DNA of 64,000 nucleotides. Source: Gemmatimonas sp. (GTDB lineage: Bacteria; Gemmatimonadota; Gemmatimonadetes; Gemmatimonadales; Gemmatimonadaceae). The position numbers were made by a program, and so were the translations under genes. Below the pieces are notes generated by a model. The model was given only the letters and a program-made list of their open reading frames with translations. It searched no databases and was not told the DNA's origin. The stretch is taken from positions 2,848,001 to 2,912,000 of the forward strand of contig OZ257156.1 in the NCBI GenBank assembly GCA_965279375.1. The letters are read 5' to 3'. This document shows, one piece after another, positions 1 through 64,000 of this stretch (the stretch's first letter is position 1; every line of letters starts with the position of its first letter).

Positions 1-243
1 CACGTCGAACTCGAGATCTTCACGAACGTGTGGTGGCCGCAGGGGAAGCCGCTTGGCGTCGATCCACTCAGCGGAATGTTCGAGGGAGTGGTGTCGTTGG
101 GTGGCGTGGGACAGCAGCGCTGCCACCATCTCATTCGTGCGCGTGCGCGCGACTACAAGGGTGACGTGATTGCGAGTACGATGGTCGTGGACATCGGGCG
201 CATCGATGGCGGCGTGCCAGACCCTACCTGTGCGGCGCAGTAG
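1..243 (+). CDS. 3' end of a gene running in from the left; C-terminal domain paralogous to that of the adjacent GT-C glycosyltransferase
   Basis: Frame open from base 1 (HVELEIFTNVWWPQG...LGGVGQQRCHHLIR...PTCAAQ*); matches the C-terminus of 281..2296 (VDVFTNSWYPQG...LGGEGAERCAHIVR...IPCP). Confidence 0.75.
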   Translation, partial: HVELEIFTNVWWPQGKPLGVDPLSGMFEGVVSLGGVGQQRCHHLIRARARDYKGDVIASTMVVDIGRIDGGVPDPTCAAQ

Positions 244-280
244 AAGGCGGGCAGCGAGAGAGCGACGAGGCCGCCGGCAG

Positions 281-2296
281 CTACGGCTCGCTGCGAGACG
301 GGCAGGGGATGCTGGCGCTGTCCGCGGTCGTACGCCGAATGCCCGGTACGAGTACTTCGTGCAGAATGCGCTGGTCGGCACTGAGCAGTCGCACGCGCAC
401 GATGTGCGCGCAGCGCTCCGCACCTTCGCCGCCGAGCACGATGCGCCGCGCAAAGTGCCCTGTGCCCACGGAGAGATTGAGCGTATCTCCCTGCGGATAC
501 CAGCTGTTGGTGAAGACGTCCACGCTGAGTCGGGCGTTCGCCGGAAGATGCGCGATGTCGCCCACTACCGCGGTGGACGGAAAGGGTCCATCGGCCACGA
601 TCGTGGCGTTGGGCCGCGGTTCCGTGAGCACGATGGTCGGGGCGTCGCTTGCTCGACTGACCGGCGGTTGCACGCGTTCGTAGATGACGGCATCGGCGCC
701 GGTGTTGGGCTGCAGCGCCCGCATGCGTTCGACGTAGCGCGTGAGGATCACGGGGTCGATCGCGTTCTGAAGGGCGCGCGCGTCGTCGCTGTTGTTGCCA
801 TCCAGCACGACGTAGTCGAAGGCACCGTCCGCGACCGCGCGCGTGAACGCCTGCGGTGAGCGCATGCCGTCGACCTCGCGGGCATGCTCGTCCACGATTC
901 GCTCTTGCGGCGTGCGCCCATCGAGCAGGTAGCGAACGGCCGCATCGTCGAGTAATACGCGTTGCCCCGATTGAATGCGTTCGTGCAGGAAGCGCGCGAC
1001 GACCGCGCTGTTGGGCCAGCTAAGTGGGATGCCGTCGCGTGTGGCCGTCTGCCCGCGCAGCAGGTAGAGCGAGACGGCCACGAGCGTGACGAGCCATGGC
1101 GACAGGGAGCGATCGCGACGCAGCAGTCGATCGGCGATCACCAACACGCCCGCTGCGGCAACGGGCAGCAACACAAGCGCCGGGTAGACCACGTGCGCCC
1201 AGCCATGCGGGTCGAGCGCGCGCGGGCTGGGCGAGAGGGCGAGAAGCGCCGCAGTTGCCACGAGCAGGTTGATCGGCGCGCGGCGAGCACGGAGGGCGTA
1301 GGACGAGCTGTCGCTGCCGCCCTCCCGATTGGCGACGATGAGCGCCACCAGTGCGCAGGCCCCGAGCAGCCAGATGTCGAGTACGTCGCGCACATAGCGC
1401 TGCACCAGATCGTCGCCCTGCGCTCGCGCGCTGGCTGTGTTGGCCAGCAACGCCAGCATGCCACGCAGCACGTCTGCATAGCGCGCGACATACGCGCCAA
1501 TCGCAAACACCACGACCCCCGTGAACAGGGCGCGTCCCAGAGCCGCGCGCGGGCGTCCGTGCCACCACGCCGCAACGCACAGTACCGGCAGCAACACCAC
1601 CAGCACGTGCTTCACCAACACGAGCGCAACGGCGAGCAGCGCCGCAACGAGCCAGTATGGCCAGCCGTCCGCCGACCCACCTCCCGCTGACGACTGATTG
1701 GATGGCCGCCCATCGGGTGACCAGTCGCTGGACGACCATACGTTGGATGACCACGCACGGGCGAACGCCGCGAGCATCGCGGCCAACAGGGCCATGCCCA
1801 GAGCATCCGGTGTCGCGACGTGTGACGAGAGCACGGCCGGCATGAACACCGCGCCGAAGAGCGCGGCCACGAACGCGGCGCGCTCGTCGAAGAGGCGCCG
1901 CGTGAAGAGGAACACGCCGAGTACGGCGACGGTCCCGAGTCCAGCAGCGACCAGTCGAAGCAACCCCAGGCCGCCGAACCGATCCGCCGTCGCAGCGATC
2001 ACTGGCCAGAGATACCAGCCGAACGACGTGCGCATGTGGCCCGTCACGTCGACGCCCCCCTCGAGCAGGCGACGGCCCATCAGGATCATGGCGCTTTCGC
2101 CTTCAAACGCGGAGTTGAAGTCCACGCGATAGGCGCGCACCGTGAACGCGGCGATCAGCAGGAGTCCCAGCCATCCCGGGTGCTGCAACTCCTCCAACGA
2201 GCGCGACGCATTCGCGGTGGTCATCGTCGCATTTCGCGGTGGCGGATTGCGCTCTGCCGCGTGGCGCTCGGACGTGTTGCGCGGTGGCGCGTTCAC
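281..2296 (-). CDS. PMT/ArnT-family (GT-C fold) multi-TM glycosyltransferase with a periplasmic C-terminal domain (start could be ATG 2224)
   Basis: About 11-13 hydrophobic segments; loop after TM1 NSAFEGESA at the usual DE position; LRL...RRLFDERAAFVAA and ATPD patterns; similar to the divergent paralog. Confidence 0.7.
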   Translation of the reverse strand: MNAPPRNTSERHAAERNPPPRNATMTTANASRSLEELQHPGWLGLLLIAAFTVRAYRVDFNSAFEGESAMILMGRRLLEGGVDVTGHMRTSFGWYLWPVIAATADRFGGLGLLRLVAAGLGTVAVLGVFLFTRRLFDERAAFVAALFGAVFMPAVLSSHVATPDALGMALLAAMLAAFARAWSSNVWSSSDWSPDGRPSNQSSAGGGSADGWPYWLVAALLAVALVLVKHVLVVLLPVLCVAAWWHGRPRAALGRALFTGVVVFAIGAYVARYADVLRGMLALLANTASARAQGDDLVQRYVRDVLDIWLLGACALVALIVANREGGSDSSSYALRARRAPINLLVATAALLALSPSPRALDPHGWAHVVYPALVLLPVAAAGVLVIADRLLRRDRSLSPWLVTLVAVSLYLLRGQTATRDGIPLSWPNSAVVARFLHERIQSGQRVLLDDAAVRYLLDGRTPQERIVDEHAREVDGMRSPQAFTRAVADGAFDYVVLDGNNSDDARALQNAIDPVILTRYVERMRALQPNTGADAVIYERVQPPVSRASDAPTIVLTEPRPNATIVADGPFPSTAVVGDIAHLPANARLSVDVFTNSWYPQGDTLNLSVGTGHFARRIVLGGEGAERCAHIVRVRLLSADQRILHEVLVPGIRRTTADSASIPCPSRSEP

Positions 2297-2421
2297 GCGT
2301 GTGTGGATGGTTGGACGAGGACGCGCATCGCGGTAATTTGAGCCGCGACGCAGGCGACGGCAAAGCGGTCCTGTCGGTAGCCAGTCCGATTCCCTTTACC
2401 CAGTCATCCCTTCGTGGAATC

Positions 2422-3963
2422 GTGAGCGCGGAACAGAACCTCACGCGGACCCGCATTGCGACGGCCTTGTCGCTCGTGGCGATCGGCGTTGTGCAGTGGA
2501 ATGCGGCGCGTACGCTGCGCAACGATGCGTTCGTGGACGAAGCGACGTACATCGTCTCCGGTCAGCTCCTGCGCACGGCCCACGCCAGCGGCATCGCCGC
2601 ACCGCCGGTGGCGAACTATCTCTCCGGGGCGCCGCACCTCTATCCGCAGCTGGCCTCGCTGCTCTTCGAGCGCGGTGGCCTCGAAGCGGCGCGTACGTTC
2701 AGTCTGTTCTGCATGCTGGCGGCGCTCGTGGCCGTCTACAGCGCGGCGCGGGGCATCTTCGATCGCCGCCTCGCCGGTGTTGCGGCGGCGGCGCTGTTCT
2801 CAACGCAGGCGCCGGTGCTCTTTCTGTCGCGCTTCGCCACGTACGACGCGCTGTGTGTCGCGCTCCTGGCGATCGCACTCGCCTTCGCCGTGGACAGTCG
2901 CGCACGATGGCGCACGGCGACCGCCGTGGCGGCCGGCCTGTGCATCGGTACGGCAGCGGTCGTGAAGTACGCTGCACTGCTCTACCTGCCATGCATCGTA
3001 CTGGTCGCAGCGTTTTCCGTGCCGTCGCTGTCGCTGTTCTCCAGCGCGCGCCTCACGCGCGGCGCCATCGCCGCCGCCGCCGCGCTCACCGTAGCGGGCT
3101 TGCTCGTGTCCCTCGGCGAGCCGTCGCGACTCCTGACGGGATTCGTCACCACCACGCTGACGCGCGCCGTCACCAGTGGCGGGCGCGCGATAGATCTGCT
3201 GCTCTTCGCGTCGGCACTCGGCGGCGTGTCTGCGTTGCTCGCGCTGCCGGCCATGGCGATTGCGTCCTCCGCGAGACGCTTCACGAGCATCACCATATTC
3301 GTGTGGGCATTGTTGGCGCCGCTCAATCATGTGCGGCTGCACGAGTTTGTCTCGCTGCACAAGCACATGGCGTTCGCGCTCGTGCTCTTCACCGTACTCG
3401 CCGGTGGAACCATTGCTGCGCTGATGTCGTGGATTCGTCGACGCTGGGAGTACGATCAGCTCTTGATCGCGTTTGCCGTCGCCGCCGCGTCGCTCGCGAT
3501 CTGTGCGCGCGCCATCGTGCGCCCGGGGCAAACCGAAGCGGATCGGCTGTTTCGCTATTGGCCCAACAACACCAGCTACGCCTACCGGGCCATCGCACCG
3601 GTGCTCCGCAGCGATGCGCACTATCTCGCCGAAGAGCCCGACCTCGGCACGCTTTACCTCGGTACGCGCGCGCCGGTCTCGCAGTGGGTGCACCCGTACT
3701 TCTTCGACTACGACGGCCAGCGGGCACGCACGCCATCGGATCTCGCGCCTTTCCGCTCCGCCATTCGCGACGGGTACTTCACCGCCATCGTACTGCGCTT
3801 CGGGCCGCAACGCACGTGGGCCAATGCGATGGAGGAGGCGCTGCTGCGTTCACAGCCGCGCTATCGACTCGCCGCGCGGCTCCCTTTCGAATTGGCCGAC
3901 GGACCGGGCGCGTATCAGGTGTGGGTGCGCAGCGACGCGCCGGGCGCCGGACAGGTGCGCTGA
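2422..3963 (+). CDS. PMT/ArnT-family (GT-C fold) glycosyltransferase
   Basis: AFVDEATY motif after TM1, LSRFATYD, VVKY; multi-TM; GTG start at 2422 inferred within ORF 2239..3963. Confidence 0.75.
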   Translation: MSAEQNLTRTRIATALSLVAIGVVQWNAARTLRNDAFVDEATYIVSGQLLRTAHASGIAAPPVANYLSGAPHLYPQLASLLFERGGLEAARTFSLFCMLAALVAVYSAARGIFDRRLAGVAAAALFSTQAPVLFLSRFATYDALCVALLAIALAFAVDSRARWRTATAVAAGLCIGTAAVVKYAALLYLPCIVLVAAFSVPSLSLFSSARLTRGAIAAAAALTVAGLLVSLGEPSRLLTGFVTTTLTRAVTSGGRAIDLLLFASALGGVSALLALPAMAIASSARRFTSITIFVWALLAPLNHVRLHEFVSLHKHMAFALVLFTVLAGGTIAALMSWIRRRWEYDQLLIAFAVAAASLAICARAIVRPGQTEADRLFRYWPNNTSYAYRAIAPVLRSDAHYLAEEPDLGTLYLGTRAPVSQWVHPYFFDYDGQRARTPSDLAPFRSAIRDGYFTAIVLRFGPQRTWANAMEEALLRSQPRYRLAARLPFELADGPGAYQVWVRSDAPGAGQVR

Positions 3964-3977
3964 GCTACTCGGCGCAC

Positions 3978-5960
3978 TCAGAACGCGTGACGAATGCCCA
4001 GTCGCGCCTGCTGCAAGCGGAATCCGCCGAGGTTGTCGAGGTAGAAGAAGCCGCCCGAGGCGTCCCAGCCACGCTTCCCCACCAAGCGTAGTTCGGTGTT
4101 GGCGCTGAAGCTGTTTGCGTTGGGGACGTTCTCGCGACCCGACACGAGCTGTCCGACGGAGCCATCGGTGCGCCAGGTTAACCGCCCATTGATGGGGACG
4201 ATCAGGCCGAGCGAGATGAATGCATTGCCGAAGTCCTTGGGACTCCAGTAGCCGCCGAACTCGTTGGGTACTGAATTGGGTCCGCCTCGGTTGGCGTCGA
4301 ATTCGAAGCCGAAGTAGGAAAGCCCCGTGCCCAGCTCGAAACGCGCACCGGTGCCACCGATGCCGAAGCCGCGCGTCGCCGACGCGCTGAACTCGCGCCG
4401 CACGTTGTTGCGCAGCGCGGACGCTGTGTAGACGCCGATGCCCGCCGTGCCCTGAAGGGTGATGCCGGCGGCGACATTCGGCAGACGCAGCACCAGCCCC
4501 GTCGTGTTGGCGCGTACCTGCCCGATGAAGATCCCGTTTTCGGTCACACCGGTCGCGGCGCGACGGGAATCCTCGATGGCCGCGCGTCGCGCAAAGAGGC
4601 GCAACGTTCCGCGCGTAGAGAGCGCCGTCTCGATCTCTGCCGCCGCAGTCCAACCCGTGGGGGCGCGCTGATAGCGTTCGGCGCCTACTTCCAGTCGCGC
4701 GAGTGTCAGACGCGTCGAGCGCTTCTCGATGGCGGCGGACACGCTGCCCGAGATGAAGTGCTCGTTGGGTGCGACGAATTGCGTCGGCCCCCCTGACAGC
4801 GACAGGCGCGTGCCCGGCGCAACCGGTACGGATACGCTGGTGAGCGCGCGCGTGAGCGTCAGGCCAAACGACGTGTGCGCCACGACCGCGTCCACGCCCA
4901 CGATCGGTGCTGCACCGCGACGCACCCAGTCCGGTGCGCTCGGAAAGCTGGTTTCCTGCAGGCGACGCGCGACTTGGCGGGCTTCGGAGAATTCGCCGGC
5001 CGCCAACAACGCATAGGCCAACTGTTCGGTGAGTTGCGTATTGCCGGGCGCGCGCGCCACCTGCGGACGCAGCACCGCCACCGCTTCACCGGGGCGACCT
5101 ACTTGCACCAGCAGATTGCCGCGTCCCAGCAGCAATACGCTGTCATTCGGAGCGCGCGCAAGCAGCGAGTCAGCAAGCGCCAGCGCGGCCTTCGAGCGAC
5201 CGCTCCACGTGAGCACGTTCAGCCGTCCGCGCGCTGCTGCGAGGTTGCCGGGTGAGCGAACACCCACGCGCTCGTAGATGCGCATCGCTTCGGCGCGCGT
5301 TTCCGGCACCCACGAGAGGACGTCCGCGTACTCCGTCAGCAGCTCCAACGATGACGTATCCTCGCGCACGAGCGCGGCCAGGCGACGAACGCCGTCGGCG
5401 CGTGTGGACGGATCCCAACTCTGCGCCGACGCGATGGCATGTCGGACCTCGCGATTGCCCGGCGCCGCGCGTTCCAGCTCGCGCAGCAACGTCAGCCCTT
5501 CCGCACGCGTGGTCGCCGACCACGTGAGGGTCTGTCCGAGTGCGAGCTTGAGCTCCGTCGAGTCGGGCGCGAGCGCGACTGCTTTGCGCAGATGCACCAA
5601 CCCTGCCTGCGTCTCGCCCGACCACGCGAGCCACTGGCCAAGGTCTCGCTCGAGCGAAAAGTCAGACACGCCAAGCGCCGCGAGACGTTGCGAGAAGGGC
5701 AGTGCTTCTCGCCACTTGCCCTGGTTACTGAACAGCGAAGACAGTTCGCGCAGCGCCGGCCGCGACGTCGTATCGGTACGCAGCACCACGCGATACAACG
5801 ACTCGGCGCGTACCAGCGCGCCACGGCGATTCGCGGCGCGCGCCGAATCCAGCGCAGCCGTTGTGTTCTGCGTGGAAGTCGCTTGCGCCACTGCGGGACG
5901 GAGTGGCGAGAGCGAGGCGATGCCCAAGGCGATGGCCGCGAACAGTCGAGGAGAGTTCAC
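3978..5960 (-). CDS. bcsC: BcsC-like TPR + outer-membrane beta-barrel polysaccharide export protein
   Basis: Signal peptide; repeated TPR units (LAWSG/LTWS/LSWV); C-terminal beta-strands with RRAAIEDS and GGYWSP (cf. BcsC GGY[FY]SP); terminal Phe; GTG start overlaps the upstream TGA (GTGA). Confidence 0.7.
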   Translation of the reverse strand: MNSPRLFAAIALGIASLSPLRPAVAQATSTQNTTAALDSARAANRRGALVRAESLYRVVLRTDTTSRPALRELSSLFSNQGKWREALPFSQRLAALGVSDFSLERDLGQWLAWSGETQAGLVHLRKAVALAPDSTELKLALGQTLTWSATTRAEGLTLLRELERAAPGNREVRHAIASAQSWDPSTRADGVRRLAALVREDTSSLELLTEYADVLSWVPETRAEAMRIYERVGVRSPGNLAAARGRLNVLTWSGRSKAALALADSLLARAPNDSVLLLGRGNLLVQVGRPGEAVAVLRPQVARAPGNTQLTEQLAYALLAAGEFSEARQVARRLQETSFPSAPDWVRRGAAPIVGVDAVVAHTSFGLTLTRALTSVSVPVAPGTRLSLSGGPTQFVAPNEHFISGSVSAAIEKRSTRLTLARLEVGAERYQRAPTGWTAAAEIETALSTRGTLRLFARRAAIEDSRRAATGVTENGIFIGQVRANTTGLVLRLPNVAAGITLQGTAGIGVYTASALRNNVRREFSASATRGFGIGGTGARFELGTGLSYFGFEFDANRGGPNSVPNEFGGYWSPKDFGNAFISLGLIVPINGRLTWRTDGSVGQLVSGRENVPNANSFSANTELRLVGKRGWDASGGFFYLDNLGGFRLQQARLGIRHAF

Positions 5961-7960
5961 GCGGCCGACGCGGATCCGGGGAGTGAGGCAGGCGGCTTGC
6001 CTTCGGGCAGCGCCGGGGAATCGGGTGGCGTGAGACCGGTGCGAATTCTTGGCTCCTGATGTTGCGTGGTCATCGTCAGCCACTGCGCGTGTCGTGGCGC
6101 GACTTCCATCAACAAGTGCTGCATGATTGCGTCGCCGTTGTCGAAGTCGGTGACGAGGAAACGAATGCCGTTCGCGTAGCGTCGCTTGCCGCGCACCCTG
6201 AAGCCTTCCGTCCACGCCACCTGCCCAAACGCCTGCACGTGGCGATCAGGGAGCGCGAGTTTGACCGTCACGAAGGTGCCCACCGCGAGTTCTTCGTCGA
6301 GCGTGACCGACACGCCGCCGCGGTTGAGATTGCGCGCGAACGTCGTGCCGGTGATGCCGGCACGGCCCTTCGCATCGATCCGCTGGAGTTCGAAGCGCGC
6401 TTCCACGTCGAGGTCCTGCGGGAAGCGGTACATCGACCGCGCTTCCTTGCGCTCGAGCACTCGCGCCACCGCCGGCGACGTGACCGCGAAGAAGTACACA
6501 CCAAAGCAGGCGGTGACGATGTATGCCCAGAACTGCCCTTCGTTCTCCGCCTGCCATGCCTGCACAACGGCCCAGACCATGGCCGTGTAGACGAGGAATA
6601 GGAGCACGATGTAAGGCGCCGCCTGCGTGAATGGCGCGGCCGGCGCGCGCGACTTGGGTGTGACCTGAAAGGCCGCATTGCGCGAGAAGTATCCCGAGAT
6701 CGCCGTCAGCGTCGCGTGGATCTTCACGAAGTTGTACCGCTCCATCAGGAACGGCGTGCGCCAATTGCCGGCAAGGATGCTGGTGCCGGCGAGATTCGCG
6801 GCGAGAAACGGCAAGTAGTGGCTGGCGAATTGCAGCGGATCGCTGAGCAGCGGGAAGATGCCGGTCAGCGACGCAAAGATGACGGTCGCCACGCTGAGCA
6901 GTCGCACCCAGCTGAAAATCACGTTGTACTCGTACGACGCCAGATAGCACAGCCGCTGTCCGAGCGAGAGCCCGGGGCCGAGCAGCGGTCGCTCCATGCG
7001 CAGCACCTGCGTGGAGCCGATGCCCCACCGGCGCCACTGCGCCGAATACCCAGAGAACGTCTGCGCCGCCAAACCGCGCGCCACGCTGCGGTTGAAGTAC
7101 AGCACGCGCCAGCCGCGCTTCTGCAGACGGAGCCCGGTGTGCAGGTCTTCCGTGATGGAGCCCGTCGCAAAACCGCCGATGTCGTCGAGCGCTGCCCGAC
7201 GAATCATGGCTGGGCTGCCGCAATAGATCGTCGCGTTGAAGCCGTCCTTGGACGGCTGGATGATGCTGAAGAACAGCTCCTGCATCTGCCAACCGCTGCG
7301 CTCTTTCCAGTCCATCTCGTGCTGGAACGAGTCGAGGTTGTAGCAATCCTGATTGGCCTGCACAATCGCCACTTCGCCTGCGACGAAGAAGCCGATCATC
7401 TCGTCGATAAGCTCCGGCACCGGCACGTGGTCCGCATCGAGCGTGACCACGAATTCTGCGGCGCTGTGCCTCAGGCCGTTGTTCAGATTGCCGGCCTTGG
7501 CGTCGCTGCGATCGGCGCGACCGAGATACACGCATCCGAATTCGGCAGCCAACGCCGCGACTTCGGGGCGATTGCCGTCGTCCAGCACCAGCGTGCGATG
7601 CGGATAACGGATATCGACTGCGCAGGACACCGTATCGCGCAGCAATTCCAGCGGCTCGTTGTACGTCGCGATGAACACATCGACCGTGCGATACAGCAGC
7701 GGCGGCGGTACGCGATACAACCGCTGTCTCCACGTCACCACCATCAGGCCGACCGTGGATACGAACGCCAGCATCTCCGTTGCGAGAAACAGCACGAAGA
7801 ACCAGTGCGCGGCGGGATTGTCCGTTTCCGTGGCCCGCCAGAACAGATAACGCACACCCAGCGCGATCGTGGCCACCGACAACGCGCGTTGCGACCACAC
7901 GAGCGCGCGTGGGCGCGTCACCAGTGCGAGCGGCGTGTTGGTAGCGGGAGCAGGGGACAT
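5957..7960 (-). CDS. bcsA: Cellulose synthase catalytic subunit-like GT2 with a C-terminal PilZ domain
   Basis: RYLFWR, TYNEP, DDG, KAGNLN, DADH, YCGS, TED, QWRRW (QxxRW), FQVTPK gating loop; PilZ RSMYR...NLNRGG. Confidence 0.85.
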   Translation of the reverse strand: MSPAPATNTPLALVTRPRALVWSQRALSVATIALGVRYLFWRATETDNPAAHWFFVLFLATEMLAFVSTVGLMVVTWRQRLYRVPPPLLYRTVDVFIATYNEPLELLRDTVSCAVDIRYPHRTLVLDDGNRPEVAALAAEFGCVYLGRADRSDAKAGNLNNGLRHSAAEFVVTLDADHVPVPELIDEMIGFFVAGEVAIVQANQDCYNLDSFQHEMDWKERSGWQMQELFFSIIQPSKDGFNATIYCGSPAMIRRAALDDIGGFATGSITEDLHTGLRLQKRGWRVLYFNRSVARGLAAQTFSGYSAQWRRWGIGSTQVLRMERPLLGPGLSLGQRLCYLASYEYNVIFSWVRLLSVATVIFASLTGIFPLLSDPLQFASHYLPFLAANLAGTSILAGNWRTPFLMERYNFVKIHATLTAISGYFSRNAAFQVTPKSRAPAAPFTQAAPYIVLLFLVYTAMVWAVVQAWQAENEGQFWAYIVTACFGVYFFAVTSPAVARVLERKEARSMYRFPQDLDVEARFELQRIDAKGRAGITGTTFARNLNRGGVSVTLDEELAVGTFVTVKLALPDRHVQAFGQVAWTEGFRVRGKRRYANGIRFLVTDFDNGDAIMQHLLMEVAPRHAQWLTMTTQHQEPRIRTGLTPPDSPALPEGKPPASLPGSASAA

Positions 7961-8231
7961 GCGGACTTGAAAGAGGCGAAGACCATCTCGGAGCGCGTCG
8001 TAGCATCGCGTACTGCGATCGCGTGCAGCGATCGCGCACTACCAAGACGAACGGCACACCGTGGTGGCACGAACGTCACCATGCTGGCTGCCCGCGCACG
8101 CGCGCTCGTACGTGCCCGGCATCCTGTGTTTCGGCGGCGGCCAAAGCCCTCAAGAATGCCCAGCGGTTCGACGATGAAGAGCAACACGGTCACCAGCACC
8201 GGTTTTTCTCCGTCGCCAAGCCAGCCCGTCC

Positions 8232-10802
8232 TTGAACCGTCACCGCGTCACCGTGCTTCTGCTGTCACTATTGACGGCCTGTATGCCCGCGGATCGGAGC
8301 CTCGCTCCGACCCAGGATCACGAGCACGCACACGCCCCGCGTCACAATCTGACCGCCAACGCCGACAGCGTCTACCGCTGGAGCGATCCGGAGATGTGGC
8401 CGAACGCCGAACTGCCCATTTCGGGCACCGATGTGGTGATTCCCGCGGGGCGACACGTTCTGCTGGACATGCCGTCCGTCCGCGTTCGTCAGCTCACGAT
8501 TGCCGGAACGCTCGAGTTCTCCGATGCGCAGGACATCGCGCTCGACGCGAACGCCATTCTGGTTCAGGGCGCCCTGGTCGTCGGCAGTGCCGGCGCTCGA
8601 TACACGCATCGCGCGGTCATCACGCTCAACGGCACCGCCGCTGAGAACGCACGTTTCGGCGCTGGCGCCAAGGGCATCAGCGTCGTCGGCGGCGCGCTGG
8701 AGCTGCACGGCACGTCGGTGCGCTCGTGGACCAAGCTGGCGCAGCATGCCCCAAGCGGAGCGACCCTCCTGACGCTGAACGAGCCCTCCGCATGGAAGGC
8801 GGGCGACCAGATCGCCGTAAGTGCCACCAGCTTCGACCCGGCCGACGCGGAGCTGGCCACAATCGCCGCCGTGGAGGGTGCCACGCTTCAGCTGACACAA
8901 CCGCTCGCACACGACCACTGGGGCGAGCTACAGGAGATCGCCGGCCGACCACTCGACGAACGCGCCGAAGTGGGGCTGCTCACGCGCAATATCGTCATTC
9001 GCGGCGACACGCTCTCCGAGCAGGACGGCTTCGGTGCGCAGGTGATGATTCACCCCGGCAGCAGCGCGCACGTCGAAGGCGTCGAGTTCTATCGCGTCGG
9101 CCAACGCGGGCTGATGGGACGCTATCCGCTGCATTGGCACCTCGCACAGGAAACCGAGGGCCACTACGCGCGCGACAATGCCGTCTGGCACAGCTACAAC
9201 CGCTGCATGACCATCCACGGCACGAACGGCGTCACGCTCGAAGGCAACGTCTGCTACGACCACGCCGGACACGGCTTCTTCCTCGAAGACGGCGTCGAGC
9301 ACAGCAATGTCCTCGCGCGCAATCTGGGGATGCGCACGCGCGTTCCGGCGCCTGCGTCGCGTCTGCTGCCGAGCGACGAACGGCCGGCCACGTTCTGGAT
9401 CACGAATCCGGACAACGACCTGCACGACAACGTCGCCGCTGGATCAGATGGCTTTGGCATTTGGTATGCGCTGCCCGAGTATCCCACGGGCCTTTCCGCT
9501 ACGCGCAACGTACATCCACGACAGATCCCGCTTGGGCGTTTTGCGCACAACACGGTGCACTCGAACATGCGAAGTGGACTGTGGGTGGATGAAGGCATGG
9601 ACGCGGCAGGCACGCTCAACATCGCCTGGTATGAGCCCAGTGCTGCGCCTGCGTACTTTCGCGGCTTGCTCGCGTGGAAGAATCGCGCGATGGGCGCGTG
9701 GTTCCGTGGTCGCAATCTGCATCTCGTGGATGCAGTCCTCGCCGACAACATGATCGGGGCCACCTTCGCTGCACTCGAGAGCACGCTCGAAGATGCGTTC
9801 GTGGTGGGCGTGAGCGACAACCGCGGCGTCAATGCCAGCGCGTGGGCGCCGGTGCGCGGCTTCTGGTTCTACGACGGACCGGTGGGCGTCGCGCGATCGC
9901 TGTTCGCCAACTTCGATGCACGCGCCGGAAGCGACGCAAGTGCACTTGGCTTCCACCCCGTGAATCCGTGGCCGATCAGCGCTGCGAACTGGGTGGAGTC
10001 GGTGCGCTTTGTAGACGCGGAGCGCATGCGCTTCGATCCGGTCAGCGAATCGTATGACGCCACCAAGTCCGCCGTCGTCGTGGACCGCGACGGCTCACTC
10101 GGCGAGGCCGCGCACTCCGTATTCGTTTCGGATTCACCGTTGCTGCGCGGGGGCTGCGCACCGCGTGCGTCGTGGAACGCATGGTCATGCGACGTGCCCT
10201 TCACGCAGCTCCTGGTGCGCACCGATGTCGAGATGCCATCAGGCATCGCCGTGCAGCGTACAGGACTCCCGAACACGCAGGTACGGATCGCGCCTGTGCG
10301 CTACGACCGGACCTTCACCACCGTGACCGTGCCGCAGGGGATGGCGCTCGACGTGCGCACGCCGGGACTCACGCCGCAGCTCCTGCGTCTCAGTGCGACG
10401 CTGGTGAACGCCGATGTCCCGCTGGATGTTACCGTCGCGCGCCCCTCAGGCGTGTTCGAGGTTGCGCAGGCCGGACGTGCGCTTGCGCGCGTCACACGGG
10501 ATGAGATCGATCGCTGCGTGAGTTGCTGGAGCAGCGACAACGCGACCGGCGATCTTCGACTGCGGTTGCTTGCCGACTCGACGACCAGCGCGATCAACGT
10601 GTCCATCGGGCGCGGTGCGTCGATCGCAAGTGCTCGATCGGTTGGATCGAGTCTATCGAGTGCAGGGCTCGCCGGTCCGCGCGCCAACGCGCTCTTGGCG
10701 CCGTTTGGACACGAGCCGCGTGCTGCCGGCTATCGAGAGCCGGCGGGGCGCGCGAGTTCGGTGTTGAAGTACGGCAGCAGGGCGTTCAACGCGAAGATGT
10801 AA
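8232..10802 (+). CDS. G8-domain / right-handed beta-helix lipoprotein (CEMIP/TMEM2/fibrocystin-like architecture)
   Basis: Lipobox LTAC; G8 start WSDP..W...LP..GTDVVIPAG; RAEVGLLTRNI, GRYPLHWH, NRCMTIHGT, GHGFFLEDG, ATFWITNP. Confidence 0.8.
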   Translation: MNRHRVTVLLLSLLTACMPADRSLAPTQDHEHAHAPRHNLTANADSVYRWSDPEMWPNAELPISGTDVVIPAGRHVLLDMPSVRVRQLTIAGTLEFSDAQDIALDANAILVQGALVVGSAGARYTHRAVITLNGTAAENARFGAGAKGISVVGGALELHGTSVRSWTKLAQHAPSGATLLTLNEPSAWKAGDQIAVSATSFDPADAELATIAAVEGATLQLTQPLAHDHWGELQEIAGRPLDERAEVGLLTRNIVIRGDTLSEQDGFGAQVMIHPGSSAHVEGVEFYRVGQRGLMGRYPLHWHLAQETEGHYARDNAVWHSYNRCMTIHGTNGVTLEGNVCYDHAGHGFFLEDGVEHSNVLARNLGMRTRVPAPASRLLPSDERPATFWITNPDNDLHDNVAAGSDGFGIWYALPEYPTGLSATRNVHPRQIPLGRFAHNTVHSNMRSGLWVDEGMDAAGTLNIAWYEPSAAPAYFRGLLAWKNRAMGAWFRGRNLHLVDAVLADNMIGATFAALESTLEDAFVVGVSDNRGVNASAWAPVRGFWFYDGPVGVARSLFANFDARAGSDASALGFHPVNPWPISAANWVESVRFVDAERMRFDPVSESYDATKSAVVVDRDGSLGEAAHSVFVSDSPLLRGGCAPRASWNAWSCDVPFTQLLVRTDVEMPSGIAVQRTGLPNTQVRIAPVRYDRTFTTVTVPQGMALDVRTPGLTPQLLRLSATLVNADVPLDVTVARPSGVFEVAQAGRALARVTRDEIDRCVSCWSSDNATGDLRLRLLADSTTSAINVSIGRGASIASARSVGSSLSSAGLAGPRANALLAPFGHEPRAAGYREPAGRASSVLKYGSRAFNAKM

Positions 10803-11881
10803 TCGTCGACCGCGAGCGCCTGCGCGCTGCGAATGCGTACGTTATGGCGGCAGCCATAGCGCTTTCCGGAATCGAGCTCGGGGCGCATGGTCGTGAGCAG
10901 ATCCTGCAGCGAGCCGGACACCCCGCGCACCGTATAGCGGTCTGCTCCCTCGATCAGCACCTCGGCGACGGATCCGCTATCCACCTTGAGTTCGATACAG
11001 GTGGGCGTCTGACGCGAGCGACCGGGACCGGCGCCGGCGCCAGTTCCGCTGCCGCCACCGATGCCAGCGCCGAGCAGCACTTGCGCAGTGCGCGTGGTCG
11101 CCGGGCCGGAGCCTGCACCCGTGCCGCCGCCATTCCCGCCACCTACCCCCGGGCCGCGACCCGCTCCGCTTCCCGCGCCCGAGCCTGCGCCACTGCCGGG
11201 AATGCCGGGAGGCGCCGCTGCTGCGGCGAGTGCGCGCAGGACCGCCATCGTGTCGCGGGGTATCGTCGACGTGGACGCGTCCGCGATCGCCGCCGCAACG
11301 GCGGCGGGACTCGCCTCGGACGGGGGACGACCTGGTGCGACCACCTGCGCCACCGACGGCGCGATGGCGTCGAGCTGGCGCCGAATGGAGTCGGCCCGCT
11401 GCGAAACGGTGCTGAGCGCCGCGACCGTTTCATTTCGGGAGAGTTGCGCCATGGCCAAGTCGCGTTCGACGGCCGTCATGCGTGCATTGGTCTCGGGGGC
11501 AGTGGCAACGCCGCTGCCGGCCGCACCGGGAATACCGCCTGGCCGCAGGGCCGCCAGCGAATCCCGCTCGCGCTGCAGTTGCGCCAGTCGAGAGGCGAGC
11601 GCGCTGTCCCGGACGAAGGCCGCGCGGACAGCCCGCTCGAGGGAATCGAGGCGCTGGGCGAGGGCCATGAGCTGCATCAACCGCGGGTTGCGCAGCGCCG
11701 TGGAGTCCACGGTTGGCGTAGTCTGCTTGACCACTGGTGGCGTGCCGGCGCGGCTCATCTGGCTCAGTCCGAAGAAGAGCAGAGCCAAAAAGAGACCCAG
11801 TTCGGCTTCGGTGAAGCCGATGATCGATTGCCCGCGATTGCCGCGTCGGCGCTTGGGCGCGCCCTTCGCCGGGGCGGTCAC
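10730..11881 (-). CDS. Single-TM ExbD/MotB-like protein with a coiled-coil and Gly-rich linker
   Basis: Basic N-terminus, TM with an intramembrane Glu (GFTEAELGLFLALLFF), coiled coil, Gly-rich spacer, C-terminal ExbD/TolR-like alpha/beta pattern; ATGA overlap with the upstream gene. Confidence 0.55.
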   Translation of the reverse strand: MTAPAKGAPKRRRGNRGQSIIGFTEAELGLFLALLFFGLSQMSRAGTPPVVKQTTPTVDSTALRNPRLMQLMALAQRLDSLERAVRAAFVRDSALASRLAQLQRERDSLAALRPGGIPGAAGSGVATAPETNARMTAVERDLAMAQLSRNETVAALSTVSQRADSIRRQLDAIAPSVAQVVAPGRPPSEASPAAVAAAIADASTSTIPRDTMAVLRALAAAAAPPGIPGSGAGSGAGSGAGRGPGVGGGNGGGTGAGSGPATTRTAQVLLGAGIGGGSGTGAGAGPGRSRQTPTCIELKVDSGSVAEVLIEGADRYTVRGVSGSLQDLLTTMRPELDSGKRYGCRHNVRIRSAQALAVDDYIFALNALLPYFNTELARPAGSR

Positions 11882-12531
11882 TTCGCGTTGGTCGAGGCTG
11901 GGGGGATCGTGGGCGTCGAGGTCGGCGTCGTGCCCGACGGGCCGGCGTAGGGCGTCGGCCGGACGGGCTCGGCTGGGCGCGGCGCGGTGTGGGCCAGCTG
12001 CGCCAGGAAGCGCGCCTGTGTCGCCTCGAGCTCGGCGGTCTGCCTGGCGCGTTCCTCGGCCATCTCGCGGAAGAACTGCTGGCGGGCGACTTCGAAGGCG
12101 ACGGCGTGGCTGGTGACGGCGTTGGCGAGGGCGGCCAAGCGGTCATCCTCCTCGGGGGCTTCGTCCTGCACGAGGGTGAGGAGCGCCTGGCGGCAGAAGA
12201 GACCGACGATCGTGGTCAGGACCGCGGCACCGACCTCCTGCGTCATCAGCGACGGATTCTGGGCGAACAGGGTGGCGTTCGACGAGACGTCGTTGAAGAT
12301 CTTGAACAGCGCGAACATCGTGAGCAGGAAGCCCAGGAAATAAGGCGAGTCCTTGAGGGAGTCGCCGCCGAGCTGTCCGACGGAGGCGCGGTTGGAGTAG
12401 AGGTAGAGCGTGTAGACGACGATAGGGACGGACGGCAGGTAGGGCCGCCCGATGTCGGTGAACAGGGCCCACATGCTGGCTGCCAGGGCGACGGTAAACG
12501 CCGCGAAGGCACGATTTGAAAAAAAGTTCAC
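11878..12531 (-). CDS. MotA/TolQ/ExbB-like ion-channel membrane protein with a C-terminal coiled coil
   Basis: Four hydrophobic segments; PYFLGFLLT and AAVLTTIVGL resemble the ExbB/MotA PxxGxxGT and AxxTTxxG helices; GTG start 12531 inferred. Confidence 0.6.
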   Translation of the reverse strand: MNFFSNRAFAAFTVALAASMWALFTDIGRPYLPSVPIVVYTLYLYSNRASVGQLGGDSLKDSPYFLGFLLTMFALFKIFNDVSSNATLFAQNPSLMTQEVGAAVLTTIVGLFCRQALLTLVQDEAPEEDDRLAALANAVTSHAVAFEVARQQFFREMAEERARQTAELEATQARFLAQLAHTAPRPAEPVRPTPYAGPSGTTPTSTPTIPPASTNAK

Positions 12532-12730
12532 GCGACGTCGGCGTCGGATAATGAGCAGTAGGCGGCGCGGGGCCCGCGGCACCCGGTATACGGACACAAC
12601 GACCGATTGGCGTCGCTGGTCACAACCGTTCCGCCGGTGGCACAGTGGCGGCAGCTGACAAGGTTGCCTTGCCGGAGGTAGTTCGCAAGCGGCGTTCCGT
12701 CTTTGGGGGCACACGGCCCCGTCCAGCCCA

Positions 12731-12758
12731 TTGACTCCACCACCTCCTCGGTTACCTT
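12731..12758 (+). promoter_or_regulatory. Putative sigma70-type promoter for the fusA-tuf-S10 operon
   Basis: TTGACT-16 bp-TACCTT in the intergenic region upstream of fusA. Confidence 0.45.
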
Positions 12759-12903
12759 ACCTCGGCTACCCCATCTCAGGTGCGGGTATCACCGGAACGT
12801 TTGCTGGTAGAACGCCGGACAAACTCAACGTCGTCGCGAGTGGTTTGCGGCGTCGCGCCTTGGGTCCCCATTCGTGCAGCAGTGGCGAGTGCACCCGGCG
12901 GCA

Positions 12904-12955
12904 GCGGATGGATACCGGCCTTGCTCTGCGAGGCGTCTGGTCCAGCCGTTTTTTT
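12904..12955 (+). terminator. Terminator/attenuator-like hairpin with T7 in the fusA leader
   Basis: CGG-A-TGGA...GCCTTGC-TCT-GCGAGGC...TCCA-G-CCG followed by TTTTTTT. Confidence 0.5.
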
Positions 12956-13050
12956 GCTGGTTCGTGTTGGGCTCGCAGGTTCGTGAAGGAATTGATCGCT
13001 CACTCTCGTCAACACCTGGCGCCGCGCAAGCGAGCAGCCGCCTGAAGACT

Positions 13051-15171
<2,121 letters not shown>

Positions 15172-15213
15172 GCCTCACCCACTCATTCACTACCCAATTA
15201 CAAGAACCGAACC

Positions 15214-16416
<1,203 letters not shown>

Positions 16417-16430
16417 GCAATAGCGTGGCG

Positions 16431-16467
16431 CTGTCGGGCGGTGGGTGCTGAGCGCACCGCCCGACAG
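16431..16467 (+). terminator. Strong stem-loop after tuf (terminator or mRNA-stabilising element)
   Basis: 13-bp perfect stem CTGTCGGGCGGTG/CACCGCCCGACAG; weak U-tract. Confidence 0.5.
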
Positions 16468-16508
16468 GACCGCGTTCTTCGCAGTTTCTAACTCGAGAGA
16501 TTCATCTG

Positions 16509-16817
16509 ATGGCTGGCCGTATCCGCATTCGCCTGAAGGCTTTTGACCACGCCGTGATCGATCAGGCTTCGGCAGACATTGTGCGCACCGCTGAAAAGAC
16601 GGGCGCGCAGGTGTCGGGTCCGATTCCCCTGCCGACGAAGACGCAGCGTTGGACTGTGCTGCGGTCGCCGCACGTGGACAAGAAGTCGCGCGAACAGTTC
16701 GAACTGAAGACGCACAAGCGGTTGATCGACATTCTGGATTCGCGCCCGGGTACGGTGGACGCGTTGACGAAGCTTGATCTGCCTGCCGGCGTGGACGTCG
16801 AAATCAAGGTTGAGTAA
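16509..16817 (+). CDS. rpsJ: 30S ribosomal protein S10
   Basis: [31 protein letters not shown]. Confidence 0.99.
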
Positions 16818-16928
16818 GCAGTCGGAGTTGGAGTTGTAGTACAGAGGTCATCGCACACGGCGATGTCCTCCACAGTCCAACGGTGTGGACGATCGGTCCC
16901 CCGCGACTCGTACGGTTTGGAGTAACTC

Positions 16929-17612
16929 ATGATCGGCATTATCGGTAAGAAGCTGGGGATGACCCAGCTGTTCAACGAGCAGGGGCAGCAAGTGCCCTGC
17001 ACCGTGGTGGAGGCCACGCCGAATCCCGTGACGAAAGTCATGACGATTGCGGACGCTGGTTTCGCCTCGGTCGAGCTTGGCTATGGCGCGCAGCGCGTAG
17101 CCCGCGAAAACAAGAAGGGCGAGCGCACGCCGAAGGGACGTCGCGCGACGTCGGCGGAAGTCGGACACGCGAAGAAGGCAGGCCTGGATGCGCCGCCGGC
17201 CGTGCTCCGCTCGTTCCGCATCGACGACGCTCCGGGAAAGAACCCGGAGATTCCGACGTACACGGTGGGCGAGACGGTGACTGTTGGCATTTTCGCGCCG
17301 GGTGAGCGCGTCAAGGTCGAAGGCACCACGAAGGGTCGTGGTTTCCAGGGTGTGGTGAAGCGCCATGGTTTTGGCGGCGGCCCGAACACCCACGGCAACA
17401 CGAAGCACCGCAAGCCCGGATCGATCGGCGCCGGTACGAATCCGTCGCGCGTCATCAAGGGCAAGAAGATGCCGGGGCAGTACGGCAACGTGCGCCACAC
17501 GGCCATTGGCATTCGCGTCGAGAAGATCGATGCCGAACGCAACCTCATTTACCTGCGCGGTAGCGTGGCGGGGCCGACCAACGGCATCGTCTTCGTGCGC
17601 AAGCAGGGCTGA
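16929..17612 (+). CDS. rplC: 50S ribosomal protein L3
   Basis: GKKLGMTQ, KGRGFQGVVKRH, RKPGSIG. Confidence 0.98.
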   Translation: MIGIIGKKLGMTQLFNEQGQQVPCTVVEATPNPVTKVMTIADAGFASVELGYGAQRVARENKKGERTPKGRRATSAEVGHAKKAGLDAPPAVLRSFRIDDAPGKNPEIPTYTVGETVTVGIFAPGERVKVEGTTKGRGFQGVVKRHGFGGGPNTHGNTKHRKPGSIGAGTNPSRVIKGKKMPGQYGNVRHTAIGIRVEKIDAERNLIYLRGSVAGPTNGIVFVRKQG

Positions 17613-17614
17613 CC

Positions 17615-18256
17615 ATGACTGAGAACCAGACCTTACAGGCGCCTGTGTATTCGGCGCAGGGCAAGAAGGGCGCGGCTCGCGCGCTCCCCGAGGCCACGTT
17701 TGACGGCGTCGTCAACGTGCCGGTCATGCATCAGGCCGTGAAGGCGTTCCTCGCCAATCGTCGCCAGGGCACGGCGGCGACGAAGACGCGCGGCAAGGTG
17801 GTTGGCGGCAACCAGAAGCCCTGGAAGCAGAAGGGCACCGGTCGTGCGCGTCAGGGTTCCACGCGCGCGCCGAACTGGCCGGGCGGTGGCACGGTGTTCG
17901 GACCGATTCCGCGCAAGTACACGCAGATCGTCCCCAAGCAGGTCAAGACGCTGGCGCGCAAGAGCGCGTTCAATGCGCGGGCTCGTGAGGGTGCGGTGAT
18001 CATCGTGGACGCGTTGAACTGGTCGGCGCCCAAGACGAAGTCGATCACGACGCTGTTCGCGTCGCTCGGCGTCACGGACAAGAAGGTGTTGTTGTTGACG
18101 GACGGCGTGAAGCCGAACGTGTACCTGAGCGCGCGGAACCTCGCGACGGCGCACGTGATGCCGTACTCCGATGCCAGCACGTATCACATCCTCTGGTCGG
18201 ATGTGGTCGTGATCGAGTCATCGGCTCTGAATTCCCCTGCCGCAGCGGAGGCGTAA
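17615..18256 (+). CDS. rplD: 50S ribosomal protein L4
   Basis: [15 protein letters not shown]. Confidence 0.98.
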
Positions 18257-18259
18257 GCG

Positions 18260-18547
18260 ATGGCCACTATTCATCGCATCATCTCGCGCCCGATCATCAC
18301 GGAGCGCACCTCTGCCGCGTATCAGGATCGTGGGGAGTACACGTTCGAAGTGGCGCCCGACGCCAACAAGTATTCGATCAAGCAGGCCGTCGAGCAGCTG
18401 TTCGGCGTCAAGGTCACCGGTGTCTGGACGTCGAACGCGCGCGGCAAGGCGCGTCGGGTCGGACAGTCGATCGGCCGTCGTCCCCACACCAAGAAGGCGA
18501 TCGTGAAGCTCCGCGCGGGCGATTCCATCGCGATCTTCGAGGGCTGA
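18260..18547 (+). CDS. rplW: 50S ribosomal protein L23
   Basis: [25 protein letters not shown]; operon position. Confidence 0.97.
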
Positions 18548-18552
18548 GATCC

Positions 18553-19383
18553 ATGGGAATTCGAGTTTTCAAGCCAGTCAGCAAGGGTTCGCGCAATCGC
18601 TCGGTGTCGGATTTCGCCGAGATCACGCGCAGCACCCCTGAGAAGTCGCTCGTCGAGCCGCTGCCGCGGTCGGGTGGTCGCGACAACCACGGCCACATCT
18701 CGATGCGCCGCATCGGTGGTGGTCACAAGCGCCAGTATCGTCTCATCGACTTCAAGCGCAACAAGCCGGGCATCACGGCGATCGTGCGCGAAATCGAGTA
18801 CGATCCGAACCGTTCGGCGCGCATCGCGCTGATCGAGTACGCGGACGGCGAGAAGCGCTACATCCTGCACCCGAAGGGGCTCAAGCAGGGCGACAGCGTG
18901 GTGTCGGGATCGGGCAGCGATTTCCGCGTCGGTAACGCGATGCCGTTGAAGGAAGTGCCGCTCGGCACGCAGGTGCACAACATCGAGCTGAAGATCGGCA
19001 AGGGCGGCCAGATGGCGCGTTCGGCCGGCGCCTTCGCCCAGGTTGTCGCCAAGGAAGGCGAGTACGTCACGCTGCGTCTTGGCAGCACCGAAATGCGTCT
19101 CGTGCACGGCAACTGCATGGCGACGATCGGTGAAGTCGGCAACTCGGAGCATGAGTTGCAGTCGCACGGCAAGGCGGGCAAGAGCCGCTGGTTGGGCAAG
19201 CGCCCGAAGGTCCGTGGTGAAGTGATGAACCCGGTGGATCATCCGCACGGTGGTCGTACGCGCGGTGGTCGTAACGTGGTGAGTCCGTGGGGCAAGCCCG
19301 AAGGTGTCAAGACGCGCAACAAGAAGAAGTCGTCGCAGCGTCTCATCGTGCGCGGCCGCAAGCGCGGCCGAGCGACGCAGTGA
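18553..19383 (+). CDS. rplB: 50S ribosomal protein L2
   Basis: [31 protein letters not shown]. Confidence 0.99.
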
Positions 19384-19409
19384 TCCGCTAGCGCGAGCCG
19401 AGAACCGAT

Positions 19410-19715
19410 ATGTCGAGAAGTATCAAGAAGGGTCCATTCGTTGCTGAGCGCCTCGAGGCGAAAGTCCTCGGGATGAATGCTCGTAGCGAGAAGAAGGTGG
19501 TCAAGACGTGGTCGCGCGCGAGCACGATCCTGCCCGAGTTCGTCGGGCACACCTTCGCCGTGCACAACGGGAACAAGTTCATCCCGGTGTACGTGACGGA
19601 AAACATGGTGGGGCACAAGCTCGGCGAGTTCTCGCCGACGCGCCTCTTCCGCGGACACGCTGGGCAGAAGGCGGCCGACAAGAAGGCCACCGGCGTGCCG
19701 AAGGGAGGCAAGTAA
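19410..19715 (+). CDS. rpsS: 30S ribosomal protein S19
   Basis: [21 protein letters not shown]. Confidence 0.99.
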
Positions 19716-19718
19716 CCC

Positions 19719-20093
19719 ATGGCCACCAAGAAGACCGGCATTGAGGCGCACGCGATCCAGCGTACGACCCGTCAGTCGCCGTACAAGATGCGCCTGGTGA
19801 TCGATCAGATCCGCGGGCAGTCGGTGAACAACGCTCTGGCGCTGCTCAAGTTCAGCAAGAAGGGCGCGGCGACGCAGATCGCCAAGACCTTGAACAGTGC
19901 CGTGGCAAACGCGGAGCAGGCGGCCCGGAAAGCCAACACGTCGCTCGATGTCGACGCGCTGGTGATCACGAAGGCCATCGTGAACGAAGGCCCGAAGCTG
20001 AAGCGTTGGACGCCGGCGGCCATGGGCCGTGCGACGCCGATGTTGAAGCGGACGAGCCACGTCGAGATCATCGTGGCGGAGGCGGTGCGCTAA
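19719..20093 (+). CDS. rplV: 50S ribosomal protein L22
   Basis: [23 protein letters not shown]. Confidence 0.97.
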
Positions 20094-20752
20094 TGGGACA
20101 GAAGACCAATCCGATCGGGTTTCGCCTCGGTGTCACGAAGAACTGGCGCTCGACCTGGTATGCGAAGAAGGAGATGCCGGCGCTCATCCGCGAGGATGCG
20201 CTGATCCGGAAGTATCTGAAGGCGCGCCTTGATAACGCCGCAATCGCCGAGGTGCGCATCGAGCGCAAGCCGGGCAAGGTGGTGGTGACGATTCACACCG
20301 GCCGTCCGGGCGTGGTGATCGGCAAGAAGGGCGCGGAAGTCGACAAGCTGCGTGACGAGCTCACGCAGTTGAGCGGCAAGGAAGTCGGGATCAACGTGGA
20401 AGAGATCAAGCGCCCGGAAGTCGAGGCGCAGCTGGTGGCGGACAACATTGCCGCGCAGCTCTCGCAGCGTATCTCGTTCCGCCGCGCCATGAAGCGTGCT
20501 GTCCAGAGCGCGATGCGCATGGGCGCACTGGGTATCAAGATCAAGTGCGGCGGCCGTCTTGGCGGCGCCGAAATCGCCCGCGTCGAAGGGTACCATGAGG
20601 GTCGGGTTCCCCTGCACACGCTGCGCGCCGACATCGATTACGCCACGAGCACGGCGAAGACCACCTACGGCACCATCGGTGTGAAGGTGTGGGTCTTCAA
20701 GGGCGAGATCGTTGACGACCGTCGCGGCAAGACCTACTCGACTGGCGTCTAA
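20093..20752 (+). CDS. rpsC: 30S ribosomal protein S3
   Basis: [32 protein letters not shown] overlap with rplV. Confidence 0.98.
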
Positions 20753-20764
20753 GGAGATTACGCG

Positions 20765-21193
20765 ATGCTGAGTCCGAAGCGGGTCAAATTCCGCAAGATG
20801 TTCAAGGGCCGTATGACCGGCCTGGCGTACCGCGGAGCCGAGGTGTCCTTCGGGACGTATGGGCTCAAGGCGATGGAGCCGGGTTGGGTCACGAGCCGTC
20901 AGATCGAAGCAGCCCGTGTGGCGCTCACGCGTCACATCAAGCGTGGCGGCAAGGTGTGGATCCGGATTTTCCCGGACAAGCCGATCACGAAGAAGCCGGC
21001 CGAAACGCGCATGGGTAAGGGCAAGGGATCGCCCGAAATGTGGGTGGCGGTGGTGAAGCCGGGCCGTGTGATGTTCGAGCTCGAGGGCGTGACGCGCGAA
21101 GTGGCCGAATCGGCCATGGCGCTGGCGGCCGCGAAGATGGGTGTGAAGACCAAGTTCGTCGTACGCGAGGAGGCGGTGACCGATGAAGGCTGA
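20765..21193 (+). CDS. rplP: 50S ribosomal protein L16
   Basis: [22 protein letters not shown]. Confidence 0.99.
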
Positions 21194-21470
21194 TGAGATC
21201 CGCGGACTGGCTGACGCCGAAGTGACGGCCAAGATCGCCGAGTTGGAGGAGGAGCGCTTTCGGCTTCGCTTCCGCAGTGGGACGGAAGCGCTGGAGGAGC
21301 CGCTGCGGCTCCGCAGCATCCGCAGGGACATCGCGCGCCTGCAGACAGTGCTGCGGGAGCGTGCGCTCGGGCTCAAGCGTGGCGTGAGTGCGCCTGCGCC
21401 TGTCGCAAAGAAGGCGCCCGCCAAGAAGGCGGCAGCGAAGAAGGCCCCTTCTAAGGCCCGCAGCCGCTAA
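21183..21470 (+). CDS. rpmC: 50S ribosomal protein L29 with an Ala/Lys-rich C-terminal tail
   Basis: FRLRF...[14 protein letters not shown]; operon position. Confidence 0.95.
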
Positions 21471-21481
21471 CCGGGAACTTG

Positions 21482-21784
21482 ATGATGACCGATACGCAGA
21501 ACGCGACAGGCGCCTCGCAGAATGGCGCCGCCGAACGGACCGCGCGGAAGTTTCGCGTCGGACTGGTCGTGAGCGACAAGATGGACAAGACCGTGGTGGT
21601 GCGCATTGATCGCCGCATGCCGCATCCGCAGTATGGCAAAATGGTGACGCGCACCCGGCGCTTGAAGGCTCACGACGAGGAGAACTCGGCGAAGGTCGGC
21701 GACACGGTACGCATCATGGAGACCCGGCCCTTGTCGAAGGACAAGCGGTGGCGCCTGGTCGAGATCGTCGAGCGCGCGCGCTAA
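21482..21784 (+). CDS. rpsQ: 30S ribosomal protein S17
   Basis: [25 protein letters not shown]. Confidence 0.97.
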
Positions 21785-21796
21785 GGGAACCCAGCC

Positions 21797-22165
21797 ATGA
21801 TCCAGCAAGAGTCCATCGTGAAGGTTGCGGACAACAGTGGCGCCAAGCGCGCCCTGGTGATCCGTGTGTTGGGCGGCACGCGCCGCCGTTATGCGGGCCT
21901 TGGCGACAAGGTCATCGTGGCGGTGAAGGACGCCCTGCCGAACGGCACTGTGAAGAAGTCCGATGTCGCGAAGGCCGTGGTGGTGCGCACGGTGAAGGAG
22001 ACGCGACGGAAGGACGGCAGCTATATCCGCTTCGACGAGAACGCCGTCGTGATCATCGACGACAAGGGCGAGCCGAAAGCGACGCGTATCTTCGGTCCCG
22101 TGGCGCGCGAGCTCCGCGAGAAGCGTTACATGAAGATCGTCTCGCTGGCGCCAGAGGTGCTCTGA
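21797..22165 (+). CDS. rplN: 50S ribosomal protein L14
   Basis: [25 protein letters not shown]. Confidence 0.99.
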
Positions 22166-22166
22166 G

Positions 22167-22571
22167 ATGCGCGTACACAAGTACTACAAGACCGATCGCG
22201 GCCAGCGCCTGGGCCATGGCCGTCATTCCCTGAAGGCGTCGCGTGAAGCGATCCATGTCACGAAGGGTGACACGGTGCGCGTGATGCGCGGCGACGACAA
22301 GGGGAAGGAAGGCAAGGTCATCATGGTCTACCCCAAGACGGGGCGGATCAAGGTGGAAGGCGTCAACATCGTGAAGAAGCACCGCAAGGCGCGCACGGCC
22401 GAAGAGCAGAGCGGCATCATCGAGATGCCGGCTCCGTTCCACGCCTCGAACGTGATGTTGCTGGATTCCAAGACTGGCAAGCCGACGCGCGTGAAGGCGC
22501 GCATCGACAGCGACGGCACCAAGGAGCGGGTCGGCGTCAAGAGCGGCGAAGTCATCCCCCGCGCACGCTGA
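22167..22571 (+). CDS. rplX: 50S ribosomal protein L24
   Basis: KOW motif [24 protein letters not shown]. Confidence 0.96.
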
Positions 22572-22588
22572 CCCCCGGAGCATAGACG

Positions 22589-23383
22589 ATGGCGACCAAG
22601 GAAAAGGCCGGCGCGAAGTCCGGCGGCAAGGCAGCAGCAGGTGGCAAGGGTGGCGCAGCCAAGGGCGGCGCGGCCAAGGGTGGAGCGGGCGCATCGAAGG
22701 GTGGCAAGGGCGGCAAGGCCGGCCAGCCGCGCGCGGCGCAGGACTTCACCAAGCGTGAGCATGCGGGTGCGGGCCTCCCGGTGGCGGCCCCCCGTTTGAA
22801 GACGCACTACGAGAGCACGGTCCGCGCGGCGCTGGCGAAGCAGTTCGGCTTCACCAACACGCATCAGATTCCGGAGCTGTCGAAGATCGTGATCAACTGC
22901 GGCGTCGGCGAAGCGGTCAAGCAGCCCAAGCTGCTCGACGTGGTGGTCGAAGAGCTGGCGCTGATCACCGGTCAGAAGCCGGTGCGTCGCAAGGCCAAGA
23001 AGTCGATCTCGAACTTCGGCCTGCGCGAAGGGCAGGAGATCGGTGCGTCGGTGACGATGCGCGGCGCGCGCATGTGGGAGTTCCTCGATCGCTTCGTGAC
23101 GGTGTGCTGCCCGCGTATCCGCGATTTCCGCGGTCTGGGCACGCGTTCGTTCGACGGTCGTGGCAACTACACGCTCGGCATCAAGGAGCAGACGATCTTT
23201 CCGGAGATCAGCTATGATGCGATCGAGTCGATCCACGGCATGGACATCACGTTCGTGACGACGGCGGCGAAGGACGAGCATTCGTTCGCGCTGCTGCATC
23301 AGCTGGGCATGCCGTTCAAGGGCGACGACAAGCCGGTGATCCCCAAGGTGGCGCAGCCGTCGGCCGCGGCCGTCGCGGCGTAA
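22589..23383 (+). CDS. rplE: 50S ribosomal protein L5 with a Gly/Lys-rich N-terminal extension
   Basis: KIVINCGVG, PRIRDFRG, FDGRGNY, IFPEI. Confidence 0.97.
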   Translation: MATKEKAGAKSGGKAAAGGKGGAAKGGAAKGGAGASKGGKGGKAGQPRAAQDFTKREHAGAGLPVAAPRLKTHYESTVRAALAKQFGFTNTHQIPELSKIVINCGVGEAVKQPKLLDVVVEELALITGQKPVRRKAKKSISNFGLREGQEIGASVTMRGARMWEFLDRFVTVCCPRIRDFRGLGTRSFDGRGNYTLGIKEQTIFPEISYDAIESIHGMDITFVTTAAKDEHSFALLHQLGMPFKGDDKPVIPKVAQPSAAAVAA

Positions 23384-23407
23384 GCTCAACTACCGAGAAC
23401 TGATTCC

Positions 23408-23713
23408 ATGGCGAAGACGAGCAAGTTGGCCCGCAATGCGCAGCGCAAGGAACTGGTCGCCCGTTTCGCGACCAAGCGCGCCGCATTGAAGGCTGTGATC
23501 CAGAACCCGAAGAGCACGCAGGAAGAGAAGCTGGTCGCGATCAATGCGCTGCATAAGATGCCGCGCGACTCGTCGGCCACCCGGGTGCGCAACCGCTGCA
23601 GCATGAGCGGCCGTCCCCGTGCTTATCTTCGTACCTTCGGTTTGAGCCGCATCGCCTTGCGCGATATGGCGCTGAACGGCCTGATTCCGGGCGTACGCAA
23701 GGCCAGCTGGTAG
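23408..23713 (+). CDS. rpsN: 30S ribosomal protein S14, long Zn-independent (C-) form
   Basis: 101 aa; [11 protein letters not shown]...FGLSRIALR...IPGVRKASW; only one Cys. Confidence 0.96.
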
Positions 23714-23771
23714 TATCCCGATAACAGCTTTGTCGCTCGCACGCCGGCAGCGACTGGTTGTTCCTTTTTCA

Positions 23772-23807
23772 TTCCTAAAGGTCTGCTTCGCGCAGATACC
23801 ATAGGAG
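23772..23807 (+). promoter_or_regulatory. Candidate S8-binding ribosomal leader (16S helix-21 mimic) sequestering the rpsH Shine-Dalgarno
   Basis: TTCCTA-A-AGGTCTGC-TTCGC-GCAGATACC-A-TAGGAG; core AGGUC/GAUACC parallels the rRNA S8 site. Confidence 0.65.
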
Positions 23808-23819
23808 CCGGAAGACGTC

Positions 23820-24221
23820 ATGAGTATGAACGATCCCATCGCGGACATGCTGACTCGACTGCGCAATGCATGCGCGTCGAAGCATCGCCGCGTCGACATG
23901 CCGCTCTCGAAGATCAAGGTCGAGATTGCGCGCGTCCTCAAGGAAAACAACTTCATCCAGGACTACCGCACGGTTGAACTGGAAGATGGCAAGCACGCCC
24001 TGCGCGTGATTCTCAAGTACGCGCACGGCGGCCAGTCGGTCATCCGTGAGGCGAAGCGCATTTCGACGCCGGGTCTGCGGAAGTACGTGGGCGCGATGGA
24101 GATCCCGCGCGTGCGCAACGGTCTCGGCATGGCGATCCTCAGCACGTCGAAGGGCATCATGTGCGGACGTACGGCGCGCTCCACCAACACCGGGGGCGAA
24201 TTGCTCGCCCTCGTCTGGTAA
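23820..24221 (+). CDS. rpsH: 30S ribosomal protein S8
   Basis: [33 protein letters not shown]. Confidence 0.99.
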
Positions 24222-24232
24222 GGGACGCTCTC

Positions 24233-24771
<539 letters not shown>

Positions 24772-24772
<1 letters not shown>

Positions 24773-25128
24773 TGGCCAAGATCGCGATCCCGCGTACCAA
24801 TGCAGAGCGGCGTGCGCGCCGCCACCTGCGGGTGCGCAAAGCGGTGAACGGTACGGCGGAGCGTCCGCGTCTGGTGGTGTTCCGTTCGCTGAAGCACATC
24901 TACGCCCAGATCGTGGACGACGTCACGCAGAAGACGTTGATGACGGTCGGCGACGAGAAGATGGAAGGCACGAAGTCCGAGCGCGCGCTCGCCGTGGGCA
25001 AGTCGGTCGCGGAGAAGGCGAAGGCGGCGGGTATCGCCAAGGTCGTGTTCGATCGCGCTGGTTACCAATACCACGGCCGCGTGAAGGCTGTGGCCGATGG
25101 CGCCCGCGAGGGAGGCCTGGAGTTCTGA
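24772..25128 (+). CDS. rplR: 50S ribosomal protein L18
   Basis: [27 protein letters not shown]. Confidence 0.98.
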
Positions 25129-25943
25129 TGATGGCAAACGCAGCAGGTTCAGGTGGCGCGCCCGGCGGCAGCGCCCGTAGCGGTGGTGGTCCTGGCGGCC
25201 GTGGTCGTGGTGGCCCGGGCGGCGGTCGTGGCGGCCCAGGTGGCGGTCGCGGTCGTGGTCCCGGCGGCCCGGGTGGCCCCGGCGGTCCCGGTGGTGGTCG
25301 TGGGCGCGGTCCGGGTGGCGAAGGCGGCCCGGCCGGCCGTGATGGTCGTGGGCGTGGCGGGGACGGCGGTCGTCCCGGTCAGGAACGCGAGCAGAGCGAT
25401 CTGGTAGAAAACGTGATCGCGATCAATCGCGTCGCGAAGGTCGTAAAGGGTGGTCGTCGTTTCTCGTTCAACGCGCTCGTCGCGGTGGGCGATGGTCAGG
25501 GTAAGGTTGGCTTTGCCACCGGCAAGGCGAACGAAGTCTCCGAAGCGGTGCGCAAGGCGGTTGATGCCGCGCGTCGCAACATGGTGACGATCCCGCTGAC
25601 CGGTTCGACGATCCCGCATGAAGTCGTGGGCAAGCATGGCGCCGGCAAGGTGTTGATGAAGCCGGCCGCGCCTGGTGCTGGTGTGATTGCTGGTGGTGCG
25701 GTGCGCGCGGTGCTCGAGTGCGCAGGCGTCCACGACATTCTCACCAAGTCGCTCGGCTCCACGAATCCGCACAACATGGTGCTGGCGGCGCTGGACGGCC
25801 TGACGCATCTGATCACGGTTGAGCAGGCTGCCAAGGAACGCGGCATCGAAGTTTCGCAGATCGACTACAAGTCGCGTGCGAAGTCGCGGACCGAAGTGGC
25901 TGACCATCGCAAGGCTGCCGTCACGGCGGCGGGAGTGGCGTAA
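25128..25943 (+). CDS. rpsE: 30S ribosomal protein S5 with a long RGG/Gly-Pro N-terminal extension
   Basis: [30 protein letters not shown]. Confidence 0.96.
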
Positions 25944-26197
25944 TGGCTCGCACATTCGTGTGGCATCCGTCGAAGGGTCCGGCCACGACGCCGAAGGATC
26001 AGGCGCCGACGGCTGGTTTGGTTCTGATCACGCAGGTGCGCAGCGGCATTGGCCATTCGTGGCGCATGCTCCGCACGCTCGAGGCGATCGGACTCAAGCA
26101 TCATCAGGCTAGCGTCGTGCAGCAGGATTCCGCCTCGCTGCGCGGTCAGCTCAAGAAGGTTCGTCACCTGGTGTCAGTGACGCCGGTGGAGGGGTAA
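25943..26197 (+). CDS. rpmD: 50S ribosomal protein L30
   Basis: ITQVRSGIG...TLEAIGL...RGQLKKVRHLV; position. Confidence 0.93.
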   Translation: MARTFVWHPSKGPATTPKDQAPTAGLVLITQVRSGIGHSWRMLRTLEAIGLKHHQASVVQQDSASLRGQLKKVRHLVSVTPVEG

Positions 26198-26200
26198 CTC

Positions 26201-26686
26201 GTGGCTACGAAGAACAGCGGCGCCGAAGGCGCCGAGAAGATCGGACTGCACAACCTTGCGCCGGCTCCGGGCTCGCACCGGAACCGCAAGCGCATCGGTC
26301 GCGGTCCTGGCTCCGGCACCGGCAAGACGTCCGGCAAGGGTCACAAGGGTTCCATGGCGCGTTCTGGCCACGGCGGTCCTGGTGGCGGCAAGCCGCACTT
26401 CGAAGGCGGCCAGATGCCGATCACGCGTCGCATTCCGAAGCGCGGGTTTACGAACCCGTTCAAGGAGTATGCGCAGGAAGTGCGTCTCGATTCGCTGGCG
26501 CAGTTGGCTGGCGATGAAGTGACGACGGAAGCGCTGGTCGCCGCGGGCTTGATCCGCGACGGGCACGGTCCGGCCAAGCTGCTCGCGAACGGCGATGTGC
26601 CGCGCGCGTTCACGGTGAAGGGCGTGAAGTTGAGCGCCGGCGCCAAAGCGAAGATCGAAGCGGCCGGTGGCCGCGTCGACGGCTGA
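26201..26686 (+). CDS. rplO: 50S ribosomal protein L15
   Basis: RIGRGPGSGTGKT, FEGGQMP, PKRGF. Confidence 0.98.
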   Translation: MATKNSGAEGAEKIGLHNLAPAPGSHRNRKRIGRGPGSGTGKTSGKGHKGSMARSGHGGPGGGKPHFEGGQMPITRRIPKRGFTNPFKEYAQEVRLDSLAQLAGDEVTTEALVAAGLIRDGHGPAKLLANGDVPRAFTVKGVKLSAGAKAKIEAAGGRVDG

Positions 26687-26703
26687 GGGAGAGCCCCCGG
26701 CGC

Positions 26704-28050
26704 ATGGCAGAGCAGAACAACAAGGCGGCGCAGGCCGTCGCCAACATCTACCAGACGCCTGAACTCTGGGCGAAGATCGTATTCACCTTCGTGTGTTTGC
26801 TGATCTATCGCACCGGTGCGCATATCACCGCGCCCGGCATCGACGTTCAGGCGCTGACGGATTATTTCGCACGGCAGCAGGGCGGCGGACTTCTGGGTCT
26901 GTATGACCTGTTCGTGGGTGGCGGCTTGTCTCGCGCCACCGTGTTCGCGCTCGGCATCATGCCGTACATCTCTGCGAGCATCTTCATCCAGATCGCCGGT
27001 GCGGTGTTGCCGACGGTCGACAAGATGCAGAAGGACGAAGAAGGGCGGAAAAAGCTGACCCAGTACACGCGCTACCTCACGGTGGTGCTGGCGCTGGTGC
27101 AGGCATACGGTTTCGCCCTCTTCACCGCGTCACTGCCGGCGGCTGTCTCCCGTCCGGGGCCGACGTTCATCATCCAGATGATGCTCTTCCTCACCACGGG
27201 CGCGATTTTCGTCATGTGGCTGGGCGAGCAGATCACCGAGCGTGGCCTGGGTAACGGTGCGTCGCTGATCATCTTCTTCTCGATCGTCGAGCGCATGTGG
27301 CCCGCGATCCTGCAGACGTTCAACTTCGTCACGACGGGCGCGATCGCGCCGCTGTCGCTGGTGGTGTTGGCGCTGGTGATGGTCGGTGTCGTGGCTGGCG
27401 TGGTGGCCATCACCGTGGCTGCCCGTCGCGTGCTGATCCAGATCCCGCAGCGCACGATGGCGCGCGGTCGTCAGCGTGAAGCGGCTCGCAACTTCATTCC
27501 GCTGCGCATCAACACGGCCGGCGTGATGCCGATCATCTTCGCTCAGTCGGTGATCGTGATTCCCGGTGCGATCGCGCAGTTCAGCGGGAACGCCAAGGCG
27601 CAGGAAATTGCGGAGTACTTCAATCCGCAGGGTCCGAATCCGTGGCTCTATTTTGTCCTGTCGGCCATCCTCATCCTGCTGTTCACGTACTTCTACACCT
27701 CGATCATCTTCAATCCGGTCGACCTGGCCGAGAACCTGAAGAAGCAGGGCGGGTTCGTGCCGGGCATCAAGCCGGGCGCGAAGACGGCGGAATACATCGA
27801 GCAGGTGGTGGAGCGTATCACGCTTCCCGGCGCGATCTTCCTGACGTTCATCGCTCTGATGCCGATCGTGATTGCCCGTCTGGTCAACGTTCCCTTCGCG
27901 TTCGGCGGCACGTCGCTGCTGATCGTCGTGGGTGTGGCGCTCGACACGATGGCGCAGATGCAGCAGCACCTGTTGCTGCGCAAGTACGACGGCTTCATGA
28001 AGAAGGGCCGTGTCCGCTTCCGCGGACGTCAGGCGACCGGTGGCTTCTAG
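26704..28050 (+). CDS. secY: Preprotein translocase subunit SecY
   Basis: FALGIMPYISASI, WLGEQITERG, GVMPIIFA, GGTSLLIVVGV. Confidence 0.99.
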   Translation: MAEQNNKAAQAVANIYQTPELWAKIVFTFVCLLIYRTGAHITAPGIDVQALTDYFARQQGGGLLGLYDLFVGGGLSRATVFALGIMPYISASIFIQIAGAVLPTVDKMQKDEEGRKKLTQYTRYLTVVLALVQAYGFALFTASLPAAVSRPGPTFIIQMMLFLTTGAIFVMWLGEQITERGLGNGASLIIFFSIVERMWPAILQTFNFVTTGAIAPLSLVVLALVMVGVVAGVVAITVAARRVLIQIPQRTMARGRQREAARNFIPLRINTAGVMPIIFAQSVIVIPGAIAQFSGNAKAQEIAEYFNPQGPNPWLYFVLSAILILLFTYFYTSIIFNPVDLAENLKKQGGFVPGIKPGAKTAEYIEQVVERITLPGAIFLTFIALMPIVIARLVNVPFAFGGTSLLIVVGVALDTMAQMQQHLLLRKYDGFMKKGRVRFRGRQATGGF

Positions 28051-28069
28051 CACACACGAGTAATTCGGA

Positions 28070-28717
28070 ATGGTCATCGTCCTGCTCGGACCTCCGGGCG
28101 CAGGAAAAGGAACCCAAGGCGAGCGGCTCGCCGAGCGCCTTGGGGTTCCGAAGATCGCAACAGGTGACGTACTACGAGCGGCGGTTCGCGAAGGCACGCC
28201 GCTCGGACTGGAAGCGAAAGCGGCAATGGATCGCGGTGACCTTGTCCCCGATTCCGTCATCATGGGCATCATGGGTGAGGCGCTCGCGGCCCCCAGTGCC
28301 GCCAAGGGCGTCATCCTCGACGGCGTCGTGCGCACCACGCCGCAGGCCGAGGGACTCAACGCGATGCTGTCCACGCTTGGCCGTAAGGTCGATGCGGTGC
28401 TGCTCTTCGATATCGCGGAAGACGAGTTGGTGCGTCGCCTGAGCGGCCGCACCACCTGTGATGTCTGCCAACGTCCGTTCTTCGGGCGTGAGCCCGGTGA
28501 GCTGTGCGCAGTGGACGGCCACGCACCACAGGGCACGCTCGTTCGCCGCAAGGACGACGAGCCGGACGCGGTACGCAAGCGTCTGACCGTGTATCGCGAC
28601 CAGACGGCTCCAGTGATCACGTGGTACGAACAGGCGGGCGCCAAGCTCGTCCATATCGACGCGATGGGTTCCCTCGACGACGTGGAAGCGCGCGCGCTGA
28701 AGGCCCTCGAGTCCTGA
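28070..28717 (+). CDS. adk: Adenylate kinase
   Basis: GPPGAGKGTQ, TGDVLR, LID CxxC...CxxD, RRKDD. Confidence 0.97.
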   Translation: MVIVLLGPPGAGKGTQGERLAERLGVPKIATGDVLRAAVREGTPLGLEAKAAMDRGDLVPDSVIMGIMGEALAAPSAAKGVILDGVVRTTPQAEGLNAMLSTLGRKVDAVLLFDIAEDELVRRLSGRTTCDVCQRPFFGREPGELCAVDGHAPQGTLVRRKDDEPDAVRKRLTVYRDQTAPVITWYEQAGAKLVHIDAMGSLDDVEARALKALES

Positions 28718-28719
28718 CC

Positions 28720-29499
28720 ATGACCCTCGGGTCATCTGCTCCAACGACGCTGCTCAAATCCGCGCGGGAAATCGAAGTCATGGCGCGTGGCGGAGCGATC
28801 CTCTACGCCACGTTGCAGGAAGCCCGCGCGGCGGTGCGTCCGGGGATTACTACGCTCGAACTCGACACGATCTGCGAATCGTTCATTCGCAGTCATGCGG
28901 GCGCCGAACCTGCCTTCAAGGGACTCTACGGATTTCCGGGCAGCGCGTGCATCTCGGTCAACGAAGAAATCGTGCACGGCATCCCCTCGCGGAAGCGCGT
29001 GCTCCACGAGGGCGACATCGTCACCCTCGACGTTGGCGTGAAGCTCGAAGGGATGTACACCGATTCGGCGATCACCGTCCCCGTCGGCCCCATCGATGAC
29101 CTGACCACGCAACTGCTGGATGTCACGCAGCGCGGGCTCGCTGCGGGCATTGCCGCTGCCACCGTGGACAATCACGTGGGCGACATCGGCGCGGCGATTC
29201 AGACCGTGGTGGAAGCGGAAGGCTTCTCCATCGTGCGCGAACTGGTCGGACACGGCGTCGGCTTCTCGCTCCATGAAGAGCTGCAGATCCCAAACTACGG
29301 CAAGCCCAAGCGAGGCAAGAAGCTGCAGGCCGGGCTCACCATCGCCATCGAACCGATGGTGAACGTTGGGACGGCGAAGACCCGCACGCTGAGCGACAAG
29401 TGGACGGTTGTCACAGCAGACGGAAAGAGGTCTGCGCACTTTGAGCACACGGTGGCCATCACCGATGCTGGCCCCCGCATTCTGACGCTTCCAGGCTGA
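28720..29499 (+). CDS. map: Type I methionine aminopeptidase
   Basis: CISVNEEIVHGIP, GHGVG..LHE, AIEPM, SAHFEHT. Confidence 0.97.
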   Translation: MTLGSSAPTTLLKSAREIEVMARGGAILYATLQEARAAVRPGITTLELDTICESFIRSHAGAEPAFKGLYGFPGSACISVNEEIVHGIPSRKRVLHEGDIVTLDVGVKLEGMYTDSAITVPVGPIDDLTTQLLDVTQRGLAAGIAAATVDNHVGDIGAAIQTVVEAEGFSIVRELVGHGVGFSLHEELQIPNYGKPKRGKKLQAGLTIAIEPMVNVGTAKTRTLSDKWTVVTADGKRSAHFEHTVAITDAGPRILTLPG

Positions 29500-29510
29500 G
29501 GACTCCGATC

Positions 29511-30083
29511 ATGCGCCCTGCCGCTGTTGCCGTTCGTCTTGCACTGCTCGCATGCGCTGGATTTGCTCCACTCGCCACACTGTCCGCACAGACGCCGCAA
29601 ACGGCGCCCGTGGTGGCGGACCTGATCAAGGACGTTGACGGCACGGCCAAGAAGTTCATCGATCTGGCCAAGGCCACGCCGCCGGAAAAGTTCGGCTGGC
29701 GTCCGGCTGCAGGTGTGCGCTCGGTCGGTGAAGTCTTTCTGCACGTCGCCTCCGACAACTACCTGATTCCGTCCGGATACGGCGTGGCAATCCCCGCGTC
29801 GACGGGTATCAAGGCGACCGACTTCAAGACGCTCGAGACGTACGAAAAGCAGAAGCTTACGCGCGAGCAGATTGTCGCCGAATTGGAGAAGAGCTTCGTG
29901 CACCTCAAGGCAGCGATGGCGCGCACGACATCCGCCGATCTCTCCAAGAGCCTGTCGATGTTCGGCATGACGACGACGCAGCAGGCGATGTGGATCGGTG
30001 GCACGACGCACCTGCACGAGCACCTCGGTCAGTCTATCGCCTACGCGCGCAGCAACGGCGTGACGCCGCCCTGGAGCAAGTAA
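29511..30083 (+). CDS. Secreted DinB/YfiT-like four-helix protein
   Basis: Signal peptide; WRP..GVRSVGEVFLH and HLHEHLGQ...YAR..GVTPPW. Confidence 0.8.
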   Translation: MRPAAVAVRLALLACAGFAPLATLSAQTPQTAPVVADLIKDVDGTAKKFIDLAKATPPEKFGWRPAAGVRSVGEVFLHVASDNYLIPSGYGVAIPASTGIKATDFKTLETYEKQKLTREQIVAELEKSFVHLKAAMARTTSADLSKSLSMFGMTTTQQAMWIGGTTHLHEHLGQSIAYARSNGVTPPWSK

Positions 30084-30118
30084 CGCTACGTCAGCTCTGC
30101 ATCGTCACACCGGAACAA

Positions 30119-30151
30119 AAGCGGCGCGCTCATTCGATGAGCGCGCCGTTT
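30119..30151. terminator. Bidirectional intrinsic terminator between the DinB gene and ftcD
   Basis: AAGCGGCGCGCTCAT-TCG-ATGAGCGCGCCGTTT between convergent genes. Confidence 0.75.
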
Positions 30152-30180
30152 GTACATCAGCCTAACTCTGCATTGATACG

Positions 30181-31713
30181 CTAGGCGGGAGTCATCGACC
30201 GTTCGGCGGCGGCTTCCGCCAATCGCGCATTCACAGCGGCGGCATCCAAGCAGGCACGCGCTTCGGTCGCGAGGCGAATGCGCGCGTCGGGCGCATCGTC
30301 GCCGAGCGTGCTGATATTGATGCGCACGTTGAGCACCGCACCCTTGCACGCGGCCTCCGCCATCAGTGCGGCCACGGCGGCATCGGAGACCGCGTTGGTG
30401 TTCCCACGCTCGGCGACCGTCGCTGCGACTTCCGCCACCTGCACCGCGGCGCGCGCAGTTTCCAGCGGGACCTCCGCGGCAAAGATCAGCGCATCGCGGA
30501 TCGCAGCGGCACGTGCCGTAGCTGCACTCTCCGGCTCCTGCGGCATGGCGTACGCGGCGCGCACCTTTTCATAGGCGTCAGCGTCACGCTGCACGAGTGA
30601 CGTGAGTTGTCGACGCAGGGCTGAGGCGCGCAGCGAGAGCGCCTTCATTTCGTCTTCCACGGCGGCGTACTTCTTCCTGCCGACCGTTAGCCCGACAACC
30701 ATCTGCGCGAGCGCGGCGCCGAGGGCACCGGCGTGCGCCGCAACGCTACCGCCGCCGGGCGTGGGCACCGGTGCGGCGATGCGTGAGACGAACGCGTCGA
30801 GCGCTTCACCGCCGCTGACCGCATCGCGTACTGTGTGTTCGAGGAGCATCGCCTTGGAGAAGCCGCGCAGCTGCACGTGCCGCGCGCCTGCATCCAGCAG
30901 CACGCGCTCCGGCACGAGCCCGACGATCTCGCTCCACGTGGGCACCACGCCAAACGCGGCGGCTTCGTTGCGTACGAACTCGTACACGCGATGCAGCGGC
31001 GTCTTTTCCGTGTCCACGAGGTTCATGGACACCTGCGCTTGTCCATCGACTTCGAGCCCGAGCCCCTTCACGTAGCGCAGTCCGCCCGACGAGCCGCGCA
31101 CGGCCTTGGCCACTTCCTTCGCCACGGGAAGATTCGCGGCGTCGCCGAGGTACACGTTGTAGGCGACGAGGAAGGGGCGCGCACCGAAGGCCGTGGCGCC
31201 GGCCGTGGGATGCAGCGCGGCGTCGCCGAAGTCGGGGCGACGTGCGGCGTTCGTCGTCACCTCGTCACGCAGCCCTTCGAATTCACCGCGCCGCACGTCG
31301 GCGAGGTTCTCGCGAGCCGGCGTAGCGGCCGCGCGTTCGTACAGGTAGCTGGGGATGCCCAACTCGCGCCACGCGCGCTCACCCAGCTCACGCGCGAGGC
31401 CGATGCAGTCGTCCATCGTGGCGCCGTCGAGCGGGATGAACGGCACAACGTCGGTGGCGCCGATGCGTGGATGCTCGCCGTGATGTTTGGTGAGATCGAT
31501 GAGATCGCGCGCCACACGCATTGCGTTGAACGCCGCGGTCACCGCGCCGTCGAGCGGCGCAACGAAGGTGATGACCGTGCGGTGGTGCGACGGATCGCTC
31601 GAGACATCGAGGACGTGGGCACCGGGAGAGTTGGCGATCGCATCGCGAATGGCGGCGATGACTGCGGGATCTCGGCCTTCAGAGAAATTCGGGACGCATT
31701 CGACGAGAGACAT
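30181..31713 (-). CDS. ftcD: Glutamate formimidoyltransferase / formiminoTHF cyclodeaminase (fused)
   Basis: VECVPNFSEGR, HPRIGATDVVPF, PTPGGGS, GNTNAVSD. Confidence 0.92.
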   Translation of the reverse strand: MSLVECVPNFSEGRDPAVIAAIRDAIANSPGAHVLDVSSDPSHHRTVITFVAPLDGAVTAAFNAMRVARDLIDLTKHHGEHPRIGATDVVPFIPLDGATMDDCIGLARELGERAWRELGIPSYLYERAAATPARENLADVRRGEFEGLRDEVTTNAARRPDFGDAALHPTAGATAFGARPFLVAYNVYLGDAANLPVAKEVAKAVRGSSGGLRYVKGLGLEVDGQAQVSMNLVDTEKTPLHRVYEFVRNEAAAFGVVPTWSEIVGLVPERVLLDAGARHVQLRGFSKAMLLEHTVRDAVSGGEALDAFVSRIAAPVPTPGGGSVAAHAGALGAALAQMVVGLTVGRKKYAAVEDEMKALSLRASALRRQLTSLVQRDADAYEKVRAAYAMPQEPESAATARAAAIRDALIFAAEVPLETARAAVQVAEVAATVAERGNTNAVSDAAVAALMAEAACKGAVLNVRINISTLGDDAPDARIRLATEARACLDAAAVNARLAEAAAERSMTPA

Positions 31714-31751
31714 GGGCGGGACGCGGCGGGAGATTGGTGGGATCGTGGATG

Positions 31752-32564
31752 CTACGCCTGACGGGGACCGACAGCCAGTTGTTGCAGCAGCCAGTCGTGC
31801 ATCACGCCGTTGCTGGCGACGATCGGTCCGCCGTGCAGCGTCGCGTCGTTCCCGTCGAGATCCGTTGCGCGGCCACCGGCCTCGCGCACGATGAGAATGC
31901 CCGCCGCGAGGTCCCAGGGCGCGAGATACAGCTCCCAGAAGCCGTCGAAGCGACCGCAGGCCACGTCGCACAGATCCAGCGCCGCCGCCCCCGCGCGGCG
32001 GAGACCGGCCACCTGCGGCGTGAGCGCGGAGAACTGCGCCAGATACTGCTGGGCGAAGGACTGATCCTTGAATGGGAAGCCCGTGCCGATGAGCGCCCGC
32101 GCCGGGGACGTCAGTGTAGATACCCGAATCGGCTGGAGATCAACAAAGGCGCCCCCACCCAACGTCGCGTTGTAAATGCCGCCACGGCGTACGTCGTAGA
32201 TCGCGGCGGCCTGTGGCACGCCGTCCAGCGCGACGCAGATGGAGACGGCGTAATGCGGAAAGCCGTGCAGGAAGTTGGTGGTGCCATCGAGCGGATCGAC
32301 AATGGCCACCAGTCCTTCATCGGTGCCGCCGCCGCCCAGCTCTTCACCGACAACACGGAGCTCCGGCAGTTCCTGAGCGAAATGGCGACGGATGATCTCT
32401 TCGGCGCCCAGGTCCACGCGACTGACGAAGTCGTTGGCAGTCTTCTCCTCCCACACCAACGTGTCGCGCGTTTTGGTTTCTTCGGCAATGAAGGCGGTCG
32501 CGAGAGCGGCCGCGCCAGCGGCGACGTTGCGCCAGCGGAGGCGTTCCTGGGCAGATGGCGTCAT
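31752..32564 (-). CDS. suhB: Inositol monophosphatase family protein (SuhB-like)
   Basis: GEE, DPLDGTTNF, GAAALDL, WDLAAG. Confidence 0.85.
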   Translation of the reverse strand: MTPSAQERLRWRNVAAGAAALATAFIAEETKTRDTLVWEEKTANDFVSRVDLGAEEIIRRHFAQELPELRVVGEELGGGGTDEGLVAIVDPLDGTTNFLHGFPHYAVSICVALDGVPQAAAIYDVRRGGIYNATLGGGAFVDLQPIRVSTLTSPARALIGTGFPFKDQSFAQQYLAQFSALTPQVAGLRRAGAAALDLCDVACGRFDGFWELYLAPWDLAAGILIVREAGGRATDLDGNDATLHGGPIVASNGVMHDWLLQQLAVGPRQA

Positions 32565-32610
32565 GTATTTCGCGTTGCTCGGCTCAGTGAGAGCGGATTA
32601 CGTTTGTCGG

Positions 32611-33600
32611 ATGGCACGCATCTTCAGCGGCATCCAGCCTTCGGGCGAGCTGCACATCGGAAACTACCTTGGCGCCGTCAAGAATTGGGTACAGCTGCAG
32701 CAGCAGCACCCGGGCGCACTCTTCTGCGTGGTGGACTACCACGCCATCACCGGCAACTACGATCCGGCCGTCTTGCGCGAGCGTCGCTGGGAGATGGCCA
32801 AGTCGTTGCTGGCCGCCGGCATCGATCCCGCCAAGGCTAGCCTGTTCATGCAGTCGGACGTGCCAGAGCACACCGAGCTGTCGTGGATTTTTACGACCCT
32901 GACACCCGTCGGTGATCTCGAGCGACAGACGCAGTACAAGGAGAAGTCGGCCAAGTACGAAAGCATCCCGGCGGGCATTCTCATGTATCCGGTGCTGCAG
33001 GCGGCGGACATTCTGCTCTATCGCGCAGATTCGGTGCCGGTGGGAGAGGACCAGGTGCAGCATCTGGAGCTCTCGCGCGACGTCGCTCGCAAGTGGAATG
33101 CGCGCTTCGGCGAGGAGTTCTTCCCCGAGCCCAAGCCGCTGTTGACGCCGGTGCGGCGTTTGATGGGGCTGGACGGCAACGCCAAGATGTCAAAGTCCTT
33201 GGGGAATACCGTGGGCCTCATGGAGAGCGATGAGGCCATCTGGGCGAAGCTGCGCCCCGCCATGACCGACCCGGCGCGCGTGCGCAAGACAGACCCGGGC
33301 AATCCCGACGTCTGCAACATCTTCCAGCTGCACAAGGCGTTCAGCAGCACCGAGACGCAGGCCAACGTCGTGCAGCAGTGCACGACGGCCGGCTGGGGAT
33401 GCATGGACTGCAAGAAGGTGCTGCTGGAAGGGATGGTGCAGGAGCTTACGCCGATCCGTAGGCGTGCCGCCGAGCTGGACGCCGCGCCGCAACTTGTGGT
33501 GGACGCGCTGGCCGAGGGTGCGCAAACGGCCCGTGCCATCGCGCAGTCCACGATCGCGGAAGTGCGTGATCGGATGGGCTTGGGCGCGCTCCGCGCGTGA
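32611..33600 (+). CDS. trpS: Tryptophan-tRNA ligase
   Basis: SGIQPSG.LHIGNY, YPVLQAADIL, VGEDQ, KMSKS. Confidence 0.96.
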   Translation: MARIFSGIQPSGELHIGNYLGAVKNWVQLQQQHPGALFCVVDYHAITGNYDPAVLRERRWEMAKSLLAAGIDPAKASLFMQSDVPEHTELSWIFTTLTPVGDLERQTQYKEKSAKYESIPAGILMYPVLQAADILLYRADSVPVGEDQVQHLELSRDVARKWNARFGEEFFPEPKPLLTPVRRLMGLDGNAKMSKSLGNTVGLMESDEAIWAKLRPAMTDPARVRKTDPGNPDVCNIFQLHKAFSSTETQANVVQQCTTAGWGCMDCKKVLLEGMVQELTPIRRRAAELDAAPQLVVDALAEGAQTARAIAQSTIAEVRDRMGLGALRA

Positions 33601-33628
33601 GCGCTCTCGCGTGAGCGCTCTCGCGTGA
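33595..33628 (+). repeat. 14-bp tandem repeat (GCGTGAGCGCTCTC x2 + GCGTGA)
   Basis: Directly visible between the trpS stop and the next GTG start. Confidence 0.85.
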
Positions 33629-34665
33629 CCGAAGTGCGTCGGGTCGTAGTGGACCTGGTGAGCAGCGCGCAGCACATGCAGCTGCCGTCGTGGGCGGCGG
33701 ATCGGCTGCGCGCCGCGGCGCCGTCGGGTTGGGAAGTCATCGTCATCAACTCCATCGCCAAGTCGGTGGGGAGCGGCACCAATCAGCCCAGCGCGGAATC
33801 GCTCGCCGCGGTGCCAACCGCCGAGGTGTACTTCGGTTTTGGGCTGTCGCCCGAGGTGATCGCGGCGGCGCCCTACCTCCGCTGGGCGCACAGCGTCTCC
33901 GCCGGGATCACGAGTTCGATCACGCCGGCACTGCGCGACAGCGGCATCGCCTTCACCAACAGCGCGGGTGTGTACGCCGAGGGGATGGCGGATACCGTGC
34001 TGGCGGGGGTGCTGCATTTCGTGCGCGGGCTCGACTTCGCCGTGCGTCAGCAGGCTGAGGCCACGTGGGGACAGCGACCGTTCATCGGCGGTGAGGCGCG
34101 ATTGCGCGAGCTGAATGAATGTCGCGTGCTGGTAGTGGGCGCCGGCGGGATCGGCAGCGCGGTGGCGCAGCGGTTCACGGCCTTGGGGTGCAGCTGCGTG
34201 GGCATTCGTCGCCGCCCCGAACTGGGCATCCCCGACGGCTTCGCGCGTGTGACGGGGGTCTCCATGCTTTCGACCGAAATCGTCACAACGGACGTACTCG
34301 TGCTCGCGGCCCCGCTCACCGAATCGAGTCACGGTTTAGTGGATGAGGCGTTGTTGGCGTTGCTCCCGCCGGGCGCAATCGTCGTCAACGTAGCGCGGGG
34401 CGGCCTCATCGTGGACGCGGCGTTGCTGGCAGCATTGGACTCCGGCCAGGTGCGCGGTGCCGTGCTGGACGTGTTCGAGAAGGAGCCATTGCCGCCGGAG
34501 CATCCGTACTGGCGTCACCCGTCCGTCTTGATCACGCCGCACGTGTCTGGCGTGTCTCCACGGCGCAGCTGGGCGCGGGCTCTCGACCTGTTTGAAGACA
34601 ATTGGCGACGGTGGGCAGCGGGCGAGCCGCTACGCAACGTCGTGGATCTCGACGCCGGCTATTGA
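33625..34665 (+). CDS. D-2-hydroxyacid dehydrogenase family protein
   Basis: GAGGIG, NVARG, LDVFEKEPLP, ITPHVSG. Confidence 0.9.
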   Translation: MTEVRRVVVDLVSSAQHMQLPSWAADRLRAAAPSGWEVIVINSIAKSVGSGTNQPSAESLAAVPTAEVYFGFGLSPEVIAAAPYLRWAHSVSAGITSSITPALRDSGIAFTNSAGVYAEGMADTVLAGVLHFVRGLDFAVRQQAEATWGQRPFIGGEARLRELNECRVLVVGAGGIGSAVAQRFTALGCSCVGIRRRPELGIPDGFARVTGVSMLSTEIVTTDVLVLAAPLTESSHGLVDEALLALLPPGAIVVNVARGGLIVDAALLAALDSGQVRGAVLDVFEKEPLPPEHPYWRHPSVLITPHVSGVSPRRSWARALDLFEDNWRRWAAGEPLRNVVDLDAGY

Positions 34666-34698
34666 CCCATCGCCAGCGTCACGCATGCGAGACAAGAC

Positions 34699-36018
34699 GT
34701 GGCGATTGAGCGAATCATCAAGGCAGCGGTCGAGCGCGGTGCCTCCGACGTGCACATCAAGGCGGGCGATGTCGTGCGCGCCCGAATCGATGGCCGACTG
34801 ATTGTCCTGACCAAACAGGCCCTCACGGCGGACCAGACGCGCGCGATCGCGCTGCACTTCATGGCCAGCGATGCCGAGCGCAGCACGATCGATACGCTGC
34901 GTGATCACGACTGCTCATGGGCCTCGCCCGGAGTCGGTCGCTTCCGCGTGAACATCCTGCGGCAGCGTGCGGCGCACTCGATCGTGCTGCGCGTGATCCC
35001 CAACGAAGTCCCGACGTTCGAAACGCTGCATCTGCCGTCGGTCCTCAACCGCGTCGCACATTCGGAGCGCGGGATGGTTCTCGTCACCGGCGTGACGGGA
35101 TCCGGCAAGTCGAGCACGATGGCGGCGTTCGTGCAGGCGATCAACGCATCGCACGAGAAACACATTCTCACGCTCGAGAATCCGATCGAGTTCATTCATG
35201 CCGACCTGCGCAGCTCGGTGACGCAGCGCGAAGTCGGTATCGACACGGACAGCTTCCGCATGGGGCTGCGCGCCGCGCTGCGTCAGGATCCGGACGTGAT
35301 CATGATCGGCGAAATGCGCGACGCCGAAACGATCGATACGGCGATGAAGGCTGCGGAGACGGGGCACCTGCTCATCTCGACGCTGCACACGCCGGATGCC
35401 TGCAGCACCATCATGCGCATCATGGCGATGTTCCCGCCCGATGAGCAGGCAGTGGTGCGCATGCGTCTTGCCGAATCGCTGCAGGCGGTCGTATCGCAGC
35501 GGCTGCTGCCGCGAGCCAGCGGCCACGGACGTGCGGTCGCCGCCGAAGTCATGATCGTGACGCCCACCATTCGCGATCTCATTGCCGAGAATCGCGTCAG
35601 CGAAATTCGCGACTACATCGCCGACGGCTCGCAGTACGGCATGCAGACCTTCGACCAGCACCTCACCGAATTGGTGACGAGCGGGGAGGTGGCGTTCGAG
35701 ACGGCGCTGGCGGCATCCACGCGCCCGGCCGACTTCGAACTCACGTTCCGCATGATGCGCGGTCGTGGCACACCTGCTGGCGGCGCGCCGTCGATCGCCA
35801 AGCGCAATACCGCCACCGTGCCGACCGTCAACGCCACGACGCCGACGGTGCGCACCGACGTGCCGCCGAGCGGACTCGGCCCCAACCCGCTCGGCACGGG
35901 CGTTCACCTGCCGCCGATCAGCACCAGTCCGACGAGCCACGGTGCCGTGACCAGCCCGAATCCGCTCGGCACGGACACCGTCTTCGGCAGCGGCTTCGAG
36001 AGTCTCTTCGGCAGCTGA
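34699..36018 (+). CDS. pilT: PilT/PilU family type IV pilus retraction ATPase
   Basis: ASDVHI, GVTGSGKSST, ALRQDPDVIMIGEMRD, AETGHL..TLHT, GMQTFDQ. Confidence 0.88.
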   Translation: MAIERIIKAAVERGASDVHIKAGDVVRARIDGRLIVLTKQALTADQTRAIALHFMASDAERSTIDTLRDHDCSWASPGVGRFRVNILRQRAAHSIVLRVIPNEVPTFETLHLPSVLNRVAHSERGMVLVTGVTGSGKSSTMAAFVQAINASHEKHILTLENPIEFIHADLRSSVTQREVGIDTDSFRMGLRAALRQDPDVIMIGEMRDAETIDTAMKAAETGHLLISTLHTPDACSTIMRIMAMFPPDEQAVVRMRLAESLQAVVSQRLLPRASGHGRAVAAEVMIVTPTIRDLIAENRVSEIRDYIADGSQYGMQTFDQHLTELVTSGEVAFETALAASTRPADFELTFRMMRGRGTPAGGAPSIAKRNTATVPTVNATTPTVRTDVPPSGLGPNPLGTGVHLPPISTSPTSHGAVTSPNPLGTDTVFGSGFESLFGS

Positions 36019-36055
36019 CCGCACCACACCCGCTCATGGCGAGTAGATTTGGCAG

Positions 36056-36952
36056 ATGCCGACTACTCCTCTGGGCGGGCTCATGGTCCCCGCCGTCTCG
36101 ACGTTCGACGCGCACGGTGAACTCGATCGTGCCGCTTTCGTTTCCAACCTCGATGCGCACCTGTCGTTCGGGATGGACGGGGTGCTGGTGGCTGGCTCGA
36201 GTGGCGAGTCCGCGCTGCTCGACGACACCGATCGTCGTCAGCTGCTGACATGGGCGCGGGAATGCGTGCCGAGTGAAAAGTGGCTGCTGGCCGGCATTGG
36301 CAGCGAAAGCACGCGCCTGACGATTTCCCGTGCGCGCGACGCGAAAGAGCTGGGGGCGGACGCGGTGTTGGTCGTCTCGCCGCACTATTTCCTCAAGCGC
36401 ATGTCGCAGCACGCACTCGTGCAGCATTTCCTAGCCGTCGCCGATGCCAGCCCGCTGCCCGTGCTGCTCTACAACATTCCCGTGTACGCGCACGTGGTGC
36501 TCGCGCCGGAAACGGTGCACACGTTGTCGCAGCATGAGAACATCGTCGGGATGAAGGACAGTGCGGGTAATTTGCCGGTGCTGGCGGAGTATCTGGCCGC
36601 GCAGAACGATGGCTTCCGCGTGTTGACCGGGAGCGGCGCGACCGTGGTGCCGGCACTCACGGGCGGCGCGAAGGGCGCGATTCTCGCGATCGCGCTGTAT
36701 GTGGGGCCGATGGTGCGCGAGATGGTCGATCTCTTCCGCGCGGGCAACGTGGATGCCGCGACGGCGTTGCAGGCACGTCTGGCGCCGCTGGCCACGGATA
36801 TCGCCGGCGCCATGGGGCCGGCCGGCATCAAGGCCGCGATGACGATGACCGGACTGCAAGGCACGGTTACCCGCGCGCCGTTGCTGGCGTTGAGCGATGA
36901 GGAGATGGCCACCGTGCGAGCGCGCTTGCAGGCGGCCGGCGCGCTCGCGTAG
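36056..36952 (+). CDS. DHDPS/NAL-family class I aldolase
   Basis: GSSGES, YNIP, GMKDS Schiff-base Lys. Confidence 0.85.
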   Translation: MPTTPLGGLMVPAVSTFDAHGELDRAAFVSNLDAHLSFGMDGVLVAGSSGESALLDDTDRRQLLTWARECVPSEKWLLAGIGSESTRLTISRARDAKELGADAVLVVSPHYFLKRMSQHALVQHFLAVADASPLPVLLYNIPVYAHVVLAPETVHTLSQHENIVGMKDSAGNLPVLAEYLAAQNDGFRVLTGSGATVVPALTGGAKGAILAIALYVGPMVREMVDLFRAGNVDAATALQARLAPLATDIAGAMGPAGIKAAMTMTGLQGTVTRAPLLALSDEEMATVRARLQAAGALA

Positions 36953-36993
36953 CGCACGCGCGTAGCACTCGAAACGCACTGCGTGGTGCGCGC

Positions 36994-38400
36994 GTGAGTG
37001 CGAGATGGCGCGAGCGGCTGTATGCGCGACTCGCCGGTCAACCGACGCCGCTGCTGATTCTTCCCGACGGTATCTGGACAGCGGCGTCGATCTGGGCTGG
37101 TGCGCGGCAGTGGACGCGTGCCTTTCGAGAGGCCGGGATCGGGGAAGGGGACCGCGTGATCTGTGCGCTCCCCGCTGGAGCTGCCTTCGTGCAGCTGCTC
37201 GTGGCGTCGCTGTGGGACGATGTCACGCTCGCCGTGGCTGCACCGCGCGATGCCACAGCTGCTCACGCCGACGCGTTACTCGCCGAACTCGATGCGCGAC
37301 TGCTCGTGTGCGAGGACGCTCAGGCGAGTGCGTTTGCCTTTGTGCCGTCGGCAGCAGGTTGGCCGGAGGAGGCATTTCCCGAGCTTCGCCAAATGCACGC
37401 GCCGCCGGAGCCCGACGCGCGACTTCTGTTGCGAACCTCCGGAACGGGAGGCGCGCAGCGCTGGATCGCGCTCTCCGACGCGAATCTCTTTGCGGTGCTG
37501 GATAGTCATCTCCCGCTGCTCGACCTCGCGGGTGCGTCGGTGCTGAGCGTGCTGCCGTGGCATCACGCCTTCGGTCTCGTGCTCGGACTGCTCGCTTCGT
37601 TGCTCGCGGCCGACGAGATCGTGCGCGATGGCGCCGATGGTCGAGATCTCACGGCGTTGCTCACGCTGGCGCGTTCGCATCCGATCACGCACGTGGATCT
37701 CGTGCCGCTGCTGGCGACGCGACTGTTCGACGTGGCGGAGGGAGCGTCATTGTTGCGTGGGCTGCGCGGAGGCCTGGTGGGCGGCGCGCCCGTGTCCGCG
37801 GCATTGGCCTCGCAGCTTGCGGCCACACGGCTGCGCGTGGGCTACGGGCAGACCGAGGCCGCGCCGGGCATCATGCTTGGCGACCCAGGTGAGTGGTCGC
37901 CGCGTTTGCTCGGCCGACCCGTTGGCTGCGAGGTACGTCTCGACACGGATGGCGCGCTGGCCTTTCGTGGCGAGAACGCCTGCCTCGGTGCATGGCGAGG
38001 CGGTGTGCTCGAGCGAGAAGCGCCTGAACGGTGGGTACGTACCGGCGACGTTGTGGACCAGCGTAGCGATGGCAGCTATCGGTTCATCGGTCGCGCGAGC
38101 GATGCCTTCAAGCTGCCCAACGGTCGTTTCGTGGATGCCGCGTGTTTCGAGGAGGCATTGCGTGTCGCGTTTCCCGAGGCGACGCAGTTGCTGCTGCGTG
38201 CACACGAGGAAGACGGCATCGAGCTGCTCGTGAGTGCCCCGTTGGGCGCGGTTACAGTGGAGCGTGCGCGGCTGGCGCTGCCTGCGTTGCCCGCGTGGCT
38301 TCGCTCCGTTCGCCACGTCGACGAATCGGCGTGGCATCGGACGCCCAAGGGTGATGTCGATCGGGCGCGTCCGCTCTCGACCGACGGGCCCTTCGGTTAG
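36994..38400 (+). CDS. AMP-binding acyl-CoA ligase family protein (candidate p-coumarate-CoA ligase)
   Basis: TSGTGG, LPWHHAFG, GYGQTE, RTGD, GR..D.FKL.NG; lies 1.3 kb from pyp. Confidence 0.75.
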   Translation: MSARWRERLYARLAGQPTPLLILPDGIWTAASIWAGARQWTRAFREAGIGEGDRVICALPAGAAFVQLLVASLWDDVTLAVAAPRDATAAHADALLAELDARLLVCEDAQASAFAFVPSAAGWPEEAFPELRQMHAPPEPDARLLLRTSGTGGAQRWIALSDANLFAVLDSHLPLLDLAGASVLSVLPWHHAFGLVLGLLASLLAADEIVRDGADGRDLTALLTLARSHPITHVDLVPLLATRLFDVAEGASLLRGLRGGLVGGAPVSAALASQLAATRLRVGYGQTEAAPGIMLGDPGEWSPRLLGRPVGCEVRLDTDGALAFRGENACLGAWRGGVLEREAPERWVRTGDVVDQRSDGSYRFIGRASDAFKLPNGRFVDAACFEEALRVAFPEATQLLLRAHEEDGIELLVSAPLGAVTVERARLALPALPAWLRSVRHVDESAWHRTPKGDVDRARPLSTDGPFG

Positions 38401-38415
38401 CGCGACGCCGAGCGG

Positions 38416-38886
38416 CTACGCCGCGATACGGGCGCAGACGCGGGAGACGTCGACGCGCAGCGATTCGATGATCTCCATCGCGGTCGCGACCAGTCGCTCC
38501 AACTGTTCGCGCTCGAGCAGGACTTCGATCCGCTGAATGAGATAAGTGGCGGCAGAGGCGCGTACGAGCACGGCCAGTTCGGTGGCGCCGGTGCGCGATG
38601 TGTCGTAGTTGGCGACGAGATGGTGGCGCTGCCATTCGAAGCGCAGCTCCAGCCAGACGATCGCGAGGCTGCGATAGAGCTCTGCCTCATCCGCAGCGCC
38701 CGACATGGCGGCGGCGAAGGTGCGCAACTCGGCGCAGAGGCGAAGCGCGTCTTCCTCGATGCCGGCGCGGTCAACTTCCGCGAGAGTCACGGCGCCGGAC
38801 AGCTCGCGCAACGCGGTCGCCACGTCGTGCTCGTCGGCGACGTGAAGGAGCTGCTTGGATAGCGGAGACTTCTCACCGACGGGCAT
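38416..38886 (-). CDS. Hypothetical alpha-helical protein
   Basis: Non-overlapping 3' part of ORF 38416..39291; ATG 38886 inferred; no motif recognised. Confidence 0.5.
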   Translation of the reverse strand: MPVGEKSPLSKQLLHVADEHDVATALRELSGAVTLAEVDRAGIEEDALRLCAELRTFAAAMSGAADEAELYRSLAIVWLELRFEWQRHHLVANYDTSRTGATELAVLVRASAATYLIQRIEVLLEREQLERLVATAMEIIESLRVDVSRVCARIAA

Positions 38887-39067
38887 TGCAATCTCGTGCT
38901 GTGGCGTCACGCGCAATGCGCGTACTGCGCCAGTATCGTCACGGCTCGCCACGTCGCGCGCCCACTCACCTCTAAATGTCGTCCGCGCCGCCCCGAACTT
39001 AACGTATTGGGAGAAAGTGAATTGCGACCCGCGAATCCTCCCCGTCCCCCGGCGCGTACGCTTGGCC

Positions 39068-39598
39068 ATGGATCCGATCACCACCATCTCCTCCACGCTC
39101 GCGCTCGGCCTGCTGGCCGTCACTCTGCTGGCCGGTCTCGTTCTCGTGCCGGTCGGGTTGCCGGGACTCTGGCTGATGCTCGGTGCGGCGCTCGTGTACT
39201 GGGTCGTCCTGCCGACCGGCGGTATCGGGCTTTGGACGTTCGGCGGAGCGGCGTTGCTCGTCATCGTCGCGGAAGTGCTCGAGTACACCATCGCCGGCCG
39301 CTACACGCGCCGCTATGGCGGCTCGCGGCGTGCGTCGTGGGGGGCCGTCATCGGTGGACTGGTCGGCGCGGTGGTCGGCGTGCCTGTACCCGTGGTCGGG
39401 TCGCTGGTGGGCGCATTCGCCGGCGCGTTCCTGGGCGCCTTTGTCGGCGAGCTGACGGTGCATCGTGATCAGCGCAACAACCCCACCAAGGTCGCGACCG
39501 GAGCCATCGTCGGGCGAGCGGTGGCAGCGGCGGTCAAGAGCGGACTCGGCGTGCTCGTCGCCAGCCTTCTGTTCAGCGCCGCCTTGGTCGGCGGCTGA
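39068..39598 (+). CDS. DUF456 family membrane protein
   Basis: GLPG.WL, RRYGGSRRASWGAVIGG, GAF.GAF.GE. Confidence 0.8.
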   Translation: MDPITTISSTLALGLLAVTLLAGLVLVPVGLPGLWLMLGAALVYWVVLPTGGIGLWTFGGAALLVIVAEVLEYTIAGRYTRRYGGSRRASWGAVIGGLVGAVVGVPVPVVGSLVGAFAGAFLGAFVGELTVHRDQRNNPTKVATGAIVGRAVAAAVKSGLGVLVASLLFSAALVGG

Positions 39599-39656
39599 GC
39601 CGGGGCTCCGACGAGCCCTGCACTTCGAGTAAAGAGGCCGTCGATCGGCGACGCCG

Positions 39657-40043
39657 TCAGGCCGGCCGAAGCCGGACGAGAATCCAGTTCGAGCACGACT
39701 CGCTGTGTCGATACAGTCGAATGCGCACGTTCGTCGGCTTCATGCGGTAGGTGAACGTGAAGTCGAACTCGACGTCCAACGCGCCTTGGTCGATCCCTTC
39801 CTTGAACCGGCCGAACATGAGTCGGTTGTTGGTGCAGGGCGCCACTTGCTTGAAGAAGTTCCGACCTTCCGCCTCGGCGACTGGAACGCCGGCCATCTCC
39901 GACTCCCAGCGGTTGTAGAGCAGGACGAAACCCGAGTCGTCGACGCGCACGACGCCGAACGGCGCCTCATCCAGCACCGCGCGGGGGGCACTTGGCAAGT
40001 TCGCGAGGAATTCTTCGGTGACAAACGATGTGATGGTCGACAA
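39657..40043 (-). CDS. pyp: Photoactive yellow protein (PYP) homolog, about 128 aa
   Basis: LDEAPFGVV, YNRWE (Y42/E46), GRNFFKQVAPCT (C69), FTYRM, NWILV; TTG start inferred. Confidence 0.88.
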   Translation of the reverse strand: MSTITSFVTEEFLANLPSAPRAVLDEAPFGVVRVDDSGFVLLYNRWESEMAGVPVAEAEGRNFFKQVAPCTNNRLMFGRFKEGIDQGALDVEFDFTFTYRMKPTNVRIRLYRHSESCSNWILVRLRPA

Positions 40044-40186
40044 ATGACGGCTCTCGAATCGCGGTGATGCCTCAGGACTGGCCCACACCAAACCGGCCAC
40101 CCTCTGAATCTCCTGAGGAGGATCGGTCGCTCGCTCGGAAATGGTGAGCGAGGGTCCGCTCATTCGGCTTTCGGCCCCCGTCGCGG

Positions 40187-40214
40187 TTGCCACGGCGATG
40201 CCTCGGAGTAGATT
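40187..40214 (+). promoter_or_regulatory. Putative sigma70 promoter of purA
   Basis: TTGCCA-16 bp-TAGATT. Confidence 0.4.
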
Positions 40215-40219
40215 CATCC

Positions 40220-40253
40220 AACGCCCTGCGGAACGTCCGCGGGGCGTTTTTTT
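40220..40253 (+). terminator. Terminator-like hairpin with T-tract directly upstream of purA
   Basis: AACGCCCTGCGGA-ACG-TCCGCGGGGCGTT followed by TTTTT. Confidence 0.6.
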
Positions 40254-40289
40254 GTGCGCGGCCCCGGGGCCGCCTGAGACGGAATTCGC

Positions 40290-41582
40290 ATGTTCGATAC
40301 GACGACGCGCACGGTGGTGGTGGTCGGCGCGCAGTGGGGCGACGAGGGCAAGGGAAAGCTGGTGGACGTCCTTGCCGAAAAGGCCGACTGGGTGGTGCGC
40401 TATCAGGGCGGCGCCAACGCCGGACACACTGTGCACATCGGCGACAAGTCGTTCGTGCTCCATCAGATACCGAGCGGCATCCTGCACCCCGGTGTGCGCT
40501 GCGCGATCGGCAACGGCGTGGTGATGGATCCCGAGACGCTCTTCGTGGAAGTGGATGAGCTCGTGGCCGACGGCGTGGACGTCGAAGGACGGCTCTATCT
40601 GTCCGAGCGCGCGCACCTCGTCATGCCGTACCACAAGGCGATGGACAAGGCCTCCGCGGCCAGCAAGGCGATCGGCACGACTGGGCGCGGCATTGGGCCC
40701 GCGTACGAGGACAAGGTGGCCCGCCGTGGCGTGCGCGTGCTGGACCTGCGTTACCCCGAGCGTCTCCGCGAGATGGTCGCCGCCGGCGTGGAGCGGGCCA
40801 ACGCCCAGCTCGAGCGCTCGGGCTCGGACGTGCGAGCCTCGGTGGAAGACTCGATGGCCGCACTGGCGCAGCTGACGCCGCGGCTGCTGTCCATCGCGGA
40901 CGACGTCGGGCTGTGTGTGCACCGCGCCATCAAGAGCGGTGCGGCGATCCTGCTGGAAGGTGCGCAGGGGTCGATGCTCGACATCGATCACGGCACCTAC
41001 CCGTTCGTGACGTCCAGCAACACCACCACCGGCGGGGCAGCAACCGGTGTGGGCATTTCGCCCATGGCGATCGACTACGCGCTGGGCGTGGTGAAGGCCT
41101 ACACGACGCGCGTGGGCAACGGCCCGCTGCCGACGGAGTTCGACGAGCCGCTCCAAACCAACGTGCGCACGCTCGGCAATGAATTCGGTGCCACGACGGG
41201 TCGCGCGCGTCGGTGCGGCTGGTTCGACGGCGTCGTGGTGCGCTATGCCGCGCGCGTGAACGGACTGACGGGCCTCGCGGTCACCAAGCTCGACGTCCTC
41301 GACACGCTCGAGCAGTTGGCCGTGTGCACCGGCTATCGCGTGGACGGCGAAGTGCTGACCGAATTCCCGGCCGACGTGCAGATGCTCGACCGCGCAGAGC
41401 CAGTGTACGAGTGGTTCCCCGGTTGGCGCACGCCCACGCAACACGCGCGCAAGCTGGAAGATCTGCCGTCGGAAGCGCGCGCCTATCTCGACCGCATCGA
41501 ACAGTTGTGCGAAACCCCGATCGCTTTCGTCAGCGTGGGGACACGTCGCGATCAGATCATCGGAGTGCACGCGACCGTCTGA
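40290..41582 (+). CDS. purA: Adenylosuccinate synthetase
   Basis: GAQWGDEGKGK, GGANAGHT, EGAQG, GTYPFVTSS, TKLDVLD. Confidence 0.98.
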   Translation: MFDTTTRTVVVVGAQWGDEGKGKLVDVLAEKADWVVRYQGGANAGHTVHIGDKSFVLHQIPSGILHPGVRCAIGNGVVMDPETLFVEVDELVADGVDVEGRLYLSERAHLVMPYHKAMDKASAASKAIGTTGRGIGPAYEDKVARRGVRVLDLRYPERLREMVAAGVERANAQLERSGSDVRASVEDSMAALAQLTPRLLSIADDVGLCVHRAIKSGAAILLEGAQGSMLDIDHGTYPFVTSSNTTTGGAATGVGISPMAIDYALGVVKAYTTRVGNGPLPTEFDEPLQTNVRTLGNEFGATTGRARRCGWFDGVVVRYAARVNGLTGLAVTKLDVLDTLEQLAVCTGYRVDGEVLTEFPADVQMLDRAEPVYEWFPGWRTPTQHARKLEDLPSEARAYLDRIEQLCETPIAFVSVGTRRDQIIGVHATV

Positions 41583-42631
41583 TGACGACCGGAGCGGAGT
41601 CCGCGGCCGTTGACGGAGCGGTGGCGTCGGCGATGTCAGTGGACGTGCTCATTGCCGGCGCCGGGCCGTGCGGGCTCGCCTGCGCGATTGCGGCGCAGAA
41701 GGCGGGGCTCTCCGCGGTGGTGATCGATCGTGGACCGATCGTCAGCGGGATCGCGAGCTACCCGACGTACATGTCGTTTTTTTCGACGGCTGAGCGGCTG
41801 TCCATCGGCGGGCTGCCATTCGTGGTGGCCACCGAGAAGCCGACGCGGCGCGATGCGTTGGCGTACTACCGCAACGTGGCCACGCACTATCAGCTCGACG
41901 TGCGCCAGTTCGAGACGGTGCAGTCGTTGACACCCTTCGCTGGGTCCGCCGCGACGGCTGAACGCCCGGCACGCTGGGCGGTGCAGACTCGCCGCCGCAG
42001 TGGGGCATCGGTGGTCTACCATGCACACGCGGTCGTCGTCGCCACGGGCTACTTTGGTCGCCCCAATCGGCTCGGCGTACCCGGAGAGTCACTGCCGCAT
42101 GTGCAGCACGGCTACACCGAAGGGCACAGCGCCTGGAGCGAGCCGGTGGTCATCATCGGTGGCGGTAACTCCGCGGTGGACGCCGCACTGGACATGCATC
42201 GCGCGGGTGCGCGGGTAACCATCGTCCACTTTCTCCCCGAGCTCGACGTCAAGATCAAGCCGTGGGTGCGACCGGAAATCAATGCGCGCATCGCCGACGG
42301 CAGCATTCGCGCGTGCTTCGAGTCGCGCGTCGTGGCGATCGAGGCGGAGCAGGTGGTCATCGCTGGCCCCAACGGCGAGGAGCACGTGCCCGCCACGCAG
42401 GTTTACGCGATGACCGGCTACCTGCCGGAGACCGGGCTGCTGGAGCAGGCGCAGGTCCCGATCGACGCTACAACCGGAATTCCACAGCATGACCCTGCTA
42501 CGATGGCGACGCCCTTGCCGGGTCTCTACCTTGCTGGGGTGATCGCGTCGGGGTTCGACGCGAACAAGATCTTCATCGAGAACGGTCGCGATCACGGCGA
42601 CCGAATTGCTGCCCACGTCATTTCCCACTGA
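41582..42631 (+). CDS. ypdA: YpdA family putative bacillithiol disulfide reductase
   Basis: [52 protein letters not shown]. Confidence 0.88.
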
Positions 42632-42638
42632 ACCGATC

Positions 42639-43985
42639 ATGTCGAGCACGCCAGACGTCATGGACAAACTCGTGTCGCTGTGCAAGCGCCGCGGCTTCAT
42701 CTTCCAGTCGTCCGAGATCTACGGCGGCACCGGTTCCGTGTGGGACTACGGTCCACTCGGCGTCGAACTGAAAAAGAACATCAAGGATCGCTGGTGGAAC
42801 GCGATGGTGCGTTCGCGCGATGACATCGAAGGGCTCGATGCGGCGATCCTCATGCATCCGCGCACCTGGGAAGCGAGCGGCCACGTCGCCGGCTTCGTGG
42901 ATCCGCTCGTGGATTGCAAGACGTGCAAGGGCCGCTTTCGCGCCGACAAGCTCGAAGACGCACGCTGCCCGCAGAAGCCGAGCAAGCAGCCGGGGCAGGC
43001 CGACCAGTGCCAGCTCACGGAAGCGCGCAATTTCAACCTCATGTTCAAGACGCACATGGGCGCGCTCGAAGAGAGCGCGAGCATCGTCTATCTGCGCCCG
43101 GAAACGGCGCAGGGCATCTTCGTGAACTTCCTGAACGTGCAGCAGTCGATGCGCCAGAAAGTGCCGTTCGGCATCGCGCAGATCGGCAAGGCGTTCCGCA
43201 ACGAAATCACGCCGGGCAATTTCATCTTCCGCACGCGTGAGTTCGAGCAGATGGAGATGCAGTTCTTCGTCGAGCCGGGCACGGACATGGAGTGGTTCGA
43301 CCAGTGGAAGCAGCTGCGCATGCAGTGGCACTACGATCTGGGGCTCTCGCCTGATCGCCTGCGCTTCCATCAGCACAAGGACGGCGAGTTGGCGCACTAT
43401 GCGCGCGCGGCGTTCGACGTGACGTTCGACTTCGGCGGCACGCTCGGCTTCCAGGAAATCGAGGGTGTGCACAATCGTGGTGACTTCGACCTGACGCAGC
43501 ACCAGACGTACTCCAACAAGAAGCTCGAGTACTTCGATCAGGTGAACAACAAGCGCTACGTGCCGTACGTGATCGAGACCTCGGTGGGTGCGGATCGTGT
43601 CACGCTTGCGGCGCTGGTGAACGCCTATCGCGAAGAGAGCGTCGAGGGTGAGGACGAAGGGCGCGTGGTGCTTGGTCTGCATCCATCCATCGCACCGATC
43701 AAGGCGGCGATCTTCCCGCTCACCAAGAAGGACGGTCAGCCGGACTTCGCGCGCAACATCCTCAACGATCTGCGCAAGCAGTTCCCGGTGGACTTCGACG
43801 AAACTGGCTCCATCGGCAAGCGCTACCGTCGTCAGGATGAAGTCGGCACACCGTTCTGCATCACGGTGGACCCGCAGTCACTCACCGATCAAACGGTCAC
43901 CGTGCGTGACCGCGACTCGCTGGCGCAGGATCGCGTGGATGTGAGCCAGCTCTCGGCGTACCTCAGCGCCAAACTCGCGCGCTGA
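42639..43985 (+). CDS. glyQS: Glycine-tRNA ligase (alpha2 type)
   Basis: [42 protein letters not shown]. Confidence 0.96.
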
Positions 43986-44009
43986 GTCGTCGTGCGGGGA
44001 CTCGAGCCG

Positions 44010-45440
44010 CTAGCGCAGCGGCTCGAGTTTCCCGAGAATCGTCGGAAGGAATTCCGTGACCGTGGGGTGCACCGGCAAGTAGTCACGGAGCACGGTGTAC
44101 GGGGCGTTCGCAGCCATCATCGCGCAGATCACCTGCACAACTTCGTCGCCGCTGATGCCAAACACCGTCGCGCCGGCGAATCGCTGTGTGTCCGCATCGA
44201 CGATCAGTTTGATGATGCCCTGAGTTTCGCCTTCTTCCTTGGCTCGGCTCACGAGGCGCATTTCGTGTGTTGCGAGGAGGAACTTCCGCCCCGTCGCCAT
44301 CTGTTGGCGGGCATCGGCCTCTGAGATTCCCACGCGACCGATTGGCGGATCCGTGTAGACGGCATACGTAGCAACGCGGCCGTCCGCGGTGCGTGAGCCG
44401 CCCCGGTGATTGGCCAAGACGATCTCGTGGTCCTGCCAACTCGTGTGCGTGAAGGCACCGCGTCGATTCACGTCGCCAAGCGCGTAGATGCCCGGCACGT
44501 TAGTCTGCAATCCGCCGTTAACCGACACGTAGCCTTGCGCATCGGTCGTCACGCCCACGCTCTCCAGCCCCAGCGTCGCGGTGTTCGGCGCGCGACCGGT
44601 GGCCACCAGCAGGTGCGAGCCATGTACCTCGAAGAGTGCACTGTCCTTGCCACGCGTGCCGCGAATCGTCACCGCTGTCCCAGACGTTCCCGCCGCATCA
44701 GTGACCTTGGCACCGACCACGAGCTCGACGCCCTCTTCCCGCAGTAGTTCCTCGAGCCGTGTGCTCACCTCGCGGTCTTCCCGCGCAACGAGTGTGGGCG
44801 AGCCCTCGATGATGGTGACCTGACAGCCAAGGCGCCGAAAGATCTGACCAAGCTCCACGCCGATATAGCTGCCGCCGAGAATCAATAAGTGCGCGGGCAG
44901 GTCGCGAAGCGCGAGAAGGGAATCATTCAACAGTGCGCCAACGCTCGAGAGGCCCGGAACTGGCGGCATCGTCGCCCGCGTTCCGACGTTGAGATAGACC
45001 CGCTCCGCGAGAAATGTCTGCGACCCCGCGCGTACCACGAACGCATCACAGTCTCGACCGTCGAGGCGAGCGAACTCCCGCACCAGCGTGAGATTCGGGG
45101 TGTTCGTCACCCACCGTGTGAGGCCATCCCGGGAGTTCTGCACCACGCCGGCCATGCGCTCCATTGCGGCCGGAAAGTCGACGCGAATCTCGCCGACGTG
45201 TACGCCGAAGTCAGCCGCACGACGCGCCATGTGCGCCACGCGTGCGCTCTTTCGGAGCGTCTTGGTGGGGGTGCACCCCGAATTGACGCATGTGCCGCCG
45301 AGTTGTGCGCCTTCAAAGAGCACGACGGTCTCGCCGTCGCCAGCGAGGGCCGTCGCGAGTGCTGGACCCGCTTGTCCACTGCCGATGACTGCAGCATCGA
45401 CCCGCGTTGCTGCGACGTCGAGTCCATGCGTGGTCGTCAC
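44010..45440 (-). CDS. Pyridine nucleotide-disulfide oxidoreductase (MerA/RclA/LpdA-like, no C-terminal CC)
   Basis: GSGQAG, GGTCVNSGCTPTK redox pair, GGSYIG.E, HPTVTE; GTGA overlap with the DUF427 gene. Confidence 0.85.
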   Translation of the reverse strand: MTTTHGLDVAATRVDAAVIGSGQAGPALATALAGDGETVVLFEGAQLGGTCVNSGCTPTKTLRKSARVAHMARRAADFGVHVGEIRVDFPAAMERMAGVVQNSRDGLTRWVTNTPNLTLVREFARLDGRDCDAFVVRAGSQTFLAERVYLNVGTRATMPPVPGLSSVGALLNDSLLALRDLPAHLLILGGSYIGVELGQIFRRLGCQVTIIEGSPTLVAREDREVSTRLEELLREEGVELVVGAKVTDAAGTSGTAVTIRGTRGKDSALFEVHGSHLLVATGRAPNTATLGLESVGVTTDAQGYVSVNGGLQTNVPGIYALGDVNRRGAFTHTSWQDHEIVLANHRGGSRTADGRVATYAVYTDPPIGRVGISEADARQQMATGRKFLLATHEMRLVSRAKEEGETQGIIKLIVDADTQRFAGATVFGISGDEVVQVICAMMAANAPYTVLRDYLPVHPTVTEFLPTILGKLEPLR

Positions 45441-45718
45441 GGAACGACCTTCACACCCTTCCAGAACGCCACGCGATCCGCGACGGCTTCCGCCCCGCTC
45501 TTGGGCGTCGGGTAGTACCACACTGCATTCGCGTTCTCTGCGCCGTTCACCTGCAGCGTGTAGTAGCTCGCCACGCCCTTCCAGCCACAGGTGGTGTGGT
45601 GATCGCTCTCCTGCACGTACTCACGCGCCAGCGAAGCCATGGGGAAGTAGTGATTCCCCTCGACGACAACCGTGTCGTTGGACTCGGCGATGACGACATC
45701 GTTCCACAATGCTTTCAT
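45437..45718 (-). CDS. DUF427 family protein
   Basis: IAESNDTVVVEGNHYFP, TCGWKGVASYY, AVWYYP.P, VAFW. Confidence 0.88.
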   Translation of the reverse strand: MKALWNDVVIAESNDTVVVEGNHYFPMASLAREYVQESDHHTTCGWKGVASYYTLQVNGAENANAVWYYPTPKSGAEAVADRVAFWKGVKVVP

Positions 45719-45767
45719 GTCGGTGCTCCTGATGTGCGCGCGATGGCGCACGGAATGAGAAGTGTCG

Positions 45768-46733
45768 TCAGACCGGCTCGAGCCACGCGACCCAGAACCA
45801 CTGCTTCGCGTCGGTGAACAGCTCGGCGATACGAAATCCACCATCGGCCACGACCTTCTCCAGTCGCGGACGATCGTACTTGTATGAGCATTCGGTGCGC
45901 ACCGTCTCGCCGGCGGCGAAGGTGATCGATTCACCTTGCAGCATGACGTGCTGCGGCGACAGCGCTTCGAGGTGCATCTCGATGCGACTGGCGTTGTCGT
46001 TGAAGAACGCCTTGTGCTGAAAGCCGGCGCGGGAGAACGTCGCGCGGAACTCGCGATTCAGATGCGTGAGCGCGTTCAGGTTGAATTCTGCCGTCACGCC
46101 AGCCGCATCGTTGTAGGCGGCGTGCAGCAGCCGTGGGTCCTTGCGGCGATCGACGCCGAGGATCAGGCCGCCGTTGTCGCCCACTGTGTCACGGACGCGT
46201 CGAAGAAAGGCACTCGCCTCGTCTGGGTGCAGATTGCCGATCGTGGAGCCCGGGAAAAAGCCCACGCGACGCGCCCCTTCGGGCATCTCCGGGAGATCGA
46301 ACGGCTCGGTGTAGTCCGCCCACACCGGCAGCACCGACACCGACGGATACTCGATCGCGCGTTCGGCCGCGACCGCGTGCAGCTGCTCGCGCGAGACATC
46401 CACGGGCACGTACGCTGCGGCGTTGCGCAGCGCGCTCAGCAGATAGCGCACCTTGATGGCCGCTCCACTGCCGAACTCGATGATCGCGGCATTCTCTCCG
46501 ATCCGGTCGGCGAGATCGCCCGCGTGCTCCTTGAGGATCGCGTGCTCGGTTCGCGTGAGATAGTACTCGGGGAGACGGGTGATCTCCTCGAACAGCTCGG
46601 CGCCCCGTGCGTCGTAGAAGAGCGCCGCAGGAAGCGTCTTGGGCGAGCTGCGCAGTCCGTCGAGCGCGGCGGCGCGCAACAGTGCCGGCGCGGCATCGGG
46701 GCCCGCGCCGTAGCGCCATGGTGTTGCCGTCAT
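45768..46733 (-). CDS. egtD: L-histidine N-alpha-methyltransferase
   Basis: FYDARG..LFE.IT.LPEYYLTR, GSTIGN, AYND..GVT..FN.N, RIEMHL, TECSYKY. Confidence 0.94.
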   Translation of the reverse strand: MTATPWRYGAGPDAAPALLRAAALDGLRSSPKTLPAALFYDARGAELFEEITRLPEYYLTRTEHAILKEHAGDLADRIGENAAIIEFGSGAAIKVRYLLSALRNAAAYVPVDVSREQLHAVAAERAIEYPSVSVLPVWADYTEPFDLPEMPEGARRVGFFPGSTIGNLHPDEASAFLRRVRDTVGDNGGLILGVDRRKDPRLLHAAYNDAAGVTAEFNLNALTHLNREFRATFSRAGFQHKAFFNDNASRIEMHLEALSPQHVMLQGESITFAAGETVRTECSYKYDRPRLEKVVADGGFRIAELFTDAKQWFWVAWLEPV

Positions 46734-48004
46734 GCGAGATCCTTGGCCAATCGTATGCCCGTGAACTGCCAGCGGGCATCGCTCGGGAAAAAGTTGCGAT
46801 AGGTAGCGCGTGCATGACTGGCCGGCGTTGCGCACGAGGCACCGCGCAACACCCACTGATCGCTCATCCACTTGCCATTGTATTCGCCGAGTGCGCCGTC
46901 GGAGGCACGATAGCCCGGATAGGCGACGTAGGCGCTCTGCGTCCATTGCCACACATCGCCGAAGAGCTGTTGCATGCCGGACGTGGCGTCGGCGCTGGGG
47001 TGGAACAGCTGCGCGTCGACGTAGCGTCCCGAGAGCGGCGCACCCTGCGCGATCACTTCCCACTCGGCCTCGGTGGGCAGGCGTACACCGGCCCAGCGCG
47101 CATACGCATCGGCTTCGAAGTAGCTGACGTGCGTGACCGGCGCGTGCGGATCGATGAGCGCTGTTCCTGCGAGGGTGAACTCCTGCCAGGCGCCGTCGTG
47201 CTGCTCCCAGTAGAGTGGCGCGCGCCAGCGGAATTCCTGCACCGTGGCCCATCCACGGCTGAGCCACAGCTCCGGACGACGGTAGCCACCATCCGCGATG
47301 AACTCCGCGAATTCGGCGTTGGTTGTGAGGCGATGTGCAACGGCGACATGCTGCACGTACTCGCGGTGCGTGGGGCCTTCGTTGTCGAAATGAAAGCCGT
47401 CGCCGCGGTAGCCGATTTCACGCACACCCGCGTCGATCTCCTTCCAACCGTTGGGCGCTGCGGGCGCACTCGCGCGCGCACTGTCGCGGTAGACGGGACG
47501 CATTGGGTTCGTCCAGAAGACATGCTTGATGTCGGTGAGCAGTAGCTCCTGATGCTGCTGCTCGTGGTGCAGCCCAAGCTCGACGACATCAGCGGCGGGG
47601 TGCGACGGATCTGCCTGTACACGCACAATCAGCTCGTGCATGTGCGCGTCCACGTGCGCGCGGTAGGCGTACACTTCCTCGACCGTCGGTCGCGTGACAA
47701 GTCCTCGCTGGGCCCGACAGTGACGCTCTCCTGCCTGCACGTAGTACGAGTTGAAGAGAAACGCGTACTTGGGATTGAGCGCCGTGTAACCAGGCAGATG
47801 CGGGGCGAGCGCGAACGTCTCGAAGAACCAGCTCGTGTGCGCCAGGTGCCACTTGGTGGGACTGACGTCGGGCATGCTGCTGACGACATAGTCCTCGGTG
47901 CAGAGCGGCGTACACAACTGCTCCGTCGCGCTGCGTACGTCGCGATAGCGCGCCAACAGGTTCGCGGACGCGAGCGCCGTTGGCATGGGAAGGACGGAGG
48001 TCAT
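46730..48004 (-). CDS. egtB: Ergothioneine biosynthesis sulfoxide synthase
   Basis: SP.KWHLAHT.WFFE, FNSYY, HEQQHQEL, FGE-like domain, YRNFF. Confidence 0.94.
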   Translation of the reverse strand: MTSVLPMPTALASANLLARYRDVRSATEQLCTPLCTEDYVVSSMPDVSPTKWHLAHTSWFFETFALAPHLPGYTALNPKYAFLFNSYYVQAGERHCRAQRGLVTRPTVEEVYAYRAHVDAHMHELIVRVQADPSHPAADVVELGLHHEQQHQELLLTDIKHVFWTNPMRPVYRDSARASAPAAPNGWKEIDAGVREIGYRGDGFHFDNEGPTHREYVQHVAVAHRLTTNAEFAEFIADGGYRRPELWLSRGWATVQEFRWRAPLYWEQHDGAWQEFTLAGTALIDPHAPVTHVSYFEADAYARWAGVRLPTEAEWEVIAQGAPLSGRYVDAQLFHPSADATSGMQQLFGDVWQWTQSAYVAYPGYRASDGALGEYNGKWMSDQWVLRGASCATPASHARATYRNFFPSDARWQFTGIRLAKDLA

Positions 48005-48161
48005 GGTTGCGGGGCGGCGGATGGCGGGAGCAACGAGACGGTGCGAAGACGGAGACAGGAAATCTGGTCGGCTCGCGGCCGCGAGACACGTGTCAACCTC
48101 ACTTAACCGTTAGGTGGGCGAGGAGTTCCCGCGCACGCGTCCGCGGGCGACATTCCCGAAT

Positions 48162-48914
48162 ATGGCCCTCGATCTCCGCGTGAGCGCGCTCACACATCGT
48201 TACGCGCAGGTGATCGCGCTGGACTCGGTATCCGTTGCCGTGCCCGCCGGAACGCTGTTGGCGCTCGTCGGAGAAAGCGGGTCGGGCAAGACGACGCTGC
48301 TGCGCACGTTCAATCGCACCGTCACGCCGGCCGCCGGTTCGGTCTTTGTGGCCGATGAAGATGTCACCACGCTCGATCCTGTAAGCTTGCGCCGTCGCAT
48401 CGGGTACGTGCCGCAGTCAGGCGGGCTGCTGCCGCATTGGACCGTTGGACGGAATGTGGCGCTCGTGCCAACGCTCATCGGTGCGCCGGATCCGACCGCA
48501 GCGGCGCGTAGCGCGCTCGAACGGTGTGGACTCGCGCCGGCTACCTACGCCGATCGCTACCCGCATGAGCTGTCCGGAGGCCAGCGGCAGCGCGTGGCCC
48601 TCGCCCGGGCGCTGGCGGCCGAGCAGGGCGCGGTTCTGCTCGACGAATCGTTCAGTGCACTGGACGCGATATCCCGGCACGAACTGATCGAGGCGTTCGC
48701 ATCGATTCGTGCGAAGCTGGGCTTCACGGCCGTGCTCGTCACCCATGATCTCGGAGAGGCCGCGCGACTGGCCGACTCGATCGCCGTCATGCGTGCTGGC
48801 CGCATCGAGCAGGTCGGCACGCTGCATGAACTCATGGCGCAACCGGCGTCGCCGTATGTTGACGAGTTGGTGACTCGGGCGCGAACGTCGGCGAAGTTGT
48901 TGGTGGACGCATGA
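48162..48914 (+). CDS. ABC transporter ATP-binding protein (osmoprotectant/EgtV-like)
   Basis: GESGSGKTT, LRRRIGYVPQ, LSGGQRQRV, LLDE.FSALD, VTHD. Confidence 0.9.
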   Translation: MALDLRVSALTHRYAQVIALDSVSVAVPAGTLLALVGESGSGKTTLLRTFNRTVTPAAGSVFVADEDVTTLDPVSLRRRIGYVPQSGGLLPHWTVGRNVALVPTLIGAPDPTAAARSALERCGLAPATYADRYPHELSGGQRQRVALARALAAEQGAVLLDESFSALDAISRHELIEAFASIRAKLGFTAVLVTHDLGEAARLADSIAVMRAGRIEQVGTLHELMAQPASPYVDELVTRARTSAKLLVDA

Positions 48915-50488
48915 TGCGCTACGTCGCAGCCGGGTTCATGGCGATGTTGCTGTTCATTCGACCTCTCGAGGCGCAGCGGGACAGCTCGTCCGCGCGCACG
49001 CGCGCGATCGTGGTGGCGTCCAAGCCGTTCGGCGAATCGCTGCTGCTCGGCGAGATGTTCGCGCAGTTGCTCGAGCGCTCGGGGCGTCGCGTGGAACGGA
49101 AGCTTGGACTGGGCGCGACCGATGTGGCGTTTCAGGCCTTACGCGTCGACGCAGTAGACGTGTACCCGGAGTACACGGGCACCGGACTCATCGCGATTCT
49201 GGGCGATTCGGTCACCGCTGCAATGCGTGCCGATCCGCGACGTGCCTTCGCGCATGTGGCGTCGATGAGTCTGCGGCGATTCGGCGTGACGTGGCTCGCG
49301 CCGTTGGGCTTTCAGAACGGGTACGCCATCGCTGTGCGCGCAGAAACGGCGACGCGCTATCAGCTGCGCACGCTGTCCGATCTGGCCGCATCGAAGGCTC
49401 CGCTCGTCGGTGGATTCACCTCCGACTTCATCGGTCGCAATGATGGCTGGCCGGGGTTGCAGCGTGCGTATGGGTTGCAACTCAAGGCGGTCAAGCCACT
49501 CGCGCCGGCGATCAAGTACGAAGCGCTCGCACAGCGTGGTGTCGATATCATCGACGGCTATGCCACCGATGGACTGTTGGCCAAGTACGCACTCGTCGCG
49601 CTCGAAGACGATCGTCGGTTCTTCCCGCCGTACGACGCGGCCGCCGTCGTGTCGCGTCGGTTGGTGCACGACGATCCGGCGGCGCTCGCGGTGCTCACGC
49701 AATTGAGCGGACGCATTACCGAGTCCGACATGCGCGCGTGGAATCGTGCGATCGACGTGGACGCAGAGCCGGTGCCGCAGGTGGCGGCGCGCGCGTTGGC
49801 GTCGCTCTCGCTTAACGCGGATAGCACCGTGAGCGCCGTACCGGTGCGTAGCACGCAGGGCTTCTGGGCCTTCTTCTGGGCGCGGCGCGGTGAAACGCTG
49901 CGCCTGAGCGGCGAACACGCCACGCTCGTGCTGGTCTCGCTGCTGCTCGCGTTGGTGCTCGCCATCCCGCTGGGACTCTGGCTCTCGTCGCGACCGCGTG
50001 TCGCAGAGCCTGTGTTGCAACTGTTCGGCGTGGTGCAAACCGTGCCGAGCATCGCGTTGCTGGTGTTCATGATTCCGTTGCTGGGGATCGGTACCGTGCC
50101 GGCGATCATCGCGCTCTGGGCGTACGCGCTGTTGCCGATCGCGCGCGCCACGTACACCAGTGTGCGGCTCGCGGACCCCGATGCAGTGGCCGCGATTGCT
50201 GCTATGGGCGCGACACGTTCCCAGCAGCTCTGGTGGGTGCGACTGCCGCTGGCAGCACCGGTCATTCTCTCCGGCGTGCGAACTGCTGCCGTGCTCACTG
50301 TCGGTACAGCCACGCTCGGCGCCTTCATTGGCGCCGGCGGACTGGGGGAGCCGATCGTGACCGGGCTTGGGCTCGCGGATCCACGGCTGGTGTTGTCCGG
50401 AGCGTTGCCGGCCGCACTCATGGCGGTGCTCGTCGACGCACTGCTCGCGGCGCTGGCGAAACGACTGGCGCCGCCGCATCTGCGCTGA
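48911..50488 (+). CDS. Fused substrate-binding + permease protein, quaternary-amine ABC family (OpuBC/EgtU-like)
   Basis: Signal peptide; SK.F.E, YPEYTGT, QNGY, R.DG, YATDG, FFPPYD; permease QT.PSIAL, GAGGLG. Confidence 0.85.
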   Translation: MMRYVAAGFMAMLLFIRPLEAQRDSSSARTRAIVVASKPFGESLLLGEMFAQLLERSGRRVERKLGLGATDVAFQALRVDAVDVYPEYTGTGLIAILGDSVTAAMRADPRRAFAHVASMSLRRFGVTWLAPLGFQNGYAIAVRAETATRYQLRTLSDLAASKAPLVGGFTSDFIGRNDGWPGLQRAYGLQLKAVKPLAPAIKYEALAQRGVDIIDGYATDGLLAKYALVALEDDRRFFPPYDAAAVVSRRLVHDDPAALAVLTQLSGRITESDMRAWNRAIDVDAEPVPQVAARALASLSLNADSTVSAVPVRSTQGFWAFFWARRGETLRLSGEHATLVLVSLLLALVLAIPLGLWLSSRPRVAEPVLQLFGVVQTVPSIALLVFMIPLLGIGTVPAIIALWAYALLPIARATYTSVRLADPDAVAAIAAMGATRSQQLWWVRLPLAAPVILSGVRTAAVLTVGTATLGAFIGAGGLGEPIVTGLGLADPRLVLSGALPAALMAVLVDALLAALAKRLAPPHLR

Positions 50489-50647
50489 CGTCCGCGAAGG
50501 GGCGTCTTAACGCCGCCACAAATCGCACGTCTTCCTGAGTGACCGCAACACTGTTTCAACGAAGCTGACCTGCTCGATAGCCCAACGCGTTTGCAAGCAC
50601 GAGGGCGCCAATCGAGGGTCGCGTTCACTCCTCAGGAGGGTAGTCAC

Positions 50648-51043
50648 ATGCGTCGTCTACTTGTCACTCTTGGCCTCGCGCTCATCGCGGCACCGGTCGT
50701 TGCACTCCACGCACAGGCGCCCGTGCGGCGTGAAGTGCGTCAGCTGCATCGCGAGCAGCGCGATCTGCGTCAGTCCACCGTCGAACGTCGTCGCGACACG
50801 CGCGACCTCGCGCGCCAGTCCGCACAGCTGGGCGCCGCGCAGCGCGATCGACGTCATGCTGTCGCGACGCAGGATCCGGCAGCGATCCGTTCCGCCACGC
50901 GCCGCGTGCATCGCGAAGCGCGCGACGTGCAGCTGGCACGGCGTGAAGTGCGACGGGATACGCGTGAGGTCCGCGGCGATCGTCGGGACGTGCGCGGCGA
51001 GCGTCGCGACGTGGCGAGAGTGGTCCACCGTCGGCATCGCTAA
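50648..51043 (+). CDS. Secreted Arg/Asp-rich heptad-repeat protein
   Basis: AGGAGG SD; signal peptide; repeats RREVRQL/RRDTRDL/RRDTREV/RGDRRDV/RGERRDV. Confidence 0.75.
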   Translation: MRRLLVTLGLALIAAPVVALHAQAPVRREVRQLHREQRDLRQSTVERRRDTRDLARQSAQLGAAQRDRRHAVATQDPAAIRSATRRVHREARDVQLARREVRRDTREVRGDRRDVRGERRDVARVVHRRHR

Positions 51044-51077
51044 CGTCGAGGACGCGGTCACGCGCTCGAGCAGAAAC

Positions 51078-51113
51078 GCAAACGGGGGACGCCAGCTGGC
51101 GTCCCCCGTTTGC
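51078..51113. terminator. Perfect 36-bp palindrome, bidirectional terminator
   Basis: GCAAACGGGGGACGCCAGCTGGCGTCCCCCGTTTGC between convergent genes. Confidence 0.8.
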
Positions 51114-51135
51114 TTATCGCTCGTATATCAGTGCA

Positions 51136-54030
51136 TCAGCGTTCGATCTTGATGCCCAGCATGCCCCACGACTTGTAGGCTTCGAACGACGGATCGTCGC
51201 CGCCACCGCCGCGGTTCTGTCGATCGCCCACGTACGCGCGAAGCGGCGTGTTCGTCAGGTTGATGAACTCACCGAAGACCTTGATACCGTTGCGCACCGT
51301 GAACGAGCCAGACGCATCCACCTGGAAGCGCGACTTGGTGCGCGTATCTGCTTCGGGTGAAGCCGGATTGATCGTGGAGAGGAACGCACCCGAGTAGTTG
51401 CCGCCGACGCGGAGCGAGAGCGGCCCACGGTCGAAGAACACGCCGAGGTTGCCCGCGTTACCGGTCTGGCCGGGGAGCGGCGTCTTCACGCCACTGCGCC
51501 CGCGCCCGGGGATTTCGGCGTCCGACGTGGTGTAGGTGTAGTTGGCATTCAGGCCGAAGCTGCGCAGGATGCCGGGCAGGAACGTCAGGTTCTGCTGCCA
51601 TGCGACTTCGAAGCCGTACAGATTGGCGGTGGGACCGTTCACCGGCTGCGTGATCTGCGTTGCGTCGGGTCCGACGGCGTCGCTGGCGGTGCGGGCGCGA
51701 GAGATCGGGAAGATGAAGTTCTTGAGCGACTTTGCGAACGCCCCCGCCGCCACGAAGCCGACATTGCGGAAGTAGCGCTCCACCATGAGATCGTAGTTGA
51801 TCGCCGTGGTGGCTTCCAACGCCGGGTTACCGATGCTGGCCGTCTGCTGACCGGCCTGCACATTGAGATAAGGCACCATGTCGTTGAACTGCGGACGAAC
51901 CAGCGCGGTGGTGACGGCCGCCTTCACGTTGGTGTACTCGTCCACGCGCCACGTCGCGTTGATCGAGGGGAACACGTTTGCGTAGCTCGCCGTGCCGGTC
52001 GTGTCGGAGATCGGACGCGTCAGTGCAGTACCGGCGGCGTTGAGCGCGACGACCTTCGCGGTGTTCTCCACGCGCGTGGCCTCAACGCGCACGCCCGGCA
52101 CGATGCGCAGCGGGCCGGCGTCGAGTGTGGCCATCAGGTAGCCCGCGAACACGTCTTCGCCCACGGAGTACGACCCGCCAGCGGAGACCGTCTGCGACGT
52201 GAGTGCATTCACGGTGAACGCATTCGGATTCGCCTTGATGAAGGCACGCATGCGTTCCGGATCGAACGTGCGGCCGAACTGATAGCGGTTGTCGAGGATG
52301 GACCGCCCGGAGGACTCGGTCGTCAGCGCGGACATCAGCGTAGCCGCGGTCGCGCCCGCACTGTTCGTGCCGATGGCGTTGGTGTAGGTGGTGTTCTGCA
52401 ACGAGTTCGAGCGATTCTTGAGGCGAGCCGAAAGTCCGCCCTTGATCGTGCCGATGAATCCACCAAACGAGACCGGCATGGACGCATTCATTTTGGCGCT
52501 CACGTCGTCGTCCTTGGTGTTGCGCACTTCACGCACCAGGCTGTTGAACGGGAAGCGCGAAGGATCGTCGAACGAGCCCGTCACCACGTAAGCCCGCGGC
52601 CGATCCGGCTCGGACACATTGTAGGCGAGCGTCATGTTGCTCTGCCGAAACGCCATGGTCAGCACGTCCGGACGCTCTTCCGTCGCGCGTGACGTCCCGA
52701 TGGCCCAGTCGAACGCCTTGCCGCCCGCGAAGTAGTGTTCGCCGCCCAACTGCGCGGTGTAGATGTCCTGAATGACTTCGCGGAGGCGGATGTCGCGGTC
52801 GAACTGCGAGCCGGTGGTGGTGCCGGAGTCCCCCGAGACCAGGTTCCAGCGCGAGCCTCCGCCGCCGCGGAAGCGGAAACGCGCACGAGCACGCACTTCA
52901 TCGTCGCTGAACTGGTTCCACGTGCCGCGCAGGAACAACTTGCTGTTGTTGCCGAGCAGGTAGTCGATGGTGCCGTTGGCACCGTTGCGCTGACGATTCA
53001 CCTGCGGATAGTCGCGGAACTCGAGCAGATTCGGCGCGTCGAGCGAGGTGAGCGACGCGTTGCCGGCGACGCCGCAGTTACGCGTCTGCGAGCACCAGTC
53101 GCCTTCGACGTTCTGCGACGCGCGATCGTTTCTGTAGAACGTGCCGCCGAACATCGCGCCGAACTTCTGCGAGGCGCCGAAGCGCTTGCCCGCGTTCAGG
53201 CCCGCGTTGATCAACGCGCCGCCGCCAAGCTGATTCTGGCCACCAGCGAACGTGGCGTTGAGCAGCGGCTGGTTCGCGCGCGCGGTGCGCGTGACGATGT
53301 TGACGTTGCCGCCGATCGCGTCGGCGTCCATGTCCGGCGTCAGCGTCTTGGCGATCTGGATCTGTGCTGCCTGGTCGGACGGGATCACGTCCATCGGCAG
53401 CTGGCGATTGTTCTGCTCCGGCGTGCTGACGCGCATGCCATTGAGCGAGATCGAATTCAGATCGGCGTTGGTGCCACGGATCTGTACGAAGCGTCCTTCG
53501 CCCTGATCGCGCACCACGGCGACGCCCGGCACACGCGCCAGCGCTTCGGCGAGGTTCGGGTCGGGGAGGCGCCCGACGAGTTCGTTGTCGATGACGCTCG
53601 AGATGGTCGACGAGGTGCGCTGCTGGTTGAGCGCGGACGCTTGACCGGCCACCTGGCCGCGCACCTCCACAGCGGCGAGTGCGGTGACCGCCTCCGTCAA
53701 CTTCACATCAAGACGTGCCGTGGCGCCGTTGGCGACCGTGACGGCCTTGGTGACCGGCTGAAAGCCGATGTAGCGGAACGTCAGCGAGCGACTGCCCACC
53801 GGAACGTTCACGGCGCGGAAGGCACCGTTGTCGGTGGCGGTGCGAATGCTCGTTCCATCGACGAGCACCAGCACGCCGGAGAGCGGGCGTCCCTTGGCGT
53901 CGGTGACGGAGCCGGCGACGACGCCCTGCGCGGCGAGCGGCGCGGCGGAGAGCGAGAGCAACGCGGCCGCACGCAGCACCAAGCGCGACGCGGTCAGTTG
54001 CGTGAGAATCCGAACAATGGGAGCGGTCAT
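51136..54030 (-). CDS. TonB-dependent receptor with an N-terminal carboxypeptidase-regulatory-like domain
   Basis: Signal peptide, G.V.D..G.PL.G domain, plug NLAEALARVPG..DQGEGRFV.IRG, GGNVNI.T, GNP.L, beta-barrel. Confidence 0.93.
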   Translation of the reverse strand: MTAPIVRILTQLTASRLVLRAAALLSLSAAPLAAQGVVAGSVTDAKGRPLSGVLVLVDGTSIRTATDNGAFRAVNVPVGSRSLTFRYIGFQPVTKAVTVANGATARLDVKLTEAVTALAAVEVRGQVAGQASALNQQRTSSTISSVIDNELVGRLPDPNLAEALARVPGVAVVRDQGEGRFVQIRGTNADLNSISLNGMRVSTPEQNNRQLPMDVIPSDQAAQIQIAKTLTPDMDADAIGGNVNIVTRTARANQPLLNATFAGGQNQLGGGALINAGLNAGKRFGASQKFGAMFGGTFYRNDRASQNVEGDWCSQTRNCGVAGNASLTSLDAPNLLEFRDYPQVNRQRNGANGTIDYLLGNNSKLFLRGTWNQFSDDEVRARARFRFRGGGGSRWNLVSGDSGTTTGSQFDRDIRLREVIQDIYTAQLGGEHYFAGGKAFDWAIGTSRATEERPDVLTMAFRQSNMTLAYNVSEPDRPRAYVVTGSFDDPSRFPFNSLVREVRNTKDDDVSAKMNASMPVSFGGFIGTIKGGLSARLKNRSNSLQNTTYTNAIGTNSAGATAATLMSALTTESSGRSILDNRYQFGRTFDPERMRAFIKANPNAFTVNALTSQTVSAGGSYSVGEDVFAGYLMATLDAGPLRIVPGVRVEATRVENTAKVVALNAAGTALTRPISDTTGTASYANVFPSINATWRVDEYTNVKAAVTTALVRPQFNDMVPYLNVQAGQQTASIGNPALEATTAINYDLMVERYFRNVGFVAAGAFAKSLKNFIFPISRARTASDAVGPDATQITQPVNGPTANLYGFEVAWQQNLTFLPGILRSFGLNANYTYTTSDAEIPGRGRSGVKTPLPGQTGNAGNLGVFFDRGPLSLRVGGNYSGAFLSTINPASPEADTRTKSRFQVDASGSFTVRNGIKVFGEFINLTNTPLRAYVGDRQNRGGGGDDPSFEAYKSWGMLGIKIER

Positions 54031-54186
54031 GAACGGCGTTGAAGAGCGCGGGAAGGGATTGGTCGCCGACGGGTTCCTTACGGCGCGGTTAACTTTCCCC
54101 GGCTTTCGTCACGGTCTTATGCGCGGTTTGTCACGAACGTGTATCGCGCCGTTACATAAGTTTCGTCCCTCCCTCCGGTCCCGGAA

Positions 54187-54885
54187 ATGTCACGCCCCAT
54201 CGCACTCGTCACAGGCGCTTCGCGCGGCATCGGCCGCGCCATCTCGCTGGCCCTCGCCGCGTCGCACGACCTGATCGTCGTTGCGCGTGACGAGGCACAC
54301 TTGACTGAAACGGCGGAACAGTGCCGCGCGGTCGGCGCCGCAACTGAATGTATCGTGCTCGACGTGAGTGATGCGGTCGCTGTAGAACGGGCGCTCACCG
54401 GGCGTGTCGTGGACGTACTCGTGAACAACGCCGGCGTGGCGGTGCTGCGCCCGTTTCTCGACACTACACCGGCCGATTGGCATCGCATGGTCGATGTGAA
54501 CATCAACGCGCTTTTTCACGTGACCCGGGCCGTCTTGCCCGGCATGGTCACGCGCGGACGCGGTCACGTCTGCACCATCGGCAGTACCGCCGGTCGCAAC
54601 ACCTTCGTGGGCGGCAGCTGTTACGCCGGCACCAAACACTTTGTGATGGGCTTCGCCGAGTCGCTGATGCTCGAAGTGCGCGACGCCGGTGTGAGCGTGT
54701 CCGTCGTCATGCCCGGCTCGGTCGATACGGATCTCTTCCCGCCGGGCACCAACCGATCGTGGATGCTGGAGCCCAACGACGTGGCGCAAGCGGTCGCCTA
54801 CGTGGTACAGACGCCTCCGCACGTGCTCGTGCACCGCATCGAGGTGCGCCCGCTTTCCCCGAAGCGGCCGCGCGACGGCGCGTAG
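54187..54885 (+). CDS. Short-chain dehydrogenase/reductase
   Basis: TGASRGIG, NNAG, YAGTK (YxxxK). Confidence 0.92.
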   Translation: MSRPIALVTGASRGIGRAISLALAASHDLIVVARDEAHLTETAEQCRAVGAATECIVLDVSDAVAVERALTGRVVDVLVNNAGVAVLRPFLDTTPADWHRMVDVNINALFHVTRAVLPGMVTRGRGHVCTIGSTAGRNTFVGGSCYAGTKHFVMGFAESLMLEVRDAGVSVSVVMPGSVDTDLFPPGTNRSWMLEPNDVAQAVAYVVQTPPHVLVHRIEVRPLSPKRPRDGA

Positions 54886-55055
54886 CGCACGAGGGCCCGC
54901 GCTCTCTGCTCGCGGCCGCCCCCGCCTCTGCTCGGGGGCCGCAGCCGAACGGCGCGCTGGTGCGTATTCTTCTCAGGTGCGATCCGTGGCCAGAAGGCCC
55001 GTGATCGCGCATCGGAGCTACTTCGGTCCACCTGATTCGCCACTCGGCTACTCCC

Positions 55056-55394
55056 ATGCACCAACAGTCCCAACGCCAGCTGCAAGACCGTGTCACGGCA
55101 ATGACCATTCCCAACGTCCTGTCGGCGGCCGTTCGATTCTTCTCGCGGCGCGGTGGGGTCTACTCCGCGTTCGTCGAGTCGCAGGGACCGACGCACGTCG
55201 CACTCCGCGGGCAGGGAAACGAGGAGATCGTGATCGGCGCATACGCAGTACCGGGCGGCTCCCGCGTGACGGGAGCGAGCTACCTCTTCGACCAGCAGAT
55301 CGCCCAGTTCCTCGCGTCGCTGCCGCCCGCTGCGGCGGTGGAGCCGGAGCCTGAGCCGGTGGCGGATGCTGCGGCGGCCGGAGCGGTCGCATGA
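55056..55394 (+). CDS. Small hypothetical protein (alternative start 55101)
   Basis: Coding-like ORF; ATGA overlap with the next gene; no motif recognised. Confidence 0.65.
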   Translation: MHQQSQRQLQDRVTAMTIPNVLSAAVRFFSRRGGVYSAFVESQGPTHVALRGQGNEEIVIGAYAVPGGSRVTGASYLFDQQIAQFLASLPPAAAVEPEPEPVADAAAAGAVA

Positions 55395-55716
55395 GCGCGC
55401 CGTTCGTGACGTCGCTGCGCGCACGCTCGGCCACCATTCGGCTGGCCCCCGAGTCGAGCACGGCCGTTTGGACAGTCCGAGTGCAGGTGGCCGAGGTGTG
55501 GGACGCCGTTCGGGTCGAGGCGCTGCCGGGAACGCCCGTGCGTGAGGTGAAGCAGGCCGCCATGGTCGAGCTCACGCCAGACGTGGACGCGATCGACAGC
55601 TATGTGGTCAAGCTCGGCGGGTTCGAGATTCACGACGAAGGTCTCTCTCTGCAGGCGGCCGGTGCGGCCAACGGCTCCACGCTCCTGCTCATGGCGCGTC
55701 GGCGTCGGCCGGTGCG

Positions 55717-55720
<4 letters not shown>
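55391..55720 (+). CDS. Ubiquitin-like (beta-grasp, YukD/EsaB-like) protein without C-terminal GG
   Basis: Pattern aligns by eye with ubiquitin (V.EVK helix; LGG.EI.D...SL...G...GSTLLL); ends RRRRPVR. Confidence 0.6.
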
Positions 55721-56733
<1,013 letters not shown>

Positions 56734-56769
56734 CCTGCGCGCGATCCGCCGCGCGCCGCTGACCCTGAC

Positions 56770-57687
56770 GTGACGGGATCGTACGGCCCTCTCCTCGACG
56801 CACTTCGCGGCGTGCGCTGGCCAGCGCGTCGCGCCGTGGGCGCAGCGCTGCCGGGTGCGCATCGGTCGCGGCAGCGCGGCACGTCGGGAGAATTCACGGA
56901 GTACCGCCTCTATCGCCAAGGCGACGATCCCAAGCAGCTCGACTGGAAGCTGCTCGGCCGCAGCGATCGAGCGTTCGTGCGATTAACCGACGATCGCGCG
57001 CTCGTCTCGACATGGATCGTGTTGGATGGTTCGCTGAGCATGGCCTATCCCGCCGAGTCTGCGACGCTGCCTGCACCGTCACCAAACAAGTGGCGTACTG
57101 CGCGGTCACTTGCAGTCGCGCTGAGCGCGGTGGCCAACGCGAATAGCGATCCGGTGGGTGTGCTCGTTGCCAGCGCCGAGGGAGCTACGCGGCTCGCAGC
57201 GCGGACGCGTCGTGGCACCGTGGGCGAGATCGCGCGCACGCTGGACGGTTTGCGCTGTGGCGGCGCGCAGCCGCTGGCACCGCTCCTTGCGAGCGTTCCA
57301 TCTACGGCGCGCGTGGTGTTGATCTCCGATCTACTCGGAGACCTCGACGACGTGTTGCGAACGGCTGCGCAGCGAGCCGTGGCTGGCGCCATCGTGGAGT
57401 GCGTGCACGTCGTCGCCGCCGAGGAGGTCACGCTGCCGCAGGGGGCCTTTCTCGCGCGTGACCCCGAGGCGCCGGCGATCGCGCGTGTGCTCGAGTCGCG
57501 CGCGCAGGAGCGCTATCGCGAGAAGTTCGCCGCATTCCGCGCAGAGTGCGCGCAGCGATGGCGTGCGGTGGGCGCCGGCTACTCCGAAGTGCGCACGGAC
57601 GCGCCGCTTCCGCGCGTGGTGCGACAGATCGTGGCAGGACAGGGGCGCGTGGAGTCACGCGTGCACGATCACGGCGGTGGCTCGTGA
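56770..57687 (+). CDS. DUF58 (vWA-like) protein
   Basis: G.HRS..RG.SGEF.EYR.Y..GDD...LDWK, LDGSLSM MIDAS, ISD. Confidence 0.9.
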   Translation: MTGSYGPLLDALRGVRWPARRAVGAALPGAHRSRQRGTSGEFTEYRLYRQGDDPKQLDWKLLGRSDRAFVRLTDDRALVSTWIVLDGSLSMAYPAESATLPAPSPNKWRTARSLAVALSAVANANSDPVGVLVASAEGATRLAARTRRGTVGEIARTLDGLRCGGAQPLAPLLASVPSTARVVLISDLLGDLDDVLRTAAQRAVAGAIVECVHVVAAEEVTLPQGAFLARDPEAPAIARVLESRAQERYREKFAAFRAECAQRWRAVGAGYSEVRTDAPLPRVVRQIVAGQGRVESRVHDHGGGS

Positions 57688-59045
57688 TGCAGTTTGCGCA
57701 GCCCTGGCTGCTGATGGCGGGTGTTGTGGGCGCCGCGCTCATCACCGCGCTGCACTTTCTCTCGGTGCGCACGCCCCCTGAGCTGCTGCTGCCCACCGCA
57801 CGATTTCTCGACGAAGGCGAAGTGCGCGCCGTGTCGCGCAGCGCGCGGCCGAGCGATCTCCTGTTGTTGCTTCTGCGCATCGCGGCGCTCTTGTTGGCTG
57901 CAATCGCGTTGGCGGGGCCGAGATGGGTTCCGGCGCGATCAGAGCGCCTGGAGCTGATCGTTGCCGATGCGTCGTGGCGCCGAGATAGCGCGACGCTCGT
58001 GCGTGCGCTTGGCCTGAGCTCGGGGCAAGCGGCCGCTTCGACCATCACGCGTTTTGTCTGGAGCGACTCGCTCGACAGCCACGGCCAACCTGCTGGCCTT
58101 CGCACGGACGTAGCGGCCGCCGTTCCCCTCGCGCTCCGCGCCGCGGCGCAGCAGCTGGCACTCTCGCCGGCAGTCGATTCTGTCGCGCTGCGCGTCGTGC
58201 TGCCAAGCGGCAGCGAAGCCGCGAGTCTCACCGCCGACAGCGCAGGGGTGTGGCGCGGATGGCGGGGGCAGTGGCCCGGCGCAATTCGCCTGTACGGTGA
58301 CTCCAGCCGGCCCGTGGCGGTGCCGGTGCGATTGCGATTCGACAGTGTGCGCGCCGATGATCCGGTGCGTGCCGCGCTCGCGTTGCGGGGAGGCAATGCG
58401 TCGTCGTCTGCTTCGTCATCTGCCCCGGCGCGACTGGTAGTCGTGCAGCGACAGCGCGGACTCGCGCCCGCGCGCGACTCGGCGAGCGTGACGATCGTGT
58501 GGCCAAGCGATGGCACTCCTGCTGGATGGACTTCCGCGAAGGACACCGCCGACGCGTTGGTGGCGGATAGTGTTGCCCTGGTGGGGGCGTGGCTGCGAGT
58601 GGCTCGTCCTCCGATTTCGGATGCGAAGGCGACGCGGCCGATTGTCTGGTGGAACGACGGGCAGGCGGCCGCGACTGAGCGAGTCAGTGGTGCGACGTGC
58701 GTGCGAGATGTTGGCGTGCCGCTCAGTGCGTCGAGCGATCTACTGCTCGACGAGAACGCGCGCGGCATGTTGCGTGCGCTGCTGGCGCCGTGTGCAACAA
58801 GCGCATCTGGCCTGCGGAGCGCGCCGGCCCTTCTTGGCGTCGACACGCTTGGCTCGTCGCGAGCTGCCGCTGCCTCAGCCCTTCGCGCGAGTGAGTCCGA
58901 CGCGACGGCATCGCGCGTGCTGACGATCGGGCTCTTGGTCGCAGCACTGCTGCTCCTGCTGGCTGAGACATTCGTGCGCACGCGCAACGGTGACGGTGAG
59001 AGCGCCACTGCTGCCAGGGCGCGTCGCGAGGTGACGGCCGCATGA
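57687..59045 (+). CDS. BatA-domain membrane protein
   Basis: MQFAQPWLL...LHFL...PT.RFL...LLLLLR...LAGP N-terminus; C-terminal TM LLLLAE. Confidence 0.8.
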   Translation: MQFAQPWLLMAGVVGAALITALHFLSVRTPPELLLPTARFLDEGEVRAVSRSARPSDLLLLLLRIAALLLAAIALAGPRWVPARSERLELIVADASWRRDSATLVRALGLSSGQAAASTITRFVWSDSLDSHGQPAGLRTDVAAAVPLALRAAAQQLALSPAVDSVALRVVLPSGSEAASLTADSAGVWRGWRGQWPGAIRLYGDSSRPVAVPVRLRFDSVRADDPVRAALALRGGNASSSASSSAPARLVVVQRQRGLAPARDSASVTIVWPSDGTPAGWTSAKDTADALVADSVALVGAWLRVARPPISDAKATRPIVWWNDGQAAATERVSGATCVRDVGVPLSASSDLLLDENARGMLRALLAPCATSASGLRSAPALLGVDTLGSSRAAAASALRASESDATASRVLTIGLLVAALLLLLAETFVRTRNGDGESATAARARREVTAA

Positions 59046-61279
59046 CCCAAGACCTGTCGTCTTCGCAACCAACTCGCCTCGCGAACGCGCCGACGCTCGT
59101 GCTCGATGACGTCGTGCGTACACAACGTGGCCTGCGTCGTGTGGCGCTCTTGCGATCAGCGCTGATTGGACTGAGCGCCGCGTTGGTCACGGTGTTGGTC
59201 GGTCTTCTGGTGGGTCGACTCGTGACGGTTCCGCCGATCGTGATTGTGGTCGGCGCGTTCGCGATGGCGCACATCGTTGGACTGTCGCTGGCTGCTCGAA
59301 CGGGGAATGTCGACCCGGTGCAGACCGCGCTGTGGATGGAAGAGCAGGCGCCTGCTGGCTTTGCGCTGGTCACGCTGGTGGAGCAGGAGGTGCAGGGTGC
59401 GAAGTCGGGAGCGATGGACGCTGCCGCAGCACAACGTCGCGAGCGGTTGGCCAATGCTGTCGTCGAAGCGACTGGCGGTTCTGCTCGCGGCAGCGAACGC
59501 ATCGCGGCCGCGCTCAAGGCCCTGCTGCTCTCCCGCCTGCGTGGACCTGCGCTCTTCCTGCACATCGCGCTCGTGCTGCTTGCCTGGCTGCTCATCGCCT
59601 CGCGACCGACGCAGGCTGCTGGTGCCGGCGCGAGCGCTGGACTCACGTCTTCAGGCGCCGAGGCCTCGCGCGCACCGCAGCCGATCGGCGCGTGGCGCGT
59701 GCGTATCGAACCACCCGCATACTCTGGGCAACCCGCACGCGACGCGGGCGACGTCGAGAATGCACGGGTGCTGGCGGGTACTCGCGTGATCATTGTTGGC
59801 ACCGGCGCACTCCCGGACTCGGCGGTCGCGCGAACGTTGGGAGACTCTGCCGCGCTTGCACTCACGTTGGGTACTTCGTCCGCATCCGGCGGCGCAGTAG
59901 TCGCGCCGGCGGTGGCGCTCACCGCCGCATCCGAAGGTTGGCGCGCGTCGTTGCTCGCGACTCCGGCGCCCACTGAATTGCGCTTCTCACGTGGGCCTAT
60001 GCGCCGACTCCTGTTGCTCGAGGGCTTTGCGGACTCGTTGCCGCGCGTGACGTTGGAGCTTCCTGCGCGAGACAGCGTACTGCGCCGTTCCAGCGGTTCG
60101 TATCCGTTGCAGGCGCGCGTGCACGATGACCTCGGCCTCGCGCGCGGCGCTTTCGAGCTGATTGTCAGTTCCGGCGAAGGCGAACGCTTCACCGCACGCA
60201 CCGTGCGCGTGGGAGCGCAGAGCTACGCGGGTGCACGCGATGCGCAGCTGCGCGCGGCGCTCGATCTCGATGCGCTCAAGCTGGGTCCCGGGGACATCAT
60301 CCACATCCGCGCGGTCGCGCGAGATGGGCTGCCAGACAACGCGCGCGAGTGGGGCACCAGCGAGACGCGTTCGATCCGCGTGGCGCGCCCCGCCGAGTAC
60401 GACTCGGTGTCCGTGGAGCCCGCGCCTCCGCCCGAGGTGGACAAGTCGCTGCTCAGTCAGCGCATGCTGCTCATGCTCACCGAGAAGTTGGAGAAGCGCC
60501 GACCCACGTTGAGTGCGGCCACGCTCGAGTCGGAATCGCGCGGGCTCGCGCGCGATCAAGCAAGGTTGCGCCTCGCGGTGGGTGATGCCGTCTTCCAGAG
60601 ACTGAGCGGTGAGTCCAGCGCCGAGCATTCGCATTCGGCTGGCGATGGGCATGACCATGGTGTGGATTTGATCGGCGGCAAGCTCGCTGTGCCCACGGGT
60701 AACGTGAGCGCAACCGGAATGCTCGAGGAAGGCGATGACTCGCCCGTCATCGGCATCAACAAGCCCTTGCTCGAGGCGTACAACGCCATGTGGGACGCGG
60801 GACGCGCGCTCGAGCTGGCGGATCCCAAGGGTGCGATTCCGCACATGCGCGTGGCCCTCGCGGCGATCGAGCGTGCGCGCGCCGCGTCTCGTTTGTACCT
60901 GCGTGGCAAGCCGCCCACGGTCATTCTCGATCTGAACAAGATTCGGCTGGCGGGGAAAGACACGGGCACTACCAACGCGCGCACTGTTCGGACCACCCTT
61001 CCGCCAACCGCGCGACTACGGGAAGCGCGACTGCTGCGGGCGGCGGATCTCGCGCAGCGCGACGTAGGCGCCGCGCGCGATACGCTGTCAATCATGCGCC
61101 TGGAAGTACTCGGCGACGACGCGGCCTTGGCCAGTGCTCTCGATGGCGCCATCGATGCGCTCCGACGCGGTGGCGACGCGACCGATGCGTTCGTCCGCGC
61201 CCGTCGCGTGATTGGCGGCGTGGCGCGTGGGGATGCGCGCTCGAGCGCGCCTACGTGGTCACGTATGGGGCCACCGTAA
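59042..61279 (+). CDS. DUF4175-like membrane-anchored Ig-fold + helical protein
   Basis: N-terminal TMs, PPAYSG, D..P.V, DDLGL, L.PGD; MoxR operon context. Confidence 0.65.
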   Translation: MTQDLSSSQPTRLANAPTLVLDDVVRTQRGLRRVALLRSALIGLSAALVTVLVGLLVGRLVTVPPIVIVVGAFAMAHIVGLSLAARTGNVDPVQTALWMEEQAPAGFALVTLVEQEVQGAKSGAMDAAAAQRRERLANAVVEATGGSARGSERIAAALKALLLSRLRGPALFLHIALVLLAWLLIASRPTQAAGAGASAGLTSSGAEASRAPQPIGAWRVRIEPPAYSGQPARDAGDVENARVLAGTRVIIVGTGALPDSAVARTLGDSAALALTLGTSSASGGAVVAPAVALTAASEGWRASLLATPAPTELRFSRGPMRRLLLLEGFADSLPRVTLELPARDSVLRRSSGSYPLQARVHDDLGLARGAFELIVSSGEGERFTARTVRVGAQSYAGARDAQLRAALDLDALKLGPGDIIHIRAVARDGLPDNAREWGTSETRSIRVARPAEYDSVSVEPAPPPEVDKSLLSQRMLLMLTEKLEKRRPTLSAATLESESRGLARDQARLRLAVGDAVFQRLSGESSAEHSHSAGDGHDHGVDLIGGKLAVPTGNVSATGMLEEGDDSPVIGINKPLLEAYNAMWDAGRALELADPKGAIPHMRVALAAIERARAASRLYLRGKPPTVILDLNKIRLAGKDTGTTNARTVRTTLPPTARLREARLLRAADLAQRDVGAARDTLSIMRLEVLGDDAALASALDGAIDALRRGGDATDAFVRARRVIGGVARGDARSSAPTWSRMGPP

Positions 61280-61902
61280 TGTCCACCGCGCGCGAACCCT
61301 TTGTCTTCGCGACAGCCCAGTACGACTCGGGGGACTGGGATTCGGCACCGATGGTGCCGGCGAATGTGATCGATTCCGTCGCGCGATACACATCGCTGCC
61401 AGTCCGACCGCAGGGGGTCTCTGTTCCGCTGTCGTCGGAATCGGTGTTCGGATATCCGCTGCTCTTTCTCACCGGGCACTTGCCGGTGCGCTTCACCAAC
61501 AAGGAGAGCGATGTGCTGCGGCAGTATCTGCGGCGCGGTGGCTTGCTCTTCATCGACGATCACAACCACGATGTGGACGGCGCGTTCAACAAGACGGTGC
61601 GCGAGGAGATCCGGCGCGTTGTCGGTGAACTCAAACCACTGCCCAACACGCACGAGTTGTATCGCGCGTACTTCGTGTTCGACAATGGCCCGCCAACCAC
61701 GTCGCACGAAATGAACGGCTGGGGTGACAACCTCGTGCACGAACATCTCGACGCCGTGTTGTTTGGATCGCGCATCGCTGTCTTGTTCAGCAACAAGGAC
61801 TATAGCTCCGAATGGAGCTACCATCCCGACAACAAGCGCTTCCTCTCCGTGGACAACACCAAGTTCGCGGTCAACCTCGTCGTCTACGCGCTGACCCGCT
61901 GA
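61279..61902 (+). CDS. DUF4159 protein
   Basis: GDWD, YP.LF.TGH, L..YL.RGG.LFIDD, N.VVYALT. Confidence 0.85.
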   Translation: MSTAREPFVFATAQYDSGDWDSAPMVPANVIDSVARYTSLPVRPQGVSVPLSSESVFGYPLLFLTGHLPVRFTNKESDVLRQYLRRGGLLFIDDHNHDVDGAFNKTVREEIRRVVGELKPLPNTHELYRAYFVFDNGPPTTSHEMNGWGDNLVHEHLDAVLFGSRIAVLFSNKDYSSEWSYHPDNKRFLSVDNTKFAVNLVVYALTR

Positions 61903-63302
61903 TGCGACGGCCGCTCGAAGTCATCTGCCGTGCGGTGGGCATCGGCGCGTTGCTGCTCGCGCTCGCGTTGCTGTGGCGCACGTCGGCGACAGCGGCCACG
62001 CCTGCCGTTTCGCTGACGACTGCCGCGCTGCACGACTCGTCGGCTACGCTACTCGCCAGCGAACTCTCCGCGTTGATCCAGCGTTCGGCGCGCGATTCCA
62101 CGTGGACTGCGATGCAGTTCACGCTCGATCGCGTGCCGTCCTCCGCCGCGCGCGACGTGCTCGCGGCAGCGCGCATGGCCGGCATGCCGATCGCGTGGGC
62201 AGACTCCACCCGAGCGCGCGGCCTGGTTGTCTCCGCCTCCGCCGATGTCGATCCACAGGCTGGTGTGTGGGTGCGCGCGTCCGGACAATCGGGCCAAGCG
62301 CTGGTGCTGCGCGATGCCGCGAGCGTGCTCGACTCGGTCGCCGATGCATCGCGTGGCCTCACGATCCGAGGCGCGCAACTTTCTACAGCTGTCACTGCCG
62401 AGCAAGGGGCATCGCGCGCACGCGTCCGCGTGCCGGCCGTCGCGACGTTGCGTCGCATCCTGCTCTTCGCGCGGCCCGGCTGGGAAGCAAAGTTCGTCAC
62501 CGCCGCGCTCGAGGAGCGCGGATGGCAGGTGGACGGCACGCTCTCGATCGGGCGTCGCGCTTCGGTCACGATCGGCGCCCCGCTGGCACTCGATACGGCG
62601 CGCTACGCTGCCGCGGTCGTGCTCGACAGCGGCGTTGCGACCTCTGCGCAGCTGACCCGTTTCGTTGCACAAGGCGGTGGCGTGGTGCTGGCTGGCGACG
62701 CACTGCTCGGCGCTGGCGCATCGACGCTGCGCCCCGCGAGCGTGACAGGATCGCGTCCGGCGGTCGCAGGCGCCTTGCTCACCAACGCTCCGCGCAACGG
62801 GCTCGATGCGCTGGAGCTTCGTGCCGCACCGACCGCGGTGGTGCTCCAGACGGAGTTGCACGGCGCGACCGCAGAGCCGGCCGTGGTCGCGTGGCGCGTC
62901 GGCGCTGGCCGCGTGCTGGCCAGCGGCTATCGCGAGACGTGGCGGTGGCGCATGGAAGGCAGCACTGACGGCATGGACGCGCATCGCGCGTGGTGGAGCG
63001 GGCTCGTTCGCGCGGTCGCGTTTGCGCCGACCCCCGTCGCTTCCGCGCAGTCCGCCAATGTGTTGAGCCAACCAACCGGCAGCGCCGAGCACGCGCCACG
63101 AACAGCCTTGTGGCCCGGAGACGCGGCGCCCTACGCCGACCTCGTCGCGCGGCTGGGCGAGCCCGTGATCCTTCGGAGCCGTGCCGAGGGCGCACCAGTG
63201 TCCCCGACTCGTCCGGGAGCCTTGCAGTGGCTACTGTACGCGGTGGCGGCGTCCGCGCTGCTGGCTGAGTGGTGCCTTCGTCGTGTGCGAGGCGCACCCT
63301 GA
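61902..63302 (+). CDS. Membrane protein with a class I GATase-like domain (MoxR operon)
   Basis: P.WEAKF, FV.QGGG.V, G.GRV...TWRWRM, H..WW, C-terminal LLAEW.LRR.RG. Confidence 0.7.
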   Translation: MRRPLEVICRAVGIGALLLALALLWRTSATAATPAVSLTTAALHDSSATLLASELSALIQRSARDSTWTAMQFTLDRVPSSAARDVLAAARMAGMPIAWADSTRARGLVVSASADVDPQAGVWVRASGQSGQALVLRDAASVLDSVADASRGLTIRGAQLSTAVTAEQGASRARVRVPAVATLRRILLFARPGWEAKFVTAALEERGWQVDGTLSIGRRASVTIGAPLALDTARYAAAVVLDSGVATSAQLTRFVAQGGGVVLAGDALLGAGASTLRPASVTGSRPAVAGALLTNAPRNGLDALELRAAPTAVVLQTELHGATAEPAVVAWRVGAGRVLASGYRETWRWRMEGSTDGMDAHRAWWSGLVRAVAFAPTPVASAQSANVLSQPTGSAEHAPRTALWPGDAAPYADLVARLGEPVILRSRAEGAPVSPTRPGALQWLLYAVAASALLAEWCLRRVRGAP

Positions 63303-63331
63303 TCGTTCCGCTTCCGCGCTGAGGAATTCCG

Positions 63332-64000
63332 GTGTCTGCAACCGTTGCGTTCATCTCGCACTCCGACTGCGGCCGGCACGACACGGGCTGGGAGCATCCG
63401 GAGCACGTCGGACGGCTGCGCGCCATTCCGCGAGCGCTGCGTTACGAGCCCGAGCTGTTCGACGTGCTGTTGCACCACGAAGGGCGACACGCGACGCGCG
63501 ACGAGCTCGCCTTGGCGCACGACCGCGGCTACATCGAACGCGTCTTCGATACCGTGGCGGACGGTGGCGGCCGGCTCGATCCGGACACCGTCGTCAGCGA
63601 AGGCTCCTGGGACGCGGTGACCGCGGGCGCAGGGTGTGTGCTCGATGGCGTGGACATGGCATTCGACGGCCGCGCGATACGCAGCTTCTCCGCCGTGCGT
63701 CCGCCGGGGCATCACGCGCTGCGCGACCGCGCGATGGGCTTCTGCCTCTTCGGCAACGTGGCGATCGCGGCGCACTACGCCATATCGCGTCATGCGGCAC
63801 AGCGCGTGCTCATCGTGGACTGGGATGTGCACCACGGCAACGGCACGCAGGCGCTCGTGGAACACGAGCCCCGCATTCACTTCGTGTCGATGCACCAGTG
63901 GCCGTGGTATCCGGGAACGGGGGCGGCTGACGATCGCGGTCCGCACGGCTCGGTGTGGAATGTCCCCATGGGGCCATCGTTGCCTTCGGCCGCGTACGTA
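63332..64000 (+). CDS. Histone deacetylase family protein (partial, runs off the window)
   Basis: GTG 63332; HPE...R, RPPGHHA, MGFCLF.N, DWDVHHGNGTQ. Confidence 0.92.
   Translation, partial: MSATVAFISHSDCGRHDTGWEHPEHVGRLRAIPRALRYEPELFDVLLHHEGRHATRDELALAHDRGYIERVFDTVADGGGRLDPDTVVSEGSWDAVTAGAGCVLDGVDMAFDGRAIRSFSAVRPPGHHALRDRAMGFCLFGNVAIAAHYAISRHAAQRVLIVDWDVHHGNGTQALVEHEPRIHFVSMHQWPWYPGTGAADDRGPHGSVWNVPMGPSLPSAAYV

What the first reader, a model, noticed from the sequence alone, without database searches (positions are those of the whole stretch)
23772..23807. Candidate novel S8 ribosomal leader: 16S helix-21 mimic hiding the rpsH Shine-Dalgarno
Seen: a hairpin with TTCCTA/TAGGAG (containing the SD AGGAG) under AGGTCTGC-loop-GCAGATACC. 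Known: the S8 site in E. coli 16S h21 is A595-A596-G597-U598-C599 / G639-A640-U641-A642-C643-U644. The leader reproduces it base for base with a compensatory G-C at 596-644, including the bulged A and the UA bulge. E. coli's S8 operator lies at the start of rplE; here the mimic sits directly in front of rpsH. A second hairpin with a U-rich tail precedes it (about 23722-23769). Inference: independently evolved S8 feedback control.
Basis: partly seen in the sequence, partly recalled or inferred. Interest (0 to 1): 0.78.

Follow-up and report, generated by a model that had tools for sequence, protein, structure and literature searches.

The report
S8 feedback RNA before rpsH, Gemmatimonadota
A small conserved RNA hairpin in front of the gene for ribosomal protein S8 copies the spot on ribosomal RNA where S8 docks, so S8 very probably uses it to limit its own synthesis, a control so far published for bacteria only in E. 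coli and its kin and there at a different gene.

Summary
Confirmed. The hairpin at 23772-23807 precedes rpsH in a Gemmatimonadaceae genome and reproduces the S8 site of 16S helix 21. It occurs in 117 of 139 family rpsH loci and in 47 of 50 loci examined from a second order, and almost nowhere else: 116 of 120 genome and 82 of 83 metagenome pattern hits lie just before rpsH. RNAalifold finds the helix-21 register unaided; the seven most co-changing of 190 column pairs are all predicted pairs; 596-644 takes A-U, G-C and C-G while G597, A642 and C643 never vary. Corrections: it matches E. coli helix 21 (9 of 11 letters) better than this genome's own (4 of 11); in the second order leader and rRNA cores are identical, so the leader keeps the older letters. 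The upstream hairpin is not conserved. Likely mechanism (0.8): free S8 stabilises the hairpin over the ribosome-binding site, repressing rpsH and coupled downstream genes; binding and repression are untested. It differs from the E. coli operator in place and strand order; not in Rfam or the papers searched. This scan earlier noted similar hairpins before rpsH in other bacteria (unchecked here).

The parts
23408..23713 (+). rpsN, long S14 (101 aa, no zinc motif); upstream gene, outside the predicted control
   Evidence: ORF; NCBIfam PRK08881 137 bits over cut-off 77, type Z model below cut-off
23723..23762 (+). Variable upstream hairpin; not part of the conserved element
   Evidence: Folds, z -2.74; a hairpin plus U-run of this form in 2 of 17 genus members, 11 of 17 have 25 nt or less before the leader; single copy in the genome
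23763..23771 (+). Pyrimidine-rich flank of the leader (includes the U5 run)
   Evidence: Pyrimidine share of the 10 nt before the stem 0.67 in 115 leaders against 0.48 further upstream; present in relatives that lack the upstream hairpin
23772..23777 (+). Lower stem, 5' strand (anti-SD side)
   Evidence: Pairs with 23802-23807; double changes in 47, 20, 7 and 8 of 113 distinct rows at four of its pairs
23778..23783 (+). Helix-21 core, 5' strand: positions 594-599 (A594, bulged A595, G596, G597, U598, C599)
   Evidence: Numbering from E. coli 16S; G597 and C599 in 115 of 115, U598 in 114 of 115
23784..23794 (+). Upper stem and apical loop, variable in length and sequence
   Evidence: a close relative in an RNA-library contig carries the compensatory pair of changes at 23784 and 23794
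23795..23801 (+). Helix-21 core, 3' strand: G639, A640, bulged U641 and A642, C643, C644, unpaired A645
   Evidence: G639, A640, A642, C643 in 115 of 115 (part of the descriptor that picked them); 641 U 98, A 15, C 2; 596-644 C-G 75, G-C 36, A.C 4
23802..23807 (+). Lower stem, 3' strand, holding the best Shine-Dalgarno match (AGGAG, 23803-23807), 12 nt before the start codon
   Evidence: -5.7 kcal/mol with this genome's anti-SD against -2.4 for the best site outside the stem; predicted unpaired probability at most 0.03 for 23803-23806
23820..24221 (+). rpsH, ribosomal protein S8: predicted ligand and first regulated gene
   Evidence: NCBIfam PRK00136; 52% identical to E. coli S8; Y89, S108-T109-S110 and E127 in at least 95% of 139 family proteins
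24233..28050 (+). [quoted passage not shown]
   Evidence: Identities; gaps of 11, -1, -1, -1, 3 and 17 nt; coupling itself is inferred

Best explanation
An autogenous translational operator for ribosomal protein S8. The hairpin in the rpsN-rpsH spacer of the long ribosomal mRNA folds like helix 21 of 16S rRNA (shown by covariation). When S8 is in excess over new rRNA, free S8 binds the mimic with its rRNA-binding surface (inferred from the conserved core) and holds shut a stem that covers the Shine-Dalgarno sequence or lies within the 30S footprint (inferred from geometry), so initiation at rpsH falls and L6, L18, S5, L30, L15 and perhaps SecY follow by translational coupling (inferred from gene packing). 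L5 and S14 lie upstream and escape direct control, unlike in E. coli. The mismatch at 594.645 may weaken binding relative to rRNA (inference by analogy with the extra bulges of the E. coli operator).
For: Present in 115 of 139 family loci by one descriptor and 2 more by a relaxed one; 28 of 30 and 19 of 20 loci of a second order. 116 of 120 genome and 82 of 83 metagenome pattern hits lie within 30 nt of an rpsH start. RNAalifold, given no structure, returns the helix-21 register with the 641-642 bulge; 94.5% of cells pair, 167 double changes, 0 of 500 shuffles reach this, slid registers pair 29-53%. On a tree of rpsH coding DNA the 7 column pairs with most shared changes among 190 are all predicted pairs, 596-644 sharing 8 of 8. 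What is invariant is what S8 reads: A642, G597-C643 and the two base triples (PMC4176348, passages); G595 occurs only with C596-G644 (16 of 16), the triple that paper gives for Thermus. In the second order the leader core equals the cognate 16S core (21 of 29 16S copies); two family members carry the C598-G640, A641 form of their family's rRNA. Distance from position 645 to the start codon is 11-24 nt whereas distance to the rpsN stop varies from 3 to 203 nt.
Against: No binding or expression data. The leader differs from this genome's own 16S core at 7 of 11 letters. The SD in the stem is 12 nt from ATG, the longest spacing among 21 starts in the cluster with secY; in 23-30 of 115 members the best SD lies outside the stem, and in the two C598-G640 variants position 645 is 27 and 34 nt from the start. 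The stem is predicted shut even without S8, so how it opens for normal translation is unexplained. 22 of 139 family loci and whole families lack it, and no relocated site was found in 20 clusters. The strict test on well-supported branches had only 2 independent pairs and cannot reach significance. Members were picked by a descriptor that asks for at least 4 of 6 pairs, which leans the pair counts.
Confidence: 0.8

Rival explanations
1. S8 binds the mimic, but the outcome is not a block of initiation: it triggers or prevents mRNA cleavage in the spacer, or changes the stability of the downstream mRNA.
For: SD lies outside the stem in 23-30 of 115 members; the stem is predicted shut without protein; S8 control in E. 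coli includes mRNA destabilisation of upstream cistrons (PMC10931766, passages); the yeast S8 homologue acts through splicing (PMC13232506, passages).
Against: The element is held at a near-fixed distance from the start codon, 11-24 nt, and its lower stem usually holds the best SD.
Confidence: 0.1
2. A protein-independent hairpin that couples rpsH translation to rpsN (melted by ribosomes finishing rpsN); likeness to helix 21 is incidental.
For: In several genomes the stem starts 3-10 nt after the rpsN stop; the stem covers the SD.
Against: Distance to the rpsN stop ranges from 3 to 203 nt; such a hairpin has no need for an invariant unpaired A642 or the triple pattern; chance of the geometry is 0.0017 per spacer.
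Confidence: 0.04
3. The leader binds another protein of the operon (S14, L6, L18, S5, L30, L15) rather than S8.
For: r-leader ligands are often not encoded by the first downstream gene (PMC7247131 supplement 1, Table S4); the leader differs from the family's own 16S core.
Against: The conserved letters are those of the S8 site and equal the cognate rRNA site in the second order; the motif occurs with both S14 types (66 of 70 without and 49 of 69 with the zinc motif).
Confidence: 0.04
4. Transcription attenuation: the upstream hairpin and U-run form a terminator that S8 controls.
For: A terminator-like match at 23743-23758; U5 at 23765-23769.
Against: One match found against 0.7 expected by chance; this form in 2 of 17 genus members; the S8 site lies downstream of the U-run and would not yet be made when polymerase decides; contigs from RNA libraries of two studies run across it (not proof of one transcript).
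Confidence: 0.02

Closest known systems
S8-interacting RNA (spc operator) of E. coli and Gammaproteobacteria (PMC3616713 section 15 read; PMC10931766 passages)
   Same: Helix-21 core with G597-C643, A642 and the 595.(596-644) triple; variable distal stem; lies at a translation start in the spc gene cluster.
   Different: Sits before rpsH in a non-coding spacer, not over the start of rplE; strand order as in rRNA, whereas the E. coli site has the 639-645 strand first (+6 to +12) and the 594-599 strand second (+79 to +84); 36 nt against about 80; L5 and S14 lie outside; other phylum; the leader model does not match the E. coli region.
S8 binding site in helix 21 of 16S rRNA (PMC4176348 passages)
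   Same: Same pairing register and bulges; 9 of 11 core letters as in E. coli; core identical to the cognate rRNA in the second order.
   Different: 594.645 is a mismatch (C.A in 68 of 115, A.A here) instead of U-G; 596-644 is G-C or C-G in this family; stems are short and unrelated to rRNA, and the leader model does not match 16S.
L20-Deltaproteobacteria r-leader (PMC7247131 passages and supplement 1, parts 2-4)
   Same: A lineage-specific rRNA mimic placed inside an operon directly before the gene of its predicted ligand, where E. coli has its operator further upstream.
   Different: Other ligand and structure.
Intron structure of yeast RPS22B (uS8) (PMC13232506 passages)
   Same: Autoregulation of a uS8-family gene through a stem with two bulges likened to helix 21.
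   Different: Eukaryotic, acts on splicing; no sequence comparison was made here.

Membership tests
Gammaproteobacterial spc operator (S8-interacting RNA) | Overlaps the start of rplE and the L5 coding sequence | tested here: not met
   Lies in the rpsN-rpsH spacer; a scan that finds the E. coli site as control finds none at rplE of this genome
Gammaproteobacterial spc operator (S8-interacting RNA) | Strand order reversed relative to rRNA (639-645 strand first) | tested here: not met
   E. coli +6..+12 and +79..+84; the leader has rRNA order
Gammaproteobacterial spc operator (S8-interacting RNA) | Conserved S8 core at the internal bulge, variable distal stem | tested here: met
S8 binding site (helix-21 motif) | G597-C643 pair and invariant unpaired A642 | tested here: met
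   115 of 115 (these letters were part of the descriptor; of the 24 loci not picked, 2 carry them in a variant core and the rest show no convincing core); 47 of 47 in the second order
S8 binding site (helix-21 motif) | 596-644 pair with bulged 595 (base triple) and two-base bulge 641-642 | tested here: met
   Secondary structure; G595 only with C-G, 16 of 16. The triples in three dimensions were not modelled
S8 binding site (helix-21 motif) | 594-645 paired, as in 16S | tested here: not met
   A.A here; C.A 68, C-G 16, A.A 12, C.C 8, U-G 3 and others among 115
S8 binding site (helix-21 motif) | Binds S8 specifically | not testable with these tools
   Needs gel shift or footprint; the protein's RNA-contact residues are conserved
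Ribosomal leader (r-leader) | Consistently upstream of ribosomal protein genes | tested here: met
   116 of 120 and 82 of 83 pattern hits before rpsH; all 24 model hits with E below 0.001 in 150 phylum genomes adjoin rpsH, most of them training members
Ribosomal leader (r-leader) | Secondary structure supported by covariation | tested here: met
   R-scape was not available; the strict independent-pairs test was underpowered
Ribosomal leader (r-leader) | Present on the mRNA of the regulated genes | tested here: inconclusive
   Contigs from two RNA libraries bridge rpsN, spacer and rpsH, but contigs show no single transcript and may hold DNA; no promoter-like site in 23300-23900
Ribosomal leader (r-leader) | Ligand lowers expression of the operon | not testable with these tools
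   Needs reporter or toeprint
Any Rfam family (release 15) | Match to a curated model | tested here: not met
   0 hits in the window at gathering score; 0 at E up to 10 in 23650-23900
Intrinsic terminator (upstream hairpin) | Conserved hairpin plus U-run | tested here: not met
   Weak match at chance level; 2 of 17 genus members

The most novel reading that the evidence does not exclude
The element is an old S8 operator that predates the split of two Gemmatimonadota orders and has kept the ancestral helix-21 letters after the family's own rRNA changed them, so one S8 protein now reads two diverged versions of its site; and a helix-21 mimic directly before rpsH, which this scan also noted (unchecked) in Clostridia and others, is a recurrent or ancestral way to control the spc genes outside Gammaproteobacteria, the E. 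coli arrangement being the special case.
Probability: 0.4. Interest if true: 0.8.

Novelty: new variant of a known kind. Interest (0 to 1): 0.64.

Why it matters
A 2024 review states that control of the spc operon outside E. coli and V. cholerae is unknown and that its phylogeny has not been advanced (PMC10931766, passages); a 2020 list of known r-leaders gives S8 for Gammaproteobacteria only (PMC7247131 Table S1). This element offers a 36-nt, non-coding, directly testable S8 operator in another phylum, with a different place and strand order, hence a separate solution to the same feedback problem. About 160 natural variants map which substitutions the S8 site tolerates, free of coding constraint, and the leader-rRNA divergence in this family is a natural experiment on mimicry. 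The alignment is ready to become an RNA family.

Tried and rejected
Rfam: no match. Fragment of rRNA: rejected, the leader model does not match four kinds of 16S loci given to it and the stems differ. Upstream hairpin as repeat or conserved terminator: single copy, not conserved. Internal promoter: no sigma-70-like site in 23300-23900 (consensus scan only). Relocated S8 site in motif-negative lineages: 20 clusters of about 10 kb scanned in both strand orders gave scattered hits, mostly in coding DNA, and none shared at a start except the two variant leaders before rpsH. Link to S14 type: motif occurs with both. Other phyla: no model hit in 59 rpsH loci, 29 from the phylum of G397 (record titled Acidobacteriota) and 30 from that of G398 (record titled Planctomycetota); two descriptor hits fell in rpsN coding DNA. 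Independent-pairs test: too few supported branches. The first E. coli 16S fetched was an unusual copy with A641; a mid-ranked copy gave the published letters. The phylum-wide model search uses strict filters and missed known positives G108 and G251, so its blanks are weak. RNA runs were contigs only and give no start, end or level. Papers PMC1370587 and PMC11633770 were not held; I did not see them. PMC12873609 and PMC1913097: searched for rpsH and S8 terms in the main text, none found; their supplements were not searched and may bear on novelty.

Full report
Setting. The window holds the S10-spc ribosomal gene cluster of a single-contig 5.3-Mb genome. Public records carrying the same motif are titled Gemmatimonadota in 115 of 120 cases, 85 of them Gemmatimonadaceae, so I call the genome's family f1 Gemmatimonadaceae. 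The finding lies in the 106-nt spacer between rpsN (23408-23713) and rpsH (23820-24221).

Observation. The hairpin is there as described and folds better than 198 of 200 shuffles, though the wider 131-nt region does not stand out. With numbering checked on a mid-ranked E. coli 16S copy (the first copy fetched was atypical), window positions 23779-23783 are 595-599 and 23795-23800 are 639-644. Nine of these 11 letters equal E. coli; 596-644 is G-C for A-U. Positions 594 and 645 are an A.A mismatch, where 16S has U-G. A descriptor of the helix-21 geometry, written after I had seen the leader but without its own letters, hits 170 places in the genome, 0.0017 per spacer of this size; it hits both 16S copies and, within the 15-kb cluster, only this hairpin. 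Rfam has no match.

Conservation. I collected 139 rpsH loci of the family: 15 from the genus search and 124 of the 126 other genomes matched in the family draw, two unpublished ones left out. One descriptor found the motif in 115, in 57 of 66 genera; a relaxed one added G081 and G140, giving 117; 22 lack it, several with spacers under 30 nt. It was not found in 12 plus 14 loci of the two sister families f2 and f3, nor in 25 loci of families f5-f7 and f9-f12. It was found in a second order of the class (no name given by the tools; from recall probably Longimicrobiales): 28 of 30 loci, chosen as the 29 best S8 matches among 113 plus G251 (f8 23 of 24, the miss having withheld bases; f4 5 of 5; f7 0 of 1), and 19 of 20 further f4 loci. 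A covariance model trained on family f1 alone scored 8 of 8 of these held-out leaders at E 1e-5 or better and 18 of 20 more at E below 1e-5, so the two sets are one family. In 150 phylum genomes all 24 hits below E 0.001 adjoin rpsH; most were training members, three were new (G277, G242, and G246, an unpublished genome). No match was found in 59 rpsH loci from two other phyla.

Structure. RNAalifold, given no structure, returns the helix-21 register: lower stem, 596-644 and 597-643 pairs, two-base bulge 641-642, upper stem. On 113 distinct rows 94.5% of cells pair and 167 show a change on both sides; none of 500 shuffles reaches either, and slid registers pair 29-53%. The rows are kin and were picked for at least 4 of 6 pairs, so I also counted shared changes on a tree of rpsH coding DNA: of 190 column pairs the top 7 are all predicted pairs (596-644 shares 8 of 8 changes; best unpredicted pair 0.6, median 0.25), and the eighth predicted pair, the outermost, ranks 19th. 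The tree is weakly supported and the strict independent-pairs test had 2 pairs only. A close relative in an RNA-library contig shows the compensatory change at 23784 and 23794.

Why S8. PMC4176348 (passages seen) names the determinants: invariant A642, the triple (G597-C643).U641, and the triple 595.(596-644), A.(A-U) in E. coli and G.(C-G) in Thermus. In the leaders G597, A642 and C643 do not vary; 641 is U 98, A 15, C 2; 596-644 is C-G 75, G-C 36, A.C 4 in the family and A-U in all 47 of the second order; G595 occurs only with C-G, 16 of 16. The S8 residues that the paper names as contacts are kept (Y89, S108-T109-S110, E127).

This genome's own 16S has C598-G640, G599-C639 and A641, so the leader shares only 4 of 11 core letters with it. 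Among 29 family 16S copies (of 64 genomes with a match) 16 have that core and 2 the leader's; among 29 copies of the second order (of 56) all have GUC at 597-599 and 21 have exactly the core of their leaders. The simplest reading is that the leader keeps the older helix-21 letters while the family's rRNA moved (inference). G081 and G140 have moved their leader to C598-G640 and A641, the family's rRNA state, which shows that leader variation follows what the rRNA site allows.

Mechanism. The best Shine-Dalgarno match, at 23803-23807, is in the lower stem (-5.7 against -2.4 kcal/mol outside) and is predicted paired. Across 115 members the best match starts in the stem in 85 or 92, by tie-breaking; where it lies outside, the pyrimidine-rich 5' flank can often pair with it (13 of 23 predicted paired, 3 of 23 without the flank). 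The core is held 11-24 nt from the start codon but 3-203 nt from the rpsN stop. The genes from rpsH to secY are separated by 11, -1, -1, -1, 3 and 17 nt. I therefore take it as a translational operator: free S8 locks the hairpin, initiation at rpsH falls, and coupled genes follow. Structure and position are shown; binding, repression and coupling are inferred. Open points: the SD spacing of 12 nt is long, and the stem is predicted shut without S8.

The upstream hairpin (23723-23762) folds but has this form in 2 of 17 genus members, and its U-run is shared by relatives without it; the terminator match is at chance level; contigs from RNA libraries of two studies cross it (which cannot prove one transcript). 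I do not count it as part of the element.

Comparison. The E. coli operator overlaps the rplE start (PMC3616713, section 15 read) and has the two strands in reversed order, +6 to +12 first and +79 to +84 second; the leader model matches neither it nor 16S. So this works like the spc operator but is not a member of that family. PMC10931766 (passages) says regulation outside E. coli and V. cholerae is unknown; Table S1 of PMC7247131 (supplement 1, parts 2-4 read) lists S8 for Gammaproteobacteria only, and none of its new motifs is for S8. Eight full-text searches showed no S8 leader before rpsH and none in Gemmatimonadota; subscription papers and most supplements were not covered. This scan's earlier notes report helix-21 mimics before rpsH in other genomes, two of them Clostridia, and before rplC in CPR bacteria; none lists Gemmatimonadota or resembles this sequence, and I did not test them.

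Verdict. A real, conserved, covarying RNA; very probably an S8-binding operator; a new variant of a known kind. Interest 0.64.

Noticed in passing
window 23408-23713 and family loci L003-L153: The S14 gene at this position lacks the zinc motif in 70 and has it in 69 of 139 family loci, uniformly within each genus (28 against 38 genera), which suggests repeated replacement in place.
   Followed up: partly
L495-L498 (family f7): rpsN is missing between rplE and rpsH in 4 of 4 clusters of family f7, which also lacks the leader.
   Followed up: no
L008:1940-2135, L012:1940-2107, L013:1302-1460, L310: A conserved insert of about 110-130 nt upstream of the leader in four genus members; no Rfam match at E up to 0.1.
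   Followed up: partly
L564, L566, L569 (phylum of G397): A different conserved hairpin directly before rpsH in 3 of 29 loci of this phylum; it does not fit the helix-21 descriptor or the leader model.
   Followed up: no
window 22589-22790, 25128-25395, 21183-21470: L5 and S5 carry long glycine-rich N-terminal extensions (profile matches start at residues 68 and 90) and L29 a lysine-alanine-rich C-terminal tail.
   Followed up: no
family loci L035-L149: Many rpsN-rpsH spacers hold long palindromic inserts built of short repeats upstream of the leader, different from genus to genus.
   Followed up: no
L153 (G100): rpsH matches in two pieces, as if frameshifted, behind an intact leader; possibly an assembly error.
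   Followed up: no
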